DNA of 64,000 bases from Patescibacteria group bacterium (GTDB taxonomy: Bacteria; Patescibacteriota; Minisyncoccia; Minisyncoccales; PEYH01). Numbering within the stretch: position 1 is the first letter of the stretch; each line of letters begins with the position of its first letter. The notes under the pieces are model-generated. The model ran no database searches and was not told where the DNA came from. It worked only from the letters and a program-made list of their open reading frames with translations. Both the position numbers and the translations under genes were made by a program. The stretch spans positions 1 through 64,000 of the forward strand of contig JAHIFQ010000004.1 in NCBI GenBank assembly GCA_018900835.1, given 5' to 3'. Shown piece by piece: positions 1 to 64,000 of the stretch.

Positions 1-1
1 G

Positions 2-922
2 CAGTTAAATGTAAGAAAAAGATTCTCTACAATGGTTTCAGATGATGGCGAAGTTTTGGCTTGCGCTCTAAAAATTAATAATACGCCTGTTGAGTATATG
101 AATTTTTCCGAGTCGCCATGCAACGACTGCACTGCTTCTGTGGATTATACTTTTACTTCAAGAGGGTCTTATTCAGTATTAGCGAGATGTCTTGATAATG
201 ATGGCAATGCTAAAGAAGGAGAGCCAGTAAATATTAGCATTGGCCAAAATTGTCCAGATTGTCACGCTAATAATACTGACAGATGCGAAACTCCTCCTAA
301 ATGCGAAAAAGATTGTGGGGCTGATTCTCAATGCGATGAAAAAGAACGCAATTCCAGCTGGACATCGTCCGGCAACACTTGCAATGGCTGTGGAAATGGC
401 TGTAATTACAGCATAGACACTCAGAAACCCGAAGCATACAAATTAATAAATGATGACTGCTACTATGGCTGTAGTGTAAGCTGTGGTAGCAATGGCTGGA
501 TAAAATTGTATAGCTCTTTGGTCTGTTCAATTAACTCTTGCCCTATCACCAAAACTTCCGGCAACACTTGCTATTCTCTCCGCGGTTGCGGCATTGGCGG
601 CTGTACATATCTAAACGCAGACACGAATAAGGGATGCTCACAATCGGTTTGCGCAGAATCTGGATGGAATAACTCTGCTTGTTCGCAGTATAATAAAGAG
701 CTGTATATTACAGAAGGATTTAATAACTCCGACGATTATATAAGTGGTTATCTATTTTGCGATTCAGATCACCTTATTGTAAGCGGGGATTGTGTCCCAG
801 ATGATAATAATGATAAAATTATCTCCAATTGGCAAACTGGAAGCAGAGGTTGGTTTTGTGAATTTGAGTGTAATGGTTGGTGCACCGCAGACGGTACAAT
901 AAAAATAACTTGTAAGCCATGA
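2..922 (+). CDS. Cysteine-rich secreted protein (5'-partial; reading frame open to window start)
   Basis: The ORF 32..922 has no in-frame stop back to nt 2. It is very Cys-rich with CxC, NGCG and CGxGGC repeats and has no enzyme motifs. It is interpreted as extracellular. Confidence 0.45.
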   Translation, partial: QLNVRKRFSTMVSDDGEVLACALKINNTPVEYMNFSESPCNDCTASVDYTFTSRGSYSVLARCLDNDGNAKEGEPVNISIGQNCPDCHANNTDRCETPPKCEKDCGADSQCDEKERNSSWTSSGNTCNGCGNGCNYSIDTQKPEAYKLINDDCYYGCSVSCGSNGWIKLYSSLVCSINSCPITKTSGNTCYSLRGCGIGGCTYLNADTNKGCSQSVCAESGWNNSACSQYNKELYITEGFNNSDDYISGYLFCDSDHLIVSGDCVPDDNNDKIISNWQTGSRGWFCEFECNGWCTADGTIKITCKP

Positions 923-1055
923 CAAGGATTGTTTCGCGCGGATTGTGTGGATTGACTGCTGTGGATTGACTACTAAGTCCCTTGATCCTTTGATAGATTT
1001 GACTTTCAATTAAAATCAAGATAAAAAAAATAGGCATTTTTGTTGTTTTCTTTTT

Positions 1056-1080
1056 GCCCCCGTAGCTCAATTGGCAGAGC
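1056..1080 (+). pseudogene. tRNA 5'-half-like fragment (acceptor 5' strand + complete D-arm), no 3' half
   Basis: GCCCCCG-TA-GCTC-AATTGGCA-GAGC fits tRNA positions 1-25 and is 72% identical to the 5' end of tRNA-Lys at 2543. It is followed by 21 nt that do not form an anticodon stem, then CTCTTAAGC (1102-1110), which is identical to the anticodon-loop core of the downstream tRNA-Lys. No T-arm or CGGGGGC acceptor 3' strand lies downstream. Confidence 0.5.
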
Positions 1081-1121
1081 AAAAATGTCTGGGACGCACT
1101 ACTCTTAAGCTTCTGTTCATA

Positions 1122-1151
1122 TTGACTTCTGCACATTAAAAATCTTATAAT
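1122..1151 (+). promoter_or_regulatory. sigma70-like promoter TTGACT-18nt-TATAAT driving the first HTH/LAGLIDADG-like gene
   Basis: TTGACT at 1122-1127 and TATAAT at 1146-1151, 38 nt upstream of the ATG at 1190. Confidence 0.4.
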
Positions 1152-1189
1152 AGATATAAGGGCACAGAAAGATATATTAGCCCGTTCGC

Positions 1190-1852
1190 ATGAAACCGAA
1201 ACCAAACGAAAAAAGAATAGTACAGTGCCTCAGGAAGCAAGGATTGAGCTATAATGAAATTCTGCAAAAGGTGCCAGTGACTAAAAGTAGCATTAGTTTT
1301 TGGTGTCAGGGTGTTGAATTAACACCTGAACAAAAAGAAAGGTTAAACAAAAAACGAGAAAGAAATTTGCAAAGGATCATAATCCTTGGACCAAAAGCCA
1401 TAGCCAAGAAAAGAAAAAAAGAAATTCACAAGATAAAAATTGAGGCAAAAAAAGAAATTCACTCCCTTGCCCCTTATGAATTTAAGATAGTCGGCGCAAT
1501 GCTATATTGGGCCGAAGGCAGTAAGAGTGGTGGCGTAGAAATTACCAACTCAGACCCAAAACTAATAAAATTTATGGTTCGCTGGCTTAAACAGGTTTGT
1601 GAGGCACAACCTGAAAGATTAAAGGCACGATTAAACATCCACGCCAATCAAAATGATAAAAAGATAAAAAAATATTGGTCTGAAATTACAAATATCCCCA
1701 TATCTCAATTTGGTAAAAGTTACATTAAACCAGAAGGCACGGGTCATAGGAAAAATATTCTAGATAATGGAGTAATTAGAATAAGATTTGGAAGCGAGGA
1801 TTTGCGCCACAGAATTATGACTTGGATTAAAGTATTATATCAATCGTTATGA
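1190..1852 (+). CDS. HTH + LAGLIDADG-like homing-endonuclease-like protein (paralog 1)
   Basis: An N-terminal helix-turn-helix (GLSYNEILQKVPV..SISFWC) is followed by G-AMLYWAEGSK (LAGLIDADG-like hxhxxEGS block) and NSDPKLIKFMVRWL. It is paralogous to the next ORF, with about 45% identity throughout. Confidence 0.4.
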   Translation: MKPKPNEKRIVQCLRKQGLSYNEILQKVPVTKSSISFWCQGVELTPEQKERLNKKRERNLQRIIILGPKAIAKKRKKEIHKIKIEAKKEIHSLAPYEFKIVGAMLYWAEGSKSGGVEITNSDPKLIKFMVRWLKQVCEAQPERLKARLNIHANQNDKKIKKYWSEITNIPISQFGKSYIKPEGTGHRKNILDNGVIRIRFGSEDLRHRIMTWIKVLYQSL

Positions 1853-2499
1853 AAAAATTATGGCAACTAAGAGAAAATGCTATAAAGCTAAGGAGGTTAG
1901 GTTGGGCTTATTCTGAAATTCAGAAGAAAGTGCCTGTTCACAAAATTACACTTAGCAAATGGTGCCGAGATATTGAACTAACCTCTCGACAAATTAAATC
2001 CCATGGAGGGAGGTATGCTAATCGTCTGAAAGGCGCAAAAGCCAATTGCCTTAAAAGGCAAAAAGAAATAATAAGAATTCAGAAAAAGGCAGAGAACGAA
2101 ATTCATATTCTTACTCCTTATGAACTTAAGATAGCTGGCGCAGCCCTATATTGGGGCGAAGGAAATAAATCTCATGGCTTGGCGTTCAGTAATTCTGATC
2201 CTGAATTAGTGAAATTTATGATGAAGTGGTTTCAAGAAACTTGCGAAGTGCCAAACAAAAAAATAAGAGCGTATCTTTATCTGCATACTGGACAAAATGA
2301 GAAAAAAATGCAAAAATACTGGTCGAGAGTAACAAATATCCCCTTAAATCAATTTAATAAAACTATTTTAAAAAAGGAGGGTTCGGCTAGTCGTAAATAT
2401 AGTCAAGACAAATATAAGGGCACAATAAAGATTCAAGTTCTAAATGAAAATTTAAAGCATAGAATACTTTCCTGGATTGAACAATTTAATTTTACTTGA
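1849..2499 (+). CDS. HTH + LAGLIDADG-like homing-endonuclease-like protein (paralog 2)
   Basis: Same architecture as the preceding ORF (GAALYWGEGNKS, NSDPELVKFMMKWF). Its start overlaps the stop of ORF1 by 4 nt (ATGA). Confidence 0.4.
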   Translation: MKKLWQLRENAIKLRRLGWAYSEIQKKVPVHKITLSKWCRDIELTSRQIKSHGGRYANRLKGAKANCLKRQKEIIRIQKKAENEIHILTPYELKIAGAALYWGEGNKSHGLAFSNSDPELVKFMMKWFQETCEVPNKKIRAYLYLHTGQNEKKMQKYWSRVTNIPLNQFNKTILKKEGSASRKYSQDKYKGTIKIQVLNENLKHRILSWIEQFNFT

Positions 2500-2542
2500 G
2501 GGATAGTTCTTAATTGCCAGAATAATCCTGCATTTTGTAACC

Positions 2543-2615
2543 GCCCCCGTAACTCAACAGGTAGAGTGTCCGCCTCTTAAGCGGGTTGTTCCAGGTTCGA
2601 GTCCTGGTGGGGGCA
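2543..2615 (+). tRNA. tRNA-Lys (anticodon CTT)
   Basis: Full cloverleaf by hand: acceptor GCCCCCG/TGGGGGC, D-arm ACTC-AACAGGTA-GAGT, anticodon stem TCCGC/GCGGG with loop CTCTTAA, T-arm CCAGG-TTCGAGT-CCTGG, discriminator A. CCA is not encoded. Confidence 0.85.
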
Positions 2616-2664
2616 TATTCGCTACGCTCAAGTTAAAAATTAAAAGTTAAAAATAAAAAACAAA

Positions 2665-2692
2665 AATTACGAGACCGGGTCTCGTAATTTTC
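2665..2692 (+). terminator. Rho-independent terminator (perfect 11-bp stem ATTACGAGACC/GGTCTCGTAAT + TTTTC)
   Basis: The palindrome sits directly after the tRNA and is followed by a T-run. Confidence 0.7.
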
Positions 2693-2917
2693 TGGTTTGC
2701 TGTTGACAAAATCGTTGAGTTGATATATTATTACAATGTATTAAACATCGTGCATTACCCCCTCATCTTTTTCACCACCCGGAGTAGCTTGGGGAGGCGT
2801 CAATCCCTCCCCAGCTCTCAACTTGTTGGCGAGAAAGAAAAGGAGTTGTTCATTGTCAATTGATTTCGTTTTACACGCTCTTAGCACTGCTAAGAACGTT
2901 TTCCCTTTTAATAATCC

Positions 2918-2946
2918 TTGACACGAAAAACACCAAGCCATATAAT
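2918..2946 (+). promoter_or_regulatory. Perfect-consensus sigma70 promoter TTGACA-17nt-TATAAT
   Basis: TTGACA at 2918-2923, a 17-nt spacer, then TATAAT at 2941-2946. The predicted transcription start is about 2953. Confidence 0.6.
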
Positions 2947-2952
2947 ACAATT

Positions 2953-3122
2953 AGACATAGGGTTCCAAGAGGTTCTTTGTGGACCTTGTGCGACCTCCTT
3001 ACCAAAGACGCCCTGCTGGCAATCCCTTTCAGTTCTGCCAACTGTTTACCTGTCAGCAGTGGCGTCTCTCGCAAAGAACCAATTGCTCTTTTGTTAAGTC
3101 CTCTTCGGAGGACTTTTTCTTT
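2953..3122 (+). ncRNA. Structured ~170-nt RNA ending in a UUCG-tetraloop intrinsic terminator; candidate rpsO leader/attenuator or small RNA
   Basis: Long-range helices: GGUUCUUUG (2975-2983) pairs with CAAAGAACC (3072-3080). GACGCCCUGCUG pairs with CAGCAGUGGCGUC, 13 bp. The terminator is GUCCUC-UUCG-GAGGAC + U9 at 3098-3122. The small ORFs over this region (2741..3161, both strands) look spurious. Confidence 0.4.
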
Positions 3123-3166
3123 AAACTGTTGCTTTTTAAAAAATTTTCGTATACAATATAAAAACT

Positions 3167-3436
3167 ATGCTTACACAAAAAGACAAAGAAAAAATTATCA
3201 AGGAGCACGAGGTGCACAAGACCGACACTGGCTCACCAGAAGTCCAGTGCGCTCTTTTGACCACAGAAATCAAGCGCCTGCTTTCGCATCTTAAAAAGCA
3301 CCCAAAAGACCTGCATTCTAAGAGAGGGCTTTTGCAGATGGTTGCAAGAAGGCGGAGATTATTAAAGTATCTCCAGCAAAAAAATGTCAGGAGATACAAT
3401 GCCCTTATTAAAAAAATAGGCCTTAAGAAACGATGA
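3167..3436 (+). CDS. rpsO: 30S ribosomal protein S15
   Basis: 89 aa. Carries the S15 signature TGSPEVQ..LT..I..L..HLK.H.KD.HS.RGLL.MV.RRR.LL.YL. Confidence 0.9.
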
Positions 3437-3942
3437 AAAGCCAAAAACATCCAGACCAAAGAGTGGTTGTGTTGATAGACACTCAAAACTTGTATTACTC
3501 GGCAAAAAACTTATACCATTCTAAGGTAAATTTTGAAGAAATTTTGAAATTGGCAATAAGTGGAAGGCGGCTTGTCCGCGCTTTTGCTTATGTGGTTCAA
3601 ACCAAGACAGGAGAGGAAAAACCATTCTTTGAGGCGCTCACTGGTTTAGGTATTGAAACCAGGGTCAAACAATTGCAGGAATATTACGGAGGACTCAAAA
3701 AAGCGGACTGGGATGTTGGAATAGTGGTTGACGGCATCAGGGCATCTACTTCTGCGGATGTAATAATATTGGTTTCTGGAGACGGCGATTTTATTCCTTT
3801 TCTGGAATATCTGAAAAACCAAGGAAAAAGGGTTGAGGTAATCGCTTTCGGCCGGTCTACTTCTTCAAAAATCAAAGAAGAAGCAGACGAATTTATAGAC
3901 ATTGAAAAGGACTATAAAAAATATCTTCTTAAGAAAATTTGA
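3433..3942 (+). CDS. NYN/LabA-like (PIN-related) domain protein
   Basis: [12 protein letters not shown] ... [28 protein letters not shown] is a typical NYN-domain layout. It is inserted in the conserved rpsO-pnp pair. Confidence 0.7.
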
Positions 3943-3960
3943 ATCGATTAAAAATAAAAT

Positions 3961-6072
3961 TTGACTAATATGAAATTTAATAAAGAAATAGGAGGCAAAA
4001 ATTTTGAAGTAGAGATAGATACTTTAGCAGAGCAGGCAAATGGTAGTATTTTTGTAAGAATGGGCGATACGCTCGTTATGGCAACTGCCACAATGTCCCC
4101 CCAAGATTTGGAGGGTCTTAATTTTTTTCCTTTGACAGTTGAGTTCCAGGAAAAATTTTACGCTACTGGAAAAATATTAGGTTCAAGATTTATGAGGAGA
4201 GAAGGCAGACCATCTGAAGAATCAATCCTTACATCCCGCCTGATTGACAGGTGTATAAGACCATTATTCCCAGATGATTTAAAAAGAGAAGTTCAAATAA
4301 TTGTAAGCTGCTATTCTTTTGACAAGGAAAACGACCCTGATATCCCTGGAGTTATGGCTGCTTCATTGGCCCTCGGGATATCTGATATTCCATGGAATGG
4401 ACCAATCGCCCCAATAAGAGTGGCGAAGGTTGATAATAACCTTATCTTAAATCCAAATTACGAAGATAGGGGCAAGGGACATTTGGAAATAATGCTAAGC
4501 GGAGTTCAACAAGGAAAGAATGCTGTAATCAATATGATTGAAGCCCAAGCAAACGAAGCAAAAGAAAACGAAATTTTTGAAGCAACTGAATTTGCTGAAA
4601 AGCATCTTGGAGAAATATTGGATTTTCAAAAAGAGATTATCGCTAAGGCAGGCAAAGAAAAAATTCAAATTGAAAAAGAATCTAATCTAGAAATAGCAGC
4701 AAAGTTAAAGGAATCGTTTTCTCAAAAATTAGAAGACGCAATGACCCAACCCTTATCACTTGAAAGCAAAAGGGCTATGCAGATTCTTGAAAACGAAATT
4801 ATTGAATTCACAAAAGAAAATTTCGGAGAGGAGAAAATAGAAATAGCCAAGAGATTCATTGAAAAGGAACTTACCGAAATTCTCCACAATCTCGTTCTTG
4901 AAAAAGGAAAAAGGCCTGATGGCAGAAAACTGGACGAAGTGCGAAAAATTGATTCTATGATTGAAATTCTGCCAAGGGCTCATGGTTCAGCTGTTTTCAT
5001 AAGGGGAACAACCAAAGCGCTATCCAGCGTTACTCTCGGTCCTCCGGGCGACCAACGGTTGATTGAGGGAATGGAAATCAGTGGAAAGCAAAGATTTATG
5101 CATCACTATAATTTCCCACCTTATTGCTCTGGAGAAGTCAAACCATTAAGAGGTCCTGGCAGAAGAGAAATAGGACACGGAATGCTTGCGGAGAAAGCTC
5201 TGCTTCCACTTATTCCCAAATTTGAAGATTTTCCCTATACTATAAGAATAGTAACAGAAATTCTTTCTTCGAATGGGTCCACTTCAATGGCTTCGGTAAG
5301 CGCTGCTTCGTTGGCATTAATGGATGCTGGAGTACCGATTAAAAATACAGCTGCAGGGATTGCGATTGGCTTGATTAAATCTGACAATGATTATCGCTTG
5401 TTAACAGACATACAGGGACCAGAGGACCATTCTGGCGATATGGACTTTAAGGTTGCTGGGACGCTTGAGGGGATTACAGCAATTCAAATGGATGTTAAAA
5501 TAAATGGTATAGATTTAAACATAATAAAAGAAGCGCTTGAAAAAGCAAAACATGCCAGAGAGCAGATAATAAAAGCTATTCACAAGACCATCGCCAAACC
5601 AAAGCCGAATCTATCTCCTTACGCTCCAAAGATTTTCAGAATTAAAATCAATCCAGAAAAAATAGGCGCTGTAATCGGAACAGGCGGAAAGGTAATCAAC
5701 GAAATTATTGATGTGTGCGGAGTGACTATTGATATAGAAGATGACGGCAATGTCTTTATCTCTGCTGAATCAGAAGAGGCAGCAAAAAAAGCCATTGACT
5801 GGGTAGAAGGACTCACTCGCGAAGTTGTTGTTGGCGAGATATTTCAGGGAAAGGTTGTAAAAATTCTTGACTTCGGCGCGTTTGTGGAGATTCTGCCAGG
5901 CAAAGACGGCTTGGTTCATATATCAGAGTTAGAACAATCCCGCGTCAACAAAGTAGATGATGTGGTGAAGCTTGGCGACATAATACCTGTAAAAGTGATT
6001 TCTGTTGACGACCAAGGAAGAATCAATCTCTCCAAAAAGCAAGCCCAAGCTCAAAAAGGAGGAAAAATATAA
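3961..6072 (+). CDS. pnp: Polyribonucleotide nucleotidyltransferase (PNPase)
   Basis: 703 aa. Two RNase PH-like cores, a KH domain (GKVINEII) and a C-terminal S1 domain (GKVVKILDFGAFVEI). Confidence 0.95.
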   Translation: MTNMKFNKEIGGKNFEVEIDTLAEQANGSIFVRMGDTLVMATATMSPQDLEGLNFFPLTVEFQEKFYATGKILGSRFMRREGRPSEESILTSRLIDRCIRPLFPDDLKREVQIIVSCYSFDKENDPDIPGVMAASLALGISDIPWNGPIAPIRVAKVDNNLILNPNYEDRGKGHLEIMLSGVQQGKNAVINMIEAQANEAKENEIFEATEFAEKHLGEILDFQKEIIAKAGKEKIQIEKESNLEIAAKLKESFSQKLEDAMTQPLSLESKRAMQILENEIIEFTKENFGEEKIEIAKRFIEKELTEILHNLVLEKGKRPDGRKLDEVRKIDSMIEILPRAHGSAVFIRGTTKALSSVTLGPPGDQRLIEGMEISGKQRFMHHYNFPPYCSGEVKPLRGPGRREIGHGMLAEKALLPLIPKFEDFPYTIRIVTEILSSNGSTSMASVSAASLALMDAGVPIKNTAAGIAIGLIKSDNDYRLLTDIQGPEDHSGDMDFKVAGTLEGITAIQMDVKINGIDLNIIKEALEKAKHAREQIIKAIHKTIAKPKPNLSPYAPKIFRIKINPEKIGAVIGTGGKVINEIIDVCGVTIDIEDDGNVFISAESEEAAKKAIDWVEGLTREVVVGEIFQGKVVKILDFGAFVEILPGKDGLVHISELEQSRVNKVDDVVKLGDIIPVKVISVDDQGRINLSKKQAQAQKGGKI

Positions 6073-6169
6073 TTTATATTGGGCACGAGATGTTATTTAC
6101 TCAAAGCCCCAAATCTCATTTAGGAAACCCGTGCCTTCTTTGTTAAAAGTTTGGTGATTTTTTATTCCC

Positions 6170-8854
6170 ATGGCAGAAACAAACCACGAAAAACTAGATA
6201 TCCCGCCTGAAGCAATCCGGACAATGAAAAAGGACTTAGCTGGCATCACTCGAGGAGAGTGGGATTTGGCTTTGGCTGAAGCGGAAATTCAAGAGTTGCT
6301 TCAACAGTTCCGCGAAAGACAAAAACAAGCAGAGGCGCAGAAGCTCATGGAACAACAAAATCTAAAACCACAAAAAGAAGAGCCAAAAGAAAAAAAGGAA
6401 GAAAAAAAGCCCGAAGAACCAGTGGAGGAAGCGCCCGAAGAACCAAAAAAGAAAGAAATAAGCGCTTCAGACCAAGAAAAAATAATTGCGGAGGAAATCA
6501 AGAAACGGGCAAAGAAAAGGGAAGAAATGGTGAATCAGAGCATGGAAAAAGAGGACTTTAAAAAAGCGCTTGAACAAGAAGAAAAAGCAGATGCCCAGAC
6601 AAAAGAAAGAACAGAGAAAGAGCTTCGTGAAAAATTGGAGCGATTGCAGGAGGCGCTTAAAGAAATCCCAAATGAAAAAATCCCTCTTGAAGAAAACCAA
6701 AGTTATTACCTCAAAGACCAAGCAAAAATAGAAAAGGACTTGGAGCCAATTTTAGAAAGCGAAAAGAAAATAGAGGAGAATATAAAATTTATTGAGGGCA
6801 TTGAAAAAACTGCGATTACTCCACGCCAAAAGAAAAAAGCGGAGCAGGAAAGACAATTAGCAGAACAAGAGAGAGAAACCATAGAAAAACAAAGGTGGGA
6901 CTATGAGCAGAAAAAATTTCAAATTGAGAAACAATTAAAAGAAATAGAATTCGGCTTCCATCAACTCGCCCAAAAAGAAGCCAAGATTAAACAGGAAATT
7001 GGCTTGGTCAATCAAGAAATAGAAAAAATTGAGAAAGCCAAAGAAAAAAGAGAAATAGAAATAAAAATCAGCCAATTAGCAAAAGAAAAGGTAGAGCATG
7101 ATGTTATTAAGGCAAAGATTTTATCGCAAAGAAAAGCAATAGAAGAAAAATTGGCAGAAGTGATAATAAGAGAACAAAAGCTGGAAAAAGAATTAAGTTA
7201 TATCCAAGAAGAAGAGCGATTAGCGAGCGAAACGGAAAAACAAAGAGTAGAGCAGGAGAGATGGAAATTGGAAAAAATGCGTTCAGGCATTGAAAAAGAA
7301 AGATGGATAGTAGAAGAAGACAAGACCAAAATCCGCCTTGAAGAAAACCGAATCAATGTAAGATATCAGAAAATATTAGAACAGGAAAATCAGTACAGAA
7401 AAAGAATCCAGGATATTAATCAGATATTAGGAATTATTGTTCCAAAAGAAGTTCTTGACCCGAGAGATAGGCCAGAACCGACTATCAAGCCACAGGAAGA
7501 GCAAATAGAAAAAGATGACTATCTAGAAGAAAAACCAGCATCCGAAAGATTAAAAGAAGATAAATCGCCGACCCCCATAAAAACAGATGAAGACCAAAAG
7601 CAAGCTCCGATAGAAGAGCCAAGCGAGAAAAAGACAGCCCCAGGGCAATTAACAGAGCAGGAACAAGCCAAGGAAGAGTTAGCAAAAATTGAGGCAAAAC
7701 AAAGAAGGGAAGAATTGCTTAAAAAATTAAGGACCGTAAGGGAAAGAGAAACCCAAAACAAGGAAAAACAACTGCTCCAAAGAATCAGGCAGGGAGCGAC
7801 TATCCCTGAACCGCCTACCGAACAACAAGGCCCGACTCCACAAATCTCATCACAACACCCGCCTTTGATGAATCTCCCTTCTGAAAGAGATGTTAAAAAA
7901 TCCAAATTAAGATTATTGCTTATTGGAATTGCTGTTGTTGTTATAATCAGCATTATCGGTTTTTGGTATTGGTATGCCAAGGTGAGAGAAAAACCAGAAG
8001 CGCCTATGCCGCCACAGATAGAAACGCCTACTCCGCCAGCAACCACAACACCTTCTAATGGAACAACAACCGAGCCACTTGTCCCATCCTCAAGCTTAAT
8101 TCCTGTAAACACAACATTTCCTTTGAAAGTATCTGAACAAACAGATGTAGCATTGCTTGTCTCGCAGATTCTTAAAAATACAATTATTGAAAAAAATGTA
8201 TTTTCAAGGATTTTAATAGAAAATACTGTTGAGAAAAAATACTTATCTGTCTCTGAAATGCTCACTGCGCTCCAACTTAATCCTCCTTCCACTCTCTACG
8301 ACCAGATAGAATCAGACGCCACATTTTTTGTTTTTCCAACTGAAAATTATTCGGTCTTTGGGTTTGTTGCCAAGAGCGCCACAGATATAAGCGATAATGA
8401 AATTATGGCGACAATGAAATCATGGGAACCGACTTTAATCACAGACAGCAGGCAGTTTGGGAGTTCTCTTGCTAAAACAAATATGGTGCCTATTGCAAAC
8501 TTTCAGGAAAACAATTATAAGAATAATGTCCTGCGGTATTTGACATTAAGCCCGGCTCCGGACTGCTTCGGCGCCTGCTATGCAGCGATAGACAGCCATC
8601 TTGTCTTTAGTACTTGCTGTAATGTAATTACTAAAATTATAGACGACAAATCTTTATCCCCAACAAACACAATCAATTCGGATAAACCGCCTTCTGTCTC
8701 TGCCCCTAAAATTATCCAAAATATTGTTTCTTGGGGTTACCATACGCCCAAAAACGCCCGCTCAATAGATACAATCGTCATCCATTCTTCATATGACGCG
8801 ATAGGAAGTGATCCATACAGTACATCGGGGGTTATCGCAGAATACAAAACATAA
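6170..8854 (+). CDS. Giant coiled-coil (K/E-rich) protein with one TM helix and the start of a C-terminal amidase_2 domain (N-terminal frame of a frameshifted gene)
   Basis: About 580 aa of E/K-rich heptad-like sequence, a TM segment LLLIGIAVVVIISIIGFWYWYA, an extracellular region, then IDTIVIHSSYD (the IVIH start of the amidase_2/PGRP fold). The ORF stops at 8852-8854 inside the domain. Confidence 0.6.
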   Translation: MAETNHEKLDIPPEAIRTMKKDLAGITRGEWDLALAEAEIQELLQQFRERQKQAEAQKLMEQQNLKPQKEEPKEKKEEKKPEEPVEEAPEEPKKKEISASDQEKIIAEEIKKRAKKREEMVNQSMEKEDFKKALEQEEKADAQTKERTEKELREKLERLQEALKEIPNEKIPLEENQSYYLKDQAKIEKDLEPILESEKKIEENIKFIEGIEKTAITPRQKKKAEQERQLAEQERETIEKQRWDYEQKKFQIEKQLKEIEFGFHQLAQKEAKIKQEIGLVNQEIEKIEKAKEKREIEIKISQLAKEKVEHDVIKAKILSQRKAIEEKLAEVIIREQKLEKELSYIQEEERLASETEKQRVEQERWKLEKMRSGIEKERWIVEEDKTKIRLEENRINVRYQKILEQENQYRKRIQDINQILGIIVPKEVLDPRDRPEPTIKPQEEQIEKDDYLEEKPASERLKEDKSPTPIKTDEDQKQAPIEEPSEKKTAPGQLTEQEQAKEELAKIEAKQRREELLKKLRTVRERETQNKEKQLLQRIRQGATIPEPPTEQQGPTPQISSQHPPLMNLPSERDVKKSKLRLLLIGIAVVVIISIIGFWYWYAKVREKPEAPMPPQIETPTPPATTTPSNGTTTEPLVPSSSLIPVNTTFPLKVSEQTDVALLVSQILKNTIIEKNVFSRILIENTVEKKYLSVSEMLTALQLNPPSTLYDQIESDATFFVFPTENYSVFGFVAKSATDISDNEIMATMKSWEPTLITDSRQFGSSLAKTNMVPIANFQENNYKNNVLRYLTLSPAPDCFGACYAAIDSHLVFSTCCNVITKIIDDKSLSPTNTINSDKPPSVSAPKIIQNIVSWGYHTPKNARSIDTIVIHSSYDAIGSDPYSTSGVIAEYKT

Positions 8855-9176
8855 CGGGGTAGCTCCGCACTATTTAATTGCCCGTAATGGGGACATATAC
8901 CAACTAGTCACCGATAAGGCCGTCGCATATCATGCAGGAAACAGTAAAATGCCTGATGGGAGAACTAACGTAAATAATTTTTCTATCGGCGTTGAGTTGA
9001 TATACGCTAAAAATGATACGCCAACGGAAGTCCAATATGATTCCCTGTCTAAATTGGTTGATTATTTGGTTGATAAATACAAGATTCCATTAAAAAATAT
9101 CGTCGGGCACGAAGACATATCTCCTGCCAATAGACAAGACGATCCTGCTAATTTTGATTGGAACAAAATTTCATAA
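8808..9176 (+). CDS. N-acetylmuramoyl-L-alanine amidase (amidase_2/PGRP) domain, C-terminal part (frame-shifted continuation of 6170..8854)
   Basis: GVAPHYLIARNGDIYQLV...AYHAG...SIGVEL...IVGHEDI...DPANFDW are the conserved amidase_2 blocks. This reading frame opens at 8805, overlapping the upstream ORF by 47 nt. Confidence 0.6.
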   Translation: MIHTVHRGLSQNTKHNGVAPHYLIARNGDIYQLVTDKAVAYHAGNSKMPDGRTNVNNFSIGVELIYAKNDTPTEVQYDSLSKLVDYLVDKYKIPLKNIVGHEDISPANRQDDPANFDWNKIS

Positions 9177-9215
9177 AATTAAAAACATTTAAATCTTTAG
9201 AATAAAAATAGAAAA

Positions 9216-9593
9216 ATGAAAAAAGAGTTTATAGAAAAGCAAAGGGTGCGGTTAGAAGAAAACAAAAAAGCTCTCCAAAAGGAGCTAAGTCTTTTTGCTG
9301 AAAAAGATGAAAAAATAAAAGGCAACTGGAAGTCCTCTTTTCCTGATTTTGACAGTTCTGAAACCGGAGGAGGAAAACTGGAAATAGCCCAAGATGAAGT
9401 GGAGGAATATTTGAACCGTCTTCCAGTGGAGCATTCTATGGAAATCAAACTTCAAAACATAGATTTAGCGTTGGCAAAAGTAAAGAAAGGCACTTACGCA
9501 AAATGCAATAAATGCGGAAAAAGAATTTCCATGGACCGGCTTGAGGCCTGCCCAGAAGCGCAATTTTGCGTGGACTGCAAAGGCAAGGCGTAA
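9216..9593 (+). CDS. DksA/TraR-family C4 zinc-finger protein
   Basis: C-terminal CNKCGKRISMDRLEACPEAQFCVDC (CxxC-17-CxxC) after a coiled-coil. Confidence 0.7.
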   Translation: MKKEFIEKQRVRLEENKKALQKELSLFAEKDEKIKGNWKSSFPDFDSSETGGGKLEIAQDEVEEYLNRLPVEHSMEIKLQNIDLALAKVKKGTYAKCNKCGKRISMDRLEACPEAQFCVDCKGKA

Positions 9594-9609
9594 AAACAAA
9601 TATATCTCC

Positions 9610-9645
9610 CAAACACAAAAACCCAGCGATGGGTTTTTGTGTTTG
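9610..9645 (+). repeat. Palindromic hairpin element copy 1 (16-bp perfect stem CAAACACAAAAACCCA/TGGGTTTTTGTGTTTG, loop GCGA)
   Basis: Member of a 5-copy family with the core AAAACCC-N4-5-GGGTTTT (copies at 9610, 10448, 11305, 12124 and 13225). It acts as a terminator-like cassette boundary. Confidence 0.6.
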
Positions 9646-9671
9646 AAAAAAATAATATACAATGATTATAT

Positions 9672-10346
9672 ATGTCTACTAATATAAGAAATTATATATT
9701 CGTTGACGAATCAGGAGACCCAGGCAAGATTCATAAGATTGATTCCTCTGGGAATAAAATTTATACTGGCGCGAGTTTATTTTATATTCTCTCCGCAGTT
9801 TGTTTGAATTCAAGAGAATTATTTTTGCTAGAAAATAAGATTTTAGAAATTAAAAATAAACATGGATTTAGGAACGAAATAAAAAGCACCATTATTCCTT
9901 TAATTCTATACAAAGACCTCCTTAAAATGATTAACAAATTAGATATAAAAATATTTTATAGATTAATAGATAAAAGGAAATATAAGGGAACATTTGCCGT
10001 TAAGGGTGATAAAAGGCTACACAATGTCTTTGATGAATATAATCTTGCAAAATTAGTCTGTTTTGCTGTTAAGAAGTGTGATATGACCGGAGTAGAAGTA
10101 GTTATAGATAGAACCGACAGAAGGCTACTGGATGGTAACTTCGAGAATTTCAATGATTATCTCAAGGGCAAAATAAATACTAAAACAATCGAAAGGATAA
10201 AACATGTCACTCATGTTAATTCGGAATATGTAAATGCAATGCAGTTATCTGATTTAGTTAGTGGTGCAATAAAAGATAGTTTTACCAAAAAGAATCCATA
10301 TCTTAAAAAGATAATGGAAAAAAGGTTGTTGAAAAAGATATATTAG
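9672..10346 (+). CDS. DUF3800-family protein
   Basis: The N-terminal YIFVDESGDPG matches the DUF3800 y-i-DESG signature. The protein is about 220 aa. Confidence 0.55.
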   Translation: MSTNIRNYIFVDESGDPGKIHKIDSSGNKIYTGASLFYILSAVCLNSRELFLLENKILEIKNKHGFRNEIKSTIIPLILYKDLLKMINKLDIKIFYRLIDKRKYKGTFAVKGDKRLHNVFDEYNLAKLVCFAVKKCDMTGVEVVIDRTDRRLLDGNFENFNDYLKGKINTKTIERIKHVTHVNSEYVNAMQLSDLVSGAIKDSFTKKNPYLKKIMEKRLLKKIY

Positions 10347-10447
10347 GTTAAATAAAAAAAGAAGCGGGCGCCCAGACCTGGGACACGCTTCAATATGATA
10401 ATAGCAATCTCAAAATAATTGTCAAGTCCCCACGCAAAATACCACAC

Positions 10448-10468
10448 AAAAACCCCTGCTGGGTTTTT
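10448..10468 (+). repeat. Palindromic hairpin element copy 2 (AAAAACCC-CTGCT-GGGTTTTT)
   Basis: Same family. It sits 50 nt upstream of comM 5' fragment 1. Confidence 0.55.
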
Positions 10469-10490
10469 AAATTTGGAGAATTAAGATAAT

Positions 10491-10685
10491 ATGAAACAAG
10501 ATAAATCAATAAACAACAATATGTCTTCCAAAATATTCTCCGGAGCAGTTGTCGGTCTGGAAACCCAAATCATTGAGGTTGAATCAGATATTTCTTATGG
10601 ATTAAGGAGTTTTGAGATTGTGGGCTTGCCCGACAAAGCGGTAGAGGAGTCGACTGTCATCACAAAACATTCAAAGTGTTCTTGA
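10491..10685 (+). pseudogene. comM/yifB 5'-end fragment, copy 1 (displaced N-terminal 44 codons + unrelated tail)
   Basis: From the internal MSSKIFSGAVVGLETQIIEVESDISYGLRSFEIVGLPDKAVEES it is about 92% nt-identical to comM 13296-13427, then diverges. It carries an extra MKQDKSINNN leader. Confidence 0.75.
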
Positions 10686-10821
10686 AAACAAAACTCCTCC
10701 CGGTAGAAGAAATAATCGGGCATAGGGTTGAAGTAGAATTGATTGAAAAATAAACTTAACGCAACTTTGACAATATGCGTCTTTTTTGTCAAAATGGAAC
10801 AAATATTAATAAACTGTATAT

Positions 10822-11259
10822 ATGCCAAAAATACCCACTGGCAAATTAGCATCAATGCACATCTCTTATTCCTTTTTTCTTTATATGTTAGGGACGCAGA
10901 TTATTTTTCCCTCCTGGCCATATTTATTAAAGCTCATATTTACCATATTTATTATTCTATTATCAGTGTCTGGCTCTTTATGGTATTTCAAAAAGAGAGG
11001 ATATGTCATCGAAGAAAAACAAAAATTTCTTCGCTTGTCGGCAATTTGGTTTTTCTTGATAAATTTTAGTGTTCCAGTAATGTATACTATTTTGATAGTT
11101 TGGATAATGAGGACAGGCGCAAGTGCCACTGACCTTGCCAAAACATTTGCAATTTTCTTAGTGAGTTCAGGAATAACCACCCTTTTATTTTATTGGTTTA
11201 CTAAAAAACTCATGCCCAGAGTAGAAAGCGGTAAGAGCTTATTAAATTGGAAAAAATAA
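10822..11259 (+). CDS. 4-TM membrane protein, hypothetical (cargo between comM fragments)
   Basis: Four hydrophobic helices and no recognised motifs. Confidence 0.35.
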   Translation: MPKIPTGKLASMHISYSFFLYMLGTQIIFPSWPYLLKLIFTIFIILLSVSGSLWYFKKRGYVIEEKQKFLRLSAIWFFLINFSVPVMYTILIVWIMRTGASATDLAKTFAIFLVSSGITTLLFYWFTKKLMPRVESGKSLLNWKK

Positions 11260-11304
11260 AAAAAGGCATAGTGGAAAATAGCGCTAATTCCACTTTCTCT
11301 CTCT

Positions 11305-11328
11305 TGTCAACAACCAAAAACCCATCAC
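11305..11328 (+). repeat. Palindromic hairpin element copy 3 (CAAAAACCCA-TCAC-TGGGTTTTTG)
   Basis: Same family. Its 5' flank TTCTCTCTC..CAACAACC is shared with copy 5. Confidence 0.55.
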
Positions 11329-11383
11329 TGGGTTTTTGTGTTTAAGAAAGGCGGTTTCTCTTTTTTTTGTTATAGCGACTTTT

Positions 11384-11668
11384 TTAGCTAACAAATTCTA
11401 TTTTAATCCTTTTGTTAAATACTGAGGCAATTCTCTGAAGATTATCAGTAGTAAAATTCTGCCGCCCTGCTTCCATTCTAGCAATAACGCTTTGAGTTGT
11501 GCCAATCTTTTTAGCTAATCCCTGTTGTGATAAGTGTTTCTTCGCTCTCAATTGGACAATCTTATAAGCAACTTCAAGACGATGACATTCTTGTTTATAT
11601 CCCTTGTTGAAATTCTTATCTTTCATCTTGGCCCTAAAATGTTTTTCGTAATTAGTTAATTTAGTCAT
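11384..11668 (-). CDS. XRE-family HTH antitoxin (HigA-like)
   Basis: HTH motif LSQQGLAKKIGTTQSVIARMEAG. It lies downstream of, and overlaps by 8 nt, the RelE/HigB-like toxin gene. Confidence 0.6.
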   Translation of the reverse strand: MTKLTNYEKHFRAKMKDKNFNKGYKQECHRLEVAYKIVQLRAKKHLSQQGLAKKIGTTQSVIARMEAGRQNFTTDNLQRIASVFNKRIKIEFVS

Positions 11669-12029
11669 ATTTATTATTATTTATTAAAAAATCTCTATAA
11701 TTTTTTTCGGCTTTAATAATTTCTTTTTTTGGTGTTTTGCTTGTTTTCTTTAAAAACGCGTGTAAAAGAATAATTTTTTTGCTAACAAATGTAAAATAAA
11801 ATATTCTATGATGATTTTTGGAAAAACCAACTCTCAACTCTCTAATTTTCCCTTTAATGTGTTTTGAATACGGTTCATCCAAATATCCCTTCTTATCTTT
11901 TAATAATTCTAAATATGTAAAAACTTTTACCTGTTCTTTTTTAGACAGTTTATCAATGTATTCTTTCACGACTTCCTTTCCTTTAGAATCAATATAGTAA
12001 TAGATCCTATGGTCCCCTAAATATGTCAT
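11661..12029 (-). CDS. RelE/ParE-superfamily toxin, HigB/Gp49-like
   Basis: Blocks EPYSKHIKGKIRELR and RIFYF...IILLHAF.KK..KTP match the Gp49/HigB family. The toxin-first order matches HigBA. Confidence 0.6.
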   Translation of the reverse strand: MTYLGDHRIYYYIDSKGKEVVKEYIDKLSKKEQVKVFTYLELLKDKKGYLDEPYSKHIKGKIRELRVGFSKNHHRIFYFTFVSKKIILLHAFLKKTSKTPKKEIIKAEKNYRDFLINNNKYD

Positions 12030-12123
12030 ATTCTCTTTATAGCATATATGCTATATGCGTCAAGTATCTGCTGTGGATAACTCAACTAATATTTAAGGTA
12101 TAGTATTATCCTTATTATTTTCC

Positions 12124-12143
12124 CAAAACCCATTTCTGGGTTT
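12124..12143 (+). repeat. Palindromic hairpin element copy 4 (AAAACCCA-TTTC-TGGGTTTT)
   Basis: Same family. It sits 50 nt upstream of comM 5' fragment 2. Confidence 0.55.
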
Positions 12144-12167
12144 TTAAATTTGGAGAATTAAGATAAT

Positions 12168-12383
12168 ATGAAACAAGATAAATCAATAAACAACAATATG
12201 TCTTCCAAAATATTCTCCGGAGCTGTTGTCGGTTTGGAAACCCAAATCATTGAGGTTGAATCAGATATTTCTTATGGATTAAGGAGTTTTGAGATTGTGG
12301 GCTTGCCCGACAAAGCGGTAGAGGAATCAACTGTCGTCACAAAACATTCAAAGTGTTCTCTAAAACACAACTTCTTCCTATAG
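12168..12383 (+). pseudogene. comM/yifB 5'-end fragment, copy 2
   Basis: Same as copy 1, about 95% identical to it across roughly 320 bp including the 5' UTR. It diverges from comM after GCGGTAGAGGAATC. Confidence 0.75.
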
Positions 12384-12599
12384 CGGAAATAATCGGGCAT
12401 AAGGATGAAGCAAAATTGATTGAAAAATAGAATTGACACCACTTTTATAGGACTGAAGTAAAATTAATTGGAAAATAGACCTGACACCATTTTTCTATTT
12501 CATCATTTTCTCATCACCGTTTTTTTCATTTGATGACTGGCAGAAACAAACATGATATACTATAAAAAATTAGAGGAATAAAATTAATAAAATATATTT

Positions 12600-13100
12600 A
12601 TGAAAAATAAAACATTATTGATCGCGATAGTCGCCATTGTAGTATTGGCAATTTTAATTTTTTTAATACTTCTTATTAAGAATAAAACAGCTCCCGTAAT
12701 GTTCCCGACGGACGAGAAAGCTTGCGACGAAATACAGGGACAGAAATTGAAAGATTATTGTTATTTGGGTGCCGCTCAAGCCAAGCAAGACATGTCTATT
12801 TGTGAGATGATACAGGAGCAGTGGGTAAAAAATGACTGTTATTTAAATGTAGCTCAAGCCAAGCAAGATATCTCAATTTGTGAGAATATACAGGATCAAG
12901 AGAGGAAAGATGACTGTTATTTAAATGTAGCTCAAGTCAAGGAAGACATATCTCTTTGTGAGGGAATGCATGGACAGAACAAAAAAGATCTTTGTTATTT
13001 GCGCATTGCTCGAGCCAAGCAAGATATATCTATTTGTGAGATGATACAGGAGCAGAAGATAAAAGAAAATCTTTGTTATAGATACATAAATCCCCAATAA
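12600..13100 (+). CDS. Signal-anchored protein with four ~31-aa Cys-containing repeats (DCYLNVAQAKQDISICE..Q..K)
   Basis: An N-terminal hydrophobic anchor is followed by 4 tandem repeats, each with a conserved CYL...A.AKQD.S.CE pattern. Confidence 0.5.
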   Translation: MKNKTLLIAIVAIVVLAILIFLILLIKNKTAPVMFPTDEKACDEIQGQKLKDYCYLGAAQAKQDMSICEMIQEQWVKNDCYLNVAQAKQDISICENIQDQERKDDCYLNVAQVKEDISLCEGMHGQNKKDLCYLRIARAKQDISICEMIQEQKIKENLCYRYINPQ

Positions 13101-13224
13101 ATTCTGTTAAAATCCGCAATCGCAATTGGTATAAAAAAGTAGGCACACAGACATTGGACGCGCTTCAATATAATAGTGTTGAAAACGACATCAGGTCTAT
13201 TTTTCTCTCTCAAACAACAACCCT

Positions 13225-13245
13225 AAAACCCATCACTGGGTTTTT
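13225..13245 (+). repeat. Palindromic hairpin element copy 5 (AAAACCCA-TCAC-TGGGTTTT)
   Basis: Same family. It sits 50 nt upstream of intact comM. Confidence 0.55.
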
Positions 13246-13295
13246 GTGTTTGAAGAAAGATACATAATAGAATATTATGAATTATAATAAATATT

Positions 13296-14843
13296 ATGTC
13301 TTCCAAAATATTCTCCGGAGCTGTTGTCGGTCTGGAAACTCAAATTATTGAAGTGGAATCAGATATCTCCTATGGATTAAGGAGTTTTGAGATTGTGGGC
13401 TTGCCCGACAAAGCGGTAGAGGAATCAAAAGAAAGAATAAAATCAGCCATAAAGTCATGCGGTCTTCGTCCGCCTTTTTTAAAGCCAGAAAGAATCTTGA
13501 TTAACTTAGCGCCTGCTGATTTGAAAAAAGAAGGTTCGCTTTATGATTTACCCATTGCCATTGCTTATCTTGTAAAAAGCAAACAAATCAATGCAAATTG
13601 TGAAGGAAAGATGTTTGCCGGAGAATTATCATTAGATGGAACTCTGCGTCCCATAAAGGGAGCTCTTGCTTTTGCTCTTAAAGCCAACGAAGCAGATTTT
13701 CCTGAAATAATCCTGCCAATTGAAAATATGAAAGAAGCAACTCTGTGCCAAATCAATACCAATAAAAATAATTTAAGGATAATCGGAGTTGATTCTTTGC
13801 AAGCTGCGATAAATTATCTAGAAGGAAAAATAATCATTGAGCCAGCGATACTGGATATGAACGAGGTTGTTAAAAATAATGATTACAGGATTGGATTGGA
13901 TTGGGTAAAAGGACAAAACCATGCTAAAAGAGCTTTAATAATCGCTGCTGCCGGGGGCCACAATCTCTTACTTGTCGGGCCACCGGGCGGAGGAAAAAGC
14001 TTATTGGCAAAGTCCTTGCCTTCAATCTTGCCAGACTTATCAGCGGAAGAAATGCTTGAACTCACCAAAATCTACAGCATTTCCGGACTGCTTTCAAAAG
14101 AAGAACCGATTGTAACAAAGAGGCCTTTTCGCGCAGCCCACCACACTGCTTCCAAGGTTTCAATAATAGGGGGTGGCACTCCGATTCGGCCTGGCGAGAT
14201 TACTCTTGCCCACAGAGGAATTTTATTCTTAGACGAATTCCCGGAATTCAATAAAGATGTGCTGGAAGCGCTTAGGCAACCATTGGAAGACGGGACTATA
14301 ACTGTAATGCGGGCAGTTCAAAGAATCACATTTCCTTGCCATTTCAGTTTGATTGCTGCTGCCAATCCATGCCCTTGCGGACACTTAAACGACCCGAACA
14401 ATCCGTGCTCATGCACTCCCTCGCAAATAGCAAAATACAAACGCAAACTCTCGGGTCCGATAATTGACAGAATTGACATGGTGGTTGAATTGCCCCAAGT
14501 AGAGTTTGAAAAACTGACAGCTCCTGACAGCAATCAGGAAACAATTGAAGCAAGGGGAGAAATAGAAAAAGCAAGAAAGATTCAGAACGAGCGATTTCAA
14601 GAGAGTAAGATGATAACTAACAGCGAAATGGAGGTGCCGGAAATAAAAAAGCACTGCCAGATAAATTCATCATCAAACAATATCTTGAGGAGCTATGTTA
14701 ACTCTGGCAAACTCTCTGCCCGCGGTTATCATCGGGTATTAAAAATAGCCCGCACTATTGCGGACTTAGCAGGAACAGATGAGATTTTGCTTGAGAATCT
14801 ACACGAGGCATTAATGTATCGCCTCGCTGATATTTCTCACTAA
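13296..14843 (+). CDS. comM: Mg-chelatase-like AAA+ ATPase ComM/YifB
   Basis: 515 aa. Lon-like N-terminal domain, Walker A GPPGGGKS and the C-terminal ChlI-like region. Confidence 0.9.
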   Translation: MSSKIFSGAVVGLETQIIEVESDISYGLRSFEIVGLPDKAVEESKERIKSAIKSCGLRPPFLKPERILINLAPADLKKEGSLYDLPIAIAYLVKSKQINANCEGKMFAGELSLDGTLRPIKGALAFALKANEADFPEIILPIENMKEATLCQINTNKNNLRIIGVDSLQAAINYLEGKIIIEPAILDMNEVVKNNDYRIGLDWVKGQNHAKRALIIAAAGGHNLLLVGPPGGGKSLLAKSLPSILPDLSAEEMLELTKIYSISGLLSKEEPIVTKRPFRAAHHTASKVSIIGGGTPIRPGEITLAHRGILFLDEFPEFNKDVLEALRQPLEDGTITVMRAVQRITFPCHFSLIAAANPCPCGHLNDPNNPCSCTPSQIAKYKRKLSGPIIDRIDMVVELPQVEFEKLTAPDSNQETIEARGEIEKARKIQNERFQESKMITNSEMEVPEIKKHCQINSSSNNILRSYVNSGKLSARGYHRVLKIARTIADLAGTDEILLENLHEALMYRLADISH

Positions 14844-14884
14844 TCACTGACAATAATTATTGATTATTGATGATTGATGATTGA

Positions 14885-15940
14885 TTATTTCGCAAAAGGG
14901 TTTTTGCCTCCCCTTACATCAAAATGAAGATGACATCCTCCTGGACCAGCAGGAATAGTGTGTCCCGAATAACCAATATATCCGATTATCTGGCCTTGAG
15001 AAACTTTCTGCCCAGCGGAAACAGCAATCTTTGACATATGTCCATAAAAGGTAACTACTCCATTAGGATGTAAAATTCTTACATATCTGCCTGCTCTTGT
15101 GTCCCATCCAGTTCTCTGGATTTCTCCTTGCGCAGCAGCGAAAATAGGGGAGTCGCATTCGCCTGTTGCAAAATCAACTGCATTATACCAGTGGAGTCCT
15201 TGAGTAATCTTCCACGGAGAAGGAACTGGAACAATAAAGTATGAATTTGGTATAGCCGTAGTTGTTGGGGCTGAATATATTTTCGGCGCTGGCCTTGTTC
15301 CCCCCGGAATAATCAAAATGTCTCCAACCACAATTGCCCCATTTTCTGATAAATTGTTAAACACAATAATAGTGTCTTTTGACGCCTTGTAATCCCTTGC
15401 TATCTCGCTTATCGTGTCACCATTCTGCGTAATATGCATAGCGCCTGTTACAGGCAGAATAATCAATGTTTTACCCACAGTGAGAGTTGACTTTGTGGTT
15501 AAATTATTTGCCCAAAGTATTGTTTCTGCGCTAATATCAAATTGTTGGGCAATGCTCTTTATTGTATCGCCTTTCTGAATAACATATTCTTCAACCCCTG
15601 TTTCGTCATGGCTCGTGCCGCCGCCTGTTCCTAATGATGCTAATGCCTTGTAATCCAAAACAGTGGAAGCAGAAATAGCCAATAAGCTGTTATCTTGGAT
15701 AGAGAATAAATCAGGATAGTGTTTTTTCTCCTCTCCTTGGCAAAGAGTGGAACAAGAGGATTGCGAGGAGTTGTCTTGATTTGAAATACTTGGAATAATA
15801 ACAGAAAAATCCTTATTGCCTGCATTAGCAATAAGGATTACTATAAGAAACAAGAATAAGAAAAAACAGGGCTTAGTGTATTTCTTAAGCCAAAGGGGGA
15901 ATTTTAAATTTTTTCTGATCGTAGGAATAGCTTTTGGCAA
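14885..15940 (-). CDS. Membrane-anchored LysM x2 + M23 (LytM) peptidase
   Basis: Two LysM repeats (YVIQKGDTIKSIAQQF.., HITQNGDTISEIARDY..) and the M23 motif HLHFDV plus YIGYSGHTIPAGPGG. Confidence 0.8.
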   Translation of the reverse strand: MPKAIPTIRKNLKFPLWLKKYTKPCFFLFLFLIVILIANAGNKDFSVIIPSISNQDNSSQSSCSTLCQGEEKKHYPDLFSIQDNSLLAISASTVLDYKALASLGTGGGTSHDETGVEEYVIQKGDTIKSIAQQFDISAETILWANNLTTKSTLTVGKTLIILPVTGAMHITQNGDTISEIARDYKASKDTIIVFNNLSENGAIVVGDILIIPGGTRPAPKIYSAPTTTAIPNSYFIVPVPSPWKITQGLHWYNAVDFATGECDSPIFAAAQGEIQRTGWDTRAGRYVRILHPNGVVTFYGHMSKIAVSAGQKVSQGQIIGYIGYSGHTIPAGPGGCHLHFDVRGGKNPFAK

Positions 15941-16047
15941 ACAACTGAATCTTTGTTCAGCTGTCGCCTGTTGTCTAAACTATCAAATCTATCTACTTAT
16001 CATTTAATCCCAAAAAGCCAATTTAGTCAAGCTTTTTATCCACAAAA

Positions 16048-16872
16048 ATGGATTTGTGCTCAAAACAAACAATCAAGTCCTTATTGAAAAATAGCAATAT
16101 TTTTCCATCCAAAAAATTGGGACAGAATTTTTTAATTGACCAAGGGATTATTGAAAAAATAATCGAATCAGCTGATTTAAATAATCAAGACATAGTATTG
16201 GAAATAGGGCCAGGGCTTGGCTGTCTTACTCAAGCATTGGGGCAAAAAGCAAAAAAAGTGATTGCAATTGAAAAAGATAGACGGATGATAGAAATATTGA
16301 AAAATAATCTCAAGGAGTTCAAAAATGTAAGGATTGTTTTGGGAGATATTCTTAATATTCAAAATTCAAAATTCAAAATTCAAAATTCGTATAAGGTTGC
16401 GGCGAACTTGCCATATAATATTGCCTTGCCTGTAATCAGAAAATTCATAGAAGCGACAAATCCTCCTGAATTAATGATTTTAATGATTCAAAAAGAAGTA
16501 GCGCAGAAAATATGCGGAGAAAAATCATGCCTACCAAAAATCGCTGTTGAACTGTTCGCTAAATCCGAAATATTATTTTTTGTTCCAAAAGAATCTTTCT
16601 TTCCAGCCCCCAAAGTTGATGGCGCAGTGATTAAAGTTTCTGAAATACAAAAAAATATCCCAAATGTTAATATGGAATTGCTTTTCAGAATTGTAAAAGC
16701 TGGATTTTCTCATCCCAGAAAAACAATTTTAAATAATCTGTCAAAAAAATTAAATATATCCAGGAACGATACAGCCAAATGGCTGGAAAAGACAAATATT
16801 CCCTGTGAAAAAAGGCCTCAAGACATTAATTTAAAAGAGTGGATAAAGCTTGTTGATGGTTTTGATTTTTAA
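16048..16872 (+). CDS. rsmA: 16S rRNA (adenine1518/1519-N6)-dimethyltransferase RsmA/KsgA
   Basis: LGQNFLID, EIGPGLGCLT (SAM motif I) and NLPYNIA. It contains an in-frame (AAAATTC)x4.5 heptamer repeat. Confidence 0.85.
   Translation: MDLCSKQTIKSLLKNSNIFPSKKLGQNFLIDQGIIEKIIESADLNNQDIVLEIGPGLGCLTQALGQKAKKVIAIEKDRRMIEILKNNLKEFKNVRIVLGDILNIQNSKFKIQNSYKVAANLPYNIALPVIRKFIEATNPPELMILMIQKEVAQKICGEKSCLPKIAVELFAKSEILFFVPKESFFPAPKVDGAVIKVSEIQKNIPNVNMELLFRIVKAGFSHPRKTILNNLSKKLNISRNDTAKWLEKTNIPCEKRPQDINLKEWIKLVDGFDF
16357..16388 (+). repeat. Heptanucleotide tandem repeat ATTCAAA/AAAATTC x4.5 inside rsmA coding sequence
   Basis: attcaaaattcaaaattcaaaattcaaaattc. The unit length is not a multiple of 3. 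Confidence 0.8.
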
Positions 16873-16907
16873 TTCGTGTTAAAATTATCAAATAATCGAA
16901 TCCAAAA

Positions 16908-19256
16908 ATGAAGTTAAAAAATTTCCTCATTATATCAAAACGAAAAATACTACTTTGGCTGGTTTTTGCTTTTACAATGATTTTTATCCCATTGCATCCC
17001 ATAAGAGCGCAGTGGGGTATTGAAATCCTTACCGCCCCATTTGTTCTGCTGGCAAAACTCGTGACGTTGTGTATTGTTGGGGTTCCGGTATCTTTTTGGT
17101 GCCTCGATATAGCTCAAATATTTCTGACTTGGGCTGCCAATCCTGCTCTAGTTGGCGGAGTTACCAATAATCCTTTTGTCCTGGCGGGCTGGGCAACGAT
17201 TAGGGATTTCAGCAATCTCTTTTTTATCCTGATTATCGTGGCAATCGGAATAGCGACTGCTTTGAGAGTAAAACAATATGAGGTAAGGAAAACCCTTCCT
17301 CGCCTGATTATTGTCGCTGTATTGATAAACTTTTCTCCTGTAATCTGCGGGGTCTTCATAGACGCTGCTAATATCATTGCTAATTTCTTTTTCACTGCAG
17401 GAGCCGGGGGATTCAGCGACGTCATTACTATTGCGCAAAGTTCAAAAGGTTGGTTGGTAAGAGAACTCTCCAGTATCTCCGGCGTCTGGGCGCAGATAAG
17501 AACAGGCGAACTTTTCTTCAAGGCAATAGCTGTGTTAGTTTTCAATTTATTCGGAACTTTTGTCTTATTCCTAATGGGCATACTTTTCATAGTCAGAAAT
17601 CTTGCTTTGTGGATTTTAGTAATCTTATCTCCTCTAGCATTCCTTTCTTCCATATTCCCCAAAAATCCTGTTACTAAAAAAGCCACTCCTTTTGGTATGT
17701 GGCGAGACCAATTCGTAAAATGGACTTTTGTTGGGGTTACTGGCTCATTCTTCTTATATCTAGCCCAATTGATGATGAGAATGGGAACAAAAACGCTTCT
17801 TAATAACAATCTGCCCGCAACACATGCGTCCGATGCTGGCGGGAATATAATAACCGGCTTAATGGTAATGGCTGTGCCTTTGGTTTTCCTTGGCATAGGA
17901 TATTTTGTTACTGTTTCCAGTTCAGCAATGGGAGCAGGCGCCATCACTAATTTTGGCAAAAAAGGCCTTGCCTGGGGCAAGAGCAAAGCTGGAGGTATGG
18001 CAATAAACAGATTGAGAAAAGATATTGTAGACCCTTATAAGAGAGCAGGACAAAAGGTGGGAGAAAGAATAGCAAACAAGGCGCCAGGGGAAAGAGCAGA
18101 ACGCTACAAGCAATCTCATGGCATTGCTAAGGTTGGTAAAACAATAGCAAGAGGAGCAATTCCTTATTCAATTAGAGAATGGGGTGCTGCAAAATTAAAA
18201 CCTGGTCTAGCTGAAAGAGGTGTTTCTAATGTCGAAAAAGCAAAAGATGAAGCTGGAAAACTAAAAACAAAAGAAGGACGTCGAGCTCAATACAATAAAG
18301 CAAAAAGGGAAAAGAATAGAGAAAAGCAACTTGGAGTTGTCGTGCAAGCAATAGAAAAAGGAGAATTGGATGGATATTCAGATGGAGAAATTCAATCTGC
18401 AATAAAAGACGCTGGACAAATTAATAAAAAATTAGCAGAAGATATAATACAAGCAACTCCTAATTTAGCGCAAGAGATTTATGATGATTATCATGCTGAT
18501 AATCCGAATATAATGACTGAATATAACAACTTAAACACACAATTAACAACTGCTAACGCTGCTGGGAATCAACCATTAGCCGAAAAATTAGAAAGACAAA
18601 TGGATAGAGTTAAACAACCAGCAGATAGTCGAGGGTTATGGATGTCGCCAGAAGACATACAGCACTATGGAACTTTTGAGGCGAAAACAGTACTCACAAC
18701 AAAAGCAAAAGATATTGGAAAGCTAAGAAAAAATTATGTAAAGACAAATAGATTTATGGAAATCGCCCAAGATGCCAGCCACCAAGGCAAAAATGCATTG
18801 AGTGGAAACCATCTATCAAAAATAGCAGAAGAGTACGGAACATCTGCGGTTGATTTGTATAACGATACTTCTGACAGGATAAATCCAACTGGTAGATGGA
18901 TGGCTGATATCGCGCCTGACCGTCCTCATCCTATAAAAAGATATTTAGACACTAATCCTGGGGCTATTGCAGCAGGATATAGAATGCCAACTACAGGAGG
19001 AGGTACAGGAGGAGGAGGAGGAGGTGGTGGGACAATTTTAACACCTTCCCCAACTACTCATGTGAAAACAACTAGTCAACCAAAGATGGACGAAAGACAG
19101 AGAGCAGAAATGGAAGAAGAGCGCAGGAGAAAGAGCAGGGAGACTGGTGATAAAGGCGACCGTGGCGGTGGCGGAGAAGAATCTGATCCAAATCGTCCAG
19201 GAGGTAGACCAGGATATGGAGGAGGAAGTGGTCGTCCCGGAGGTAGACCAGGGTAG
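16908..19256 (+). CDS. VirB6/TrbL-like polytopic membrane protein with long Gly/Pro/Arg-rich C-terminal tail
   Basis: About 6 TM helices in the first 330 aa, then a hydrophilic region ending in poly-Gly and GRPG repeats. The topology and tail resemble TrbL/VirB6. The GC content is higher than in flanking genes. Confidence 0.4.
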   Translation: MKLKNFLIISKRKILLWLVFAFTMIFIPLHPIRAQWGIEILTAPFVLLAKLVTLCIVGVPVSFWCLDIAQIFLTWAANPALVGGVTNNPFVLAGWATIRDFSNLFFILIIVAIGIATALRVKQYEVRKTLPRLIIVAVLINFSPVICGVFIDAANIIANFFFTAGAGGFSDVITIAQSSKGWLVRELSSISGVWAQIRTGELFFKAIAVLVFNLFGTFVLFLMGILFIVRNLALWILVILSPLAFLSSIFPKNPVTKKATPFGMWRDQFVKWTFVGVTGSFFLYLAQLMMRMGTKTLLNNNLPATHASDAGGNIITGLMVMAVPLVFLGIGYFVTVSSSAMGAGAITNFGKKGLAWGKSKAGGMAINRLRKDIVDPYKRAGQKVGERIANKAPGERAERYKQSHGIAKVGKTIARGAIPYSIREWGAAKLKPGLAERGVSNVEKAKDEAGKLKTKEGRRAQYNKAKREKNREKQLGVVVQAIEKGELDGYSDGEIQSAIKDAGQINKKLAEDIIQATPNLAQEIYDDYHADNPNIMTEYNNLNTQLTTANAAGNQPLAEKLERQMDRVKQPADSRGLWMSPEDIQHYGTFEAKTVLTTKAKDIGKLRKNYVKTNRFMEIAQDASHQGKNALSGNHLSKIAEEYGTSAVDLYNDTSDRINPTGRWMADIAPDRPHPIKRYLDTNPGAIAAGYRMPTTGGGTGGGGGGGGTILTPSPTTHVKTTSQPKMDERQRAEMEEERRRKSRETGDKGDRGGGGEESDPNRPGGRPGYGGGSGRPGGRPG

Positions 19257-19334
19257 TAGGTGAAGCGCATTGTAAAAATAAGAGAGGTCAGGGCTTGCCC
19301 TGACCTCTTGTGTCTCTAGTGGATTTCTCCGCTA

Positions 19335-20486
19335 TCAACGCTGTTCCAACAACTCTAGTATCTTCTGAATATCAGCCTTGAGTTGGCTGATCTCTTCGGG
19401 GGTTGTTTTATCTTGTGTTTTTCCAAACACGCCTTTCAGAATCTCCGAAAGACCTGGGACTGATTGAATCGTCAAGCTCGCTGCCAAAGGCGATTTTTCG
19501 ACCGCTTCAAGCGTTCTAACGAGCTTTCCAAGGTCTCCGAAGCGTTGAATCACTTCATAAACCTTTTCAAGGCGAGCAACTTCTCCATCCGCCTCAATTG
19601 ACGCCTTTTCTCGCGTCGCTTCAGCAGTTACGATAGTTGCTTCTTTGTCCATCTCAGCATTGAACTTCTTGAGCGTAGCAGCCCGATAATCAGCAGGTGG
19701 GTCAATGCTTATAACCCCCAAGCTGATAACCTTAATTCCATACTCATTTTCTATCTCTGGAATCGGACCGCCAAGAATAGAGAGCTCGTTGAAAATGTCC
19801 TTTCCGATGTCACTCGCCTTCTTGATGTGCTCGTCGTAGGTTTTTCCTGTGACCTTGTCGCGGACAGCGGCTCGCAAGGGCTGAATAGTCAACTCCAACC
19901 AATTCTGTGCCACGAATAAGGCCTTGTATGGGTTCACCACTCGGAGCTTGAGGATGAAGTGGAGCGATAGCGGAAGCTTATTCATGTCTTCCGCGCCTTC
20001 CACGCTGAAATGGTACTGGTCATCCTTAAGGATGATGTAATCCATCCACTCGCGGGGGTGATGTTGGATAGTCCCATCTGCCTTCACCCCTGTCCACTCA
20101 AAGGTGTATATGAACAGGTCTAAAATGGGCCAAAATCCATACCAGCGCAAACCGCCCAAGAAACGCTTTTTTTCTTGGTCCGGGCCAATACTGATAACAT
20201 TGTAGTCCGCATCAAGGCCATGTCCTTTCCACTGAATTAGCGCTTTCGCAACCTGATCGCCTTTGACAATGAACTTCACCGTGCCTTCGGGCATAAATGT
20301 GAAGAACTTGTTGCGCTGGGCGAGCACGAAGTAGACCAAAGCGAGTATCCCAGCGAGAATCGCTGCAACAACAAGAATAAACACCAAGGTCGGGACAGGT
20401 CTCACAAGAAACGAAATGAAAAGAGCCACTCCAACCACTGCCAACGCTATCCACAATACTGTTCTTTTACTTATCATATCTCTCAT
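19335..20486 (-). CDS. SPFH/band-7 (stomatin/HflC-like) membrane protein
   Basis: An N-terminal TM pair, then a band-7 core and a C-terminal coiled-coil (ATIVTAEATREKASIEADGEVARLEKVYEV). Its GC content is noticeably higher than the window average. Confidence 0.7.
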   Translation of the reverse strand: MRDMISKRTVLWIALAVVGVALFISFLVRPVPTLVFILVVAAILAGILALVYFVLAQRNKFFTFMPEGTVKFIVKGDQVAKALIQWKGHGLDADYNVISIGPDQEKKRFLGGLRWYGFWPILDLFIYTFEWTGVKADGTIQHHPREWMDYIILKDDQYHFSVEGAEDMNKLPLSLHFILKLRVVNPYKALFVAQNWLELTIQPLRAAVRDKVTGKTYDEHIKKASDIGKDIFNELSILGGPIPEIENEYGIKVISLGVISIDPPADYRAATLKKFNAEMDKEATIVTAEATREKASIEADGEVARLEKVYEVIQRFGDLGKLVRTLEAVEKSPLAASLTIQSVPGLSEILKGVFGKTQDKTTPEEISQLKADIQKILELLEQR

Positions 20487-20723
20487 CTCCTTGTATCTCT
20501 TTTTTTATTCTTTTGTGAAGGTACGACTCTACTATATGTAGAAACGGAGGATTCCAATGAATCTCCTTTGTTTCTTATGTCCATATTATACCAATAAATA
20601 CTTGCTCTGTCAACTTTTTTACAGGTTCCGATTCGTGTTCTTTGCTACCTGTTAATTTCTTTCTCTTAATTGCTGTGTTAAAATGGATTAAGATAAATTA
20701 GTATGATAAAATTATAGAACTAA

Positions 20724-21140
20724 ATGTTTATGGAAGAATTATCCCGAGACCAACTTTGGGCAATTTATAATACCCTGTCTGACACTCTAAAAGATGCGAT
20801 ATTTTCAGAAGATACTGCTGATGCTATTTTTAATATCTGTAAACTCTATGAAATAGATAAAAACTCGGAAGTGGCAAAAATAGTGGGCAGAATCCTGATG
20901 GGTCTTTTGCCTCCGGAATTCTTGAAAGACACGCTTCAAGAGGAAACAGGAATAAACGAAGACATTGCGAAGAAAACAACAATGGAGATAGAGCATTTTA
21001 TTTTAAATCCAGTGAAAAAAGAATTAGATGCTCTGTATCAAGAGGTTCAAGAAAAAAAAGAAAAGCCAGCAGGCGATATAAAAGAACAACCCTTGGAGGA
21101 ATTGGAGAAAGAAGATGATTATAGAGAACCAATACAATAA
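20724..21140 (+). CDS. Acidic hypothetical protein
   Basis: 138 aa, with no motifs recognised. Confidence 0.3.
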   Translation: MFMEELSRDQLWAIYNTLSDTLKDAIFSEDTADAIFNICKLYEIDKNSEVAKIVGRILMGLLPPEFLKDTLQEETGINEDIAKKTTMEIEHFILNPVKKELDALYQEVQEKKEKPAGDIKEQPLEELEKEDDYREPIQ

Positions 21141-21169
21141 TTTTTAGTTTTTAATTTTACATTTTACAT

Positions 21170-21595
21170 TTGCGAAGCATGGAGTATCCCTTACCACAAT
21201 TTTTATCAATAAAACCAAAGGTTGCCGGGCCGTTTAATCTGGCGCAATTACTTTGGATTGTTGGCGGAGCATTAGTATCAATAATTTTCTATTTCACTGC
21301 TCCTCTTATGACTTTTGTTTTAATCGGCATTCCGATTATGATTGTTGCTTTTATTTTGGCTTTTGGCAAAAGAAAGGGCTTCCCAATTCCAACAATAATA
21401 GTCCGTTCTTTTTCGTTCATTTTTGCCAGCAAAAGATATCTTTGGAAAAAAATTGACACTCCAGCGATTATGCTTCCAAAAGCAACCAAGGCAAAACCCG
21501 TAGAACCAAAAGACGACAAAGCAATTAGTTTAAAAATTTCCGGGCAGAGCCGTTTAAAAGAAATCGGACGATTAATTGAAATCCATTCCAAGTAA
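21170..21595 (+). CDS. Small 2-TM membrane protein (possible VirB3/PrgI-like)
   Basis: Two hydrophobic helices immediately upstream of the VirB4 genes. The assignment rests on position only. Confidence 0.3.
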   Translation: MRSMEYPLPQFLSIKPKVAGPFNLAQLLWIVGGALVSIIFYFTAPLMTFVLIGIPIMIVAFILAFGKRKGFPIPTIIVRSFSFIFASKRYLWKKIDTPAIMLPKATKAKPVEPKDDKAISLKISGQSRLKEIGRLIEIHSK

Positions 21596-21607
21596 ATTTC
21601 CTATATT

Positions 21608-22246
21608 ATGAATCTATCATCACAACAATTCCTGCCATTGGAACAGATAAAAGAGGGCATTATGATATTGAAAGACCATAGCTTAAGGGGCGTAATGATG
21701 GCATCCTCTTTAAACTTTGCTCTTAAAGCAACCGAAGAACAAGAAGCAATTATCTATCAATTCCAAACATTTTTAAATGCTTTGGATTTTTCCTGCCAAA
21801 TTTTTATTGCTTCAAGAAAAGTGAACATCACCGGCTATCTGGAAAAACTGAAAGAAGTTGAAGAAAAACATGAAAATGAATTAATGGCAACACAGACAAG
21901 GGAATACCGAAAATTTATTGAAAAAATAGTGGCAGGTGGCGCTATTATGAATAAAAATTTCTATATAATCGTGCCATTTTATCTTTCAGAAATGTATGGA
22001 AGCGCTACCAAGGGCGGACTGATATCTTTAAAAGCAATCCCAACATTAACCGAAGAAATGTTCCAAAGAGCAAAGTCCCAACTTTACCAAAGAATGGAAT
22101 TCTTGTCTTTGGGATTGAGAAGGTGCGGGGTTTGGAGCGTTGCATTACAAAGCGAAGAGCTGATAGAGCTTTTCTGGAGCATGTCTCATCCAAAAGAATC
22201 GTCTATCGGTTATTATCCAGAAATCCCGCCCGAATTAATACAATAG
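21608..22246 (+). CDS. VirB4/TrbE-family ATPase, N-terminal domain (ends at in-frame TAG 12 nt before the main VirB4 ORF)
   Basis: LPLEQIKEGIMILKDHSLRGVMMASSLNFAL..EEQEAIIYQFQTFLNAL matches the VirB4/TrbE N-terminal signature (dG.ll.kdGsl...). It is in the same reading frame as 22259..25858. Confidence 0.5.
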   Translation: MNLSSQQFLPLEQIKEGIMILKDHSLRGVMMASSLNFALKATEEQEAIIYQFQTFLNALDFSCQIFIASRKVNITGYLEKLKEVEEKHENELMATQTREYRKFIEKIVAGGAIMNKNFYIIVPFYLSEMYGSATKGGLISLKAIPTLTEEMFQRAKSQLYQRMEFLSLGLRRCGVWSVALQSEELIELFWSMSHPKESSIGYYPEIPPELIQ

Positions 22247-22258
22247 CGAATAAATAAA

Positions 22259-25200
22259 ATGAAACTTTCCTTTTTAGATGGATTATTAGGAAAAAAGACA
22301 GAATATGAGGCTGGTGCAGAACCGCAAGCAATGAACTTGCTTGATTTTATAGCTCCTCCAGCGATTACAATCGGGTCTGACTATTTCCAGATAGGCGAAA
22401 AATTCGCTAAATCATACTTTATTTTCTCTTACCCGAGATATTTGAGCACTGGGTGGTTGGCGCCAATTATAAACTTGGACATTCCATTGGACATTTCTAT
22501 TTTCTTTCATCCGATTGATACTGGGCTTATTCTGAAAAAATTAAGTAAAAAGGTTACTGAAGTTCAGTCGGAAATAATGGAAAAGGAAGAAAAGGGTTTA
22601 ATAAGGGACCCTATCCTTGAGACCGCTTACAAAGACATTGAGGTATTAAGAGACCGGCTCCAAACAGCGCAGGAAAGAATGTTCAGGGTTGGAATGTATC
22701 TGACCATATATGCTGATGACAAAAAGGAGTTGGAAAAAATAGAGGGCACTGTTCGCTCAATCCTTGAATCAAAATTGGTTTATGTAAAACCAGCCCTCTA
22801 CCAACAGGATAAGGCAATGATTTCAGCGTATCCCGCTGGTATAGACCGACTTCAAGTGCATACATCTATCAATACTAGTCCTCTCTCAACAATTTTCCCA
22901 TTTGTGTCTTTTGATTTGAGTTCAAACGAAGGAATCCTTTACGGGATAAACCAGCACAACAGCTCACTAGTGTTGTTTGACAGGTTTAGCTTGGAAAATG
23001 CAAACTCAGTCGTTTTCGGTAAGAGTGGCGGAGGCAAAAGCATTTTATCATCTGAACCAGTTCTGATAAGCGAGAACGGACAAACCAAGATTGAGAACAT
23101 CGGCAAAGTTGTAGAAAGAGCAATAGAAAAACACGGGTGCCATAAAATTGACGAGGAATTAGAGGGAGCAATAAATCCATATATCAAAGTTTGGAGTTTT
23201 GATAAAAATCTTAAAGGCAGTTGGTCAACGGTGACTGTTGCTGCAAGAAAAAAAGCTCCTGAAATATTTTATAAATTCAGAACCCGAAGCGGAAGAGAGG
23301 TGAGCACAACAGGAGACCACAATATGTTAATCCTTAAAAATGGACAAATAACCGCAGAAAAAAGCTCTGAAATTAATGAAGGAGAATTTATCCCGTTGTC
23401 CAGAAGGATTTCTGAAAACTCCTCTCCAGATAAATTCATAAACTTGCTTGAATTACTAAAAAATTCCCACTTGGTTTATGTTTTCAACGCTGAAAAAATC
23501 ATCAAAAAATATTATCATCAGATAAAAAATCTTGATAGTGGTTCCTCTTTAAAAAAATATCTCTATAAATACAAAGATGGTAGAAGGATTCCTATTAAAT
23601 ACTTCCTTGAAATTATTGATTCTTTAAAAATTTCAGAAGCCGAGCTTAATGATTTAAAAATTGTTTCCAAAAATGGAGATATTGCCAATGGCTTAAATAT
23701 AATCTTGCCTATTTCAAATAATCTGTTAAAAATAATCGGATTTATAGCATCAGAAGGAACAGTTGGCGAAAACTTTATAAATATCAGTAACCAAGACGAA
23801 GAATTCATCAAAGAGTGTATGGACTCTTTCAAGAATATTGGGGTTCCGTGCTATCAAGCAGACAAAGCTATTATTTGCGCAAGCCGTATTTTCACAGAAA
23901 TCATCAAGGCATTAGGCGGAAAACAGAAGTCCGGAGATAAGACGGTTTTGCCATTTATATTTAATGCTGAAAAAGAAAAAATTGCGCAATTCCTTTCCGC
24001 TTATTTTGAGGGAGACGGCGGGGTAGAACATGATAAAATATGCGCCACAACCAAATCAAAACAGCTATCTTCTGAAATTTCTTATCTGCTTTACTATTTT
24101 GGAATCATTGCCAGAATCCAAAAGAAAATTAAATGCGCCACCAATACAGAAGAAAAAAGAAAACAAACATATTGGCAAATTTCTGTATCAGGGAAGAATG
24201 ATTTAGAAAAGTTTGCCCAAGAAATTGGATTCATTTCTCACAGGAAAATAAACAAACTAAATAGCATTATTAAAGAAAATGGGAATACAAATGTTGATAT
24301 AATCCCGGGCTTAGCTCCGTTGTTTGAAGAAATCTACAACACCTGTCCTCCGCTCCTTATGGGCATGCAAACGGTCTCTGCTCTAAAGCGCGGGATATAT
24401 AATCCTTCACCAGATAATTTAAAAAACATAATAGAAAAAATAGAAAAACGGATTACTTATTTTAAAGATAGAGGAGAACAAATAAAAGTCCTGTCAGGAT
24501 TGCCAGAAATTCAGGAATTAATTGAATACGGAGAAAACATAGACAAAGAAACAGAAGACAATCTTGATTATAATTATAGTCCACAAGTCATAATGACCGA
24601 GCAAGCAAAGCAAACCGACCGACTTATTTGGCAGGAATACCAAGAAATTTTAAGAAATGGTATTCCAAAAATTGAAAATATTATCAAACGCCTAAAAAAT
24701 CTAGCAAACTCTGATTTATTTTTTGACGAAATCGTAAATATTGAAAAAATAGCCAACAAAGATGAACAATATGTTTATGATTTAACAGTGGACAACGAAG
24801 TATTTCTCTGCGGAAACGGTGGAATGTTTGTTCACAATTCGTACGCAATTAAGTTGGAGATTTTAAGGTCTTTGATGCTTGGAATTGAATCAATTATTAT
24901 TGACCCTGAAAACGAATATAGATTCCTTTCTGACGCAGTGGGCGGGAAGTTCTATAATATTTCTTTGGCATCAGAAAGCCATATAAACCCTTTTGACCTG
25001 CCAGAACCAGTTGATGATGAAGAGCCAAAAGATGTTTTGCGCTCCAACATTATCAACTTGGTTGGGCTTATGAGAATAATGCTTGGCGGGCTCACGCCTG
25101 AAGAGGACTCTGTTATTGACCAAGCTATTAACGAAACATATGCTGCCCGCGACATCACCGCAGACACAGACCCTGGTCTATGGAAAGAAAGGGTGCCATT

Positions 25201-25858
25201 GATGTCTGATTTAGAATCAGTGCTGGAAACAATGGAAGGCGCTGAATCGCTGGTTAAACGATTAAGAAAATTCACCAAAGGCGTTTACGCGGGATTCTTT
25301 AATTATCCAACAAATGTAGTAATGGATAATGCTTTGGTTGTTTTTGGCATTAAAAATCTTGAAACAGAATTAAGGCCATTGGCAATGTTTATTGTTATGC
25401 GCTACATTTGGAACGCCATTAAAGGTGATTTAAAAAAGAGAATCTTGGTGATTGACGAAGCGTGGTGGCTGATGCAAACAGAAGACAGCGCTTCTTTCCT
25501 TTATGGAATTGTAAAAAGAGGAAGAAAATATTGGCTTGGCACAACCACAATCACACAGGATGTGAACGATTTTATGAAATCAGACTATGGCCAGCCCATA
25601 ATCACAAATTCATCTTTGCAACTCTTGATGAAACAATCTCCAGCCACTATTCAGGTTGTAAAAGAGACCTTCAATCTTACTGACCAAGAAAAATACCTGC
25701 TTTTGGAAGCGCCTATTGGCGAAGGAATATTTTTTGCCGGAGAAAAACATGTTTCTATCAGGATTGTTGCTTCCTACACAGAGGACCAAATCATAACAAC
25801 CTCGCCTGAAGAAATGTCTAAAATAAAAAAGCTTAAAAAGATAAAAGAAAATGCCTGA
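22259..25858 (+). CDS. VirB4/TrbE/TraC-family conjugative ATPase containing a ~597-aa intein in the P-loop
   Basis: The exteins carry Walker A GKSGGGKS (aa 254-261), Walker B RILVIDEAWW and a VirB4 C-terminal region. The intein starts right after the P-loop and ends FVHN|S. Confidence 0.8.
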   Translation: MKLSFLDGLLGKKTEYEAGAEPQAMNLLDFIAPPAITIGSDYFQIGEKFAKSYFIFSYPRYLSTGWLAPIINLDIPLDISIFFHPIDTGLILKKLSKKVTEVQSEIMEKEEKGLIRDPILETAYKDIEVLRDRLQTAQERMFRVGMYLTIYADDKKELEKIEGTVRSILESKLVYVKPALYQQDKAMISAYPAGIDRLQVHTSINTSPLSTIFPFVSFDLSSNEGILYGINQHNSSLVLFDRFSLENANSVVFGKSGGGKSILSSEPVLISENGQTKIENIGKVVERAIEKHGCHKIDEELEGAINPYIKVWSFDKNLKGSWSTVTVAARKKAPEIFYKFRTRSGREVSTTGDHNMLILKNGQITAEKSSEINEGEFIPLSRRISENSSPDKFINLLELLKNSHLVYVFNAEKIIKKYYHQIKNLDSGSSLKKYLYKYKDGRRIPIKYFLEIIDSLKISEAELNDLKIVSKNGDIANGLNIILPISNNLLKIIGFIASEGTVGENFINISNQDEEFIKECMDSFKNIGVPCYQADKAIICASRIFTEIIKALGGKQKSGDKTVLPFIFNAEKEKIAQFLSAYFEGDGGVEHDKICATTKSKQLSSEISYLLYYFGIIARIQKKIKCATNTEEKRKQTYWQISVSGKNDLEKFAQEIGFISHRKINKLNSIIKENGNTNVDIIPGLAPLFEEIYNTCPPLLMGMQTVSALKRGIYNPSPDNLKNIIEKIEKRITYFKDRGEQIKVLSGLPEIQELIEYGENIDKETEDNLDYNYSPQVIMTEQAKQTDRLIWQEYQEILRNGIPKIENIIKRLKNLANSDLFFDEIVNIEKIANKDEQYVYDLTVDNEVFLCGNGGMFVHNSYAIKLEILRSLMLGIESIIIDPENEYRFLSDAVGGKFYNISLASESHINPFDLPEPVDDEEPKDVLRSNIINLVGLMRIMLGGLTPEEDSVIDQAINETYAARDITADTDPGLWKERVPLMSDLESVLETMEGAESLVKRLRKFTKGVYAGFFNYPTNVVMDNALVVFGIKNLETELRPLAMFIVMRYIWNAIKGDLKKRILVIDEAWWLMQTEDSASFLYGIVKRGRKYWLGTTTITQDVNDFMKSDYGQPIITNSSLQLLMKQSPATIQVVKETFNLTDQEKYLLLEAPIGEGIFFAGEKHVSIRIVASYTEDQIITTSPEEMSKIKKLKKIKENA
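23048..24838 (+). mobile_element. Intein with LAGLIDADG (dodecapeptide) homing-endonuclease domain inside VirB4
   Basis: Block A lies after GKSGGGKSIL (S-SEPVLISENG). The LAGLIDADG blocks are KIIGFIASEGTVGE and IAQFLSAYFEGDGGVE. The C-terminal splice junction is VHN followed by the +1 Ser. The rejoined extein reads GKSGGGKSIL-SYAIKLEIL. Confidence 0.7.
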
Positions 25859-26153
25859 AACATTGTCAGCAAGAGGAATTATGAGATTGATAATCGCTAT
25901 CATTCTTGATATCTTTGGTTTCCTTTGTTCAGCCATTTCCCTTCTCGGGCTACCAGGAATGTTTATAGGCGGAGCGCTTTCGCTTATTCCAGACGGCTTA
26001 GGATTCATTTTTATAGGCGGAATGAACAGAAAAAAGGATAGGGAATTCTACCTTTCTTTCGTGGCTGAAATTATTCCTGGATTGGGAGCTCTTCCTTTTT
26101 GGACAGCATATGTTCTGCTTGGGAAAGGATATACTCCATCTGACCCTAAATAA
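25851..26153 (+). CDS. Small membrane protein (3 TM), hypothetical
   Basis: Overlaps the VirB4 stop by 8 nt. It is Gly-rich and hydrophobic. Confidence 0.3.
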   Translation: MPETLSARGIMRLIIAIILDIFGFLCSAISLLGLPGMFIGGALSLIPDGLGFIFIGGMNRKKDREFYLSFVAEIIPGLGALPFWTAYVLLGKGYTPSDPK

Positions 26154-26157
26154 AAAA

Positions 26158-28722
26158 ATGACGAATAACACGAAAAAATTTATTCTGTTTATGGGGTCAA
26201 TCTTATTGGCTGTTTTTTTGTTAACAATAGTCCATTTTTCAAGAGTAAGCGCTGCTGATTTGGAAAACATATACCCAGATGTTCCTGGAGCAATAACGCC
26301 AACAACCACTGAAACGCCTCTGCCTGTATTATTAAAATATATTTATAATCTTTCTATTATCTTGGCCGGCTTTATAGCATTTGTAGTCATGGTTTGGGGA
26401 GGTGTGAAATATATTTTAGCTGGACCAAGGCCAGGAAAATTGGCAGACGCCAAGGAACAAATCACGCTCGGATTAGTAGGCATGATGCTGATTTTCGCTT
26501 CATATATGATAGTAAACACCATAAATCCTGACTTTACTAAATTAATAACAATTCTGCCCATTACTTTTACCGATACCTTTATCCCATCAAGCGATAATCC
26601 AAGTTCAATGGATGTCGGACTTTACGAGATTCCTATCGGCTCAATCATCACCTCTGAATTCGGAGCTTCCTCTTTTTTGGCAACCACTAGTCCAGATATT
26701 GACTACGCTAATACCGAATGGCCGCCTACAATCACAAGCACTAGCACCTATGATACTGATTTTCAGGGCGCTCTTTTCGGAGCGCGCCTAAGGCGAATAC
26801 ACGAAGTTGCCAGCACCACTGTGCCAGTGGCAAAAAAATTACACGATTTGAGCAACGGGCTCCATGATTTAATAAATAAATGCACTTGCATGTTCGGATG
26901 TCATGGGAATATCCTATTAATATGCGCCGTATCTACAGATTGCGGATGCGACACAGGATATTTGTGCAGTGATGACACAAAAGACAAAATGGAAAAAAGA
27001 ATAGGGGAAATCGAATCCTTAAAAGACGCTTTTAAGGCCTTCTTAAATCCCAATTCCCTTGTAGAGGATTATTATAACAATAATCAATCAGATATTGACG
27101 GCTTGGATGATGATGAAATAAAAGACCTTATCCAGATGATGATAGAGGTAGAGAATAAGGGCGGTTATAGTCCGAAAAACGACCCGCATGAAAGAGATAT
27201 TGGGAGAAATCTGCTTGAAATGACTGCTTTTATAAATGAAATGAATAAGATGAAAAGAATGCTCAACCCCTATGACCAGGATGTGGGCTATTTAAGCTTG
27301 CTTACATTCGCCGAAGCCACCACGCTGGAAGCCAATATGGATGTAAGCTCCACTATTTATAATTATTTCGCCGCCCTTCCAGCTGGGCTGGAAAAAATTG
27401 ACGAAAAAAACGACCCTGCCACTTTTTATTCAGCAGCCACTCTTCCTTTTCCATATGGGATGCCAGACGATAGACCGTATAATCAAGATGCTCCGGAACC
27501 CGATTTTCTGCCTTATTATCCAGGAGAAAGAAAAATGTCCTATCAAAAAAACATTGCTTTCGCAGCCGTACCATTCGTTCCCCCAAATGTGCAATTTGAT
27601 TTTGACACCCCTCCAAGCACGGGCGGAACCTGTAATTATATATTGGAAATCCCTATCGGCAGAGCATTAGATGAGGCAATCAATCTCGCCCAAGCAATCA
27701 ATAAAGAATTATTTAATATATTCGTCAAAGGACATATAGAAATAATCGGCGCCAATATGCTGATAAAAGCAGCAGAAAAATTCATTGACCTGAAATGCGT
27801 CGATGCCTGCATCAAGCCAACATGTGTCGGCGAACCACCTCTCGCATTATGCGTTCCACCATTCCTCTGTATGCCGACTCTCGAAACAATATTCTTGAAT
27901 GCTCAAAGTGATATTGCCATATTCCTTATTGAATTAACAACTATCCCGGGTATGAACATTGCCATAGATGATATTGAAACTTCATTCAAAAAATTGGACT
28001 CCCAGGAACCGATTTTGATAGACCGCGTGTGTAAAGACGAAAAAGGAAATTGTCGAAAAAGGAACGGAACAATTAATAATAGTAAAGTAGAAGAAAGGGA
28101 ATATACTTTAAAAGAAAAATTAATGGAGGTTCAACTTCTGCTTAATAGGTCTAGGGAGCTCGTCGGCCAGGACAAAGAAAAAAGCGTTTACGAAATCTTG
28201 TTAGAGGATTACATTGCCCTCGGTTTTGGCAAATATTATGAAGATTTGTTAAAATATATAAGGAGGATTGACGCTATTGAAAGAACCGACCTTCAGGACT
28301 GCCACATAATATCCGGAACCATCAAGAAAATAGAGGGAGAGAATTACAGCACATCATTGATGAATTGCCGAGATGCCAAGCTCCTGGACTTGATAGATTT
28401 CTATAATGAAGACATTTGCAGTCCTAATCCTTATCTTGACGCCAATTATTATTTAAAACCCGAAGCCCGCAAGTTAAGGCCTATCAGTTGTTATTGCTAT
28501 GACGAGGATGCTGACAAAAAATACTATAATAAAAAGGATTTCCCTGAACTCTACCAAAGTATAAGCATTATTGTTCCCAGTTTTATGGCTGATATAGAAG
28601 ATTTAGACACTGATGCCCTGCATGATTTGGCGCAACAATGGCAAAATGCCCGTATAGACCTCAATCATTTCTCCGGATTCGGCAATAATTATTTTTGCTG
28701 TATTAAAAATTATGAAGAATAA
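26158..28722 (+). CDS. Large Cys-rich surface protein with pilin-like (VirB2/TrbC-like) N-terminal 2-TM module
   Basis: The start is placed at MTNNTKK, because the ORF track start at 26110 overlaps the previous gene. The N-terminal ~130 aa are homologous to the next ORF (YIYN..II.AG.IA......GG..Y..AG.P....DA.EQI..GLVG.....SYMI.N.INPD). Roughly 700 aa of Cys-rich extracellular domain follow. Confidence 0.45.
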   Translation: MTNNTKKFILFMGSILLAVFLLTIVHFSRVSAADLENIYPDVPGAITPTTTETPLPVLLKYIYNLSIILAGFIAFVVMVWGGVKYILAGPRPGKLADAKEQITLGLVGMMLIFASYMIVNTINPDFTKLITILPITFTDTFIPSSDNPSSMDVGLYEIPIGSIITSEFGASSFLATTSPDIDYANTEWPPTITSTSTYDTDFQGALFGARLRRIHEVASTTVPVAKKLHDLSNGLHDLINKCTCMFGCHGNILLICAVSTDCGCDTGYLCSDDTKDKMEKRIGEIESLKDAFKAFLNPNSLVEDYYNNNQSDIDGLDDDEIKDLIQMMIEVENKGGYSPKNDPHERDIGRNLLEMTAFINEMNKMKRMLNPYDQDVGYLSLLTFAEATTLEANMDVSSTIYNYFAALPAGLEKIDEKNDPATFYSAATLPFPYGMPDDRPYNQDAPEPDFLPYYPGERKMSYQKNIAFAAVPFVPPNVQFDFDTPPSTGGTCNYILEIPIGRALDEAINLAQAINKELFNIFVKGHIEIIGANMLIKAAEKFIDLKCVDACIKPTCVGEPPLALCVPPFLCMPTLETIFLNAQSDIAIFLIELTTIPGMNIAIDDIETSFKKLDSQEPILIDRVCKDEKGNCRKRNGTINNSKVEEREYTLKEKLMEVQLLLNRSRELVGQDKEKSVYEILLEDYIALGFGKYYEDLLKYIRRIDAIERTDLQDCHIISGTIKKIEGENYSTSLMNCRDAKLLDLIDFYNEDICSPNPYLDANYYLKPEARKLRPISCYCYDEDADKKYYNKKDFPELYQSISIIVPSFMADIEDLDTDALHDLAQQWQNARIDLNHFSGFGNNYFCCIKNYEE

Positions 28723-30256
28723 AGAGATGAAAAAAATCATATTAATAATAAGTGTTTTGGTTGTCCTCTCTTGCGCAGGACTAATATACGCCCTTGAAGT
28801 AGAATATCCAACTGTAGGCGGTATGCAGGGCCCACAGGATACTGGAGTCAAATTAACAACCTATATCCGTTATATCTATAACTTTGCCATTATAAGCGGA
28901 GGACTGATTGCTTTATTGGCTTTAATTTACGGCGGATTCAGATTTTTGACTTCAGCTGGCAATCCAAGCGCTATCACAGACGCAAGAGAACAAATCTTAG
29001 CAGGACTTTTGGGATTGGTTGTTATTTTGGGTTCATATATAATACTAAACGAACTGAATCCTGACTTAGTGTCATTGAGAATCCCGGGGATTGACGCAAA
29101 CAGAAAGGGAATAATTTTATATAGTCAGGCCGGTTGCGGTGGATTGAGCGATGATGACGCTTCTATGCCCGAGGTTGCTGATATCCCTGACGGCCTGCTT
29201 TACAAAGCAATGAACAGCAGCGGATCAATAACAGATCAAGACGGAAACAGTTTTCTTCCTGTGTCTCTGTTTTCTTTTCAGGATTCAAAAGATTTAATAA
29301 TACAATTTTATTCCAATGACAAATGCGAAGGAAACACGGTTCCAGCGCCACAACTTAATTCTAACCAATGTTTAGATATCAGCGCTTCTAATCTTAAGTG
29401 CATAAAGTTCATTTGGTACAAGCCCGGGGTCTGGGTCTTCAACCAATTAGAAAATGGAGCTAATGTGCCTGACCCCGGTGACCTGCCTCTTGGATGGGAA
29501 GAAGGAAAAGAATATATAGTATTCCAGAGCAATCAAGAATCTTTACCAAACAACTTCCACGACCAAATTGTGGCTCTGGTAATCGTGCCCAGTAAAGAGT
29601 CCGAGGAAGGATTGGGGAAAAACTACGGCGTAATCGCCCACAATATCCCCGGACCCATGCTCAAAGAAAAAGGTTGGGCCCATATTTATCTGCCGGGAAA
29701 CGGTTCTGCTTCGGGTTGCCGATTATCTGGAGAGATAACTAAGTGCGGACCATTTGAAAATAATTCTTCTGATATTTCTTCGTTAACAATATTCAATATG
29801 CCCAAAGAAGGAACAGCCACTAAGGCAATAAAGGTTTGCCGAAATGACAGATGCGAGCCGCAGAGAGTCGGAGATGACTTCTTTGATGTTTATAAAGAAT
29901 ATTTTCCGGGAAGCGGACTTCAAGAAAGAACCAGTGTTTTCGGAGGAGCGGTGTCTCCCTATAACCTCGGAAGCGGAATAGTGTATGGTAAAAATCTTAA
30001 TGGTGAAAATTGGGATACTGGCAATCCTATTGTTCTTGGCAGGAATCAGGCAGACGGGGTTTCAGCTATTGAAATAGATGAAGGAGCCCGTTATCTGACG
30101 CTCCTTTACGACGAATATCTTGATTTTTCCAATATTAATACTAACACTTCGGCTGACGCAGCCATTATCAATATTTCTATGCCATCTTTGAGAACAATTC
30201 AAATGGATGGTAGAGTTGGGACAATTATAGTTATCCGAGTGGGGACAGAAGATTAA
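28712..30256 (+). CDS. Second surface protein with the same pilin-like N-terminal module, different C-terminal domain
   Basis: N-terminal motifs YIYNFAIISGGLIALLALIYGGFRFLTSAGNPSAITDAREQILAGLLGLVVILGSYIILNELNPD. Its start overlaps the upstream gene by 11 nt. Confidence 0.45.
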   Translation: MKNKEMKKIILIISVLVVLSCAGLIYALEVEYPTVGGMQGPQDTGVKLTTYIRYIYNFAIISGGLIALLALIYGGFRFLTSAGNPSAITDAREQILAGLLGLVVILGSYIILNELNPDLVSLRIPGIDANRKGIILYSQAGCGGLSDDDASMPEVADIPDGLLYKAMNSSGSITDQDGNSFLPVSLFSFQDSKDLIIQFYSNDKCEGNTVPAPQLNSNQCLDISASNLKCIKFIWYKPGVWVFNQLENGANVPDPGDLPLGWEEGKEYIVFQSNQESLPNNFHDQIVALVIVPSKESEEGLGKNYGVIAHNIPGPMLKEKGWAHIYLPGNGSASGCRLSGEITKCGPFENNSSDISSLTIFNMPKEGTATKAIKVCRNDRCEPQRVGDDFFDVYKEYFPGSGLQERTSVFGGAVSPYNLGSGIVYGKNLNGENWDTGNPIVLGRNQADGVSAIEIDEGARYLTLLYDEYLDFSNINTNTSADAAIINISMPSLRTIQMDGRVGTIIVIRVGTED

Positions 30257-30715
30257 TTAAACTGGTTTGATGATGATTTTACGGTAAGGGTCTGCGCCAA
30301 TGCTTTCGGTTTTGACATCGCTCCTATCTTTGAGTTCTATATGAACAATTCTTCTTTCATAAGCTGACATTGGTTTCAGCTCTTTTTCTTGTCTGGAAAG
30401 AGCGACATCATCAGCATAACTTTTAGCAGTATCTTTTAAATAATCAAGTTTCTTTTTCTTGTAATCATTGATATCCAAATCAATATAAAACTCTTCTTTA
30501 AATTTTTTTCTTAAAAACTTGTTCAACAGGTTCTGGATTTCAAAAAGAGTCCTGCCATTTTCGCCAATCAGGATTTGCGGTTCTTCCATTTGAATCAAAA
30601 CCGGCATTGATGAGTCAGTCATTTCCTCAACCTCTACTTTTGTTTCAAGGGTGGTTTTTTTAAAAAATTCCTGAACTGCTTTTCTCACTTTTTGGCTTAG
30701 TTTCCTTTCAAACAT
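30257..30715 (-). CDS. jag: Jag/KhpB-like KH + R3H RNA-binding protein
   Basis: KH-like ILIGENGRTLFEIQNLL and R3H MSAYERRIVHIELKDRSDVKTESIG. It sits in the conserved position after yidC. Confidence 0.65.
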   Translation of the reverse strand: MFERKLSQKVRKAVQEFFKKTTLETKVEVEEMTDSSMPVLIQMEEPQILIGENGRTLFEIQNLLNKFLRKKFKEEFYIDLDINDYKKKKLDYLKDTAKSYADDVALSRQEKELKPMSAYERRIVHIELKDRSDVKTESIGADPYRKIIIKPV

Positions 30716-30716
30716 A

Positions 30717-31445
30717 TTATTTTTTCGTTAAATAATATTTTTTTCTTATGAAAAACTGCTGGCCTGCCATAAATATCCCTGCCACGAGTAAATAAAGCCC
30801 GAGCGCAGATGGCAAACGAAAAAGAATAACAGTAATCAGGATAGGGAACAGGAATAACATTTGTTTCTGGAACATATCTGCGAAACCCGGTTTTTTGGAG
30901 GACTGCTCTTCTGATTTGTCTTTTTTAGGCATAGCAAATTTGCTTTGGAGAAAAAAGGTTATCCCTGCTATCACAGCCAAAATCGGGGACGGCTCGTTCA
31001 AATTAATTCCGAGAAACATAGGATTAATCACTTCTGGCCTCTGGACAAAACTATAAAGATAAACAAAACTTTCTTCCTGTATGCCCTGCCAAAACATCCT
31101 GTAAAGAATAAATAAAATCGGCAACTGAACAAGGGTAACAAAAAACGCTGAAAAAGGATTAATTTTTTCGGTCTTATAAAGCCCCATCATTGCTTTTGCC
31201 TGCTCCTCTTTATTGTTTTTGTATTTTGCCTGAATCTCTTTCAGTTTTGGCTGTAATGCCTGCATTGCCAACTGGGACTTGCTTGCCTTATCTTGCAAAG
31301 GATATAAAATAATCCTGATAAGCAGGGTTAAGGTGATAATTGCCACTCCAAGATTATGGCCAGGCAAATAATAACAAAGCAAAATCAAGAGATTAAACAA
31401 GGGCTGCCACAATATTACATGAAAAAAATTGGTAAAAGCATTCAT
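30717..31445 (-). CDS. yidC: Membrane protein insertase YidC (short form)
   Basis: Five TM helices and a conserved 60-kDa inner-membrane-protein core. Sits in the rpmH-rnpA-yidC order. Confidence 0.85.
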   Translation of the reverse strand: MNAFTNFFHVILWQPLFNLLILLCYYLPGHNLGVAIITLTLLIRIILYPLQDKASKSQLAMQALQPKLKEIQAKYKNNKEEQAKAMMGLYKTEKINPFSAFFVTLVQLPILFILYRMFWQGIQEESFVYLYSFVQRPEVINPMFLGINLNEPSPILAVIAGITFFLQSKFAMPKKDKSEEQSSKKPGFADMFQKQMLFLFPILITVILFRLPSALGLYLLVAGIFMAGQQFFIRKKYYLTKK

Positions 31446-31449
31446 TGGT

Positions 31450-31800
31450 TTATTTCTTTTTAATAATCCCTGATTTTAATAATAGTTCTCCGATGGTTTT
31501 TTTTATTGTCTGAAAATCAATTGTCTTGTTAACTCCGTTCAAGGCGCTGATAATAATATCTTGCCCCGGGCTTATGGCTGAAAGCATTTCTTTAATTGCT
31601 CCCCTGATTCTTCTTTTAATCAAATTTCTTTCCGTTGCTTTTGAAGCAATCTTTTTACTCACCACAATCCCTATCCGTGAAACATTGGAATCATTTGTTG
31701 TAAATTTTAAAAATAAAAAATCCTGCTTAAAGCCCTTGCCTTTTTTATAAACCCTTTCAAAATCATTTTTCTTTTTAAGACGATGGATTCTTGGCAACAT
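31450..31800 (-). CDS. rnpA: RNase P protein component
   Basis: 116 aa. Carries RIGIVVSKKI...KATERNLIKRRIR (RnpA RNR motif). Confidence 0.85.
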   Translation of the reverse strand: MLPRIHRLKKKNDFERVYKKGKGFKQDFLFLKFTTNDSNVSRIGIVVSKKIASKATERNLIKRRIRGAIKEMLSAISPGQDIIISALNGVNKTIDFQTIKKTIGELLLKSGIIKKK

Positions 31801-31809
31801 TTTATACAG

Positions 31810-31944
31810 TTATACGGTGATTCTTTTTCTTCCTTTTTTCCTTCTATTTTGCAGAATTTTCCTGCCGTCGCTTGTCGCTGACCGCTTCAAAAAGCCATGT
31901 TTTTTCTTCCTTTTCTTTTTGTTTTGTTTGTAAGTAATCGCCAT
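31810..31944 (-). CDS. rpmH: 50S ribosomal protein L34 (44 aa; below ORF-track length cutoff)
   Basis: Hand translation of the minus strand gives MAITYKQNKKKRKKKHGFLKRSATSDGRKILQNRRKKGRKRITV. It matches L34 (..K.HGF..R....GR..L..RR.KGRK.L.V) and lies upstream of rnpA. Confidence 0.8.
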   Translation of the reverse strand: MAITYKQNKKKRKKKHGFLKRSATSDGRKILQNRRKKGRKRITV

Positions 31945-32127
31945 AAATTAGTTTCATTAAAATTAATTTGTATTTTGTTTAACCAGTATAATCATTAAAG
32001 ACACATAAGTCAACCGATTTCTTCCACCCATAATCCCCATTTTATCCCCATCTTTTCAACACCATGCTTTGATTTATGCGGTAAACCATTGATTTGCCTT
32101 TTAAAAAAATATAGCATAGTATGAGAA
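31945..32127 (+). promoter_or_regulatory. rpmH-dnaA divergent intergenic region with DnaA-box-like sites (dnaA promoter region)
   Basis: TTATCCCCA (1 mismatch to TTATCCACA) near 32040 and AT-rich flanks. Confidence 0.3.
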
Positions 32128-33507
32128 TTGAGATTAACCCTCCCAAACATTATGAACAAAGAAGAGCTCTGGCAAGCTATCCTGTCCCAAATCCAGTTCA
32201 ATATATCCCAGGCGAATTTTAGCACCTGGTTTAAGAACACATACATTCTTTCAAACGATAACGGGACAATAATAATAGCTGTGCCAAACAATTTTTCAAA
32301 AGAATGGTTGGAAAGAAAATATAACAAGCTTATTTTAAATGGGTTAGAGGAATTAAATGAAAGAGTTAAGGTAATAGAATATAGGGTAGTGAATGTCCCT
32401 GCCCCCCAGATGCCAAAAAAATCTGTGAAAGCAGAAATAGCTGATATAAACCAGTTAGAATTGGAGGAACTGGCGCTTGATAAATATACTAATCTTAATC
32501 CTAGATACACTTTTGATAATTTTGTAGTCGGCCCATTTAATGAATTAGCGCATGCCGCTGGGTGGGCAGTGAGCCAAAAGCCGGGATTGGTATATAATCC
32601 ATTTTTTGTTTATGGCGGAGTAGGACTTGGTAAGACCCATCTGCTTCAAGCAATAGGGAATAAGGTCTATGGACAGTCCGCCAAAAAGAAAATTAAATAT
32701 GTTTCTTCTGAAAGATTCATATCCGGCATTATTAATTCTATAAGAAATCAAACTATTGATGAATTTAAAAACACTTACCGTGATTTTGATATGCTGATAA
32801 TTGATGATATCCAATTTCTGGCAGGCAAAGAAAAGACCCAAGAAGAATTCTTTCATCTTTTCAATATCCTATATGAATCCAATAAACAAATCATCATCTC
32901 ATCCGACAGGCCACCTAAAGCGATTTCAGCGCTGGAAGAGCGATTGCGTTCGAGATTTGAAGGCGGGATGATAACAGATATAGGAACTCCTGATTTTGAA
33001 AGCAGAATCGCGATTTTAAAACAGAAAATTCAAGAAAAAAAGGCAGGTATAAGCGGAGAGGTTTTAGAGTATATCGCCTCAAACATACAAAAGAATGTAA
33101 GGGAACTTGAGGGCGCCTTGAAATCCTTAGCTGCATGGAAACAGCTCCACAACCAAGACATTGACCTTGATTTGGCAAAAAAGGTTTTGAAAAGAACTAT
33201 AAACCCGCAACCCAAAGGACTTAATTTTCAGAAAATAATCAACACAGTGGCGGAGTTCTATAATATGAAAGATAAGGACTTGTATGTTAGCTCAAGAAAA
33301 AAAGAAATCGTTAGACCACGACAGATAGCTATGTATTTTTTGAGGGAAGAATTGAAGAGTTCTTTTCCGTTTATTGGTAAAAAATTCGGGGGCAAGGACC
33401 ACACCACAGCCATTTATGCCTGTGAAAAAATTTCAAAAGAAATAATTGAAAATGAACAATTCGCAGAAGAAATAATTCTTATCAAGGAAAAGATTTACTC
33501 TTATTAG
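32128..33507 (+). CDS. dnaA: Chromosomal replication initiator DnaA
   Basis: AAA+ Walker A GGVGLGKTHL, the sensor motifs and the C-terminal DNA-binding domain (IGKKFGGKDHTT). Confidence 0.95.
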   Translation: MRLTLPNIMNKEELWQAILSQIQFNISQANFSTWFKNTYILSNDNGTIIIAVPNNFSKEWLERKYNKLILNGLEELNERVKVIEYRVVNVPAPQMPKKSVKAEIADINQLELEELALDKYTNLNPRYTFDNFVVGPFNELAHAAGWAVSQKPGLVYNPFFVYGGVGLGKTHLLQAIGNKVYGQSAKKKIKYVSSERFISGIINSIRNQTIDEFKNTYRDFDMLIIDDIQFLAGKEKTQEEFFHLFNILYESNKQIIISSDRPPKAISALEERLRSRFEGGMITDIGTPDFESRIAILKQKIQEKKAGISGEVLEYIASNIQKNVRELEGALKSLAAWKQLHNQDIDLDLAKKVLKRTINPQPKGLNFQKIINTVAEFYNMKDKDLYVSSRKKEIVRPRQIAMYFLREELKSSFPFIGKKFGGKDHTTAIYACEKISKEIIENEQFAEEIILIKEKIYSY

Positions 33508-33768
33508 GAGAATTAACTGATGTGAATAATCTGTTAAGAAACACTGAAAAACCATGGGATAAGCGATTGGATAACAAGTGGACAAAACAAGACCTTTAAA
33601 AACCTAAAAAATTATCCAAATCTAATTAAGGGGTTATCAACTGATATATCAACTAAGTTATCAACTTTTTCTCCCCAAAACTAACCCTTGCGCAACTTAA
33701 AGAAACAATTAAAATAGAGTCGTAAACTAGACGCATAGTAGTAATAATTAATGTATTAATTAAATAAT
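33508..33768 (+). promoter_or_regulatory. Candidate oriC (dnaA-dnaN intergenic): cluster of DnaA-box-like 9-mers + AT-rich unwinding region
   Basis: ATTGGATAA (8/9 to TGTGGATAA), TTATCCAAA (8/9), three tandem (G/A)TTATCAACT repeats at about 33630-33670, and AGTGGACAA. The 3' 80 nt are more than 80% A+T. Confidence 0.5.
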
Positions 33769-34902
33769 ATGAAGATAATAATACTTAAAGAAAAATTGGC
33801 TAAAGGATTAAGTATGGTTGAGAAAATAACTGGAAGAAACTTTACTCTTCCGATTTTAAATAATGTTTTGATTTCTGCTGAAGATAACTCATTGAAATTA
33901 TCAACCACTGACCTTGAATTAGGGATTAGCTATTGGGGACTTGCGAAGGTAGAAGAAAAAGGAGAAATCACTATCCCAGTGAAAACCCTTTCTAGTTTTG
34001 TCTCTCTTATTGGAGAAGAGAAAGTGACAATAGAGAGCAAGGAAAAAACACTTTATTTAAAGGGAGAAAATTATAAGACACAGATAAAGGGGCTTGAAGC
34101 AAAGGATTTTCCAATTATCCCGGAAGTTGTTTCAGATAAATGGATTGAATTTGACGCAACTACATTTTGTAAAGGGATAATGCTTGTAATGGATTTTTGC
34201 GCACTCACTCAAGTAAGGCCTGAACTCTCTGGCTTATATTTTGTTTTTCAAAAAAATTCGGCTAAAATCGTGGCTACCGACAGTTTTCGTTTAGCGGAAA
34301 AAAGCATTGCTTTAGATGGGGCTACTCAAGGAATAGACGGTCCACAGTCATTTATTCTTCCAAGAAATGCTGCCAGGGAATTAGTCAATATTTTTTCAGA
34401 GCACAATGGAAAAATCAAGTTTTATTTATCTCCGAGTCAAATTATGGTTGAAAGCTATGTTGACGAAACCAAAAACCCACAAGCGCGCTTAGTTTCCCGT
34501 TTGATTGAAGGTGAATACCCTGATTATGAAGCAGTGATTCCAAAAGAGTTTAAAACACGGCTCACTCTTTCCAGGGAAGAATTCTCAAACCAGATTAAAA
34601 TTGCCAGTTTATTCAGCGGAAGAACGAATGAAGTAAAATTGGAAATAAGCCCTAAAAAAGGAAATGTTTTGATATCTTCGCAAAGCGTTGATTTGGGGGA
34701 AACAGAATCCAAAATGGCGATAGACGCAAGCGGAGATGATGTGGAGATAAGCTTTAATTACAAGTTTTTGTCTGAAGGATTGAATCAAATAAAATCAGAA
34801 AAAATCGTTCTTGAGCTTAATGGTCAAGACGGACCTGGTGTTTTAAAATCCAGTGACGATTCAACTTATATTTATGTAATAATGCCGATTAAGGCATCTT
34901 GA
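33769..34902 (+). CDS. dnaN: DNA polymerase III beta sliding clamp
   Basis: 377 aa with a three-domain clamp layout and the N-terminal MKIIILKEKL...NFTLPILNNVLI. Confidence 0.9.
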   Translation: MKIIILKEKLAKGLSMVEKITGRNFTLPILNNVLISAEDNSLKLSTTDLELGISYWGLAKVEEKGEITIPVKTLSSFVSLIGEEKVTIESKEKTLYLKGENYKTQIKGLEAKDFPIIPEVVSDKWIEFDATTFCKGIMLVMDFCALTQVRPELSGLYFVFQKNSAKIVATDSFRLAEKSIALDGATQGIDGPQSFILPRNAARELVNIFSEHNGKIKFYLSPSQIMVESYVDETKNPQARLVSRLIEGEYPDYEAVIPKEFKTRLTLSREEFSNQIKIASLFSGRTNEVKLEISPKKGNVLISSQSVDLGETESKMAIDASGDDVEISFNYKFLSEGLNQIKSEKIVLELNGQDGPGVLKSSDDSTYIYVIMPIKAS

Positions 34903-35195
34903 TGTTTGAGCCAATATCAAGAATTATAAGCAAGAGGGCAGACCGCTTCTCTTTTAAAAGGGAAATTTTGGCAGTAGAGGTTTGCCAGATATGGCCAAAA
35001 ATCATAGCGCGATTATTTAACAAAGAAACAGTTGATTACACTAAAGCCCTGTCTTTTAGAGATGGGGTTTTAATTGTGAGAGTCCAGAGCCCGGCATTGA
35101 TGCAGGAGTTCCAAATAGAGAATGAAAATATAATCGCTTCCCTGAACAGGGAAGCCAGAAAAAACATTATCCAGAAAATTATTTATAAGATGTGA
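34899..35195 (+). CDS. DUF721-like small protein (DciA-like?) downstream of dnaN
   Basis: About 100 aa, basic, in the dnaA-dnaN neighbourhood where DUF721/DciA genes commonly sit. The call rests on weak sequence signal only. Confidence 0.35.
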   Translation: MMFEPISRIISKRADRFSFKREILAVEVCQIWPKIIARLFNKETVDYTKALSFRDGVLIVRVQSPALMQEFQIENENIIASLNREARKNIIQKIIYKM

Positions 35196-35275
35196 AGCAG
35201 AGAATTGCTAATCAGTGTAATATATTTAGTTCAGAAGTATAGGTTGGAATAAGTGGCGATGGGGATATGTAGTCA

Positions 35276-35911
35276 TTGACAACTGTATGCTGCAGACATA
35301 CAATTGTATGTAGTGAGCAAACATTTGATATGTCTCTAAATTTTACTAAAAATCAAACATTAATTCTTGGAATCCTTTTTAATCATCCAGAAAAATCCTA
35401 TTATTTAAGAGAAATAGGCAGGTTGGTAGGGAAAGAACCGGGTGTTTTTCAAAAAGATATTAACAAATTGGTTGAGAGCGGCATTTTGACCAGCGAATAT
35501 CGCGCAAAAAGCCGCTTTTTTGCGTTAAATAAGCTGCATCCCCTATATAAAGAGTACAAAAGCATTTTTTTCAAAACAATTGGCGCGGAAGGACAACTGA
35601 AATTAATTTTGAAAAATATTGAAAATATTAAAGTAGCTTTTATCTATGGCTCATTTGCTACCGGAAAAGAAGATGCTTTTTCAGATATTGATTTGATGAT
35701 AATCGGAAATCCCGATGAAGATGTTTTAATCAGAAAAATTTCTTTACTGGAAAGAAAAATAGACAGAGAAATTAATTATAATATTTTTTCACCAACAGAT
35801 ATTAGGAATAATTTATTAAATAATGAAATTTTCCTAAAAGAAATAATGGAAAGACCCAAGGCATTCATTATCGGAGACCAAAATGAACTGGAAGAAATTA
35901 TTGGAAAATAA
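35276..35911 (+). CDS. wHTH-fused minimal nucleotidyltransferase (MNT-type antitoxin)
   Basis: wHTH (LREIGRLVGKEPGVFQKDINKLVESGIL) plus the NTase motif FIYGSFATGKEDAFSDIDLMIIG (GS...D.D). Confidence 0.6.
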   Translation: MTTVCCRHTIVCSEQTFDMSLNFTKNQTLILGILFNHPEKSYYLREIGRLVGKEPGVFQKDINKLVESGILTSEYRAKSRFFALNKLHPLYKEYKSIFFKTIGAEGQLKLILKNIENIKVAFIYGSFATGKEDAFSDIDLMIIGNPDEDVLIRKISLLERKIDREINYNIFSPTDIRNNLLNNEIFLKEIMERPKAFIIGDQNELEEIIGK

Positions 35912-36335
35912 AAGCTTACAGAAAAAAAGAATCAGCTTCCAAGAAGTGGGAGGGGTTTTAGTAAAGGCGGAGAAATGTCTTAGGGCGGCAGAGTTGCTAT
36001 TGGCAAAAGATGTAGATGAGTCGGTTTTTAAAGAAGCTTATGACTCTATGATTTTAGCTGGGCGGGCGTTAATGTTTTCTTTAGGGTTAAAGCCGCGTAC
36101 CATTGGATCGCACACCATAACCATTGATTTCTGCTCCGATTATTTAGGAAATGATTTTAAGACATTGACCGAAAAGTTTAGAAAAATGAAGAAGAAAAGA
36201 AACTATTTGATTTATGGCATCGGGTTAATCGTTTCCAAGACTGAAGCAGAGAATGCGCTCAAAACCGCGAAAGAATTTGTTGATAAAATCTCAAAATTTA
36301 TTCAAGCAAAAAATCCTCAGAAAAAGTTAGTTTAA
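35883..36335 (+). CDS. HEPN-domain protein (putative toxin partner of MNT)
   Basis: An all-alpha ~150-aa protein overlapping the MNT gene by 29 nt, with an R-x4-6-H-like motif (KKKRNYLIYG). The HEPN/MNT pairing is an established TA architecture. Confidence 0.5.
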   Translation: MNWKKLLENKSLQKKRISFQEVGGVLVKAEKCLRAAELLLAKDVDESVFKEAYDSMILAGRALMFSLGLKPRTIGSHTITIDFCSDYLGNDFKTLTEKFRKMKKKRNYLIYGIGLIVSKTEAENALKTAKEFVDKISKFIQAKNPQKKLV

Positions 36336-36355
36336 GCACCAAGACAAAAATATTA

Positions 36356-38284
36356 TTAGTAGTTAATTAGTGTAAGGGCTTTTTGGAAAAAGTTGCGCCA
36401 AATTGGTCCGGCTATCACAATACCGGGCATTTTTGCTATAGCGCTATTGTTGTTATTCCCCGTCCAAACACCAACAGCTAAGTCAGAAGTATAGCCAATG
36501 GTCCAGGCGTCCCTATATTGGTCAGTTGTTCCTGTTTTTGCGGAAACTTCGTAGCCAGGGAAATATAAAAGTGAGCGCGGCCCAAACATAGGAGTTCGGG
36601 CGACATTATCAGAAAGAACGTTGGTTATCATCTGACAGACCTCCTCGCTTATCACTCTTCTGGTTGCGCTTTTGTTTTCTTCAATAATATTTCCATCATT
36701 ATCTTCTATTTTTAATATCGCAGTAGGTTGTACCCGCAACCCATTATTGGCAAATACTCCATAAGCAGAGACCATATCTATCAATTTTACCTCTCCTGAC
36801 CCTAAGACCAGCGATGGACCGTAAAAACTGGAGCCCTGATTAAGGGTTGTGATGCCCATGTTATGGGCAGTGGCTATTGTATCAGCAATACCAGCTGCCA
36901 AGAGCACCTTAATTGACGGAATATTCAATGATTGAGCTAACGCCTGTCTAAGGGTAACCGAGCCCCTGTACAACCCATCATAGTTTTCAGGGACATAATC
37001 CTGGTCTCCCCATTTTCCAAAATTTGTTTTTTCATCAACTACGACATCGTCAGGAGTATAGCCCTTTTTAAAAGCAGTGGCATAAGCAAATGGCTTAAAA
37101 GCAGAACCAGGTTGTTGTCCTTCCCCATATGTTGCTACATTTACCTTTGGCTCAAACTTGCAATTAAGCCCAGGGACACATGCTTTTGGATATGACTCTC
37201 CAAAATAATCTTTTGACCCGACCATTGCCATTATTTCCCCGTTTTTCGGGCTTATTGCCACTAATGCTGCATTATATGACCCGTATGATTCGTTTATCTT
37301 CACGCCTTCTTTAACCGCTTTCTCTGCCGATGCCTGCAGTTCCAAATCAAGAGTTGTGTAGACCTTCAATCCATGTTCTTTAAGAAAGTCGCCACCATAT
37401 TTTTGATATAGATAGTTTTCTACGAAAAGAATAAAATGAGGAGCATCTTTAAAAGCAGAATCAAGGCCCACAAATTCGACCACTGCCTGAATTGTCTCAT
37501 CGTATAACTCTTCTGAAATATATTTTTCATCCAACATTCTTTTGAGGATAAAGTTTTTTCTTCTTAAAAGCGCGTCTTGGTGTTCTCCATAAGGGTAATA
37601 ATAGCTTGGCGCTTGGATAAGGGAGGCGATAACAGCTGCTTCCGGTAGAGTGATGTCTTGGATTGATTTTCCGAAATAAATACGGCTTGCTTCGCCTATG
37701 CCGTAGATATTCGGACCAAATGGAATCTGGTTCAGATACCATTCCAAGATTTGGTCTTTAGAATAACGCCTCTCAAGCTCTAATGTAAGGACCAATTCTC
37801 GTATTTTTCTCTTTGCGCTTTTTTCAAGCGATAAAAATGTTGAGCGGATAAGTTGTTGGGTTATAGTGGAAGCGCCTTGTGCTGGCTTTCTAAGCTTTAA
37901 ATCAATAAGTATAGCTCTTGCAATTCCAGCGAAGTCCACTCCGTGATGGTTATAAAAATTATCATCTTCAGCTGCCAATACTGCCTTAATCAAATGGTCT
38001 GGAACATCGCTTAAAGCCACGAGTTCTCTTTTTTCTTCTCCGTAAATTGTTCTTAATAATGTTTCTCCTGTGCGGTCATAGATTCGTGTAGGCATCACTT
38101 GTTCTCTTTCTGTGAAGACCTCGGGCCTTGGCAGGTCTTTCGCAAAATAAATAAAAACAGATAATCCAATAAAGCTAAAACCGATAATTGAAAATAAAAA
38201 AATCCGCCCCATTTTCTTTAAAATGCGCTTTGACCTGGAATTATCTCCATATGTTTGGTGATGATAAATTTTTAAGAACATCAT
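36356..38284 (-). CDS. Class A penicillin-binding protein (PBP1A; GT51 transglycosylase + transpeptidase)
   Basis: GT51 motifs (EDDNFYNHHGVD, RKPAQGASTITQQL) and the transpeptidase motifs SAFKPF, SLN and KTGT. Confidence 0.85.
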   Translation of the reverse strand: MMFLKIYHHQTYGDNSRSKRILKKMGRIFLFSIIGFSFIGLSVFIYFAKDLPRPEVFTEREQVMPTRIYDRTGETLLRTIYGEEKRELVALSDVPDHLIKAVLAAEDDNFYNHHGVDFAGIARAILIDLKLRKPAQGASTITQQLIRSTFLSLEKSAKRKIRELVLTLELERRYSKDQILEWYLNQIPFGPNIYGIGEASRIYFGKSIQDITLPEAAVIASLIQAPSYYYPYGEHQDALLRRKNFILKRMLDEKYISEELYDETIQAVVEFVGLDSAFKDAPHFILFVENYLYQKYGGDFLKEHGLKVYTTLDLELQASAEKAVKEGVKINESYGSYNAALVAISPKNGEIMAMVGSKDYFGESYPKACVPGLNCKFEPKVNVATYGEGQQPGSAFKPFAYATAFKKGYTPDDVVVDEKTNFGKWGDQDYVPENYDGLYRGSVTLRQALAQSLNIPSIKVLLAAGIADTIATAHNMGITTLNQGSSFYGPSLVLGSGEVKLIDMVSAYGVFANNGLRVQPTAILKIEDNDGNIIEENKSATRRVISEEVCQMITNVLSDNVARTPMFGPRSLLYFPGYEVSAKTGTTDQYRDAWTIGYTSDLAVGVWTGNNNNSAIAKMPGIVIAGPIWRNFFQKALTLINY

Positions 38285-38323
38285 AAGACAAAACCCCTGC
38301 CAGAAGGCAGGGGTTTTGAGGAA

Positions 38324-38515
38324 TTAAACTTCTTCTTCATCAAGATTCTCTTCTGTTCCGCCTTCCTCTGTGGTCTCTTCTTCCACAGGAGCCTCTTCTA
38401 CTTCCGCTCCTTCTTCCACGCCCTCTTCAACTGGCAGACCTTCTTCTACGCCTCCCAATTCTTCCTCTTCTTCCTGATTGGTCAAGATGTTAACGCTTTT
38501 ATCTTCGTATTCCAT
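38324..38515 (-). CDS. Small highly acidic (E/V/G-repeat) protein, hypothetical
   Basis: 63 aa of low complexity. It could be a spurious ORF. Confidence 0.2.
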   Translation of the reverse strand: MEYEDKSVNILTNQEEEEELGGVEEGLPVEEGVEEGAEVEEAPVEEETTEEGGTEENLDEEEV

Positions 38516-38597
38516 AATTGATTAAACTTAATTTACATTGGAAAATGAACGACCTTTTTAAATTGATATGCTCATTATAATTTTATCAAGTCGTTTG

Positions 38598-39092
38598 TCA
38601 AGCTTTTTTCGGAAATCTTTTAGATTCTAGGAGATATACGCAACAAATAGCCAGACCCAAGGCATCGGCAGCGTCGTCTGATTTGGGCACCTCATCCAAG
38701 TCCAAAAGTTTTTTAATCATTTTTTGCATTTGCATTTTTTGAGCTCTGCCATAACCGACAATATTCATTTTAACCTCCAAAGGAGTGAATTCGTAGATAG
38801 GTATTTTTTTTCTTTCTCCTGCCAACAATATAACTCCACGGGCCTGACTTACAGGAATGGCGGTCTTGGCATTTTTAAAGAAAAACAATCTTTCTACAGA
38901 CAAAGCATCTGGAGAAAAATCCTTTATCAAACCATTAACTTGGTTAAAAATTTGATTCAGTCGATTCTCTGGGGAATCATCTGGGGATGTCTTAATGCAT
39001 CCGCATGCAACAAAATCTATTCCTCTTTGAGATTTTCTAACAACCCCGTAGCCAGTCCTTGCCGTTCCGGGGTCTATTCCTAAAATAATCAT
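38598..39092 (-). CDS. ruvC: Holliday junction resolvase RuvC
   Basis: MIILGIDPGTARTGYGVV and the catalytic D/E residues. Confidence 0.9.
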   Translation of the reverse strand: MIILGIDPGTARTGYGVVRKSQRGIDFVACGCIKTSPDDSPENRLNQIFNQVNGLIKDFSPDALSVERLFFFKNAKTAIPVSQARGVILLAGERKKIPIYEFTPLEVKMNIVGYGRAQKMQMQKMIKKLLDLDEVPKSDDAADALGLAICCVYLLESKRFPKKA

Positions 39093-39101
39093 GAGTAGAA
39101 A

Positions 39102-39821
39102 TTATAATTTTATATTTGAGTAAATATCTTGCACATCATCATTATCATCAAGCGCCTCGAAAAGCCTTCCTATTGATGCCTTTTCTTTTTCATCAACATC
39201 TATCTCTTCTTTTGCTATCCACCCTAAATTGACTGATTCTATATTAAATTTCTTTTCTTCAAGAGCCCTTTTTACGGTTTCTAAATCTTCTGGCTTGGTG
39301 CAAACCTCAATAAGGTCATTTATTTTTTTGATATCCTCGGCGCCTGCTTCAATGATTGCCATTTCCAAATCATTTTCTTCCATTGCTTCAGGGATTTCTA
39401 AAATAATAATTCCCATATTTTCAAACTGCCATTTTACCGAACCTTCGTTTGCTAACTTAGCATTATTGTGAGATAAAAGTTGCTTTATATCAGTAAGAGT
39501 TCTGTTCTTGTTATTAGTAATTCCAGTGATTATAAGAGCGCTTTTAGCTGGCCCATAGGCCTCAAAACAAAATTCTTCCAATATCTCGTCCTGTAATTCG
39601 CCAATGCCTTTTTTGATTGCCCTTTCAATATTCTCGCTTGGCATATTAGCTTTTTTCGCTTGTTCAACAGCAATCCTTAGGCTTGGGTTCATTTGAGGGT
39701 CTCCTCCTATTTTTGCGGCAACTGAAATAACCCGGGATAATTTTGAAAAAATCTGCGCCCGTTTCCGGTCTTCTGCTTCTTTGCCTCTTTTAATTGTAGC
39801 CCAATGGCTGTGCCCACTCAT
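39102..39821 (-). CDS. yebC: YebC/PmpR-family transcriptional regulator
   Basis: MSGHSHWATIKRGKEAEDRKRAQIFSKL is the invariant N-terminus of the family. Confidence 0.9.
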   Translation of the reverse strand: MSGHSHWATIKRGKEAEDRKRAQIFSKLSRVISVAAKIGGDPQMNPSLRIAVEQAKKANMPSENIERAIKKGIGELQDEILEEFCFEAYGPAKSALIITGITNNKNRTLTDIKQLLSHNNAKLANEGSVKWQFENMGIIILEIPEAMEENDLEMAIIEAGAEDIKKINDLIEVCTKPEDLETVKRALEEKKFNIESVNLGWIAKEEIDVDEKEKASIGRLFEALDDNDDVQDIYSNIKL

Positions 39822-39870
39822 AAATATTAATTACTTATTACTAATCACTCGTCTGCCTCGGGCGGATTAA

Positions 39871-40494
39871 TCATTGATATTTTATCTTACTTGATTTTTT
39901 CCTTATTTTCAACCAAATTGCAGAAAAAACAACAGAAATACAAGCAGAAGCGCCTATGCTGATTGACAATACAGGAGCAAATTTTGAGCTCTTATAATTT
40001 TTGTCAGAAATAATAAGCTCTTTTTTAGGAACAATATTTTCATTTGGGCTGTTTTCTGATTTTGGCGTGCCTCCTGGGCTCTGGCTTGTTTTCCAATTGT
40101 TAGGGTCAGACCCTAACACATGAGAAACAATTCTTTCCATTGTTTTTTTATTCTCATTGTTTCCAGCAAACCATCCTAAAGAACAATCAATATTATCAAC
40201 AACTTGACCAATATTATCTAAAAGCAAAAGCTGTTTTCCCTGATTATTTAATCCGCCCTTGTATATGATGTCAGCAATGATTTCAGGTATTGTTGAATCA
40301 TCTGTCCGCTCAAGCAGAAAATATGATTTTGCCCCAATGCTTCCTGATAATTTTATTTTCAGCGATTCATCTTTTGTTTGAATAGTCCAAGCATCCAGAT
40401 TTACAGGATAATCGCCTGGGTTATAAAGTTCAATCCATTCGTCATTAAAAGAGTTCTCTGTGCCCATCCATGCCAGCTCATTTATAACAACCAT
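39871..40494 (-). CDS. Lamin-tail-domain (LTD) protein with C-terminal TM anchor
   Basis: VINELAWMGTENSFNDEWIELYNPGDYPVNLDAWTIQ matches the LTD signature (INE.......EWIELYN.....DLSGW.L). A C-terminal hydrophobic helix is present. Confidence 0.5.
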   Translation of the reverse strand: MVVINELAWMGTENSFNDEWIELYNPGDYPVNLDAWTIQTKDESLKIKLSGSIGAKSYFLLERTDDSTIPEIIADIIYKGGLNNQGKQLLLLDNIGQVVDNIDCSLGWFAGNNENKKTMERIVSHVLGSDPNNWKTSQSPGGTPKSENSPNENIVPKKELIISDKNYKSSKFAPVLSISIGASACISVVFSAIWLKIRKKSSKIKYQ

Positions 40495-40562
40495 CGGGTT
40501 TTCCTTGGCTAAAACAAAATTGGTTGCGCTGAAGCAAGCAGTTAGAAAAAGAAATTCAAAAA

Positions 40563-41618
40563 CTATAATAATTTTGTATTTTGTATTTTTGATTTTGGAT
40601 TTATCCCAAGGTGCTCGTATGCCTTTTGGGTGGCTATTCTTCCCTTGGGGCTTCTTATAATCAAGCCGAGTTGCAGTAAATATGGCTCGTAGACCGCCAA
40701 GATATTGTCTTGTTCTTCGTTGGTTGAAGCAGCCAATGCCTGTAAACCAACTGGACCGCCATCAAATTTCCGAATTAGTATTTCAAGAATTTTTCTATCC
40801 TGCGGCTCCAGCCCCATTTTATCTATTTCTAATGCTGATAATCCCAATTCAGTTATTTCCTTGTTGATTCTTTTCATTCCTTCTACTTGGGCAAAATCCC
40901 GGATTCTTTTAAGGAGTCGGTTGGCTATGCGCGGAGTGAATCTTGAGCATTGGCTTATGAGCATTATTGCTTCATCGTCTATTTCTAAGCATAAAATATT
41001 AGCAGACCTTTTTATGATTTTTTGGACATCATCTTCAGAGTAGAACTCAACCTGAAAAGTGGCTCCAAACCGGTCTCTCAATGGAGAAGTGAGTAGTCCA
41101 ACCCTTGTTGTTGCTCCTATAAGAGTGAATGGGGGAAGGTCTATTTCTAAAGTTCTTGCCATTGGTCCAGTGCCTGTTATAATATGCAGCTTAAAGTCCT
41201 CCATAGCTGGATAGATAATTTCTTCGCATGTTTTATTTAAACGGTGAATTTCATCAACAAAAAGAACATCTCTTTCAGATAGAGATGTTAGAATTGCTGC
41301 CAAGTCACCTGGCCTTTGAATCGCAGGGCCGGTTATAATTCTTATATTAGAGCCAATACTTTTGGCAACTAAGCGCGATAAAGTTGATTTTCCAAGACCA
41401 GGTCCGCCGCAAAAAAGAAGGTGGTCAACCGCTTCTTTTCTTTCTTGGGCTGCTTGCAGGATAATCTGGATATTTTTTTTTATTCTCTCTTGCCCGATAA
41501 AGTCCCCCCATTGTTTTGGTCGCAGAGTTTGGTCTAATGTTTCTTCTTCTTTTGAATCAACATTGTTAAGCAATGTTTTCTTTTTTTGAGCAAATTCACG
41601 AGAGGGGTTGACAATCAT
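40563..41618 (-). CDS. ruvB: Holliday junction helicase RuvB
   Basis: AAA+ with GPPGLGKSTL, DEIHRL and a C-terminal winged helix. Confidence 0.95.
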   Translation of the reverse strand: MIVNPSREFAQKKKTLLNNVDSKEEETLDQTLRPKQWGDFIGQERIKKNIQIILQAAQERKEAVDHLLFCGGPGLGKSTLSRLVAKSIGSNIRIITGPAIQRPGDLAAILTSLSERDVLFVDEIHRLNKTCEEIIYPAMEDFKLHIITGTGPMARTLEIDLPPFTLIGATTRVGLLTSPLRDRFGATFQVEFYSEDDVQKIIKRSANILCLEIDDEAIMLISQCSRFTPRIANRLLKRIRDFAQVEGMKRINKEITELGLSALEIDKMGLEPQDRKILEILIRKFDGGPVGLQALAASTNEEQDNILAVYEPYLLQLGLIIRSPKGRIATQKAYEHLGINPKSKIQNTKLL

Positions 41619-41753
41619 TTTGTTATTTGTTATAATAAAAGCGATCCCTGGCTGCTTAGGGGTTTTTCTTAGCCCGGGTAAACTGGCTCCGGCTGGGTTA
41701 TTCCTCGGAAAAATTCTGGTCTTTGTTGCCTACGAAGATATGTAGTCAGGGAT

Positions 41754-43055
41754 TTAGTTTTCACTAGTGACTCTTTTCACTTCTTCTATTGTGGTTATTT
41801 GTTCGAGAACTTTTATCATTCCATCTTGGAACATCGTAATCATTCCGTTTTCGGCAATGATTTTTTTAATTTCAGGAACAGCTGGTTTTTTCACAATAAG
41901 GGACTCAAGCTGGTCATTGATTAAAAATGCTTCAAATATACCCTGCCGGCCCTTGTATCCGGTAAAACTGCATTCTTTACATCCTTTTATAACAGCCATT
42001 TTTATCGGCTCCTGAACAATGGAATTAGGAATATTTTTCATCACCCTTTTTATTTCTTCTGATTCTTCCGGTGTTGCCTCTCTTATCCCAGCGCATTTCT
42101 TACAAACCCTTCTAACTAATCGCTGGGCGATTACCATATTTATGGCTGGGCCGATATTAATAGGGTCAGACCCCAAAGATATCAAGCGGGGGATGGCTCC
42201 AGCTGCGTCGTTTGTATGCAGGGTAGAAAAAACGAGGTGTCCAGTGAGGGCTGCTTGAAGGGATATTTTTGCTGTTTCTAAATCCCTGATTTCTCCGACC
42301 AAGATTACATCAGGGTCTTGTCTTACTATAGAACGCAGTCCGCTCGCAAAATCATATCCTTGGCTAGGATTAACTTCTGTTTGAGAAGTGCCGTCAAGCC
42401 GATACTCAATAGGGTCTTCAATGGTGATGATTTTGATTTCTGGATTTTGAATATATTTTAAAAAAGCGTAAAGAGTGGTGGTTTTGCCAGACCCGGTCGG
42501 TCCTGTAACAATTATCATCCCATTTGGTTTTTTGATTTCTTTTTTGAACGACTCCAACAAATCCTGCCTTAACCCAAGTTCTTCCATGCTTTTTAAACTT
42601 TCTGGATTTAGAATTCTCATCACAACCGATTCTCCGAAATCCGCTGGCAGGGCTGATGTTCTGATTTCTATCTCCTGCTCTTTATTTGTTTTTGTTTGTA
42701 TGGCGATAGAGAAGCTCCCGTCTTGCGGCTTATTATGGACATTTAGTTTAAGGCCTGCAAGAAGTTTTATTCTGGAAAGAAGTAAGCGGTATGTTTCTGG
42801 GGGAAAAAACATTACATCATGGAGCATGCCGTCTAACCGTATCCGCAGACGGATATCTTCTTCTCTGGGCTCAAAATGAATATCAGAAGCAGATAAAGAA
42901 ATTGCGCCTAACAAAACCTTTTCAATAATTTTTGTTGTCTCTTCATTTATATTTTTTTCTAATTCTGCCTTAAAATCAGCCGTTGATTTTATCGCTTTTT
43001 GCATTTGTTCGGATATTTGAAGAGGTATTATGATTTTGTCAGTGATTTTTACCAT
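41754..43055 (-). CDS. pilB: Type IV pilus/type II secretion assembly ATPase (PilB/GspE family)
   Basis: Walker A VTGPTGSGKTTTLYAF, Asp/His boxes and a C-terminal tetracysteine (CKKC...CKEC). Confidence 0.85.
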   Translation of the reverse strand: MVKITDKIIIPLQISEQMQKAIKSTADFKAELEKNINEETTKIIEKVLLGAISLSASDIHFEPREEDIRLRIRLDGMLHDVMFFPPETYRLLLSRIKLLAGLKLNVHNKPQDGSFSIAIQTKTNKEQEIEIRTSALPADFGESVVMRILNPESLKSMEELGLRQDLLESFKKEIKKPNGMIIVTGPTGSGKTTTLYAFLKYIQNPEIKIITIEDPIEYRLDGTSQTEVNPSQGYDFASGLRSIVRQDPDVILVGEIRDLETAKISLQAALTGHLVFSTLHTNDAAGAIPRLISLGSDPINIGPAINMVIAQRLVRRVCKKCAGIREATPEESEEIKRVMKNIPNSIVQEPIKMAVIKGCKECSFTGYKGRQGIFEAFLINDQLESLIVKKPAVPEIKKIIAENGMITMFQDGMIKVLEQITTIEEVKRVTSEN

Positions 43056-43065
43056 AAATAAAATG

Positions 43066-44157
43066 CTAAAAAATGATTTCCATTATTTTTTCTTTTATAT
43101 CATTTATCTTACCATTTTTTGATTTAAATATAATACCCTTGCCCTTGCGTTCTCCATTAAATGCCTCAAGTATCTTGCTCCCAGAGTAGGGCTTGGAAGA
43201 ATAAAAAACGCCACTTATGGTGGTTTGGTTGTCTTGACTTTCCCACAGAAGGAGAAGAGAAGGAAATTGCAGGAGATTGCTTGTGAGTTCTTTTAATATA
43301 AAAATTAAGTCCCTCGCATTAGCTCCTGATTCTTGAAAATCTTTTTTCATCAAAGAAATAGAAGGAAGTCGTTTGTCTCTGCGGAATTCGATTTTTTTCA
43401 AAGCGATTTCTAGGATTTTAAGCTGTTGAGCGCTGCCATTGTTCGCAAAAAGATTTAGCAATTCTTTATATTGAATATTAGGCGTTATCAGCTCTAAAAC
43501 ATTGTCCATTATTTCTTGATTAAAGCCATTGTCTTTGGAAAAAGCGATTATTCCAGCCAAAATCCATGTTTTAATATTTTGGTCTATTTGACCCTGAAGC
43601 AATTCAAGCAGTTGGTTGGATATTAAGGCCATTGGCAGGTTTTCAGAAATTAGATTTATGTTGCCAAACTTGTTGTTTGTCGTTTGATTATCTATATTCA
43701 GTATGGTGGTCTGATAAAAAAGCTTGAAATTTTTTTCATAGAAGTCCCCTAATCTTTCTAACCTATCTATCCCTATTGTTATCAGGAGGTCTGGCTCTGT
43801 TTCTGACAATTTTTGAAAATCGTCAAATATTATATCATCCTTGGTAATTTTTTTGCCCCGTGGACTCAAAAATATTTTGAGTATCTGTTTTTCCTTTTCA
43901 TAATACAACTCGGAGATTTCTTTGCCTTTGATAGAAATAACAAACCTATTTGGATTAGCGGTTTGAGGAAACAGTAAGGCATATTTTTGGGGTATTGCAT
44001 GAGGATGCAAATTTACAATCTTGCCTTTATTGTTTAAAGTATAAGAGAGGGAAACAGCCGATGCCAATGAATCAATGTTCGAATTTTGAGAAGTGAGCAC
44101 TAAAATATTTTTAGCGCCATCAATAAGTTTTTTTGCTTGGTATAGGCCTTCAGTCAT
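43066..44157 (-). CDS. DHH/NrnA-like fold protein with degenerate catalytic motifs
   Basis: The N-terminus ILVLTSQNSNIDSLASAVSLSYTL aligns to the DHH motif I-II region (HxNPDGDalgS), but the Asp/His residues are replaced. Confidence 0.3.
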   Translation of the reverse strand: MTEGLYQAKKLIDGAKNILVLTSQNSNIDSLASAVSLSYTLNNKGKIVNLHPHAIPQKYALLFPQTANPNRFVISIKGKEISELYYEKEKQILKIFLSPRGKKITKDDIIFDDFQKLSETEPDLLITIGIDRLERLGDFYEKNFKLFYQTTILNIDNQTTNNKFGNINLISENLPMALISNQLLELLQGQIDQNIKTWILAGIIAFSKDNGFNQEIMDNVLELITPNIQYKELLNLFANNGSAQQLKILEIALKKIEFRRDKRLPSISLMKKDFQESGANARDLIFILKELTSNLLQFPSLLLLWESQDNQTTISGVFYSSKPYSGSKILEAFNGERKGKGIIFKSKNGKINDIKEKIMEIIF

Positions 44158-44191
44158 TAATTCAATCTATATTTTATCAATTTAAAAGTCA

Positions 44192-44653
44192 ATGAGAAAA
44201 AAGATACAAACAAATTCCCATATCAAAACCCAGCATTTAGCGGAGAATATCGCTAAAAAATGCCTTAAAACTGGTCCTGATTTTGAAAATAATCAAGCGA
44301 TGGTTTTTGCTATGCATGGCGACTTGGGGAGCGGAAAAACGACTTTTACTCAAGGCTTTGCAAAAGGGCTGGGGGTTGTGGATAAAATTTTGAGTCCAAC
44401 ATTCGTAATTCTTAAAAAATTCCAAATTCCAAACTCTGAATTTCAATATCTTTATCACATTGATTGTTATAGAATAAATGATTCGCGAGAAATTCAGGAC
44501 TTGGGCTTCAAAGAAATAATTTCTGACCCGAAAAATATAATTATTATTGAATGGGCAGAAAAGATTGAAAAAGCCCTGCCAAAATATATTACAATTATTA
44601 ATTTTGAGTTTAAGCATAAGAATATCCGAGAAATTATTATTAAAAGCAAATAA
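44192..44653 (+). CDS. tsaE: tRNA t6A37 biosynthesis ATPase TsaE (YjeE)
   Basis: P-loop GDLGSGKTTFTQG and SPTFVILKKF (TsaE SPTF motif). Confidence 0.75.
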   Translation: MRKKIQTNSHIKTQHLAENIAKKCLKTGPDFENNQAMVFAMHGDLGSGKTTFTQGFAKGLGVVDKILSPTFVILKKFQIPNSEFQYLYHIDCYRINDSREIQDLGFKEIISDPKNIIIIEWAEKIEKALPKYITIINFEFKHKNIREIIIKSK

Positions 44654-44654
44654 A

Positions 44655-45581
44655 ATGTTGGATAAAAAACGATTAGTTATAATTGACAGCAATGCCTTGG
44701 TTCATAGGGCGTTTCATGCCCTACCTCCCCTTACCTCTCCTAAGGGGGAGTTAGTAAATGCTGTTTACGGATTTCTCTTGGTCTTTTTGAAGGCGCTTAA
44801 AGATATGAGGCCTGATTGCGTGGCTGCGACATTTGATTTGCCAGGCCCTACTTTTAGAGACAAGATATACGAGGAATATAAGGCAAAAAGAGTAAAAGCG
44901 CCGGATGAGCTTTATAACCAGATTCCGATAATAAAAAGAGTGCTTGAGGCGTTTGGAGTTCCTGTTTTTGAGAAACAAGGATTTGAAGCCGATGATGTGA
45001 TAGGCACCATAGCAAAGCATGCCAAAAGAAAGCAGATAATCCCAGAGATAGAAGTGATTATTGTTACCGGAGATTTGGATGCCTTGCGTTTGGTTGATAA
45101 AAATACAAAGGTTTATACTCTTAAAAGGGGCCTTTCTGATACAGTGATTTATGATGAGCAATTAGTCAGAGAAAGGTACGATGGATTAGCCCCCGAGCAA
45201 TTGACAGATTATCGCGCATTGAGGGGAGACCCATCTGACAATATACCTGGCGTGACAGGCATTGGCCCAAAGACAGCCATAGGGCTGTTAAAAGAATTTG
45301 GGTCTGTGGACAATATCTACAAAGCGATTGAGAGCGGAGAAAGCAAGGATTTAATCTCGCTTCGCATTAAAGAAAAACTTATTGCCTATAAAGAGCAAGC
45401 GCTTTTTTCAAGGGCGCTGGCGGAGATAAACACCGATGTTCCGATTGATTTTGTTCTTGAGCAATGCCAATGCCGACCGCTGGATAGAGAAAAAATAATA
45501 AAAATTTTTCAGGAGCTTGGATTTTACAGTTTGATTAAAAGATTACCAGAGTCGCATCAGACAAAATTAGGAGATTTTTGA
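44655..45581 (+). CDS. 5'-3' exonuclease (Pol I N-terminal/FEN-like, ExoIX-type)
   Basis: The start is placed at MLDKKRLVIIDSNALVHRAFHAL. The 36-codon extension in the ORF track overlaps tsaE and is rejected. An H3TH region (GDPSDNIPGVTGIGPKTA) is present. Confidence 0.8.
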   Translation: MLDKKRLVIIDSNALVHRAFHALPPLTSPKGELVNAVYGFLLVFLKALKDMRPDCVAATFDLPGPTFRDKIYEEYKAKRVKAPDELYNQIPIIKRVLEAFGVPVFEKQGFEADDVIGTIAKHAKRKQIIPEIEVIIVTGDLDALRLVDKNTKVYTLKRGLSDTVIYDEQLVRERYDGLAPEQLTDYRALRGDPSDNIPGVTGIGPKTAIGLLKEFGSVDNIYKAIESGESKDLISLRIKEKLIAYKEQALFSRALAEINTDVPIDFVLEQCQCRPLDREKIIKIFQELGFYSLIKRLPESHQTKLGDF

Positions 45582-45666
45582 TTTTAACGGTTCAAATCAC
45601 TTTATATTCTCAATCAAAATTCCTTTCAATGGAATAAATTGTTATAATAAATGAATTAAAAAAATA

Positions 45667-46614
45667 TTGATGGCAAAAGAGCTTAAAAAAGAAAGCCAAA
45701 TTAAGTCAACTATATTAGAAAACCTGGGCAAAGAGAAGGAGCGCAGAAAATATATTATTTTGGGGGTAATTGCGCTTTTTTTAGTAATGAGAATCATACT
45801 CAAACCATTCCCTTATTTTTATCATATAATTGGCGGTTATTTGATAGTTCTTTTTTTAATAATCCCAATTACATCATACTTAAGCAACCGTCCCAATATA
45901 GGACTAAAGATGGCCAGATTGATTGTGGGGCTTATGGTCTTCGCAGAGTTAATGGCATTGAGCGCAGTTCTATACCTCTTTATGCCGGTTGCTGTTTTTT
46001 ATCAAATGCGCATTTCCATTATCTCTATTCCGTTTTTCTTATTATACGCTGTTTTGATTCATCCCTTGCTTATTTCCAAGAGGGTAAATGATTTTTTCTA
46101 CCTTTTTTCATTAGCAATTTTAATCACCCTGTCAATATTGGAATATACGGGTAGGTATCCTGCTTATTCTAACTATCCTATTCTTGAGAGCCCTCTCCAA
46201 CATTTGCGTGTGGCGATTATCCCTGTCGCTATTGCGCTATTCGTTTTTTTAATAATTAGAAGTTCAATAGACCAATTTTGGGGGCGGTTCAGCAGGGCGA
46301 ACATTGAACTCAAGGACATAAATGTTGGACTTGAAGAAAAAGTGAAAGAAAGGACAATAGAATTGCAGAAAAAATCAGAAGAATTAGGTGAGGCGAAAAA
46401 TGTTTTAGAAATCAGGGTTGCTGCAAGAACCAGGGAGTTGAAAGAATTTGCCGAAAAATTAGAGGAAAACATTGAATTGAGAACCAGAGAATTACAGGAA
46501 AGGATAGACGAATTAGAGACATTCCATAAACTTACTGTTGGCCGGGAATTAAAGATGATTGAACTCAAGGAAGAGATAAGCGGCCTAAAAGAACAATTAA
46601 TGAAAAAATTATAA
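45667..46614 (+). CDS. Polytopic membrane (sensor-like) protein with C-terminal coiled-coil; possible detached sensor module of the downstream kinase
   Basis: About 7 TM segments, then a coiled-coil ending ..ELETFHKLTVGRELKMIELKEEI. It stops 1 nt before the histidine-kinase ATG. Confidence 0.35.
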   Translation: MMAKELKKESQIKSTILENLGKEKERRKYIILGVIALFLVMRIILKPFPYFYHIIGGYLIVLFLIIPITSYLSNRPNIGLKMARLIVGLMVFAELMALSAVLYLFMPVAVFYQMRISIISIPFFLLYAVLIHPLLISKRVNDFFYLFSLAILITLSILEYTGRYPAYSNYPILESPLQHLRVAIIPVAIALFVFLIIRSSIDQFWGRFSRANIELKDINVGLEEKVKERTIELQKKSEELGEAKNVLEIRVAARTRELKEFAEKLEENIELRTRELQERIDELETFHKLTVGRELKMIELKEEISGLKEQLMKKL

Positions 46615-46615
46615 A

Positions 46616-48175
46616 ATGGTTCGACAGGCAGAAAAAGAGATAAAGAGATTGAAGCAAGACCTGAATGAGGTGACTGCTTATTTGGATGATTTTCTTGCTT
46701 TTTTGCCTTTGTCAATTTGCGATGTAAGCCCGACCGGGATGATAAGCAATATTAACAAGGCATTTGAAAAACTAACTAACTTTCGCTTCAGCGAGGTGGT
46801 TGGAGAATATTTATATAGTTTTTTTACTGAAAAAAGCGATATTAATGAGTGTCTTAATTCGTCAAAACAAGATAGCGTGGTCAAGAATAAAGAATTATCT
46901 TTGATAGTTAAAGGCAAAGGGAAAATACCGGTGAGCGCATCATTCGCAGCGAAGAGAGACAGTAAGGGGGAATTGACAGGATATTTTGTAGGGATTACAG
47001 ATATTACCATTTTGAAGGGTCTGCAAACTAAGACAGAGGAAAGAATCAAAGCGAGAACAAAGGATTTAGAGAACTCAAGAACCGCCTTGCTTAATATGCT
47101 TGAGGATACCGAAGCAGCTAAACAGCAAATAGAAAAAACAAAAAATAGAAGTCAGGTAATTTTTAACAATTTTATTGACGGATTGTTGATATTTGATTCT
47201 GCGGGAGAATTGGAGTTGTTGAACCCGCGGGCAGAGGAACTTTTAAAAATAAAACAAGATGTTCTTATTGGGAAAACAATCGCTGAATTAGCAAATTGGT
47301 CGCAGGCAAAAGATTTGGCAAAAATACTTGAAGCTAGGAAGAAAGATGTTTTTAGGGAAGAATTGCCTTTCAAAGAAGGAGAATTGGTTGTAGAGGTTAC
47401 GACACAGACGTTGAATCCAGGGGAAGAAGACGCTTCTACTTTGGTTATTCTTCATGACATTTCCAGAGAAAAGGTTATAGAGCGCTTAAAGAGCCAGTTT
47501 GTTTCAGTGGCAGCCCATCAGTTAAGGACACCTCTTTCAATTATAAAATGGTCATTATCTATGATTTTGGAGGGAGAGATGGGAACTCTTAATTCTGAAC
47601 AAAAAGAGATGTTGTCCCGCGCTAATCAGACGAATGAAAGAATGATTCGCCTGATTAATGATTTATTAAATGTTGCTAGGATAGAAGAAGGAAGATTTAT
47701 GTATAAACCGACAATAATAGATTTTGGGGAGCTTGTAGAGTCAATGATTGTCTCGCTGAAGCCATTAGCGCAAAAGAAAGGCGTAAAGTTTATTTTTAAA
47801 ACTTCTAAGACCAAAGCCCCGAAAGTCATTAGGGCGGATATTGAAAAATTGACCCTTGCTGTCAAAAATATTATTGAAAATGCTATATTTTATACTGATT
47901 TGGGAGGTAGCGTAGAAATTTCCCTGACCAGAAAGAAAAACGAAGTAGAGTTGTCTATTAAAGACAGCGGAATAGGCATTCCCAAAGACCAACACGACAG
48001 AGTTTTTACCAAATTTTTCAGGGCTGATAATGCTGTGAGAAAAGAGACCGAAGGCACTGGATTAGGTTTATTTATTGCAAAGAATGTTGTAGAATCACAC
48101 AAGGGCAGGATTTTATTCGTTTCAGAAGAGAAAAAAGGCACCACATTTACTATTTTTCTGCCAGCCATAGGATAA
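46616..48175 (+). CDS. PAS-domain sensor histidine kinase (HisKA + HATPase_c), no TM segment
   Basis: H-box SVAAHQLRTPLS and the N, G1 (DSGIGI) and G2 (GTGLGL) boxes. Confidence 0.85.
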   Translation: MVRQAEKEIKRLKQDLNEVTAYLDDFLAFLPLSICDVSPTGMISNINKAFEKLTNFRFSEVVGEYLYSFFTEKSDINECLNSSKQDSVVKNKELSLIVKGKGKIPVSASFAAKRDSKGELTGYFVGITDITILKGLQTKTEERIKARTKDLENSRTALLNMLEDTEAAKQQIEKTKNRSQVIFNNFIDGLLIFDSAGELELLNPRAEELLKIKQDVLIGKTIAELANWSQAKDLAKILEARKKDVFREELPFKEGELVVEVTTQTLNPGEEDASTLVILHDISREKVIERLKSQFVSVAAHQLRTPLSIIKWSLSMILEGEMGTLNSEQKEMLSRANQTNERMIRLINDLLNVARIEEGRFMYKPTIIDFGELVESMIVSLKPLAQKKGVKFIFKTSKTKAPKVIRADIEKLTLAVKNIIENAIFYTDLGGSVEISLTRKKNEVELSIKDSGIGIPKDQHDRVFTKFFRADNAVRKETEGTGLGLFIAKNVVESHKGRILFVSEEKKGTTFTIFLPAIG

Positions 48176-48279
48176 GATGGTAAAAATAATGTGTTCGTTA
48201 TAAAATAAGAAAAAGGGGTTTGCGTTTGACAGTCCCTGTCAAATGGTTAAAATAGATATAGAATTAAAATCCAAAAAAT

Positions 48280-48663
48280 ATGGCTAAGAAAATTTTAATT
48301 ATAGAAGACGAAGAATTGCTTTTGAATCTATTAAAAAAGAAGTTGAGTGAATTGGGTTACGAGGTTTTTACGGCTATTGACGGATTGCAAGGACTGGAAG
48401 GAATTAAAGAAATTGTGCCTGATTTAATATTGTTGGATATAGTTATGCCAAAAATGGGAGGATTTGAGCTTTTGGAGAAAAAACAGGAAGACGATTCCAT
48501 AAAAAATATCCCAGTGATTATTATTTCCAACTCTGGACAGCCGGTGGAATTGGAAAAAGCGAAACAATTAGGGGCCAATGATTGGCTTGTTAAAACAGAG
48601 TTTGACCCAGTGGAAGTGGTGGAAAAAGTTATAAAACAAATCGGAGACAGCAACAATAATTAA
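48280..48663 (+). CDS. Single-domain response regulator (CheY-like receiver)
   Basis: ILIIEDE ... DLILLDIVMPKMGGFELL ... K (the receiver D-D-T-K pattern). Confidence 0.8.
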   Translation: MAKKILIIEDEELLLNLLKKKLSELGYEVFTAIDGLQGLEGIKEIVPDLILLDIVMPKMGGFELLEKKQEDDSIKNIPVIIISNSGQPVELEKAKQLGANDWLVKTEFDPVEVVEKVIKQIGDSNNN

Positions 48664-48668
48664 GTTAA

Positions 48669-49076
48669 TTGAGTAAAATTATGCAAGAACATATTCTCGT
48701 TATAGAAGATGATAAATTCCTAAGAGAGCTTATATCAAGAAAGCTTTTAAGCGAGGGATTTAAAATAGATGAAGCAATAGACGGAGAAGAGGGCTTGAGA
48801 AAAATAGAGGAGGCAAAACCGGACTTGGTTTTGCTTGACCTCATTCTGCCGGGACTTGATGGCTTTGAGGTGTTAGAGAGGATAAAAGACAATCCGAGCA
48901 CAAATATAGTGCCTGTGCTTATACTTTCAAATCTGGGGCAAAGAGACGAGATAGAGAGGGGGCTGAAATTGGGGGCAGTTGATTTCCTGGTAAAGGCGCA
49001 TTTTACACCAGAGGAAATAGTGGAAAAGATTAAAAACATTTTTGAGAAGAAATCCGCGCCCAGCAAAAGCGAATAG
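48669..49076 (+). CDS. Single-domain response regulator (CheY-like receiver), second copy
   Basis: ILVIEDD ... DLVLLDLILPGLDGFEVL. Confidence 0.8.
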   Translation: MSKIMQEHILVIEDDKFLRELISRKLLSEGFKIDEAIDGEEGLRKIEEAKPDLVLLDLILPGLDGFEVLERIKDNPSTNIVPVLILSNLGQRDEIERGLKLGAVDFLVKAHFTPEEIVEKIKNIFEKKSAPSKSE

Positions 49077-49081
49077 TTCCA

Positions 49082-50080
49082 TTGGTCTTGGCAAGAATAA
49101 TCTCGAGGAAAGTCCTGAGCAAGGACTTTTCTTCGCGCAATATGCTTGTTTTAATTTTTGGAAAAGATACTTATAGGGCATGGCAAAAACTAAAAGAGAT
49201 AGTTAGCGCTTTTGAAAAGGAAAATAAGATTTCTTTGTCTTTGGATTCGCTTGGGGATGAAGTTGTTACAATAGAAGATTTAAAAAACGAGTTAAGGCAT
49301 AGCTCAATGTTTGAAAAGAAAAAAATAGTTATCCTAAGGAATGTTCTTGGCAATGCGAATTTTAAAGAAGGAATTATAAAAGAAATTAAAAGCTTATCAG
49401 GGAACGAAGATGTCTCAATAATTTTTTATGAAGAAGGCAATGCGTCTATTGATGCGGATTTTCTAAAACTTTTAAAGAAACAAGGCACTGTTTATAAATT
49501 TGACCTTTTAAAAGCAGAGGATTCAAAAAAATGGATTAAAGAAGAATTATCTTTACTTGGAGCGACCATTAAGCCGGATGCGCTTGTTTTATTGGTCAAT
49601 TCAACAGGTGGCGATTTGTGGCGATTATCATCAGAAATCAAAAAGCTCGTTGCTTATAAGGCGGAAAAAAAGAGCATTGAAAAAAAGGATGTGGAATTAT
49701 TGGTAAGACCGAACATTGAAGCCGTGATTTTTAAGACCATTGATGCAATTGCTTCGGGAAACAAAAAAATTGCGCTTGATTTGCTATACAAACATTTGGG
49801 AAAAGGCGATTCCCCGTTCTATATCTTTTCAATGATAATATATCAATTTAGAAATTTATTGATTGTCAAAGAATTAGAGAGCAGTTCTTTTGAGGAAAAA
49901 GTGAAGATTTTAAGGCCCATGCATCCTTTTGTTGTAAAAAAAAGCTCTTGGCTTGCCAACGAGTTTTCTTTGGTTCAACTGAAAGATATTTATTTAAAAA
50001 TTTTTAAAATGGATTTGGCAGTTAAAACAGGAAAAATAAAACCAGAGACAGCTCTGGAATTATTGATTGCAGATATTTAG
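49082..50080 (+). CDS. DNA polymerase III delta subunit-like (HolA-like)
   Basis: An N-terminal LVLIFGKDTY (the i-y-l-l-y-G-e-e-y-l pattern) and an all-alpha C-terminal half. Sequence signal is weak. Confidence 0.4.
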   Translation: MVLARIISRKVLSKDFSSRNMLVLIFGKDTYRAWQKLKEIVSAFEKENKISLSLDSLGDEVVTIEDLKNELRHSSMFEKKKIVILRNVLGNANFKEGIIKEIKSLSGNEDVSIIFYEEGNASIDADFLKLLKKQGTVYKFDLLKAEDSKKWIKEELSLLGATIKPDALVLLVNSTGGDLWRLSSEIKKLVAYKAEKKSIEKKDVELLVRPNIEAVIFKTIDAIASGNKKIALDLLYKHLGKGDSPFYIFSMIIYQFRNLLIVKELESSSFEEKVKILRPMHPFVVKKSSWLANEFSLVQLKDIYLKIFKMDLAVKTGKIKPETALELLIADI

Positions 50081-50086
50081 AGGATT

Positions 50087-50341
50087 TTACTTTAGAATCC
50101 GGGTGACGCTGGATTTTTTTCTATTAGCAGTATTTTTCTTGATGACATTTTCTTTTGCCGCCTTATCAACTGCTTTGTAATACTTGGGAAGCAATTCTAA
50201 CGCTTCCTTTATTTTGTTTTCTTTTTTTAAAGAAAGGATTTGTTTCTGCAAGTCCTTAATTGTTTTTTTATAACGCAAATTAGACGCCCTGTTCCTGCGT
50301 TCTTTTCTTAGTGACTTGATGGCTGCTTTTTTAATAGGCAT
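50087..50341 (-). CDS. rpsT: 30S ribosomal protein S20
   Basis: The start is placed at MPIKKAAIKSLRKERRNRASNLRYKKTIKDL. The 20-codon upstream extension in the ORF track, which runs through the heptamer repeat, is rejected. Confidence 0.85.
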   Translation of the reverse strand: MPIKKAAIKSLRKERRNRASNLRYKKTIKDLQKQILSLKKENKIKEALELLPKYYKAVDKAAKENVIKKNTANRKKSSVTRILK

Positions 50342-50350
50342 ATTCTTTTT

Positions 50351-50384
50351 AGTAAAATTAAAAATGAAAAATGAAAAATGAAAA
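50351..50384 (+). repeat. Heptanucleotide tandem repeat (AAAAATG)x4.5, 10-43 nt upstream of the rpsT start codon (minus strand CATTTTT)
   Basis: aaaatgaaaaatgaaaaatgaaaaatgaaaaata. Confidence 0.8.
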
Positions 50385-50470
50385 ATGAAAAATAGAAACA
50401 AGATATCTCCTTATAATTTCTTGTGATTGATACAATATCATATCTTGATTTTTGTTTCAAGTCCAAATGA

Positions 50471-50812
50471 TTGAAAAGAGACGAGGAATGGGGTAATATT
50501 AAAGCAGATATGGAAAAAATACCCCAATTTTTGCAGAAATATTTTTGGGATGTGGAATTTTTAACCCTGGACATAAAAAAGCACTCACAATTTGTTATTG
50601 AGAGGATTTTAGAATATGGAGACAAAAAATCAATAAAATGGATGGAAGATAATTTTCCTTCAGAAGAAATTAAAAATACCCTTTCTATTTCCAAAAACCT
50701 TTCGCAAAAATCAGCCAATTTTTGGCAGCTTATTTTTGATTTAGATAAGAATAAAATTTTATGCTTGAACAAATCATTTCAAAAAAAACACAAAGCAATC
50801 TGGAGATATTAA
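50471..50812 (+). CDS. Hypothetical protein overlapping the AbiEii-like gene start; candidate cognate antitoxin
   Basis: 113 aa with no HTH recognised. The assignment rests on the 52-nt overlap with the downstream NTase gene. Confidence 0.25.
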   Translation: MKRDEEWGNIKADMEKIPQFLQKYFWDVEFLTLDIKKHSQFVIERILEYGDKKSIKWMEDNFPSEEIKNTLSISKNLSQKSANFWQLIFDLDKNKILCLNKSFQKKHKAIWRY

Positions 50813-51378
50813 AAAAATCAGGCCTGATTGCAAATTTTTATCTTGTTGGCGGCACAGGGTTGGCTTTATATTTAAAGCATCGCATTTCTGTTGATTTGGA
50901 TTTTTTCAGCAAAAAAGAGTTCAACAGCCAATCAATGATTCAGAAGATTAAAAAGTTAGGTAAATTTTCAATCGCAAAAGAATCAGAAAATACTTTGACA
51001 GGAGTTTTTAATGACACAAAAATCGCTTTTTTGACATACGATTATCCGCTTCTTTTTCCGTTGAAAAAAATTGGCAATATTAATGTTGCTGACATAAAAG
51101 ATATCGCTTGTATGAAAATTTCTGCGATTTCTTCCCGTGGAAGCAAGAAGGACTTTATTGATTTATACTTTATTTGCCAGCAGGGCATTTCATTAAAACA
51201 GGCATTAGTATTGTTTGAAAAGAAATATAAGAGCATTGATTATAATATGGTGCATATTTTGAAAAGTTTGGTCTTTTTTGATGATGCTCACAATGACCCT
51301 ATGCCAAAAATGTTAGTTCCCGTTATGTGGGAACAGGTTAAGAGATTTTTTCAAGAAAAAGTAAAAACGAGTCAATGA
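50761..51378 (+). CDS. AbiEii/AbiGii-family nucleotidyltransferase (type IV TA toxin-like)
   Basis: NFYLVGGTGLALYLKHRISVDLDFF matches the GG.AL....HR.S.D.D signature of the AbiEii NTase family. Confidence 0.55.
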   Translation: MLEQIISKKTQSNLEILKKSGLIANFYLVGGTGLALYLKHRISVDLDFFSKKEFNSQSMIQKIKKLGKFSIAKESENTLTGVFNDTKIAFLTYDYPLLFPLKKIGNINVADIKDIACMKISAISSRGSKKDFIDLYFICQQGISLKQALVLFEKKYKSIDYNMVHILKSLVFFDDAHNDPMPKMLVPVMWEQVKRFFQEKVKTSQ

Positions 51379-51500
51379 TTTCTTTTATCAGGGGTAAAAT
51401 AAAAGCAAAAGATGAAGAATTTGTTATTGTTGAAAACAATGATATTGGTTTTAAGGTTTTTGTTTCCCCAAAGACCTTGGAAAAATTAAATATAGGAGAG
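51375..51500 (+). pseudogene. ruvA 5'-end fragment (first 42 codons), 100% identical to the start of intact ruvA at 53298
   Basis: 128-bp perfect direct repeat 51373-51500 = 53296-53423. The ORF 51375..51575 reads through into unrelated GC-rich sequence. Confidence 0.8.
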
Positions 51501-51689
51501 GTCGGGTTCGACGCGTACAGGGTCGGCTATGCCTATCAGCACTGTGGGTCGGCGTCCGGCTTTCTCCCGCAGTAGCGCTTTGTACTCTTGAGACTTTTGA
51601 ACCCTTTTGGGGGTTTGATTCCTTGTCTCCGGAGCGAAAAACATGAACGAGGGCTGGCCACACATGGTGGACAGCCCTCCTCCTCTTTT
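51501..51689 (+). ncRNA. GC-rich (~58% versus ~35% window) structured-RNA-like segment ending in an intrinsic terminator; identity unknown
   Basis: Starts GTCGGGTTCGACGCG (resembling the tmRNA 5' GGAUUCGACGGG motif). Contains GUCCGGCUUUCUCC and the hairpin GGGCUG-GCCACACAUGGUGGA-CAGCCC followed by UCCUCCUCUUUU. Confidence 0.3.
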
Positions 51690-51957
51690 AAAATATGTAT
51701 AGATTTGATATACTGATAAATGAGTATAGGCTAATGTATAGCAGTTTACGGATTGCTATCGCCGAACTCTCTCTTCAATAAAGAAAGAGAAAAAACAACC
51801 AGAATCTTGACGACTACGGTTTTCAAGAGCGAGTTGTCTTGAGGAGATACTGCTTGCTTCTGTCTATGGTAGATGTCCTGAGTTTATTAATGGGCTGCTA
51901 CCGAATAAAATACAGGAAGAAGTAGAGAAATTAGGGACGTGTAGCATTTTACTTAAA

Positions 51958-53004
51958 TTGTTAAAAATAAATATGAATAATTTTAAAAATTATTTAATAG
52001 CACAAATCAAAAAATTAACTAGCAATAAAAAAAATGTATGGATAACTGGCATTGTTATATTAATTTTAATTATTTCAATAGGAGCATGGAAAGTACTGAG
52101 CAATAAAACGCCTCTTGATATAAACTCGTCAATTGAAGAAGTATCCTTGGGCACGGATAAGACTGAACACTCTCAAGGCGAAGAAAAAGTAACCTTGGTC
52201 ACAGATAAGACAGAATATGCTCAAGGTGAAAGCGTGAAAATTGATATTTCTAATTTAACAACGAAAAATATTGAATATAGTCCAAGTTTCTCGCCATGTT
52301 GCGGCGGTGTTTTTATAGATAAAAAGAATAGTGAAAATGTATGGAAACGTATTTATACTTCAATTGCTGAGCCACGAATAGGACCATCTTCGTCAGAAGA
52401 AAGAATGAATGAGGGCTGGCTCTTGCTAGAACCAAAGATACAAATACAAATAGAATCGGACATGTTGGTACAAGTCGAAGGATCAAGAATTCAAGCTCCA
52501 GCTGGCATTTATCGAATTGGATTTAGATGGTATTATTCGTCTTCAGAAGACGGCAATGTGTCTTATTCTAACGAGTTTATGATTGAAGGAGATGAGAAAA
52601 TGAGTTTTAACAAACAACCAACTGTTTCAACAAATAAATTAGAGTATGTACAAGGCGAAGAAATTATAATAAAAATACACAATCAAGGTACGCCTATTTT
52701 TTATCAGCCCAATCTTTGTCAACCAGAGTGTTGCTTTGCTCAAAAAACTATAAATGGAAGATTTAGAGTAGTAGATATATCACCATGCCTATCACCACCC
52801 CAAGCTCCACCTGGCGTAGACTTCGAAAGGATTCCTAGCAAGATAGAATCTGGGGAAGAAATTATTGAAATATTAGAAACAAATCCAGAATGGGAAGATG
52901 AAATAGAAGTTGGCACCTATAGACTCTTTTTTTATTATTCACGTAACGAAGAAATGCAAGATAGCCATGCTGTATACTCTAACGAGTTTACAATTAGTCA
53001 ATAG
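51958..53004 (+). CDS. Signal-anchored protein with three internal ~90-aa repeats (..KTEY.QGE..KI.I.N.....YSNEF.I)
   Basis: An N-terminal TM (VWITGIVILILIISIGAW). The repeats end in YSNEFMIEG and YSNEFTISQ, each with conserved CC and QPEC pairs. Confidence 0.45.
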   Translation: MLKINMNNFKNYLIAQIKKLTSNKKNVWITGIVILILIISIGAWKVLSNKTPLDINSSIEEVSLGTDKTEHSQGEEKVTLVTDKTEYAQGESVKIDISNLTTKNIEYSPSFSPCCGGVFIDKKNSENVWKRIYTSIAEPRIGPSSSEERMNEGWLLLEPKIQIQIESDMLVQVEGSRIQAPAGIYRIGFRWYYSSSEDGNVSYSNEFMIEGDEKMSFNKQPTVSTNKLEYVQGEEIIIKIHNQGTPIFYQPNLCQPECCFAQKTINGRFRVVDISPCLSPPQAPPGVDFERIPSKIESGEEIIEILETNPEWEDEIEVGTYRLFFYYSRNEEMQDSHAVYSNEFTISQ

Positions 53005-53297
53005 TTATAGCAAATTAGGCAAATTAGAGACGTGTACCATTTTACCCATTTTACTGAATGCGTTCAACAAGGGGAGCTGTTCCAAAAACCCTCTATTCAT
53101 GAGGGTTTTTGAATCATTTGGCGTAGGATGTTAGAACTTTTTCAATTGGTCCATCCCGCGCAAAACATTATGTCGCCTCCTTGTGTGCGGTTTTTTTACA
53201 TTGAGCGTGATATAAAGTCAAATTTTGAAAATAATTGTTTGAAAATGATAGCGAGTGGGTAGTTGAAAACAGGCGGGGAATAGGGTAATATTAAACA

Positions 53298-53867
53298 ATG
53301 ATTTCTTTTATCAGGGGTAAAATAAAAGCAAAAGATGAAGAATTTGTTATTGTTGAAAACAATGATATTGGTTTTAAGGTTTTTGTTTCCCCAAAGACCT
53401 TGGAAAAATTAAATATAGGAGAGATAGTAGAGTTTTTTATTTTTTTCGCTATTCGCAATGAAAAGCCGGAATTATACGGGCTTTTGACGCAGGAAGAATT
53501 AAGGGTCTTTGAAATTATAGAAAAAGTTTCAGGAATCGGGCCCAAAGGAGCAATGCTTATCGCCTCATTGGGAACATTTGACGAGCTTAAAGAAGCCATA
53601 GAAATCCAGGATTTTGGTTTTTTCTCCAAAATTAAAGGAATCGGGAAAAAGAAAATTCAGAAGATTATCTTGGAATTAGGGGGCAGCATAAAAAGAATCG
53701 AGGAAATAAAAGATAAAAGTCCGCAACAAGACGAGGCATTCAGGGGCTTGGTAGCATTAGGGTTTTCTCAAAAAGAAGCGAAAGAGGCGTTATCAAATGT
53801 GCCAATGGAAGTCAAAGACACGAGTCAAAGAGTCCAACAGGCGTTAAGACAATTCACAAAGAAATGA
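53298..53867 (+). CDS. ruvA: Holliday junction DNA helicase RuvA
   Basis: OB-fold N-terminus, HhH motifs (GIGPKGA, IKGIGKK) and a C-terminal domain III. Confidence 0.9.
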   Translation: MISFIRGKIKAKDEEFVIVENNDIGFKVFVSPKTLEKLNIGEIVEFFIFFAIRNEKPELYGLLTQEELRVFEIIEKVSGIGPKGAMLIASLGTFDELKEAIEIQDFGFFSKIKGIGKKKIQKIILELGGSIKRIEEIKDKSPQQDEAFRGLVALGFSQKEAKEALSNVPMEVKDTSQRVQQALRQFTKK

Positions 53868-55174
53868 TAAAAAGAATCCTAAAAAAGATTTTTCCGCAAT
53901 TTCTTCTGAACTGGTATTACCAGTTTTTTCCTCTATTAGGCGCTGTTTTATATAGATTCCCGTCAAGAAAAATAGTGGTGGTTGGAGTGACTGGAACTAA
54001 TGGAAAATCCACGACAATTCAGCTAATTTCGGATATTCTAAGGCAAGCGGGATTTATGGTTGCTTCGCTTTCTTCAATTCGTTTCCAAATAGGAGATAAA
54101 ACAAGACAGAATAAACTTAAAATGACAATGCCGGGCCGGCTTAAGATGCATCATTTTTTAAGACAAGCGGTAAATAAAGGATGTCAATACGCTGTGCTGG
54201 AGGTAACATCTGAAGGAATCAAGCAGTTTCGTCATAAGTTTATCAATTTTGACGCGGTGATTTTCACCAATTTAGAGAAAGAACATATTGAATCCCATGG
54301 TTCATTTGAAAAATATCAACAAGCCAAAGAAAAGTTGTTCCAAGTCCGCGGGATTAAGAGCTCTATAGTTAATTTAGACGACAGGTATGCCAATGGTTTT
54401 CTGAAATTTCCAATTGAGGAGAAATGGGGATATATGATAAAGCCAAAAGCCAAAAGCCAAAAACTAGAAACAGAAAGCCAAAAGCCAAAAACAGAAACAA
54501 AGGGAATAAATATTGTAAGCGGAGAAGCAATAAGATTATTTGATGACCATTCGGAATTTTCTGTAAAAGGACAGGGATTTTTCATTCCTTTGGTCGGAGA
54601 GTTTAATATTTATAACGCTCTGGCAGCTGTTTCTTTCGGGATGTCCCAGGGTATAGATTTAAATGTGATGGCAGAGGCCTTGAAGAAAACAGAATCTATT
54701 CCGGGTAGGATGGAATTCGTGATAAAAGAGCCGTTTAAAGTAGTGGTTGATTATGCCCATACGCCTAAAGCTCTTGAAAGCGTATATAAAACGCTTTCTA
54801 TGGGAAAACAGCAGAACGCAGAAAAGAAATTAATATGTGTTTTAGGTTCTTGCGGGGGCGGTAGGGATAAATGGAAAAGACCGGCTTTCGGGTCTTTAGC
54901 AGGCCAATATTGCGATAAGATTATTTTAACCAATGAAGACCCTTATGACGAAGACCCGATTCAAATTATTGAAGAAGTTGAGGCAGGCGTTCCCCAGAGC
55001 GCTAATTGCGAGAAGATTTTTGACAGACGAGAGGCGATTAGGAGGGCGCTGTCCTTAGCCAACCCCGGGGACACAGTGGCGATTACAGGCAAAGGGGGCG
55101 AGCCCTGGATTTGTGCGGCTGGAGGGAAAAAGATTTCCTGGGATGACAGGCAGGTAGCAAGAGAGGAAATGTAA
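53864..55174 (+). CDS. Mur ligase family protein (MurE-like) with in-frame heptamer-repeat-encoded KPKAKSQK linker
   Basis: VVGVTGTNGKSTT (Mur ligase P-loop), TNLEKEHIESHGSFEKYQQAK and C-terminal GKGGEPW. Confidence 0.7.
   Translation: MIKRILKKIFPQFLLNWYYQFFPLLGAVLYRFPSRKIVVVGVTGTNGKSTTIQLISDILRQAGFMVASLSSIRFQIGDKTRQNKLKMTMPGRLKMHHFLRQAVNKGCQYAVLEVTSEGIKQFRHKFINFDAVIFTNLEKEHIESHGSFEKYQQAKEKLFQVRGIKSSIVNLDDRYANGFLKFPIEEKWGYMIKPKAKSQKLETESQKPKTETKGINIVSGEAIRLFDDHSEFSVKGQGFFIPLVGEFNIYNALAAVSFGMSQGIDLNVMAEALKKTESIPGRMEFVIKEPFKVVVDYAHTPKALESVYKTLSMGKQQNAEKKLICVLGSCGGGRDKWKRPAFGSLAGQYCDKIILTNEDPYDEDPIQIIEEVEAGVPQSANCEKIFDRREAIRRALSLANPGDTVAITGKGGEPWICAAGGKKISWDDRQVAREEM
54441..54489 (+). repeat. 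Heptanucleotide repeats (AGCCAAA)x3 ... (AGCCAAA)x2 inside the Mur ligase gene
   Basis: agccaaaagccaaaagccaaa-aactagaaacagaa-agccaaaagccaaa. Confidence 0.8.
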
Positions 55175-55195
55175 TTTTTGAAATAATTTCTAAAT

Positions 55196-56632
55196 ATGGT
55201 TAAAGATGCATTCAAAAAAATAGACCAATATTTATGGGAATTACCAGCGTCTTTTAGGCAAGGAATGAGGGTGGGCGTTAGAATCTATTCTTCTGATAAA
55301 TTATGGGCGCAAATAGAAGAAGAGTCCTTAGAGCAATTGATGAATTGCGCTTTTTTGCCGGGAATTATTGGTTACGCTTTTGGTATGCCTGATATCCATT
55401 CTGGTTATGGTCCGCCGATTGGAGGAGTTGGAGCAATGGAGATAAGCCAAGGAGTAATTTCTCCTGGATTTGTAGGGTTTGACGAAAATTGTGGGGTGCG
55501 TTTGCTTAAATCGCAACTTAATCAAAAGGAGATTGAGCCATATTTAGAAAAGTTGGCAGACAGAATTGAAAAGGAAATTCCTTCGGGATTGGGCAGAGGC
55601 AGAAAAACAAAATTAAGCATTAACCAAATAAATAAAGTGCTTGATAATGGTGTGCCATGGTTAGTAGAGCAGGGTTATGGCGTAGAACAAGATATTGAAA
55701 ATTGTGAAGAAGGGGGATGTATGCGCGATGCTGATTCCGCATTCGTTTCAGACAGAGCAAAAAATCGCGGGAGAGACCAGCTCGGAACCTTGGGAAGCGG
55801 AAATCATTTTTTAGAAATTCAAACAGTGGAAGAAATTTATGACAAACAAGTAGCTGAAACATTTGGATTATTTACCGGACAAATAGTGGCAATGATTCAT
55901 ACTGGTTCGCGGGGTTTGGGACATCAGAATTGTTCTGATTATTTAAAATCTGCTTTACAAGCAATGCCAAAGTATAAGATTAGTGTGCCAGACAAGGAAT
56001 TGGCTTGCACCCCGTTTAATTCTCCAGAAGGTCAAAATTTTCTGAAAGCAATGTATGCTGTTTGTAATTTTGCTTGGGCAAATAGGCAGATTGTCACCCA
56101 TTATGCCCGCAAGGCGTTTAAGGAAATAATTGGCAATTCCAATGACCTTGTTCTTTTGTATGATGTGGCTCATAATATTGTTAAAATTGAGGAACACGAA
56201 GTTAATGGCGGAATTATGAAGTTAATAGTTCATCGCAAAGGTGCAACAAGAGCTTTCCCAGCTGGGCATTCCGGGATTCCGGAAAGATATAAGTCGGCTG
56301 GACAGCCGGTTCTTATCCCTGGTTCTATGGGAACATCTTCTTATGTCTGCGTGGGCACGGAAAAGTCAAAAGAGGCCTGGCATACAGTAAATCACGGGGC
56401 AGGGAGAGCAATGTCCAGGCATGCGGCAATTAACCAAATCAGGGGGGAAGATGTTGTTAATCACTTGCAAAAACAGGGAATTTTGGTAAAGTGTCATTCA
56501 GCGAGGAATATTGCCGAAGAAGCACCTTTGGCTTATAAAAATATTAATGATGTAGTAGATGTAGTTCAGGGAGCAGGGCTTGCCAGAAAAGTTGCTCGAT
56601 TGAAACCATTGGCAGTTATAAAGGGAGAATAA
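55196..56632 (+). CDS. rtcB: RNA 3'-phosphate/2',3'-cyclic-phosphate ligase RtcB
   Basis: GSGNHFLEIQ, HNHAG-equivalent VNHGAGR, the Cys/His metal ligands and the lysyl region. Confidence 0.9.
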   Translation: MVKDAFKKIDQYLWELPASFRQGMRVGVRIYSSDKLWAQIEEESLEQLMNCAFLPGIIGYAFGMPDIHSGYGPPIGGVGAMEISQGVISPGFVGFDENCGVRLLKSQLNQKEIEPYLEKLADRIEKEIPSGLGRGRKTKLSINQINKVLDNGVPWLVEQGYGVEQDIENCEEGGCMRDADSAFVSDRAKNRGRDQLGTLGSGNHFLEIQTVEEIYDKQVAETFGLFTGQIVAMIHTGSRGLGHQNCSDYLKSALQAMPKYKISVPDKELACTPFNSPEGQNFLKAMYAVCNFAWANRQIVTHYARKAFKEIIGNSNDLVLLYDVAHNIVKIEEHEVNGGIMKLIVHRKGATRAFPAGHSGIPERYKSAGQPVLIPGSMGTSSYVCVGTEKSKEAWHTVNHGAGRAMSRHAAINQIRGEDVVNHLQKQGILVKCHSARNIAEEAPLAYKNINDVVDVVQGAGLARKVARLKPLAVIKGE

Positions 56633-56635
56633 AAA

Positions 56636-56860
56636 TTGAAAAATTTTATGAATAAAAAATTAAATAAAAGCGCTCGCAAACATATCCGTCAGGAAAAAGC
56701 TCGTATTCGCCGGGGGACTTCAGATATTAGTAAAAGAGAAGATATGATTAAACAGTTGTATGCCAAATTTGATAATACAGCGCAAAAAGAGGTGGCTCCA
56801 AAGATATTGAAAAAATCAAAAACTTTAAAAAAACCTAAAACAGTAAAAGTTTCTGAATAA
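56636..56860 (+). CDS. Small basic protein, hypothetical
   Basis: 74 aa, K/R-rich. Confidence 0.25.
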   Translation: MKNFMNKKLNKSARKHIRQEKARIRRGTSDISKREDMIKQLYAKFDNTAQKEVAPKILKKSKTLKKPKTVKVSE

Positions 56861-57807
56861 TGAAAATACAAGACATTCATGATTTAGCAGTTCAGATGGC
56901 TATGACTGCTGACCTCCGAGGCAGAGAGGCAGTAGAAAAGTTTTTAAGCAAAAAACAGCGCGATTATGAAAATTTTTCTGAAAAAGAAAAACAGGACTTT
57001 GATTTAGAAATGCTTAAAAATCCATACTCTGATTCTCGCATTTTAAACATATCTGAAGACAAGGAAATAAAAAAGATTTTAATCGGTATAGATATAGACC
57101 CGGCCGAGCTTTTGATGGCAAAAGAAATTGGGAATATTGATTTGATTATTTCTCATCATCCATTAGGAAAAGCGTTAGCAACTCTTCATGAAGTAATGAA
57201 TCTCCAATGCGAAGTTCTTGCCAAATACGGAGTCCCGATAAATATAGCAGAGGGGCTGATGAGAGAGAAAATATCAGAAGTGGCCCGCGGCTTAAACAAG
57301 CCAAATTCTCAAAGAACAGTTGACGCAGCTAAGCTTTTGAAATCCAATTTAATCTGTCTCCATACTGTTTGTGATAATTTGGCAGCCGATTTCCTCAAAA
57401 AAATTGTTGAAAGCAAAAAACCGGAGACAGTGGGAGAACTGTTGGATATTATAGAAAAAATTCCCGAATATAAATTATCAATCAAAAATGGAATTGGACC
57501 CAAGATTTTTGTAGGCAAAAAAGACAGTCATTGCGGAAGAATCGCTTTTACAGAGATTACCGGAGGCACAGAGGGCTCGCCAAAGCTTTATGAAAAAATG
57601 GCGCAGGCAGGGGTTGGAACCATTGTAGGAATGCATGTTTCAGAAGAGCATAAAAGAGAAGCGGAATCAGCTCATATTAATATGGTGATAGCCGGACATA
57701 TGGCTTCCGATTCCCTTGGCGTGAATCTCTTTTTAGACGAATTGGAGAAAAAAGGGATTGAAATCGTGCCTTGCTCCGGCTTGATTAGGGTCTCCCGGAA
57801 TCAATAA
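56860..57807 (+). CDS. NIF3-like (YqfO/YbgI) dinuclear metal-centre protein
   Basis: IISHHPL and AGHMASDSLG correspond to the two NIF3 metal-binding blocks. Confidence 0.45.
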   Translation: MKIQDIHDLAVQMAMTADLRGREAVEKFLSKKQRDYENFSEKEKQDFDLEMLKNPYSDSRILNISEDKEIKKILIGIDIDPAELLMAKEIGNIDLIISHHPLGKALATLHEVMNLQCEVLAKYGVPINIAEGLMREKISEVARGLNKPNSQRTVDAAKLLKSNLICLHTVCDNLAADFLKKIVESKKPETVGELLDIIEKIPEYKLSIKNGIGPKIFVGKKDSHCGRIAFTEITGGTEGSPKLYEKMAQAGVGTIVGMHVSEEHKREAESAHINMVIAGHMASDSLGVNLFLDELEKKGIEIVPCSGLIRVSRNQ

Positions 57808-57953
57808 TCAATTATGTATGAAAAAATATTTTTCCAAACAAGCGAAAAAAGGAAAAGCAGGTAATACTGCTTTTAGAACTCCATCTCCCTTTATAGGCAG
57901 AAAGTGCCAAATAAAACGCAAAATAATCCAAGGAAAGTAAAATCAAGGCAGAT

Positions 57954-59555
57954 TTATTGCAGTTTTTTTATCATATAAGTTTGCTTCAGTCCATATCCTA
58001 ATTTTCTGTAATAACCCCTCACTCCAACTCCGGATATCACAGCGATATTTTTCAAGCCGAATTCTTTTTTAATAATTCTTTCTGCTTCCTGCATCAATTT
58101 TTTACCAAGCCCTCGGTGCTGGGGAGCTTTTATTTTTCGGGATATTGGCACTAATTTTCCGTAAGTGTGAATTTCCCTTACAATGCCTGAATTTTTTAGA
58201 ACAGGCAAAACAATCTCGCCAGGTATTCTTAACCGCAACAAGCTGTGGAGCAGAGTTCGGTTTTTATTCTCAAAACTTAAAAATATTTCTTTTCCATTAG
58301 ACGCTTCATAATCAGTTCGGAAAAGATATATTTTTTCTTTTGGATTGTAGTTGTCTTTAACTTCCCTGCACCTAATGCACTTACATTGCCATCCTTGCTG
58401 TTTTGATATTTTTTCTATCATCTGCCTTAAATTAGATGTTTTAGTTCCGCCCTGTATTATATATTGGGACGGAATATCCCTAATAATTCTTTGTATCCGA
58501 CAGTAATATGGGACTGTCTTTTTGATTGCGATTATGATTTCCAAAAGTTGTTTTTCTGTGTAGGGCTTATATTCTCGTTCTTCCCAGATATCATACAAAG
58601 GAGCTTCTCTTAATAATGCGCAGGGATATATTTTTAAATAATCAGGCCTAAAATCTGGATTTGAGAAAAGTTGTTCAAACATCTCAACATCCTTGTTCGG
58701 GTCAGACCCCAACAGGTTTGGCATCATCTGAAAACAAATTTTAAATCCAGCGTCTTTTAAGAGTTGAGTTGCCTTTATTGTTGCGTCAATATTATGCCCC
58801 CTTTTATTTATTTTTAAAATATTGTCATAGATGCTCTGAACTCCGAGCTCAACCCTGGTCATCCCAAGTTCCCTTAATCGTTTTATTTCTTTTTTATCAA
58901 TAAAGTCCGGTCTTGTTTCAATTGTAATTCCGATTATCCTGTGTCCCGCCTTTTCATTTTCTTTTTGTATTTGTTTTAGGTTTTTATTTTTTGCATGTGG
59001 TTTTGGCTTTTGGTTTTTTTGTTTTTGATTGTAGTTGTTCGCTCCCTTAAAACATTCTTTAATAAACCAATTTTGATAATTTTTCGGGTAAAACGACCAT
59101 GTTCCGCCGATAATTCTTAAATCAATTTTATCTGTTGGGTGGCCGATTGCCTCAAGCGCGCGAATCCGCAATTGAACTTGTTTATATGGGTTATATTCGC
59201 ATCTAATCGCCCTTGCCACTGCTGGCTCTTCTTTAAGATAGCTTTTCGGCGCATTAGCTTGGGAAGGGCAGTAAATACATTTTCCCGGACAAGGAAATGG
59301 TTTTGTAAGGACAGAAACAATAACTATCCCTGAAAGCGACCGGATTTTTTTAATCCGCAAAGCTTCCTCAATTTTCTGGCTTGGCCTTATTCTTTTATCT
59401 TTGATTAAGGTGTGATAAGCTTCTAATAATTGGGAGTTTGGAATCATTTTCGCGCTTTTTTTCTTGGAATAAGAACGCTTCAATGAACTCAAAATCTCGG
59501 GGCTTAAATCCTTTTCTTTAAAAAGAGCGATAATGATTTCTTTTGCCAATTCCAT
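57954..59555 (-). CDS. Elp3-family radical-SAM/GNAT protein (tRNA cm5U34 synthase homologue)
   Basis: Radical SAM CPGKCIYCP, a central Elp3 region and a C-terminal GNAT (HRGLGKKLMQEAERI..GVRGYYRKLGY). Confidence 0.8.
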   Translation of the reverse strand: MELAKEIIIALFKEKDLSPEILSSLKRSYSKKKSAKMIPNSQLLEAYHTLIKDKRIRPSQKIEEALRIKKIRSLSGIVIVSVLTKPFPCPGKCIYCPSQANAPKSYLKEEPAVARAIRCEYNPYKQVQLRIRALEAIGHPTDKIDLRIIGGTWSFYPKNYQNWFIKECFKGANNYNQKQKNQKPKPHAKNKNLKQIQKENEKAGHRIIGITIETRPDFIDKKEIKRLRELGMTRVELGVQSIYDNILKINKRGHNIDATIKATQLLKDAGFKICFQMMPNLLGSDPNKDVEMFEQLFSNPDFRPDYLKIYPCALLREAPLYDIWEEREYKPYTEKQLLEIIIAIKKTVPYYCRIQRIIRDIPSQYIIQGGTKTSNLRQMIEKISKQQGWQCKCIRCREVKDNYNPKEKIYLFRTDYEASNGKEIFLSFENKNRTLLHSLLRLRIPGEIVLPVLKNSGIVREIHTYGKLVPISRKIKAPQHRGLGKKLMQEAERIIKKEFGLKNIAVISGVGVRGYYRKLGYGLKQTYMIKKLQ

Positions 59556-59558
59556 ATT

Positions 59559-60260
59559 ATGAAAAAAGATTTTGCTGAATATTTATTGGATAAGACAAGG
59601 CAGGACTATGATGTGATTGCAGATGATTTTGATAAAAAGCGAGATTATATTCCTCCTGATTTTGCGATTTTACAGGACTATATTAATGAAGGAGACAAGA
59701 TTCTGGATTTAGGATGCGGAAATGGGCGGTTCAAGGAAGTGGTCGGGGATAATGTTGATTATCGCGGAGTTGATGTTTCCGGCGCCTTAATACGAATCGC
59801 TAAAGCCAAATATCCAGATGCCAAGTTTTTTGTCAGCAAGCCATTATCTCTGCCTTTTGAGGATAATTTTTTTGACAAAGTATTTTGCTTGGCTGTTTTC
59901 CATCATATCCCGTCAAGCGCTATAAGAAAAGAGTTTTTAAAGGAAGTGAGGCGGGTTTTAAGACCAGAAGGCAGGATTGTCTTAACTGTTTGGGATTTAA
60001 ATGATAACAAGAAAGCGAGACGACTTTTATTAAAATATATTTTGCTTAAATTAATAGGCAGAACAAAGCTTGATTTCAAAGATATTTTTTATCCTTGGAA
60101 AAACAGCGCTGGCAAGCTTGTTATAAACAGATATATTCATATTTTTTCAGAAAAGGAGTTGGAAAAGATTATTGAAAGCGCGGGATTTGTAATAAAAGAA
60201 AAAGGAATTTTAGAAAGAAGCAAAAAAGGAAAAAACATTTTCATAATCGCCCAAAAATAA
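59559..60260 (+). CDS. Class I SAM-dependent methyltransferase
   Basis: Motif I ILDLGCGNGRF and motif post-I DYRGVDVS. It is divergent from the Elp3 gene. Confidence 0.7.
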   Translation: MKKDFAEYLLDKTRQDYDVIADDFDKKRDYIPPDFAILQDYINEGDKILDLGCGNGRFKEVVGDNVDYRGVDVSGALIRIAKAKYPDAKFFVSKPLSLPFEDNFFDKVFCLAVFHHIPSSAIRKEFLKEVRRVLRPEGRIVLTVWDLNDNKKARRLLLKYILLKLIGRTKLDFKDIFYPWKNSAGKLVINRYIHIFSEKELEKIIESAGFVIKEKGILERSKKGKNIFIIAQK

Positions 60261-60290
60261 TTTTGGAAACCAGGTTTCCAAAATGATTTA

Positions 60291-60362
60291 GTCCCTGTGG
60301 TTCAATGGATAAAACACCTCCCTCCGGAGGAGGAAATGGCTGTTCGAATCAGCCCAGGGACA
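60291..60362 (+). tRNA. tRNA-Arg (anticodon CCG)
   Basis: Acceptor GTCCCTG/CAGGGAC, anticodon arm CCTCC-CTCCGGA-GGAGG, T-arm GGCTG-TTCGAAT-CAGCC, discriminator A. Confidence 0.8.
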
Positions 60363-60429
60363 CAAGATTCGAACCCTACCCCCGGAGCAATATTTGACAC
60401 AATCTTTGTAGTTAATATATAATAAAAAT

Positions 60430-60678
60430 ATGTTAACCCAAGAAGATATACAAAAAATAGCAGAAGTCTGTGCTACGAAAGAGGATATAAAAGAGATGAG
60501 AGAAGATATTAATGGGCTGAGAGAATCAGTACAATTTTTAGTAATTTCCGTAGATGGTTTAGTAAAAGCTATCTCTGATTTGAAGACAGAATATATTAGC
60601 ATAACTTCTCAAATAGATAGACACGATAAGTGGATTCAATTATTAGCCGAGAAATTAAATCTGAAGTTAGAATATTAG
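60430..60678 (+). CDS. Small coiled-coil protein, hypothetical
   Basis: 82 aa. It is followed by a 230-nt GC-richer untranslated region ending in the terminator AGAAGC-GAGA-GCTTCT + T8 (60888-60912). Confidence 0.25.
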   Translation: MLTQEDIQKIAEVCATKEDIKEMREDINGLRESVQFLVISVDGLVKAISDLKTEYISITSQIDRHDKWIQLLAEKLNLKLEY

Positions 60679-60968
60679 TTAAAGGACCACTATTTTAGTG
60701 TTTTTTTATTTTTATGAACGCATAAAATAATTCTAACATCGTCTAATCTGCGGAGCTGATAAAAACAATAGTGAGTGGCAGGGTGGAGTAGATTAGGGAG
60801 CAGTCAAAGTTGGTATCTCAAACCACTCTTTTGTGGTCTGCCAGTAGGTTCGAACGTCGTCCGCTTCCCGGAGCCAATGTGTACAGATAGAAGCGAGAGC
60901 TTCTGTTTTTTTTAAAAACTGTCACGGATGGAAAAATCTACAAAAATCAATTATTGAAATAATTTAGT

Positions 60969-62759
60969 TTATTTATTTCTGCTTGCCTTAGTTCTTCCGT
61001 TTTCGGTTAGAAATTGTTTTCTTAAACGAATGTTAAGTGGAGTAATTTCTAAGTATTCATCTTGGTTCATAATCCCAATGCCTTTCTCGAGCGTTAGTTT
61101 CACTGGAGGCGTTAAAGTAATTGCCTCGTCAGATCCTGAAGCGCGCATATTTGATAATTCTTTCCCTTTTGTTGGATTTACAGTTAAGTCATGTCCCTTC
61201 GCCGTGTTTCCAATAACCATTCCTTCATATACCTCTGTGCTCGGCTTAATATATAAAGTTCCTCTATTTTGAAGATTAAAAAGAGAGAACCCAAGAGTTT
61301 TTCCGGTTGCCATTGAAATCATTGACCCCATATCATTTTTTTTGATATCTCCAACATAGGGCTTAAATCCTATGATTTGAGCATAAATAATCCCTTCGCC
61401 TCTAGTATCAACTATAAATTCATTGCGATATCCAAGTAATCCCCTGACTGGAATCTCAAAAATAATTTTTACATTACTACGCTTGGACATTATTTTAATC
61501 ATTTTGCCGCATCGACTCGAAAGTTTTTTAATAACAGTTCCAGACATTTCTTTGGGCACAATGATGGTAACCTCTTCAAACGGTTCCAGCTTTATGCCAT
61601 CTTTTTCTTTGATAATTACATGTGGTTGTGATATTTGCATTTCATAACCTTCGCGACGCATATTTTCAAGCAGGATTGCGATATGCATTTCACCCCTGCC
61701 ATAGATTTTATAATAATCAAGAGCAGAAAAGTCAATTTTTAAACCAACATTAACCTCTAATTCTTTTATTAATCTTTTTTTAAGTTGGTTATTTGTGACA
61801 TATTTTCCGTCTTGCCCAGCAAACGGGGAGTTGTTTACCAATAAATTTAACGAGATTGTTGGTTCGTCAATACTAATAGCTGGCAAAGCTTTTTGTTCCA
61901 CATCCACGCAAATAGTTTCTCCAATAAATATATTAGGAAGACCGGCAATCATTATGATGTCTCCGGTAAAACCTTCTTCAATTTCTTTTCTTTTTAATCC
62001 CTCAAAAGTAAACAATTTTGTGATTTTGCCTTCACGAGTTTCACCCTTTATATCTTTAATGATTATATTAGAGTTGTTTTTTATTTTTCCTTCATAAATT
62101 CTTCCAATCGCGAGTCGTCCCATAAAGTTATCATAAGCAAGATTAAAGGGTTGCATGCGAAGAGGTTTATTTCTTGCTTTTTCATTGGAAGAGATAGATA
62201 CTTCTTTCAAAATTGTATCTAGGAGGGGAGTCAAATCTTTAGAATCATCATCTATCCCTATTTTGGCAATGCCATCTCGAGCGATAGCATAAATTGTAGT
62301 AAATTCCAGCTGTTCATCGCTTGCTTCTAAATCAAGGAAAAGCTCATAAATCATTTCTTGCACAATATCGGGTCTTGCTGCAGGCTTATCTATTTTATTC
62401 AGCACTACAATTGGTTTCAGTCCCAATTCAAGTGATTTTTTCAAAACAAATTTTGTTTGAGGCATTGGGCCTTCTTGGGCGTCAACTACTAAAATGACAG
62501 AATCTATAGAACGCAAAACACGCTCAACTTCTGAACCAAAGTCAGCGTGGCCTGGCGTATCCACAATATTTATCTTTGTATTCTTGTAATAAACAGAGGT
62601 ATTTTTTGAATAGATTGTCATTCCTCTTTCCTTTTCAAGAACATCACTATCCATGCTGTCCCCGATCTCTGACATTCCTGTTTGCCGCATTAATGCGTCA
62701 GTAAGGGCTGTCTTGCCGTGGTCAACATGAGCGATAATTGCAATATTTCTTATTTCCAT
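60969..62759 (-). CDS. typA: Translational GTPase TypA/BipA
   Basis: [22 protein letters not shown] and a C-terminal BipA-specific domain. Confidence 0.9.
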
Positions 62760-62950
62760 AAAAATTAAAACCGCCTTTATAAAGCGGTAAAACAGCTTTA
62801 AATTATGCGAATCTCTATACTTTATTTATACTACAAAATTTTTAAAAGGTCAATCTCTTCCATTTTTTAAAATGGCGTTAACTCTGGTTTTTGACACTAT
62901 TTTTTATTATAATATACAAATATGGCAAGATTATTAAGAATAACTCTTCC

Positions 62951-63005
62951 AAAATTAGCTCAATATCCGGAGTAGGAGATAGCTGTTCGAATCAGCCAAG
63001 AGACA
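62951..63005 (+). pseudogene. tRNA-like fragment: D-arm-like TAGCTCAAT + 3' half (anticodon-loop TCCGGAG through T-arm GCTGTTCGAATCAGCC and acceptor 3' strand) resembling tRNA-Arg(CCG)
   Basis: TCCGGAGTAGGAGATAGCTGTTCGAATCAGCCAAGAGACA compared with tRNA-Arg TCCGGAGGAGGAAATGGCTGTTCGAATCAGCCCAGGGACA (33/40). No matching 5' acceptor strand is present. Confidence 0.4.
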
Positions 63006-63042
63006 CAACTAAATTAGAGATGTTTATTATTTTTGTTTAAAT

Positions 63043-63774
63043 ATGATCATAAGAGAGGTTCGGCCAAAAACCATTTTATCTAAATCCAAAATTTTCCCTT
63101 ATGTTATTAATCCATATGTTGGCTGTGAGCATAGTTGTTCGTATTGCTATGCTCGTTTTATGAAAAGGTTTACAGGATACAAGGAACCATGGGGCCAATT
63201 TGTTGATGTTAAAATTAATGCCCCTGATTTGTTGAGGTCGGAAGTTGGCAGGAAAAAACAAGACAAGGTTTGGATAAGCGGAGTATGCGACCCATATCAG
63301 CCAATAGAAGAGAAATACAAGCTTACGCGCCAATGTTTAGAGATATTGGCGTGTGCTGGCTGGCCAGTGGTGATTCAGACAAAATCCCTTTTAGTTTTGC
63401 GGGACATGGATATTTTGAAAAAAGGGAAAAATTTTGAGGTTGGTTTCAGTATTGCCACAGCTGATGATAGTGTTAGAAGAATTTTTGAACCTCAAGCCCC
63501 TCCAATAAAAGACAGAATTAGGGCGCTTGATAAATTGCATAGCGCTGGCATAAGGACCTATGTTATGATTGCGCCGATACTTCCGGGGACAGTAGGCCTT
63601 CCAGAAATGCTCGCAGGAAAAGTTGACTATGCGATAATTGATAGAATGAATTATCATTATGCTGATTGGGTATATTCGAAATACGGATTGGAAAACAAAA
63701 TGACTGACGACTTTTTTTGCCAGACAGAGCAGAATCTTTCTTCAACATTTGCGAAATTGGGAATCAGTTGTTGA
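63043..63774 (+). CDS. SPL/SplB-like radical SAM protein (DNA-repair photolyase family)
   Basis: The N-terminal INPYVGCEHSCSYCYA (CxxxCxxC) is typical of SPL-family radical SAM proteins. Confidence 0.65.
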   Translation: MIIREVRPKTILSKSKIFPYVINPYVGCEHSCSYCYARFMKRFTGYKEPWGQFVDVKINAPDLLRSEVGRKKQDKVWISGVCDPYQPIEEKYKLTRQCLEILACAGWPVVIQTKSLLVLRDMDILKKGKNFEVGFSIATADDSVRRIFEPQAPPIKDRIRALDKLHSAGIRTYVMIAPILPGTVGLPEMLAGKVDYAIIDRMNYHYADWVYSKYGLENKMTDDFFCQTEQNLSSTFAKLGISC

Positions 63775-64000
63775 AATACGCTTTATTTACAATGAGTTTG
63801 CAACGAGACCCGGCCTCGTTGCGAGTTTGGAAACCAGGTTTCCAAGATGAGGCTTCCAAAATGATAGATACAAAGAATCGCTTTTTGAGCGTATATGTCT
63901 AAGAGGTTTATTGAATGACTAGAATAGATTAATAACCCAGCCCCAAATCTTCAAAATATTAAAATCAGGTCAAAACCGTGAAAAACTATCAAAAATCGTA

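What the first reader, a model, noticed from the sequence alone, without database searches (positions are those of the whole stretch)
51373..53423. 128-bp perfect direct repeat of the ruvA start flanks a 1.8-kb insert (GC-rich RNA-like segment + repeat-protein gene)
51373-51500 and 53296-53423 are 100% identical, comprising CA + ATG + the first 41 codons of ruvA. The upstream copy runs into unrelated sequence and is a dead fragment. The downstream copy heads the intact gene with a different upstream region. Perfect identity, against 92-97% at comM, argues for a very recent event. The insert contains no recombinase.
Basis: seen in the sequence. Interest (0 to 1): 0.7.

Follow-up and report, generated by a model that had tools for sequence, protein, structure and literature searches.

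The report
Retroelement remnant between duplicated ruvA starts
The 1.8-kb insert between two identical copies of the start of ruvA is the decayed remains of a diversity-generating retroelement (a mutagenic reverse-transcriptase cassette common in these tiny bacteria), so this is an ordinary though instructive recombination scar and not a new mobile element or RNA gene.

Summary
Window 51373-51500 and 53296-53423 are identical over exactly 128 nt (CA + ruvA codons 1-42). The same layout occurs in several independent assemblies, including a k=141 contig that spans the repeat.

The interpretation needs revising. The "GC-rich RNA-like segment" is the last 24 codons of a diversity-generating-retroelement (DGR) target gene, that is, the 3' part of its variable region. 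It is fused in frame to the upstream ruvA fragment and followed by that gene's conserved post-VR element and terminator.

A related Patescibacteria genome (L008) carries the intact cassette at the same rpsT-ruvA locus: target gene/VR, structured leader RNA "S", template repeat, bAvd and reverse transcriptase. There, VR and TR differ only at TR adenines. The window keeps the VR tail, S and the cassette's right end with a second copy of the ruvA promoter. TR, avd and RT have been replaced by an orphan Ig-like surface-protein gene.

Sister genomes L007/L010 show the empty site (AbiE-like toxin-antitoxin directly abutting ruvA). L009 has neither module.

The duplication is best explained as a recombination scar: homology in ruvA plus one illegitimate join (ruvA nt 126 | VR nt 46). 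Gene conversion may have kept the copies identical. No recombinase is involved, the VR tail is frozen, and interest is modest.

The parts
50471..50503 (+). P1: native rpsT-ruvA intergenic promoter (TTGAAA-17-TAATAT), now driving the toxin-antitoxin pair
   Evidence: The 33-nt motif occurs only here and at 53263-53295 in the window. It is predicted as a sigma-70-like promoter and is orthologous to the single P of L007/L009.
50513..51378 (+). DUF6922 + AbiEii (type IV toxin-antitoxin-like pair); the stop codon overlaps the ruvA' ATG (ATGA)
   Evidence: Pfam PF21956 and PF08843. L007 and L008 have the same TA|ruvA junction. Synonymous divergence is about 3-fold lower than in flanking genes.
51373..51500 (+). 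R1: upstream copy of CA + ruvA codons 1-42, at its ancestral position next to the TA pair
51375..51575 (+). 66-aa chimeric ORF: RuvA residues 1-42 fused in frame to the last 24 residues of a DGR target protein (...GSASGFLPQ*)
   Evidence: ORF list. L008 target C-terminus ...NYGSASGFLPQ*. tblastn of the L008 target hits only 51495-51575.
51501..51575 (+). Variable-region (VR) remnant: corresponds to template-repeat positions 46-117, plus the stop codon
   Evidence: Aligned to the L008 TR, 10 of 17 adenine positions differ against 4 of 55 other positions, Fisher p = 2.3e-5. nhmmer with a TR/VR profile gives E = 4e-16. GC is 64%.
51576..51692 (+). Post-VR conserved element (CTCTTGRGRCTTTTGAWCCCTT hairpin region) and the intrinsic terminator of the former target gene
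   Evidence: Conserved downstream of target genes in L008, L014, L025, L026 and L013, with terminator stems that differ in sequence but keep their position. Fold of the region.
51707..51925 (+). S: promoter-proximal structured leader RNA of the DGR template transcript, here orphaned (no TR follows) and lying upstream of the 343-aa gene
   Evidence: Promoter TTTAAA-16-TATACT with TG at 51687-51714. S homologues sit directly upstream of TR in all complete cassettes of the family. Of 54 consensus pairs, 18 show compensatory change; 94% are paired against 39-48% in slid controls. No Rfam match.
51928..51952 (+). 25-nt direct repeat, copy 1, flanking the 343-aa gene (the segment that replaces TR-avd-RT starts here)
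   Evidence: homology to L008 ends at 51921
51973..53004 (+). Orphan membrane-anchored protein with two divergent Ig-like (Big_14-like) halves; occupies the place of TR-avd-RT
   Evidence: Only itself plus 4 weak Big_14 relatives among 5.8 billion proteins. Sub-threshold Big_14 hit. The two halves are 30% identical.
53021..53045 (+). 25-nt direct repeat, copy 2 (23/25 identical to copy 1)
53131..53262 (+). E: right-end non-coding segment of the DGR cassette (follows the RT stop codon in L008)
   Evidence: Alignment to L008 6956-7096
53263..53295 (+). P2: second copy of the ruvA promoter (88% identical to P1), now driving the intact ruvA
   Evidence: The P|CAATG junction is identical in form to L009.
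53296..53423 (+). R2: downstream copy of the repeat, the 5' end of the intact gene
53298..53867 (+). Intact ruvA (189 aa)
   Evidence: Pfam RuvA_N, HHH_5, RuvA_C

Best explanation
The insert is the decayed remnant of a chromosomal diversity-generating retroelement (DGR) cassette of the Patescibacteria type, which occupies the rpsT-ruvA intergenic region in this lineage.

The intact cassette (seen in L008/L012) has this order: duplicated ruvA promoter P1, GC-rich target gene ending in the variable region (VR), post-VR element and terminator, promoter, structured leader RNA S, template repeat (TR), bAvd on the opposite strand, reverse transcriptase, segment E, promoter P2.

In the window, the target gene upstream of VR position 46 has been replaced by the DUF6922-AbiEii toxin-antitoxin pair plus the first 126 nt of ruvA. 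That is the block which sits directly in front of ruvA in sister genomes. The result is an in-frame ruvA'(1-42)-VR(24 aa) chimera. TR, avd and RT have been replaced by an orphan Ig-like surface-protein gene.

The 128-nt direct repeat is therefore a recombination scar. It has one homologous partner (ruvA 5' end and/or the rpsT-P region) and one illegitimate join (ruvA nt 126 | VR nt 46, with at most 2 nt of microhomology).

Inferred history:
- The ancestor was rpsT-P1-DGR-E-P2-ruvA.
- The toxin-antitoxin block arrived later by recombination with DNA from a relative that carried P-TA-ruvA.
- In the L007 lineage, both crossovers were homologous and the DGR was lost.
- In the L008 lineage, the block landed behind P2.
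- In the window lineage, the right-hand join was illegitimate and fell inside VR.

An equivalent formal description is Campbell-type insertion of a 1923-bp circle (VR'...E-P2-R) into ruvA of an L007-like chromosome. The two R copies are identical either because the event is recent or because gene conversion homogenises them.

Functional state now: P1 drives TA plus the chimeric ORF up to the old target-gene terminator. The S promoter probably drives the surface-protein gene. P2 drives ruvA. The retroelement is dead here and the VR tail is frozen.

Shown: the identity of every segment, the empty site, both junction types, adenine-specific VR/TR differences, and the absence of RT/Avd/TR in the window. 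Inferred: the order of events, the recombination mechanism, and gene conversion.
For: 1. L008 carries, between rpsT and the TA-ruvA block, a 300-aa GC-rich ORF, a 117-nt repeat pair, bAvd (PF22296) and an RT (RVT_1, IGNLTSQ/YTDD).
2. The TR is identical in L008, L011 and L012. The VRs of L008 and L012 differ from it at 11 and 13 positions, all TR adenines, with 0 of 89 other positions changed.
3. Window 51502-51921 matches L008 4853-5304 (78.6%), and 53174-53295 matches L008 7003-7129 (85%).
4. The window's VR tail differs from the TR at 10 of 17 adenines against 4 of 55 other sites, p = 2.3e-5.
5. The 66-aa ORF ends ...GSASGFLPQ*, like the L008 target.
6. There is no RT, Avd or TR anywhere in the window.
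7. There is no difference between the window and L001/L002/L005 across the insert.
8. Empty site: L007 and L010 have AbiEii (stop) overlapping the ruvA start with nothing between. L009 has P directly on ruvA.
9. Both left junctions of the repeat reproduce junctions seen in relatives (TA|CAATGA and P|CAATGA). The right junction of R1 continues as TR position 46.
10. P occurs only at this locus and is duplicated around the cassette in L008 as well.
11. The TA genes have dS 0.34-0.49 against 1.2-1.4 for holA, rpsT, the rest of ruvA, and murE. This indicates the TA block was exchanged after the backbones diverged.
12. RT-less or frameshifted relatives of the cassette are common (L013, L015, L026).
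Against: - The predicted intermediate (DGR cassette directly in front of ruvA without the TA pair) was not found among the few relatives available.
- If R1 came from a donor as diverged as the TA genes suggest, R1 and R2 should differ. Their identity needs an extra assumption (gene conversion, or a nearly identical donor).
- Starting from an L008-like ancestor, an intragenomic route needs at least three steps.
- The low dS of ruvA codons 1-42 rests on about 25 synonymous sites. It is largely due to a 37-nt stretch that is invariant in all four lineages, so it does not show that R travelled with the TA block.
- A similar 5' duplication of about 130 nt at comM hints at a more systematic process than a one-off illegitimate join.
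Confidence: 0.8

Rival explanations
1. The 1.9-kb unit is a (decayed) site-specific integrative element whose attachment site is the 5' end of ruvA. The element carries its own promoter plus a replacement 5' end, the way tRNA-targeting islands restore the 3' end of their target. The integrase was lost or acts in trans.
For: - Direct repeats bound the insert exactly, and the intact gene is regenerated behind an element-borne promoter.
- The same design (first 44 codons repeated, small integrase-less cargos) is seen three times at comM, a classical integration hotspot.
- A partial tRNA-Arg repeat also lies in the window.
Against: - There is no recombinase in the insert, in the comM cargos examined, or in the homologous L008 cassette.
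- The homologous cassette in L008 is bounded by the 33-nt promoter P, not by R.
- The left end of the 'element' falls in the middle of a variable region, 24 codons before the stop of a gene that is full-length in L008. That is a truncation point, not an element end.
- P2 and E are orthologous to chromosomal sequence of relatives.
Confidence: 0.07
2. The tandem structure is an assembly artefact. The population really contains an empty chromosome (TA-R-ruvA) plus a separate molecule or strain carrying R-VR'...P2-R, and assemblers threaded them through the shared 128-nt repeat.
For: - In a graph with k < 128, the two solutions have identical edges.
- Short-k assemblies and the NCBI MAG break at the repeat.
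- The Logan contig L002 also breaks at 53129, hinting at a co-occurring variant.
Against: - The ENA contig k141_379626 (L005) passes through both copies without a break, and at k=141 a 128-nt repeat is spanned.
- At least three long contigs (50-200 kb) from different assemblies carry AbiEii, the 343-aa gene and the ligase together.
- The R|VR' junction is read-supported in four assemblies. It would still require the same illegitimate join to have happened on some molecule.
Confidence: 0.04
3. The join between ruvA nt 126 and the variable region was made by the retroelement's own machinery. During retrohoming, the cDNA (or the strand primed from it) switched template from TR/VR to the neighbouring TA-ruvA sequence and was resolved at the duplicated promoter. 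This replaced the target gene's 5' part with a copy of TA-ruvA'.
For: - The breakpoint lies inside VR, the only place where DGR cDNA is integrated, and the 3' side (IMH region, post-VR element) is intact.
- The left boundary of the replaced segment is the duplicated promoter P, which could have provided the homology for resolution.
- 5' cDNA integration is known to be homology-dependent, and transplanted IMH + hairpin suffices to target heterologous genes (PMC3240598).
- Roux et al. proposed recombination as the way VR modules acquire new N-terminal domains (PMC8144416).
Against: - This route predicts a second TA copy behind P2, which is absent.
- Microhomology at the join is only about 2 nt.
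- Nothing distinguishes it from ordinary break repair.
- No RT remains to test.
Confidence: 0.05
4. The GC-rich stretch 51501-51690 is a free-standing structured non-coding RNA gene.
For: - It has 54% GC in a 31-37% GC background.
- The fold z-score is -3.4, and the stretch ends in a hairpin plus U-run.
Against: - There is no Rfam or tmRNA/tRNA match.
- The first 75 nt are the in-frame, protein-level-conserved end of a 300-aa ORF in L008 and about 2,700 homologues.
- The high GC is a property of that gene family whatever the host (58-63%).
- The hairpins are the gene's post-VR element and terminator.
- The real RNA element (S) lies further downstream, at 51707-51925.
Confidence: 0.02

Closest known systems
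Chromosomal DGRs of Candidate Phyla Radiation / Patescibacteria (DGR clade 2 of Roux et al. 2021, PMC8144416; 'CPR set' of Wu et al. 2018, PMC5758913)
   Same: - The homologous cassette in L008/L012 has RT, bAvd and a TR/VR pair with adenine-only differences.
- The VR is at the 3' end of a target gene with no recognisable Pfam domain.
- The target-gene GC deviates from the host.
- The family is very large: at least 2,714 target and at least 7,429 RT homologues in Parcubacteria, Pacebacteria, Vogelbacteria and Nealsonbacteria.
   Different: - The window copy lacks RT, Avd, TR and all but 24 codons of the target gene.
- The VR tail is fused to a RuvA N-terminal fragment and shows no variation between assemblies.
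- It is a remnant, not a working DGR.
Bordetella phage BPP-1 DGR target site (IMH plus downstream hairpin/cruciform; Guo et al. 2011, PMC3240598) and DGR RNA scaffold (Handa et al., bioRxiv 10.1101/2023.10.23.563531)
   Same: - A conserved element with inverted repeats lies just downstream of VR.
- There is a fixed VR/TR difference at the 3' end (position 115, A in TR and C in all VRs).
- The TR is embedded in structured flanking RNA (S).
   Different: - In this family the large structured RNA segment (about 200 nt) lies 5' of TR, behind its own promoter.
- avd is on the opposite strand, between TR and RT.
- The function of these elements is untested here.
Campbell-type (single-crossover) insertion and homology-facilitated illegitimate recombination (my knowledge: de Vries & Wackernagel 2002 and related work on natural transformation)
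   Same: - The insert is bounded by perfect direct repeats equal to a stretch of the target gene.
- One junction is homologous.
- One junction has at most 2 nt of microhomology.
- The empty site in relatives equals one repeat copy.
   Different: Neither a donor molecule nor a circular intermediate has been observed, and natural competence of this organism is unknown.
Arrays of decayed integrative elements flanked by repeated att fragments (CIMEs of streptococcal ICEs, tycheposon islands of Prochlorococcus; my knowledge)
   Same: - Small cargos without integrase sit between repeated fragments of a conserved gene.
- This is seen at ruvA and, three-fold, at comM in the same window.
   Different: - No recombinase was found in any version.
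- The repeated fragment is the 5' end of a protein gene.
- The ruvA insert's ends are a truncated gene and native promoter sequence, not element ends.

Membership tests
Diversity-generating retroelement (functional DGR) | Reverse transcriptase of the DGR type encoded nearby | tested here: not met
   tblastn of the L008 RT against the whole 64-kb window gives nothing better than E = 2. In L008 the feature is met: RVT_1 at 1e-21 with IGNLTSQ and YTDD motifs.
Diversity-generating retroelement (functional DGR) | Template repeat (TR) paired with the variable repeat | tested here: not met
   The window holds only one TR/VR-like sequence, 51494-51572. L008, L011 and L012 each have a TR.
Diversity-generating retroelement (functional DGR) | VR/TR differences confined to TR adenines | tested here: met
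   L008 shows 11 of 11 differences at adenines and L012 shows 13 of 13. The window's VR tail, compared with the L008 TR, differs at 10 of 17 adenines against 4 of 55 other sites, p = 2.3e-5. This shows descent from a diversified VR, not present activity.
Diversity-generating retroelement (functional DGR) | Accessory variability determinant (Avd) | tested here: not met
   There is no Avd in the window. bAvd PF22296 is present in L008, L014, L025 and L026.
Diversity-generating retroelement (functional DGR) | VR at the 3' end of a target ORF, followed by a conserved recognition element or hairpin | tested here: met
   The VR tail ends 3 nt before the stop codon. The downstream motif CTCTTGRGRCTTTTGAWCCCTT is conserved in five cassettes. 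Function is not testable here.
Diversity-generating retroelement (functional DGR) | Ongoing diversification (VR differs between samples or strains) | tested here: not met
   There are 0 differences in 51373-53423 among the window, L001, L002 and L005. By contrast, the VRs of L008 and L012 differ while their TRs are identical.
Diversity-generating retroelement (functional DGR) | Variable region within a C-type-lectin or Ig fold | tested here: inconclusive
   The AlphaFold2 model of the target family had a mean pLDDT of 39, too poor for fold comparison. There is no Pfam hit.
Site-specific integrative element (att duplication) | Integrase or recombinase in or next to the element | tested here: not met
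   The only ORF of at least 75 aa in the insert is the 343-aa protein, which has no Pfam family. The neighbours are the TA pair, ruvA and a Mur ligase.
Site-specific integrative element (att duplication) | Homologous elements share the same ends and att in other genomes | tested here: not met
   The homologous cassette in L008/L012 is bounded by the 33-nt promoter P, and its left part continues into a full-length gene.
Recombination scar (Campbell-type / homology-facilitated illegitimate recombination) | Direct repeats identical to a segment of the target, with the empty site in relatives equal to one copy | tested here: met
Recombination scar (Campbell-type / homology-facilitated illegitimate recombination) | One novel junction without extended homology | tested here: met
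   The junction reads R ...GGAGAG|GTCGGG... and the TR reads ...GGCAAG|CTCAAG..., so at most 2 nt are shared at the join.
Recombination scar (Campbell-type / homology-facilitated illegitimate recombination) | Donor or circular intermediate | not testable with these tools
   This needs raw reads or a broader genome survey. The genome and metagenome scans were exhausted.
Known RNA families (Rfam, tRNA, tmRNA) | Covariance-model or ARAGORN match to 51501-51925 | tested here: not met
   No match at gathering score. Only chance-level hits at E <= 10. ARAGORN finds nothing there.

The most novel reading that the evidence does not exclude
The ruvA'-VR chimera (and perhaps the analogous comM' fragments) was produced by a systematic process and not by a one-off accident. 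In this reading, the DGR's retrohoming intermediate, or a shared cassette-insertion mechanism, captures the first ~130 nt of the downstream housekeeping gene and regenerates that gene behind a cassette-borne promoter. That would be a route by which DGR variable modules acquire new N-terminal partners and by which integrase-less cassettes move in CPR genomes.
Probability: 0.06. Interest if true: 0.7.

Novelty: new member of a known kind. Interest (0 to 1): 0.35.

Why it matters
The analysis turns an apparently enigmatic "insert without recombinase" into a readable history. One intergenic spot (rpsT-ruvA) in ultra-small Patescibacteria has repeatedly taken up, reshuffled and lost two accessory modules: a DGR and an AbiE-like toxin-antitoxin pair.

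It documents how a DGR dies. RT, Avd and TR are lost, and the target gene is truncated inside its variable region. It also gives a concrete example of a VR tail fused in frame to a foreign N-terminal fragment, the kind of recombination proposed to create new DGR targets.

As a by-product, it defines a conserved ~200-nt structured RNA (S), supported by covariation, that precedes the template repeat in a very large CPR DGR family and is absent from Rfam. That could help annotate such DGRs and guide mechanistic work.

For genome annotation, GC-rich islands in AT-rich CPR genomes can be DGR target-gene fragments and not RNA genes.

Tried and rejected
1. tmRNA / tRNA-like idea for the GC-rich segment (GGTTCGAC motif). 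ARAGORN and Rfam were negative, and the motif is part of the VR coding sequence.
2. Rfam at E <= 10 over 51300-53400 gave only chance-level hits.
3. Exact-protein look-up of RuvA was not on record.
4. Viral-contig scans for S:
   - A 45-nt degenerate pattern found nothing.
   - An 18-mer found 8 loci, six of them an unrelated phage gene family sharing the word by chance.
   - A 17-mer found only L021/L023.
   - The target protein against viral contigs gave one distant locus, L024, without S.
5. Search for flanking direct repeats around other cassettes of the family (L013-L015) found none, so promoter/5'-end duplication is not a general signature of this DGR. The P motif occurs only at the rpsT-ruvA locus.
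6. Looking for a sibling RT from the same population: the closest non-L008 RT (P0127, 80%) sits on 1.3-kb contigs without informative flanks.
7. The low synonymous divergence of ruvA codons 1-42 as evidence that R travelled with the TA block was rejected as weak. It rests on about 25 sites and is dominated by a 37-nt stretch invariant in all four lineages.
8. Structure prediction of the target family gave pLDDT 39, which is unusable, so no fold search was run.
9. A single-step intragenomic derivation from an L008-like arrangement was rejected. Every route leaves a second TA copy behind P2, which is not there.

Full report
**1. The observation**

The two stretches 51373-51500 and 53296-53423 are identical over exactly 128 nt, spaced 1923 nt apart, with no third copy in the window. 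They comprise CA, ATG and 41 further codons of ruvA.

The downstream copy heads an intact 189-aa RuvA with RuvA_N, HHH_5 and RuvA_C domains. The upstream copy continues into other sequence.

The window comes from a Patescibacteria (CPR) genome, going by the NCBI name attached to the insert's protein. It has 37% GC overall.

**2. Is it an assembly artefact?**

Independent assemblies were recovered by exact-protein look-ups:
- ENA contig k141_379626 (L005, 60.9 kb) has the same order: AbiEii, 66-aa RuvA_N fragment, 343-aa gene, RuvA, ligase. It aligns to the window through both repeat copies without a break. A contig named k141_ comes from a k=141 MEGAHIT graph (my knowledge), where a 128-nt repeat is spanned by single k-mers.
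- The NCBI MAG contig JAHIGO010000005.1 (L001) starts 59 nt inside the upstream copy and runs across the R|insert junction.
- Logan k=31 contigs break 30 nt inside the repeat edges, as expected for a real repeat (L002, L003, L004, L006).

The novel junction is thus read-supported in four assemblies. I could not inspect reads, so a mixture of an empty chromosome and a 1.9-kb circle is not formally excluded, but L005 argues against it.

**3. What the insert is**

Relatives of the ruvA locus were fetched with RuvA as query and compared by blastn. Four configurations exist:
- **L009:** rpsT, a 33-nt promoter P (TTGAAA-17-TAATAT), then ruvA.
- **L007 and L010:** rpsT, P, DUF6922, AbiEii, ruvA. The AbiEii stop overlaps the ruvA start (ATGA). 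This is the empty site for the window's insert.
- **L008, L011 and L012:** rpsT, a degenerate P1, then a 3.3-kb cassette, then P2, DUF6922, AbiEii, ruvA.
- **The window:** described in section 4.

The L008-type cassette is a diversity-generating retroelement (DGR). Its parts are:
- a 300-aa GC-rich ORF (58% GC against 39% for the locus) ending ...NYGSASGFLPQ*;
- a 117-nt repeat of the ORF's 3' end located 557 nt downstream;
- a bAvd gene (PF22296) on the opposite strand;
- a reverse transcriptase (RVT_1, with IGNLTSQ and YTDD motifs).

The downstream repeat (TR) is identical in L008, L011 and L012. The ORF copies (VR) differ from it at 11 positions in L008 and 13 in L012. All of these are TR adenines, and none of the 89 other positions differs. 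This is the defining signature of DGR mutagenic retrohoming, and it shows the element is active in that lineage.

**4. Mapping the window onto the cassette**

- Window 51502-51921 matches L008 4853-5304 (78.6%).
- Window 53174-53295 matches L008 7003-7129 (85%), with weaker similarity from about 53131, right after the L008 RT stop codon.

The first 75 nt of the insert correspond to TR positions 46-117 plus the stop codon. They continue the reading frame of the ruvA fragment and give a 66-aa ORF: MISF...KLNIGE|VGFDAYRVGYAYQHCGSASGFLPQ*.

Compared with the L008 TR, this VR tail differs at 10 of 17 adenine positions but only 4 of 55 other positions (Fisher p = 2.3e-5). It is therefore a formerly diversified variable region.

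The remaining GC-rich stretch (51576-51692) has two parts:
- a motif conserved just downstream of the stop codon in five cassettes of the family (CTCTTGRGRCTTTTGAWCCCTT, with inverted repeats);
- the target gene's intrinsic terminator, whose stem differs in sequence but not in position between cassettes.

This corresponds in position to the IMH-proximal hairpin/cruciform region that Guo et al. showed to be required for target recognition in phage BPP-1 (PMC3240598).

So the "GC-rich RNA-like segment" is a gene tail plus its cis elements. Rfam and ARAGORN find nothing there.

**5. The real RNA element (S)**

Downstream of the terminator lies a promoter (TTTAAA-16-TATACT with an upstream TG). 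It is followed by a ~200-nt segment, S (51707-51925).

- S is 76-79% identical to sequences in distant Pacebacteria and IMG/VR contigs (L014, L021, L023, L025) and recognisable in L026.
- In every complete cassette it sits directly upstream of TR in the RT's orientation. It is missing from RT-less loci (L013, L015).
- A consensus structure of 54 pairs has 18 pairs with compensatory changes. 94.4% of cells are paired against 39-48% when partners are slid, and 0 of 500 shuffles reach the observed covariation (only six sequences from about four lineages).

This fits the finding that DGR templates must be embedded in structured flanking RNA, with related elements predicted in CPR DGRs (bioRxiv 10.1101/2023.10.23.563531).

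In the window, S is orphaned. No TR follows it, and the whole window contains no TR, Avd or RT.

**6. What replaced TR-avd-RT**

Between 51922 and about 53130 the window carries a 343-aa gene instead. It has:
- an N-terminal membrane anchor;
- two halves that are 30% identical to each other;
- only four weak Big_14 (bacterial Ig-like) relatives among 5.8 billion proteins.

The gene is flanked by a 25-nt direct repeat (51928-51952 and 53021-53045, 23 of 25 identical, unique in the window). The meaning of this repeat is unexplained.

After segment E comes P2 (53263-53295). It is 88% identical to P1 (50471-50503); the pair is unique in the window and the motif occurs only at this locus among all fetched loci. 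P2 abuts ruvA exactly as P does in L009.

**7. How the duplication arose (inference)**

- The left junction of R1 (AbiEii|CAATGA) is the ancestral junction of L007/L008.
- The left junction of R2 (P|CAATGA) is the junction of L009.
- The right junction of R2 is ordinary ruvA.
- Only the right junction of R1 (ruvA nt 126 | VR nt 46) is novel, and it shares at most 2 nt with the VR sequence it replaced.

Relative to an L007-like chromosome, the structure equals insertion of a 1923-bp unit (VR'...E-P2-R) by a single crossover in R.

Relative to a cassette-bearing ancestor, the structure equals replacement of the target gene's first ~830 nt by the block TA + ruvA(1-126). One end was anchored in rpsT/P1 homology and the other joined illegitimately inside VR.

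I favour the second view. The TA genes are markedly younger than their surroundings. Synonymous divergence between the window and L007 is:

| Gene or segment | dS |
|---|---|
| DUF6922 | 0.34 |
| AbiEii | 0.49 |
| holA | 1.39 |
| rpsT | 1.29 |
| ruvA codons 43-189 | 1.16 |
| Mur ligase | 1.30 |

The same pattern holds against L008. By contrast, S and E are about as diverged from L008 (79-85% nucleotide identity) as the backbone.

A single ancestor, rpsT-P1-DGR-E-P2-ruvA, that later received the TA block from relatives would explain all three derived states through different crossover points:
- L007: the DGR was deleted.
- L008: TA landed behind P2.
- The window: the illegitimate join fell in VR.

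Weak points:
- That ancestor was not observed.
- The identity of R1 and R2 then needs gene conversion (bounded by the 128 nt of homology) or a nearly identical donor.
- The apparently low dS of ruvA codons 1-42 (0.36) is not usable as evidence. It rests on about 25 sites and on a 37-nt stretch that is invariant in all four lineages.

**8. Rivals**

- **Site-specific integrative element with att in ruvA.** This is suggested by the parallel at comM. The first 44 codons are repeated three times, at 93% identity between the first two 300-nt copies, with small integrase-less cargos between them; comM' is joined to what looks like the 3' end of another ORF. For ruvA, however, no recombinase exists in any version, the homologous cassette in L008 is bounded by P and not R, and the 'element end' is a truncation point inside a gene.
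- **DGR-mediated template switch.** This would explain why the breakpoint is inside VR, but it predicts a second TA copy behind P2, which is absent.
- **Assembly artefact.** Addressed in section 2.

**9. Comparison with known systems and novelty**

CPR DGRs are well documented (clade 2 of Roux et al., PMC8144416; the CPR set of Wu et al., PMC5758913). The documented features include targets without recognisable domains, deviating GC, and horizontal transfer.

The family found here is very large: at least 2,714 target homologues and at least 7,429 RT homologues, about 70% identical across several CPR phyla. It lands between housekeeping genes, for example between rpsJ and rplC in L014, in line with Wu et al.'s remark on ribosomal protein genes within CPR DGRs. 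It decays often: L013 and L015 have targets only, and in L026 the RT is split.

The window copy fails the membership test for a functional DGR: no RT, TR or Avd, and no variation among four assemblies. It passes the tests for descent from one.

It is therefore a new, decayed member of a known kind, embedded in an ordinary recombination scar. The chimeric RuvA(1-42)-VR tail illustrates the intragenic recombination that Roux et al. proposed for generating new targets. However, it retains only 24 residues of the variable domain and is very probably non-functional.

**10. Verdict**

- The insert's identity is settled with high confidence (about 0.95).
- The recombination history is plausible but unproven (about 0.5).
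- Overall interest is modest (0.35). The S RNA and the repeated 5'-fragment duplications (ruvA, comM) are the leads most worth following.

Noticed in passing
window 10447-13521 (comM at 13296-14843): The first 44 codons (132 nt) of comM occur three times: 10521.., 12199.., and the intact gene at 13296. The first two copies sit in 300-nt blocks that are 93% identical. Each block has an upstream terminator hairpin and an N-terminal extension (MKQDKSINNN), and is joined to about 105 nt that read like the 3' end of another ORF (...KTFKVFLKTKLLPVEEIIGHRVEVELIEK*). Between the copies lie small cargos without any integrase: a 145-aa membrane protein, a toxin/XRE-like pair on the minus strand, and a 166-aa repeat protein. 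The design matches that at ruvA (126 nt), which may point to a shared process.
   Followed up: partly
window 51707-51925; L008:5056-5308; L014:5597-5800(-); L025:3093-3296(-); L021:2215-2418(-); L026:4535-4775: A conserved ~200-nt structured RNA (S) with its own promoter lies immediately 5' of the template repeat in a very large CPR DGR family. Of 54 pairs, 18 show compensatory change. It is not in Rfam. In the window it survives without TR/RT and now precedes the orphan surface-protein gene.
   Followed up: yes
window 50513-51372 vs L007:7136-8000 and L008:7136-8000: The DUF6922-AbiEii toxin-antitoxin pair has about 3-fold lower synonymous divergence (0.34-0.74) than flanking housekeeping genes (1.2-2.9). 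This suggests recent horizontal exchange of the module among these lineages. The module sits behind P1 in the window but behind P2 in L008.
   Followed up: partly
window 53355-53391 (ruvA codons ~20-32; also 51432-51468): A 37-nt stretch (GAAAACAATGATATTGGTTTTAAGGTTTTTGTTTC) is nearly invariant at the nucleotide level (a single G/A difference, in L009) in the window, L007, L008 and L009, although synonymous sites elsewhere are near saturation. It is not conserved in L013. The cause is unknown: codon bias, an internal signal, or a recombination-related site.
   Followed up: partly
window 51928-51952 and 53021-53045: A 25-nt direct repeat (AAATTAGrGACGTGTAsCATTTTAC, 23 of 25 identical) brackets the 343-aa gene that replaces TR-avd-RT. 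It is unique in the window and its significance is unexplained.
   Followed up: partly
window ~53100-53130 (end of Logan contig L002 at 53129): The k=31 contig from SRR9644739 ends exactly where similarity to the L008 post-RT segment E begins. This hints at a co-occurring variant that shares E but differs upstream, possibly a sibling strain with an intact RT.
   Followed up: no
L008:4024-4926, L013:6001-6978, L014:6001-6900, L015:6001-6900, L025:3501-4394, L026:3501-4421: Target genes of this DGR family are 58-63% GC whatever the host locus GC (38-52%), whereas avd and RT in L008 are host-like (32-33%). A GC-rich island in an AT-rich CPR genome can therefore be a DGR target gene or a fragment of one.
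   Followed up: partly
L013 (GW2011_GWC1_38_17), L015, L026, L014: Decay and odd placements of the cassette are common. L013 and L015 have a target gene only, with no RT, TR or S. In L013 the gene again lies between rpsT and ruvA-proximal genes. In L026 the RT is split into two ORFs. In L014 the whole cassette sits between rpsJ and rplC inside the ribosomal protein operon.
   Followed up: partly
window 60291-60363 and 62966-63008: The 3' half of tRNA-Arg(CCG) is repeated at 88% identity 2.6 kb downstream, with typA/bipA (minus strand) in between. This may be an old att-like scar.
   Followed up: no
window 12722-13064: Four tandem 78-nt units (69-80% identical) lie inside the 166-aa signal-peptide protein of the comM-proximal cargo. 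Each unit encodes a Cys-containing repeat (...DCYLNVAQAKQDISICE...).
   Followed up: no
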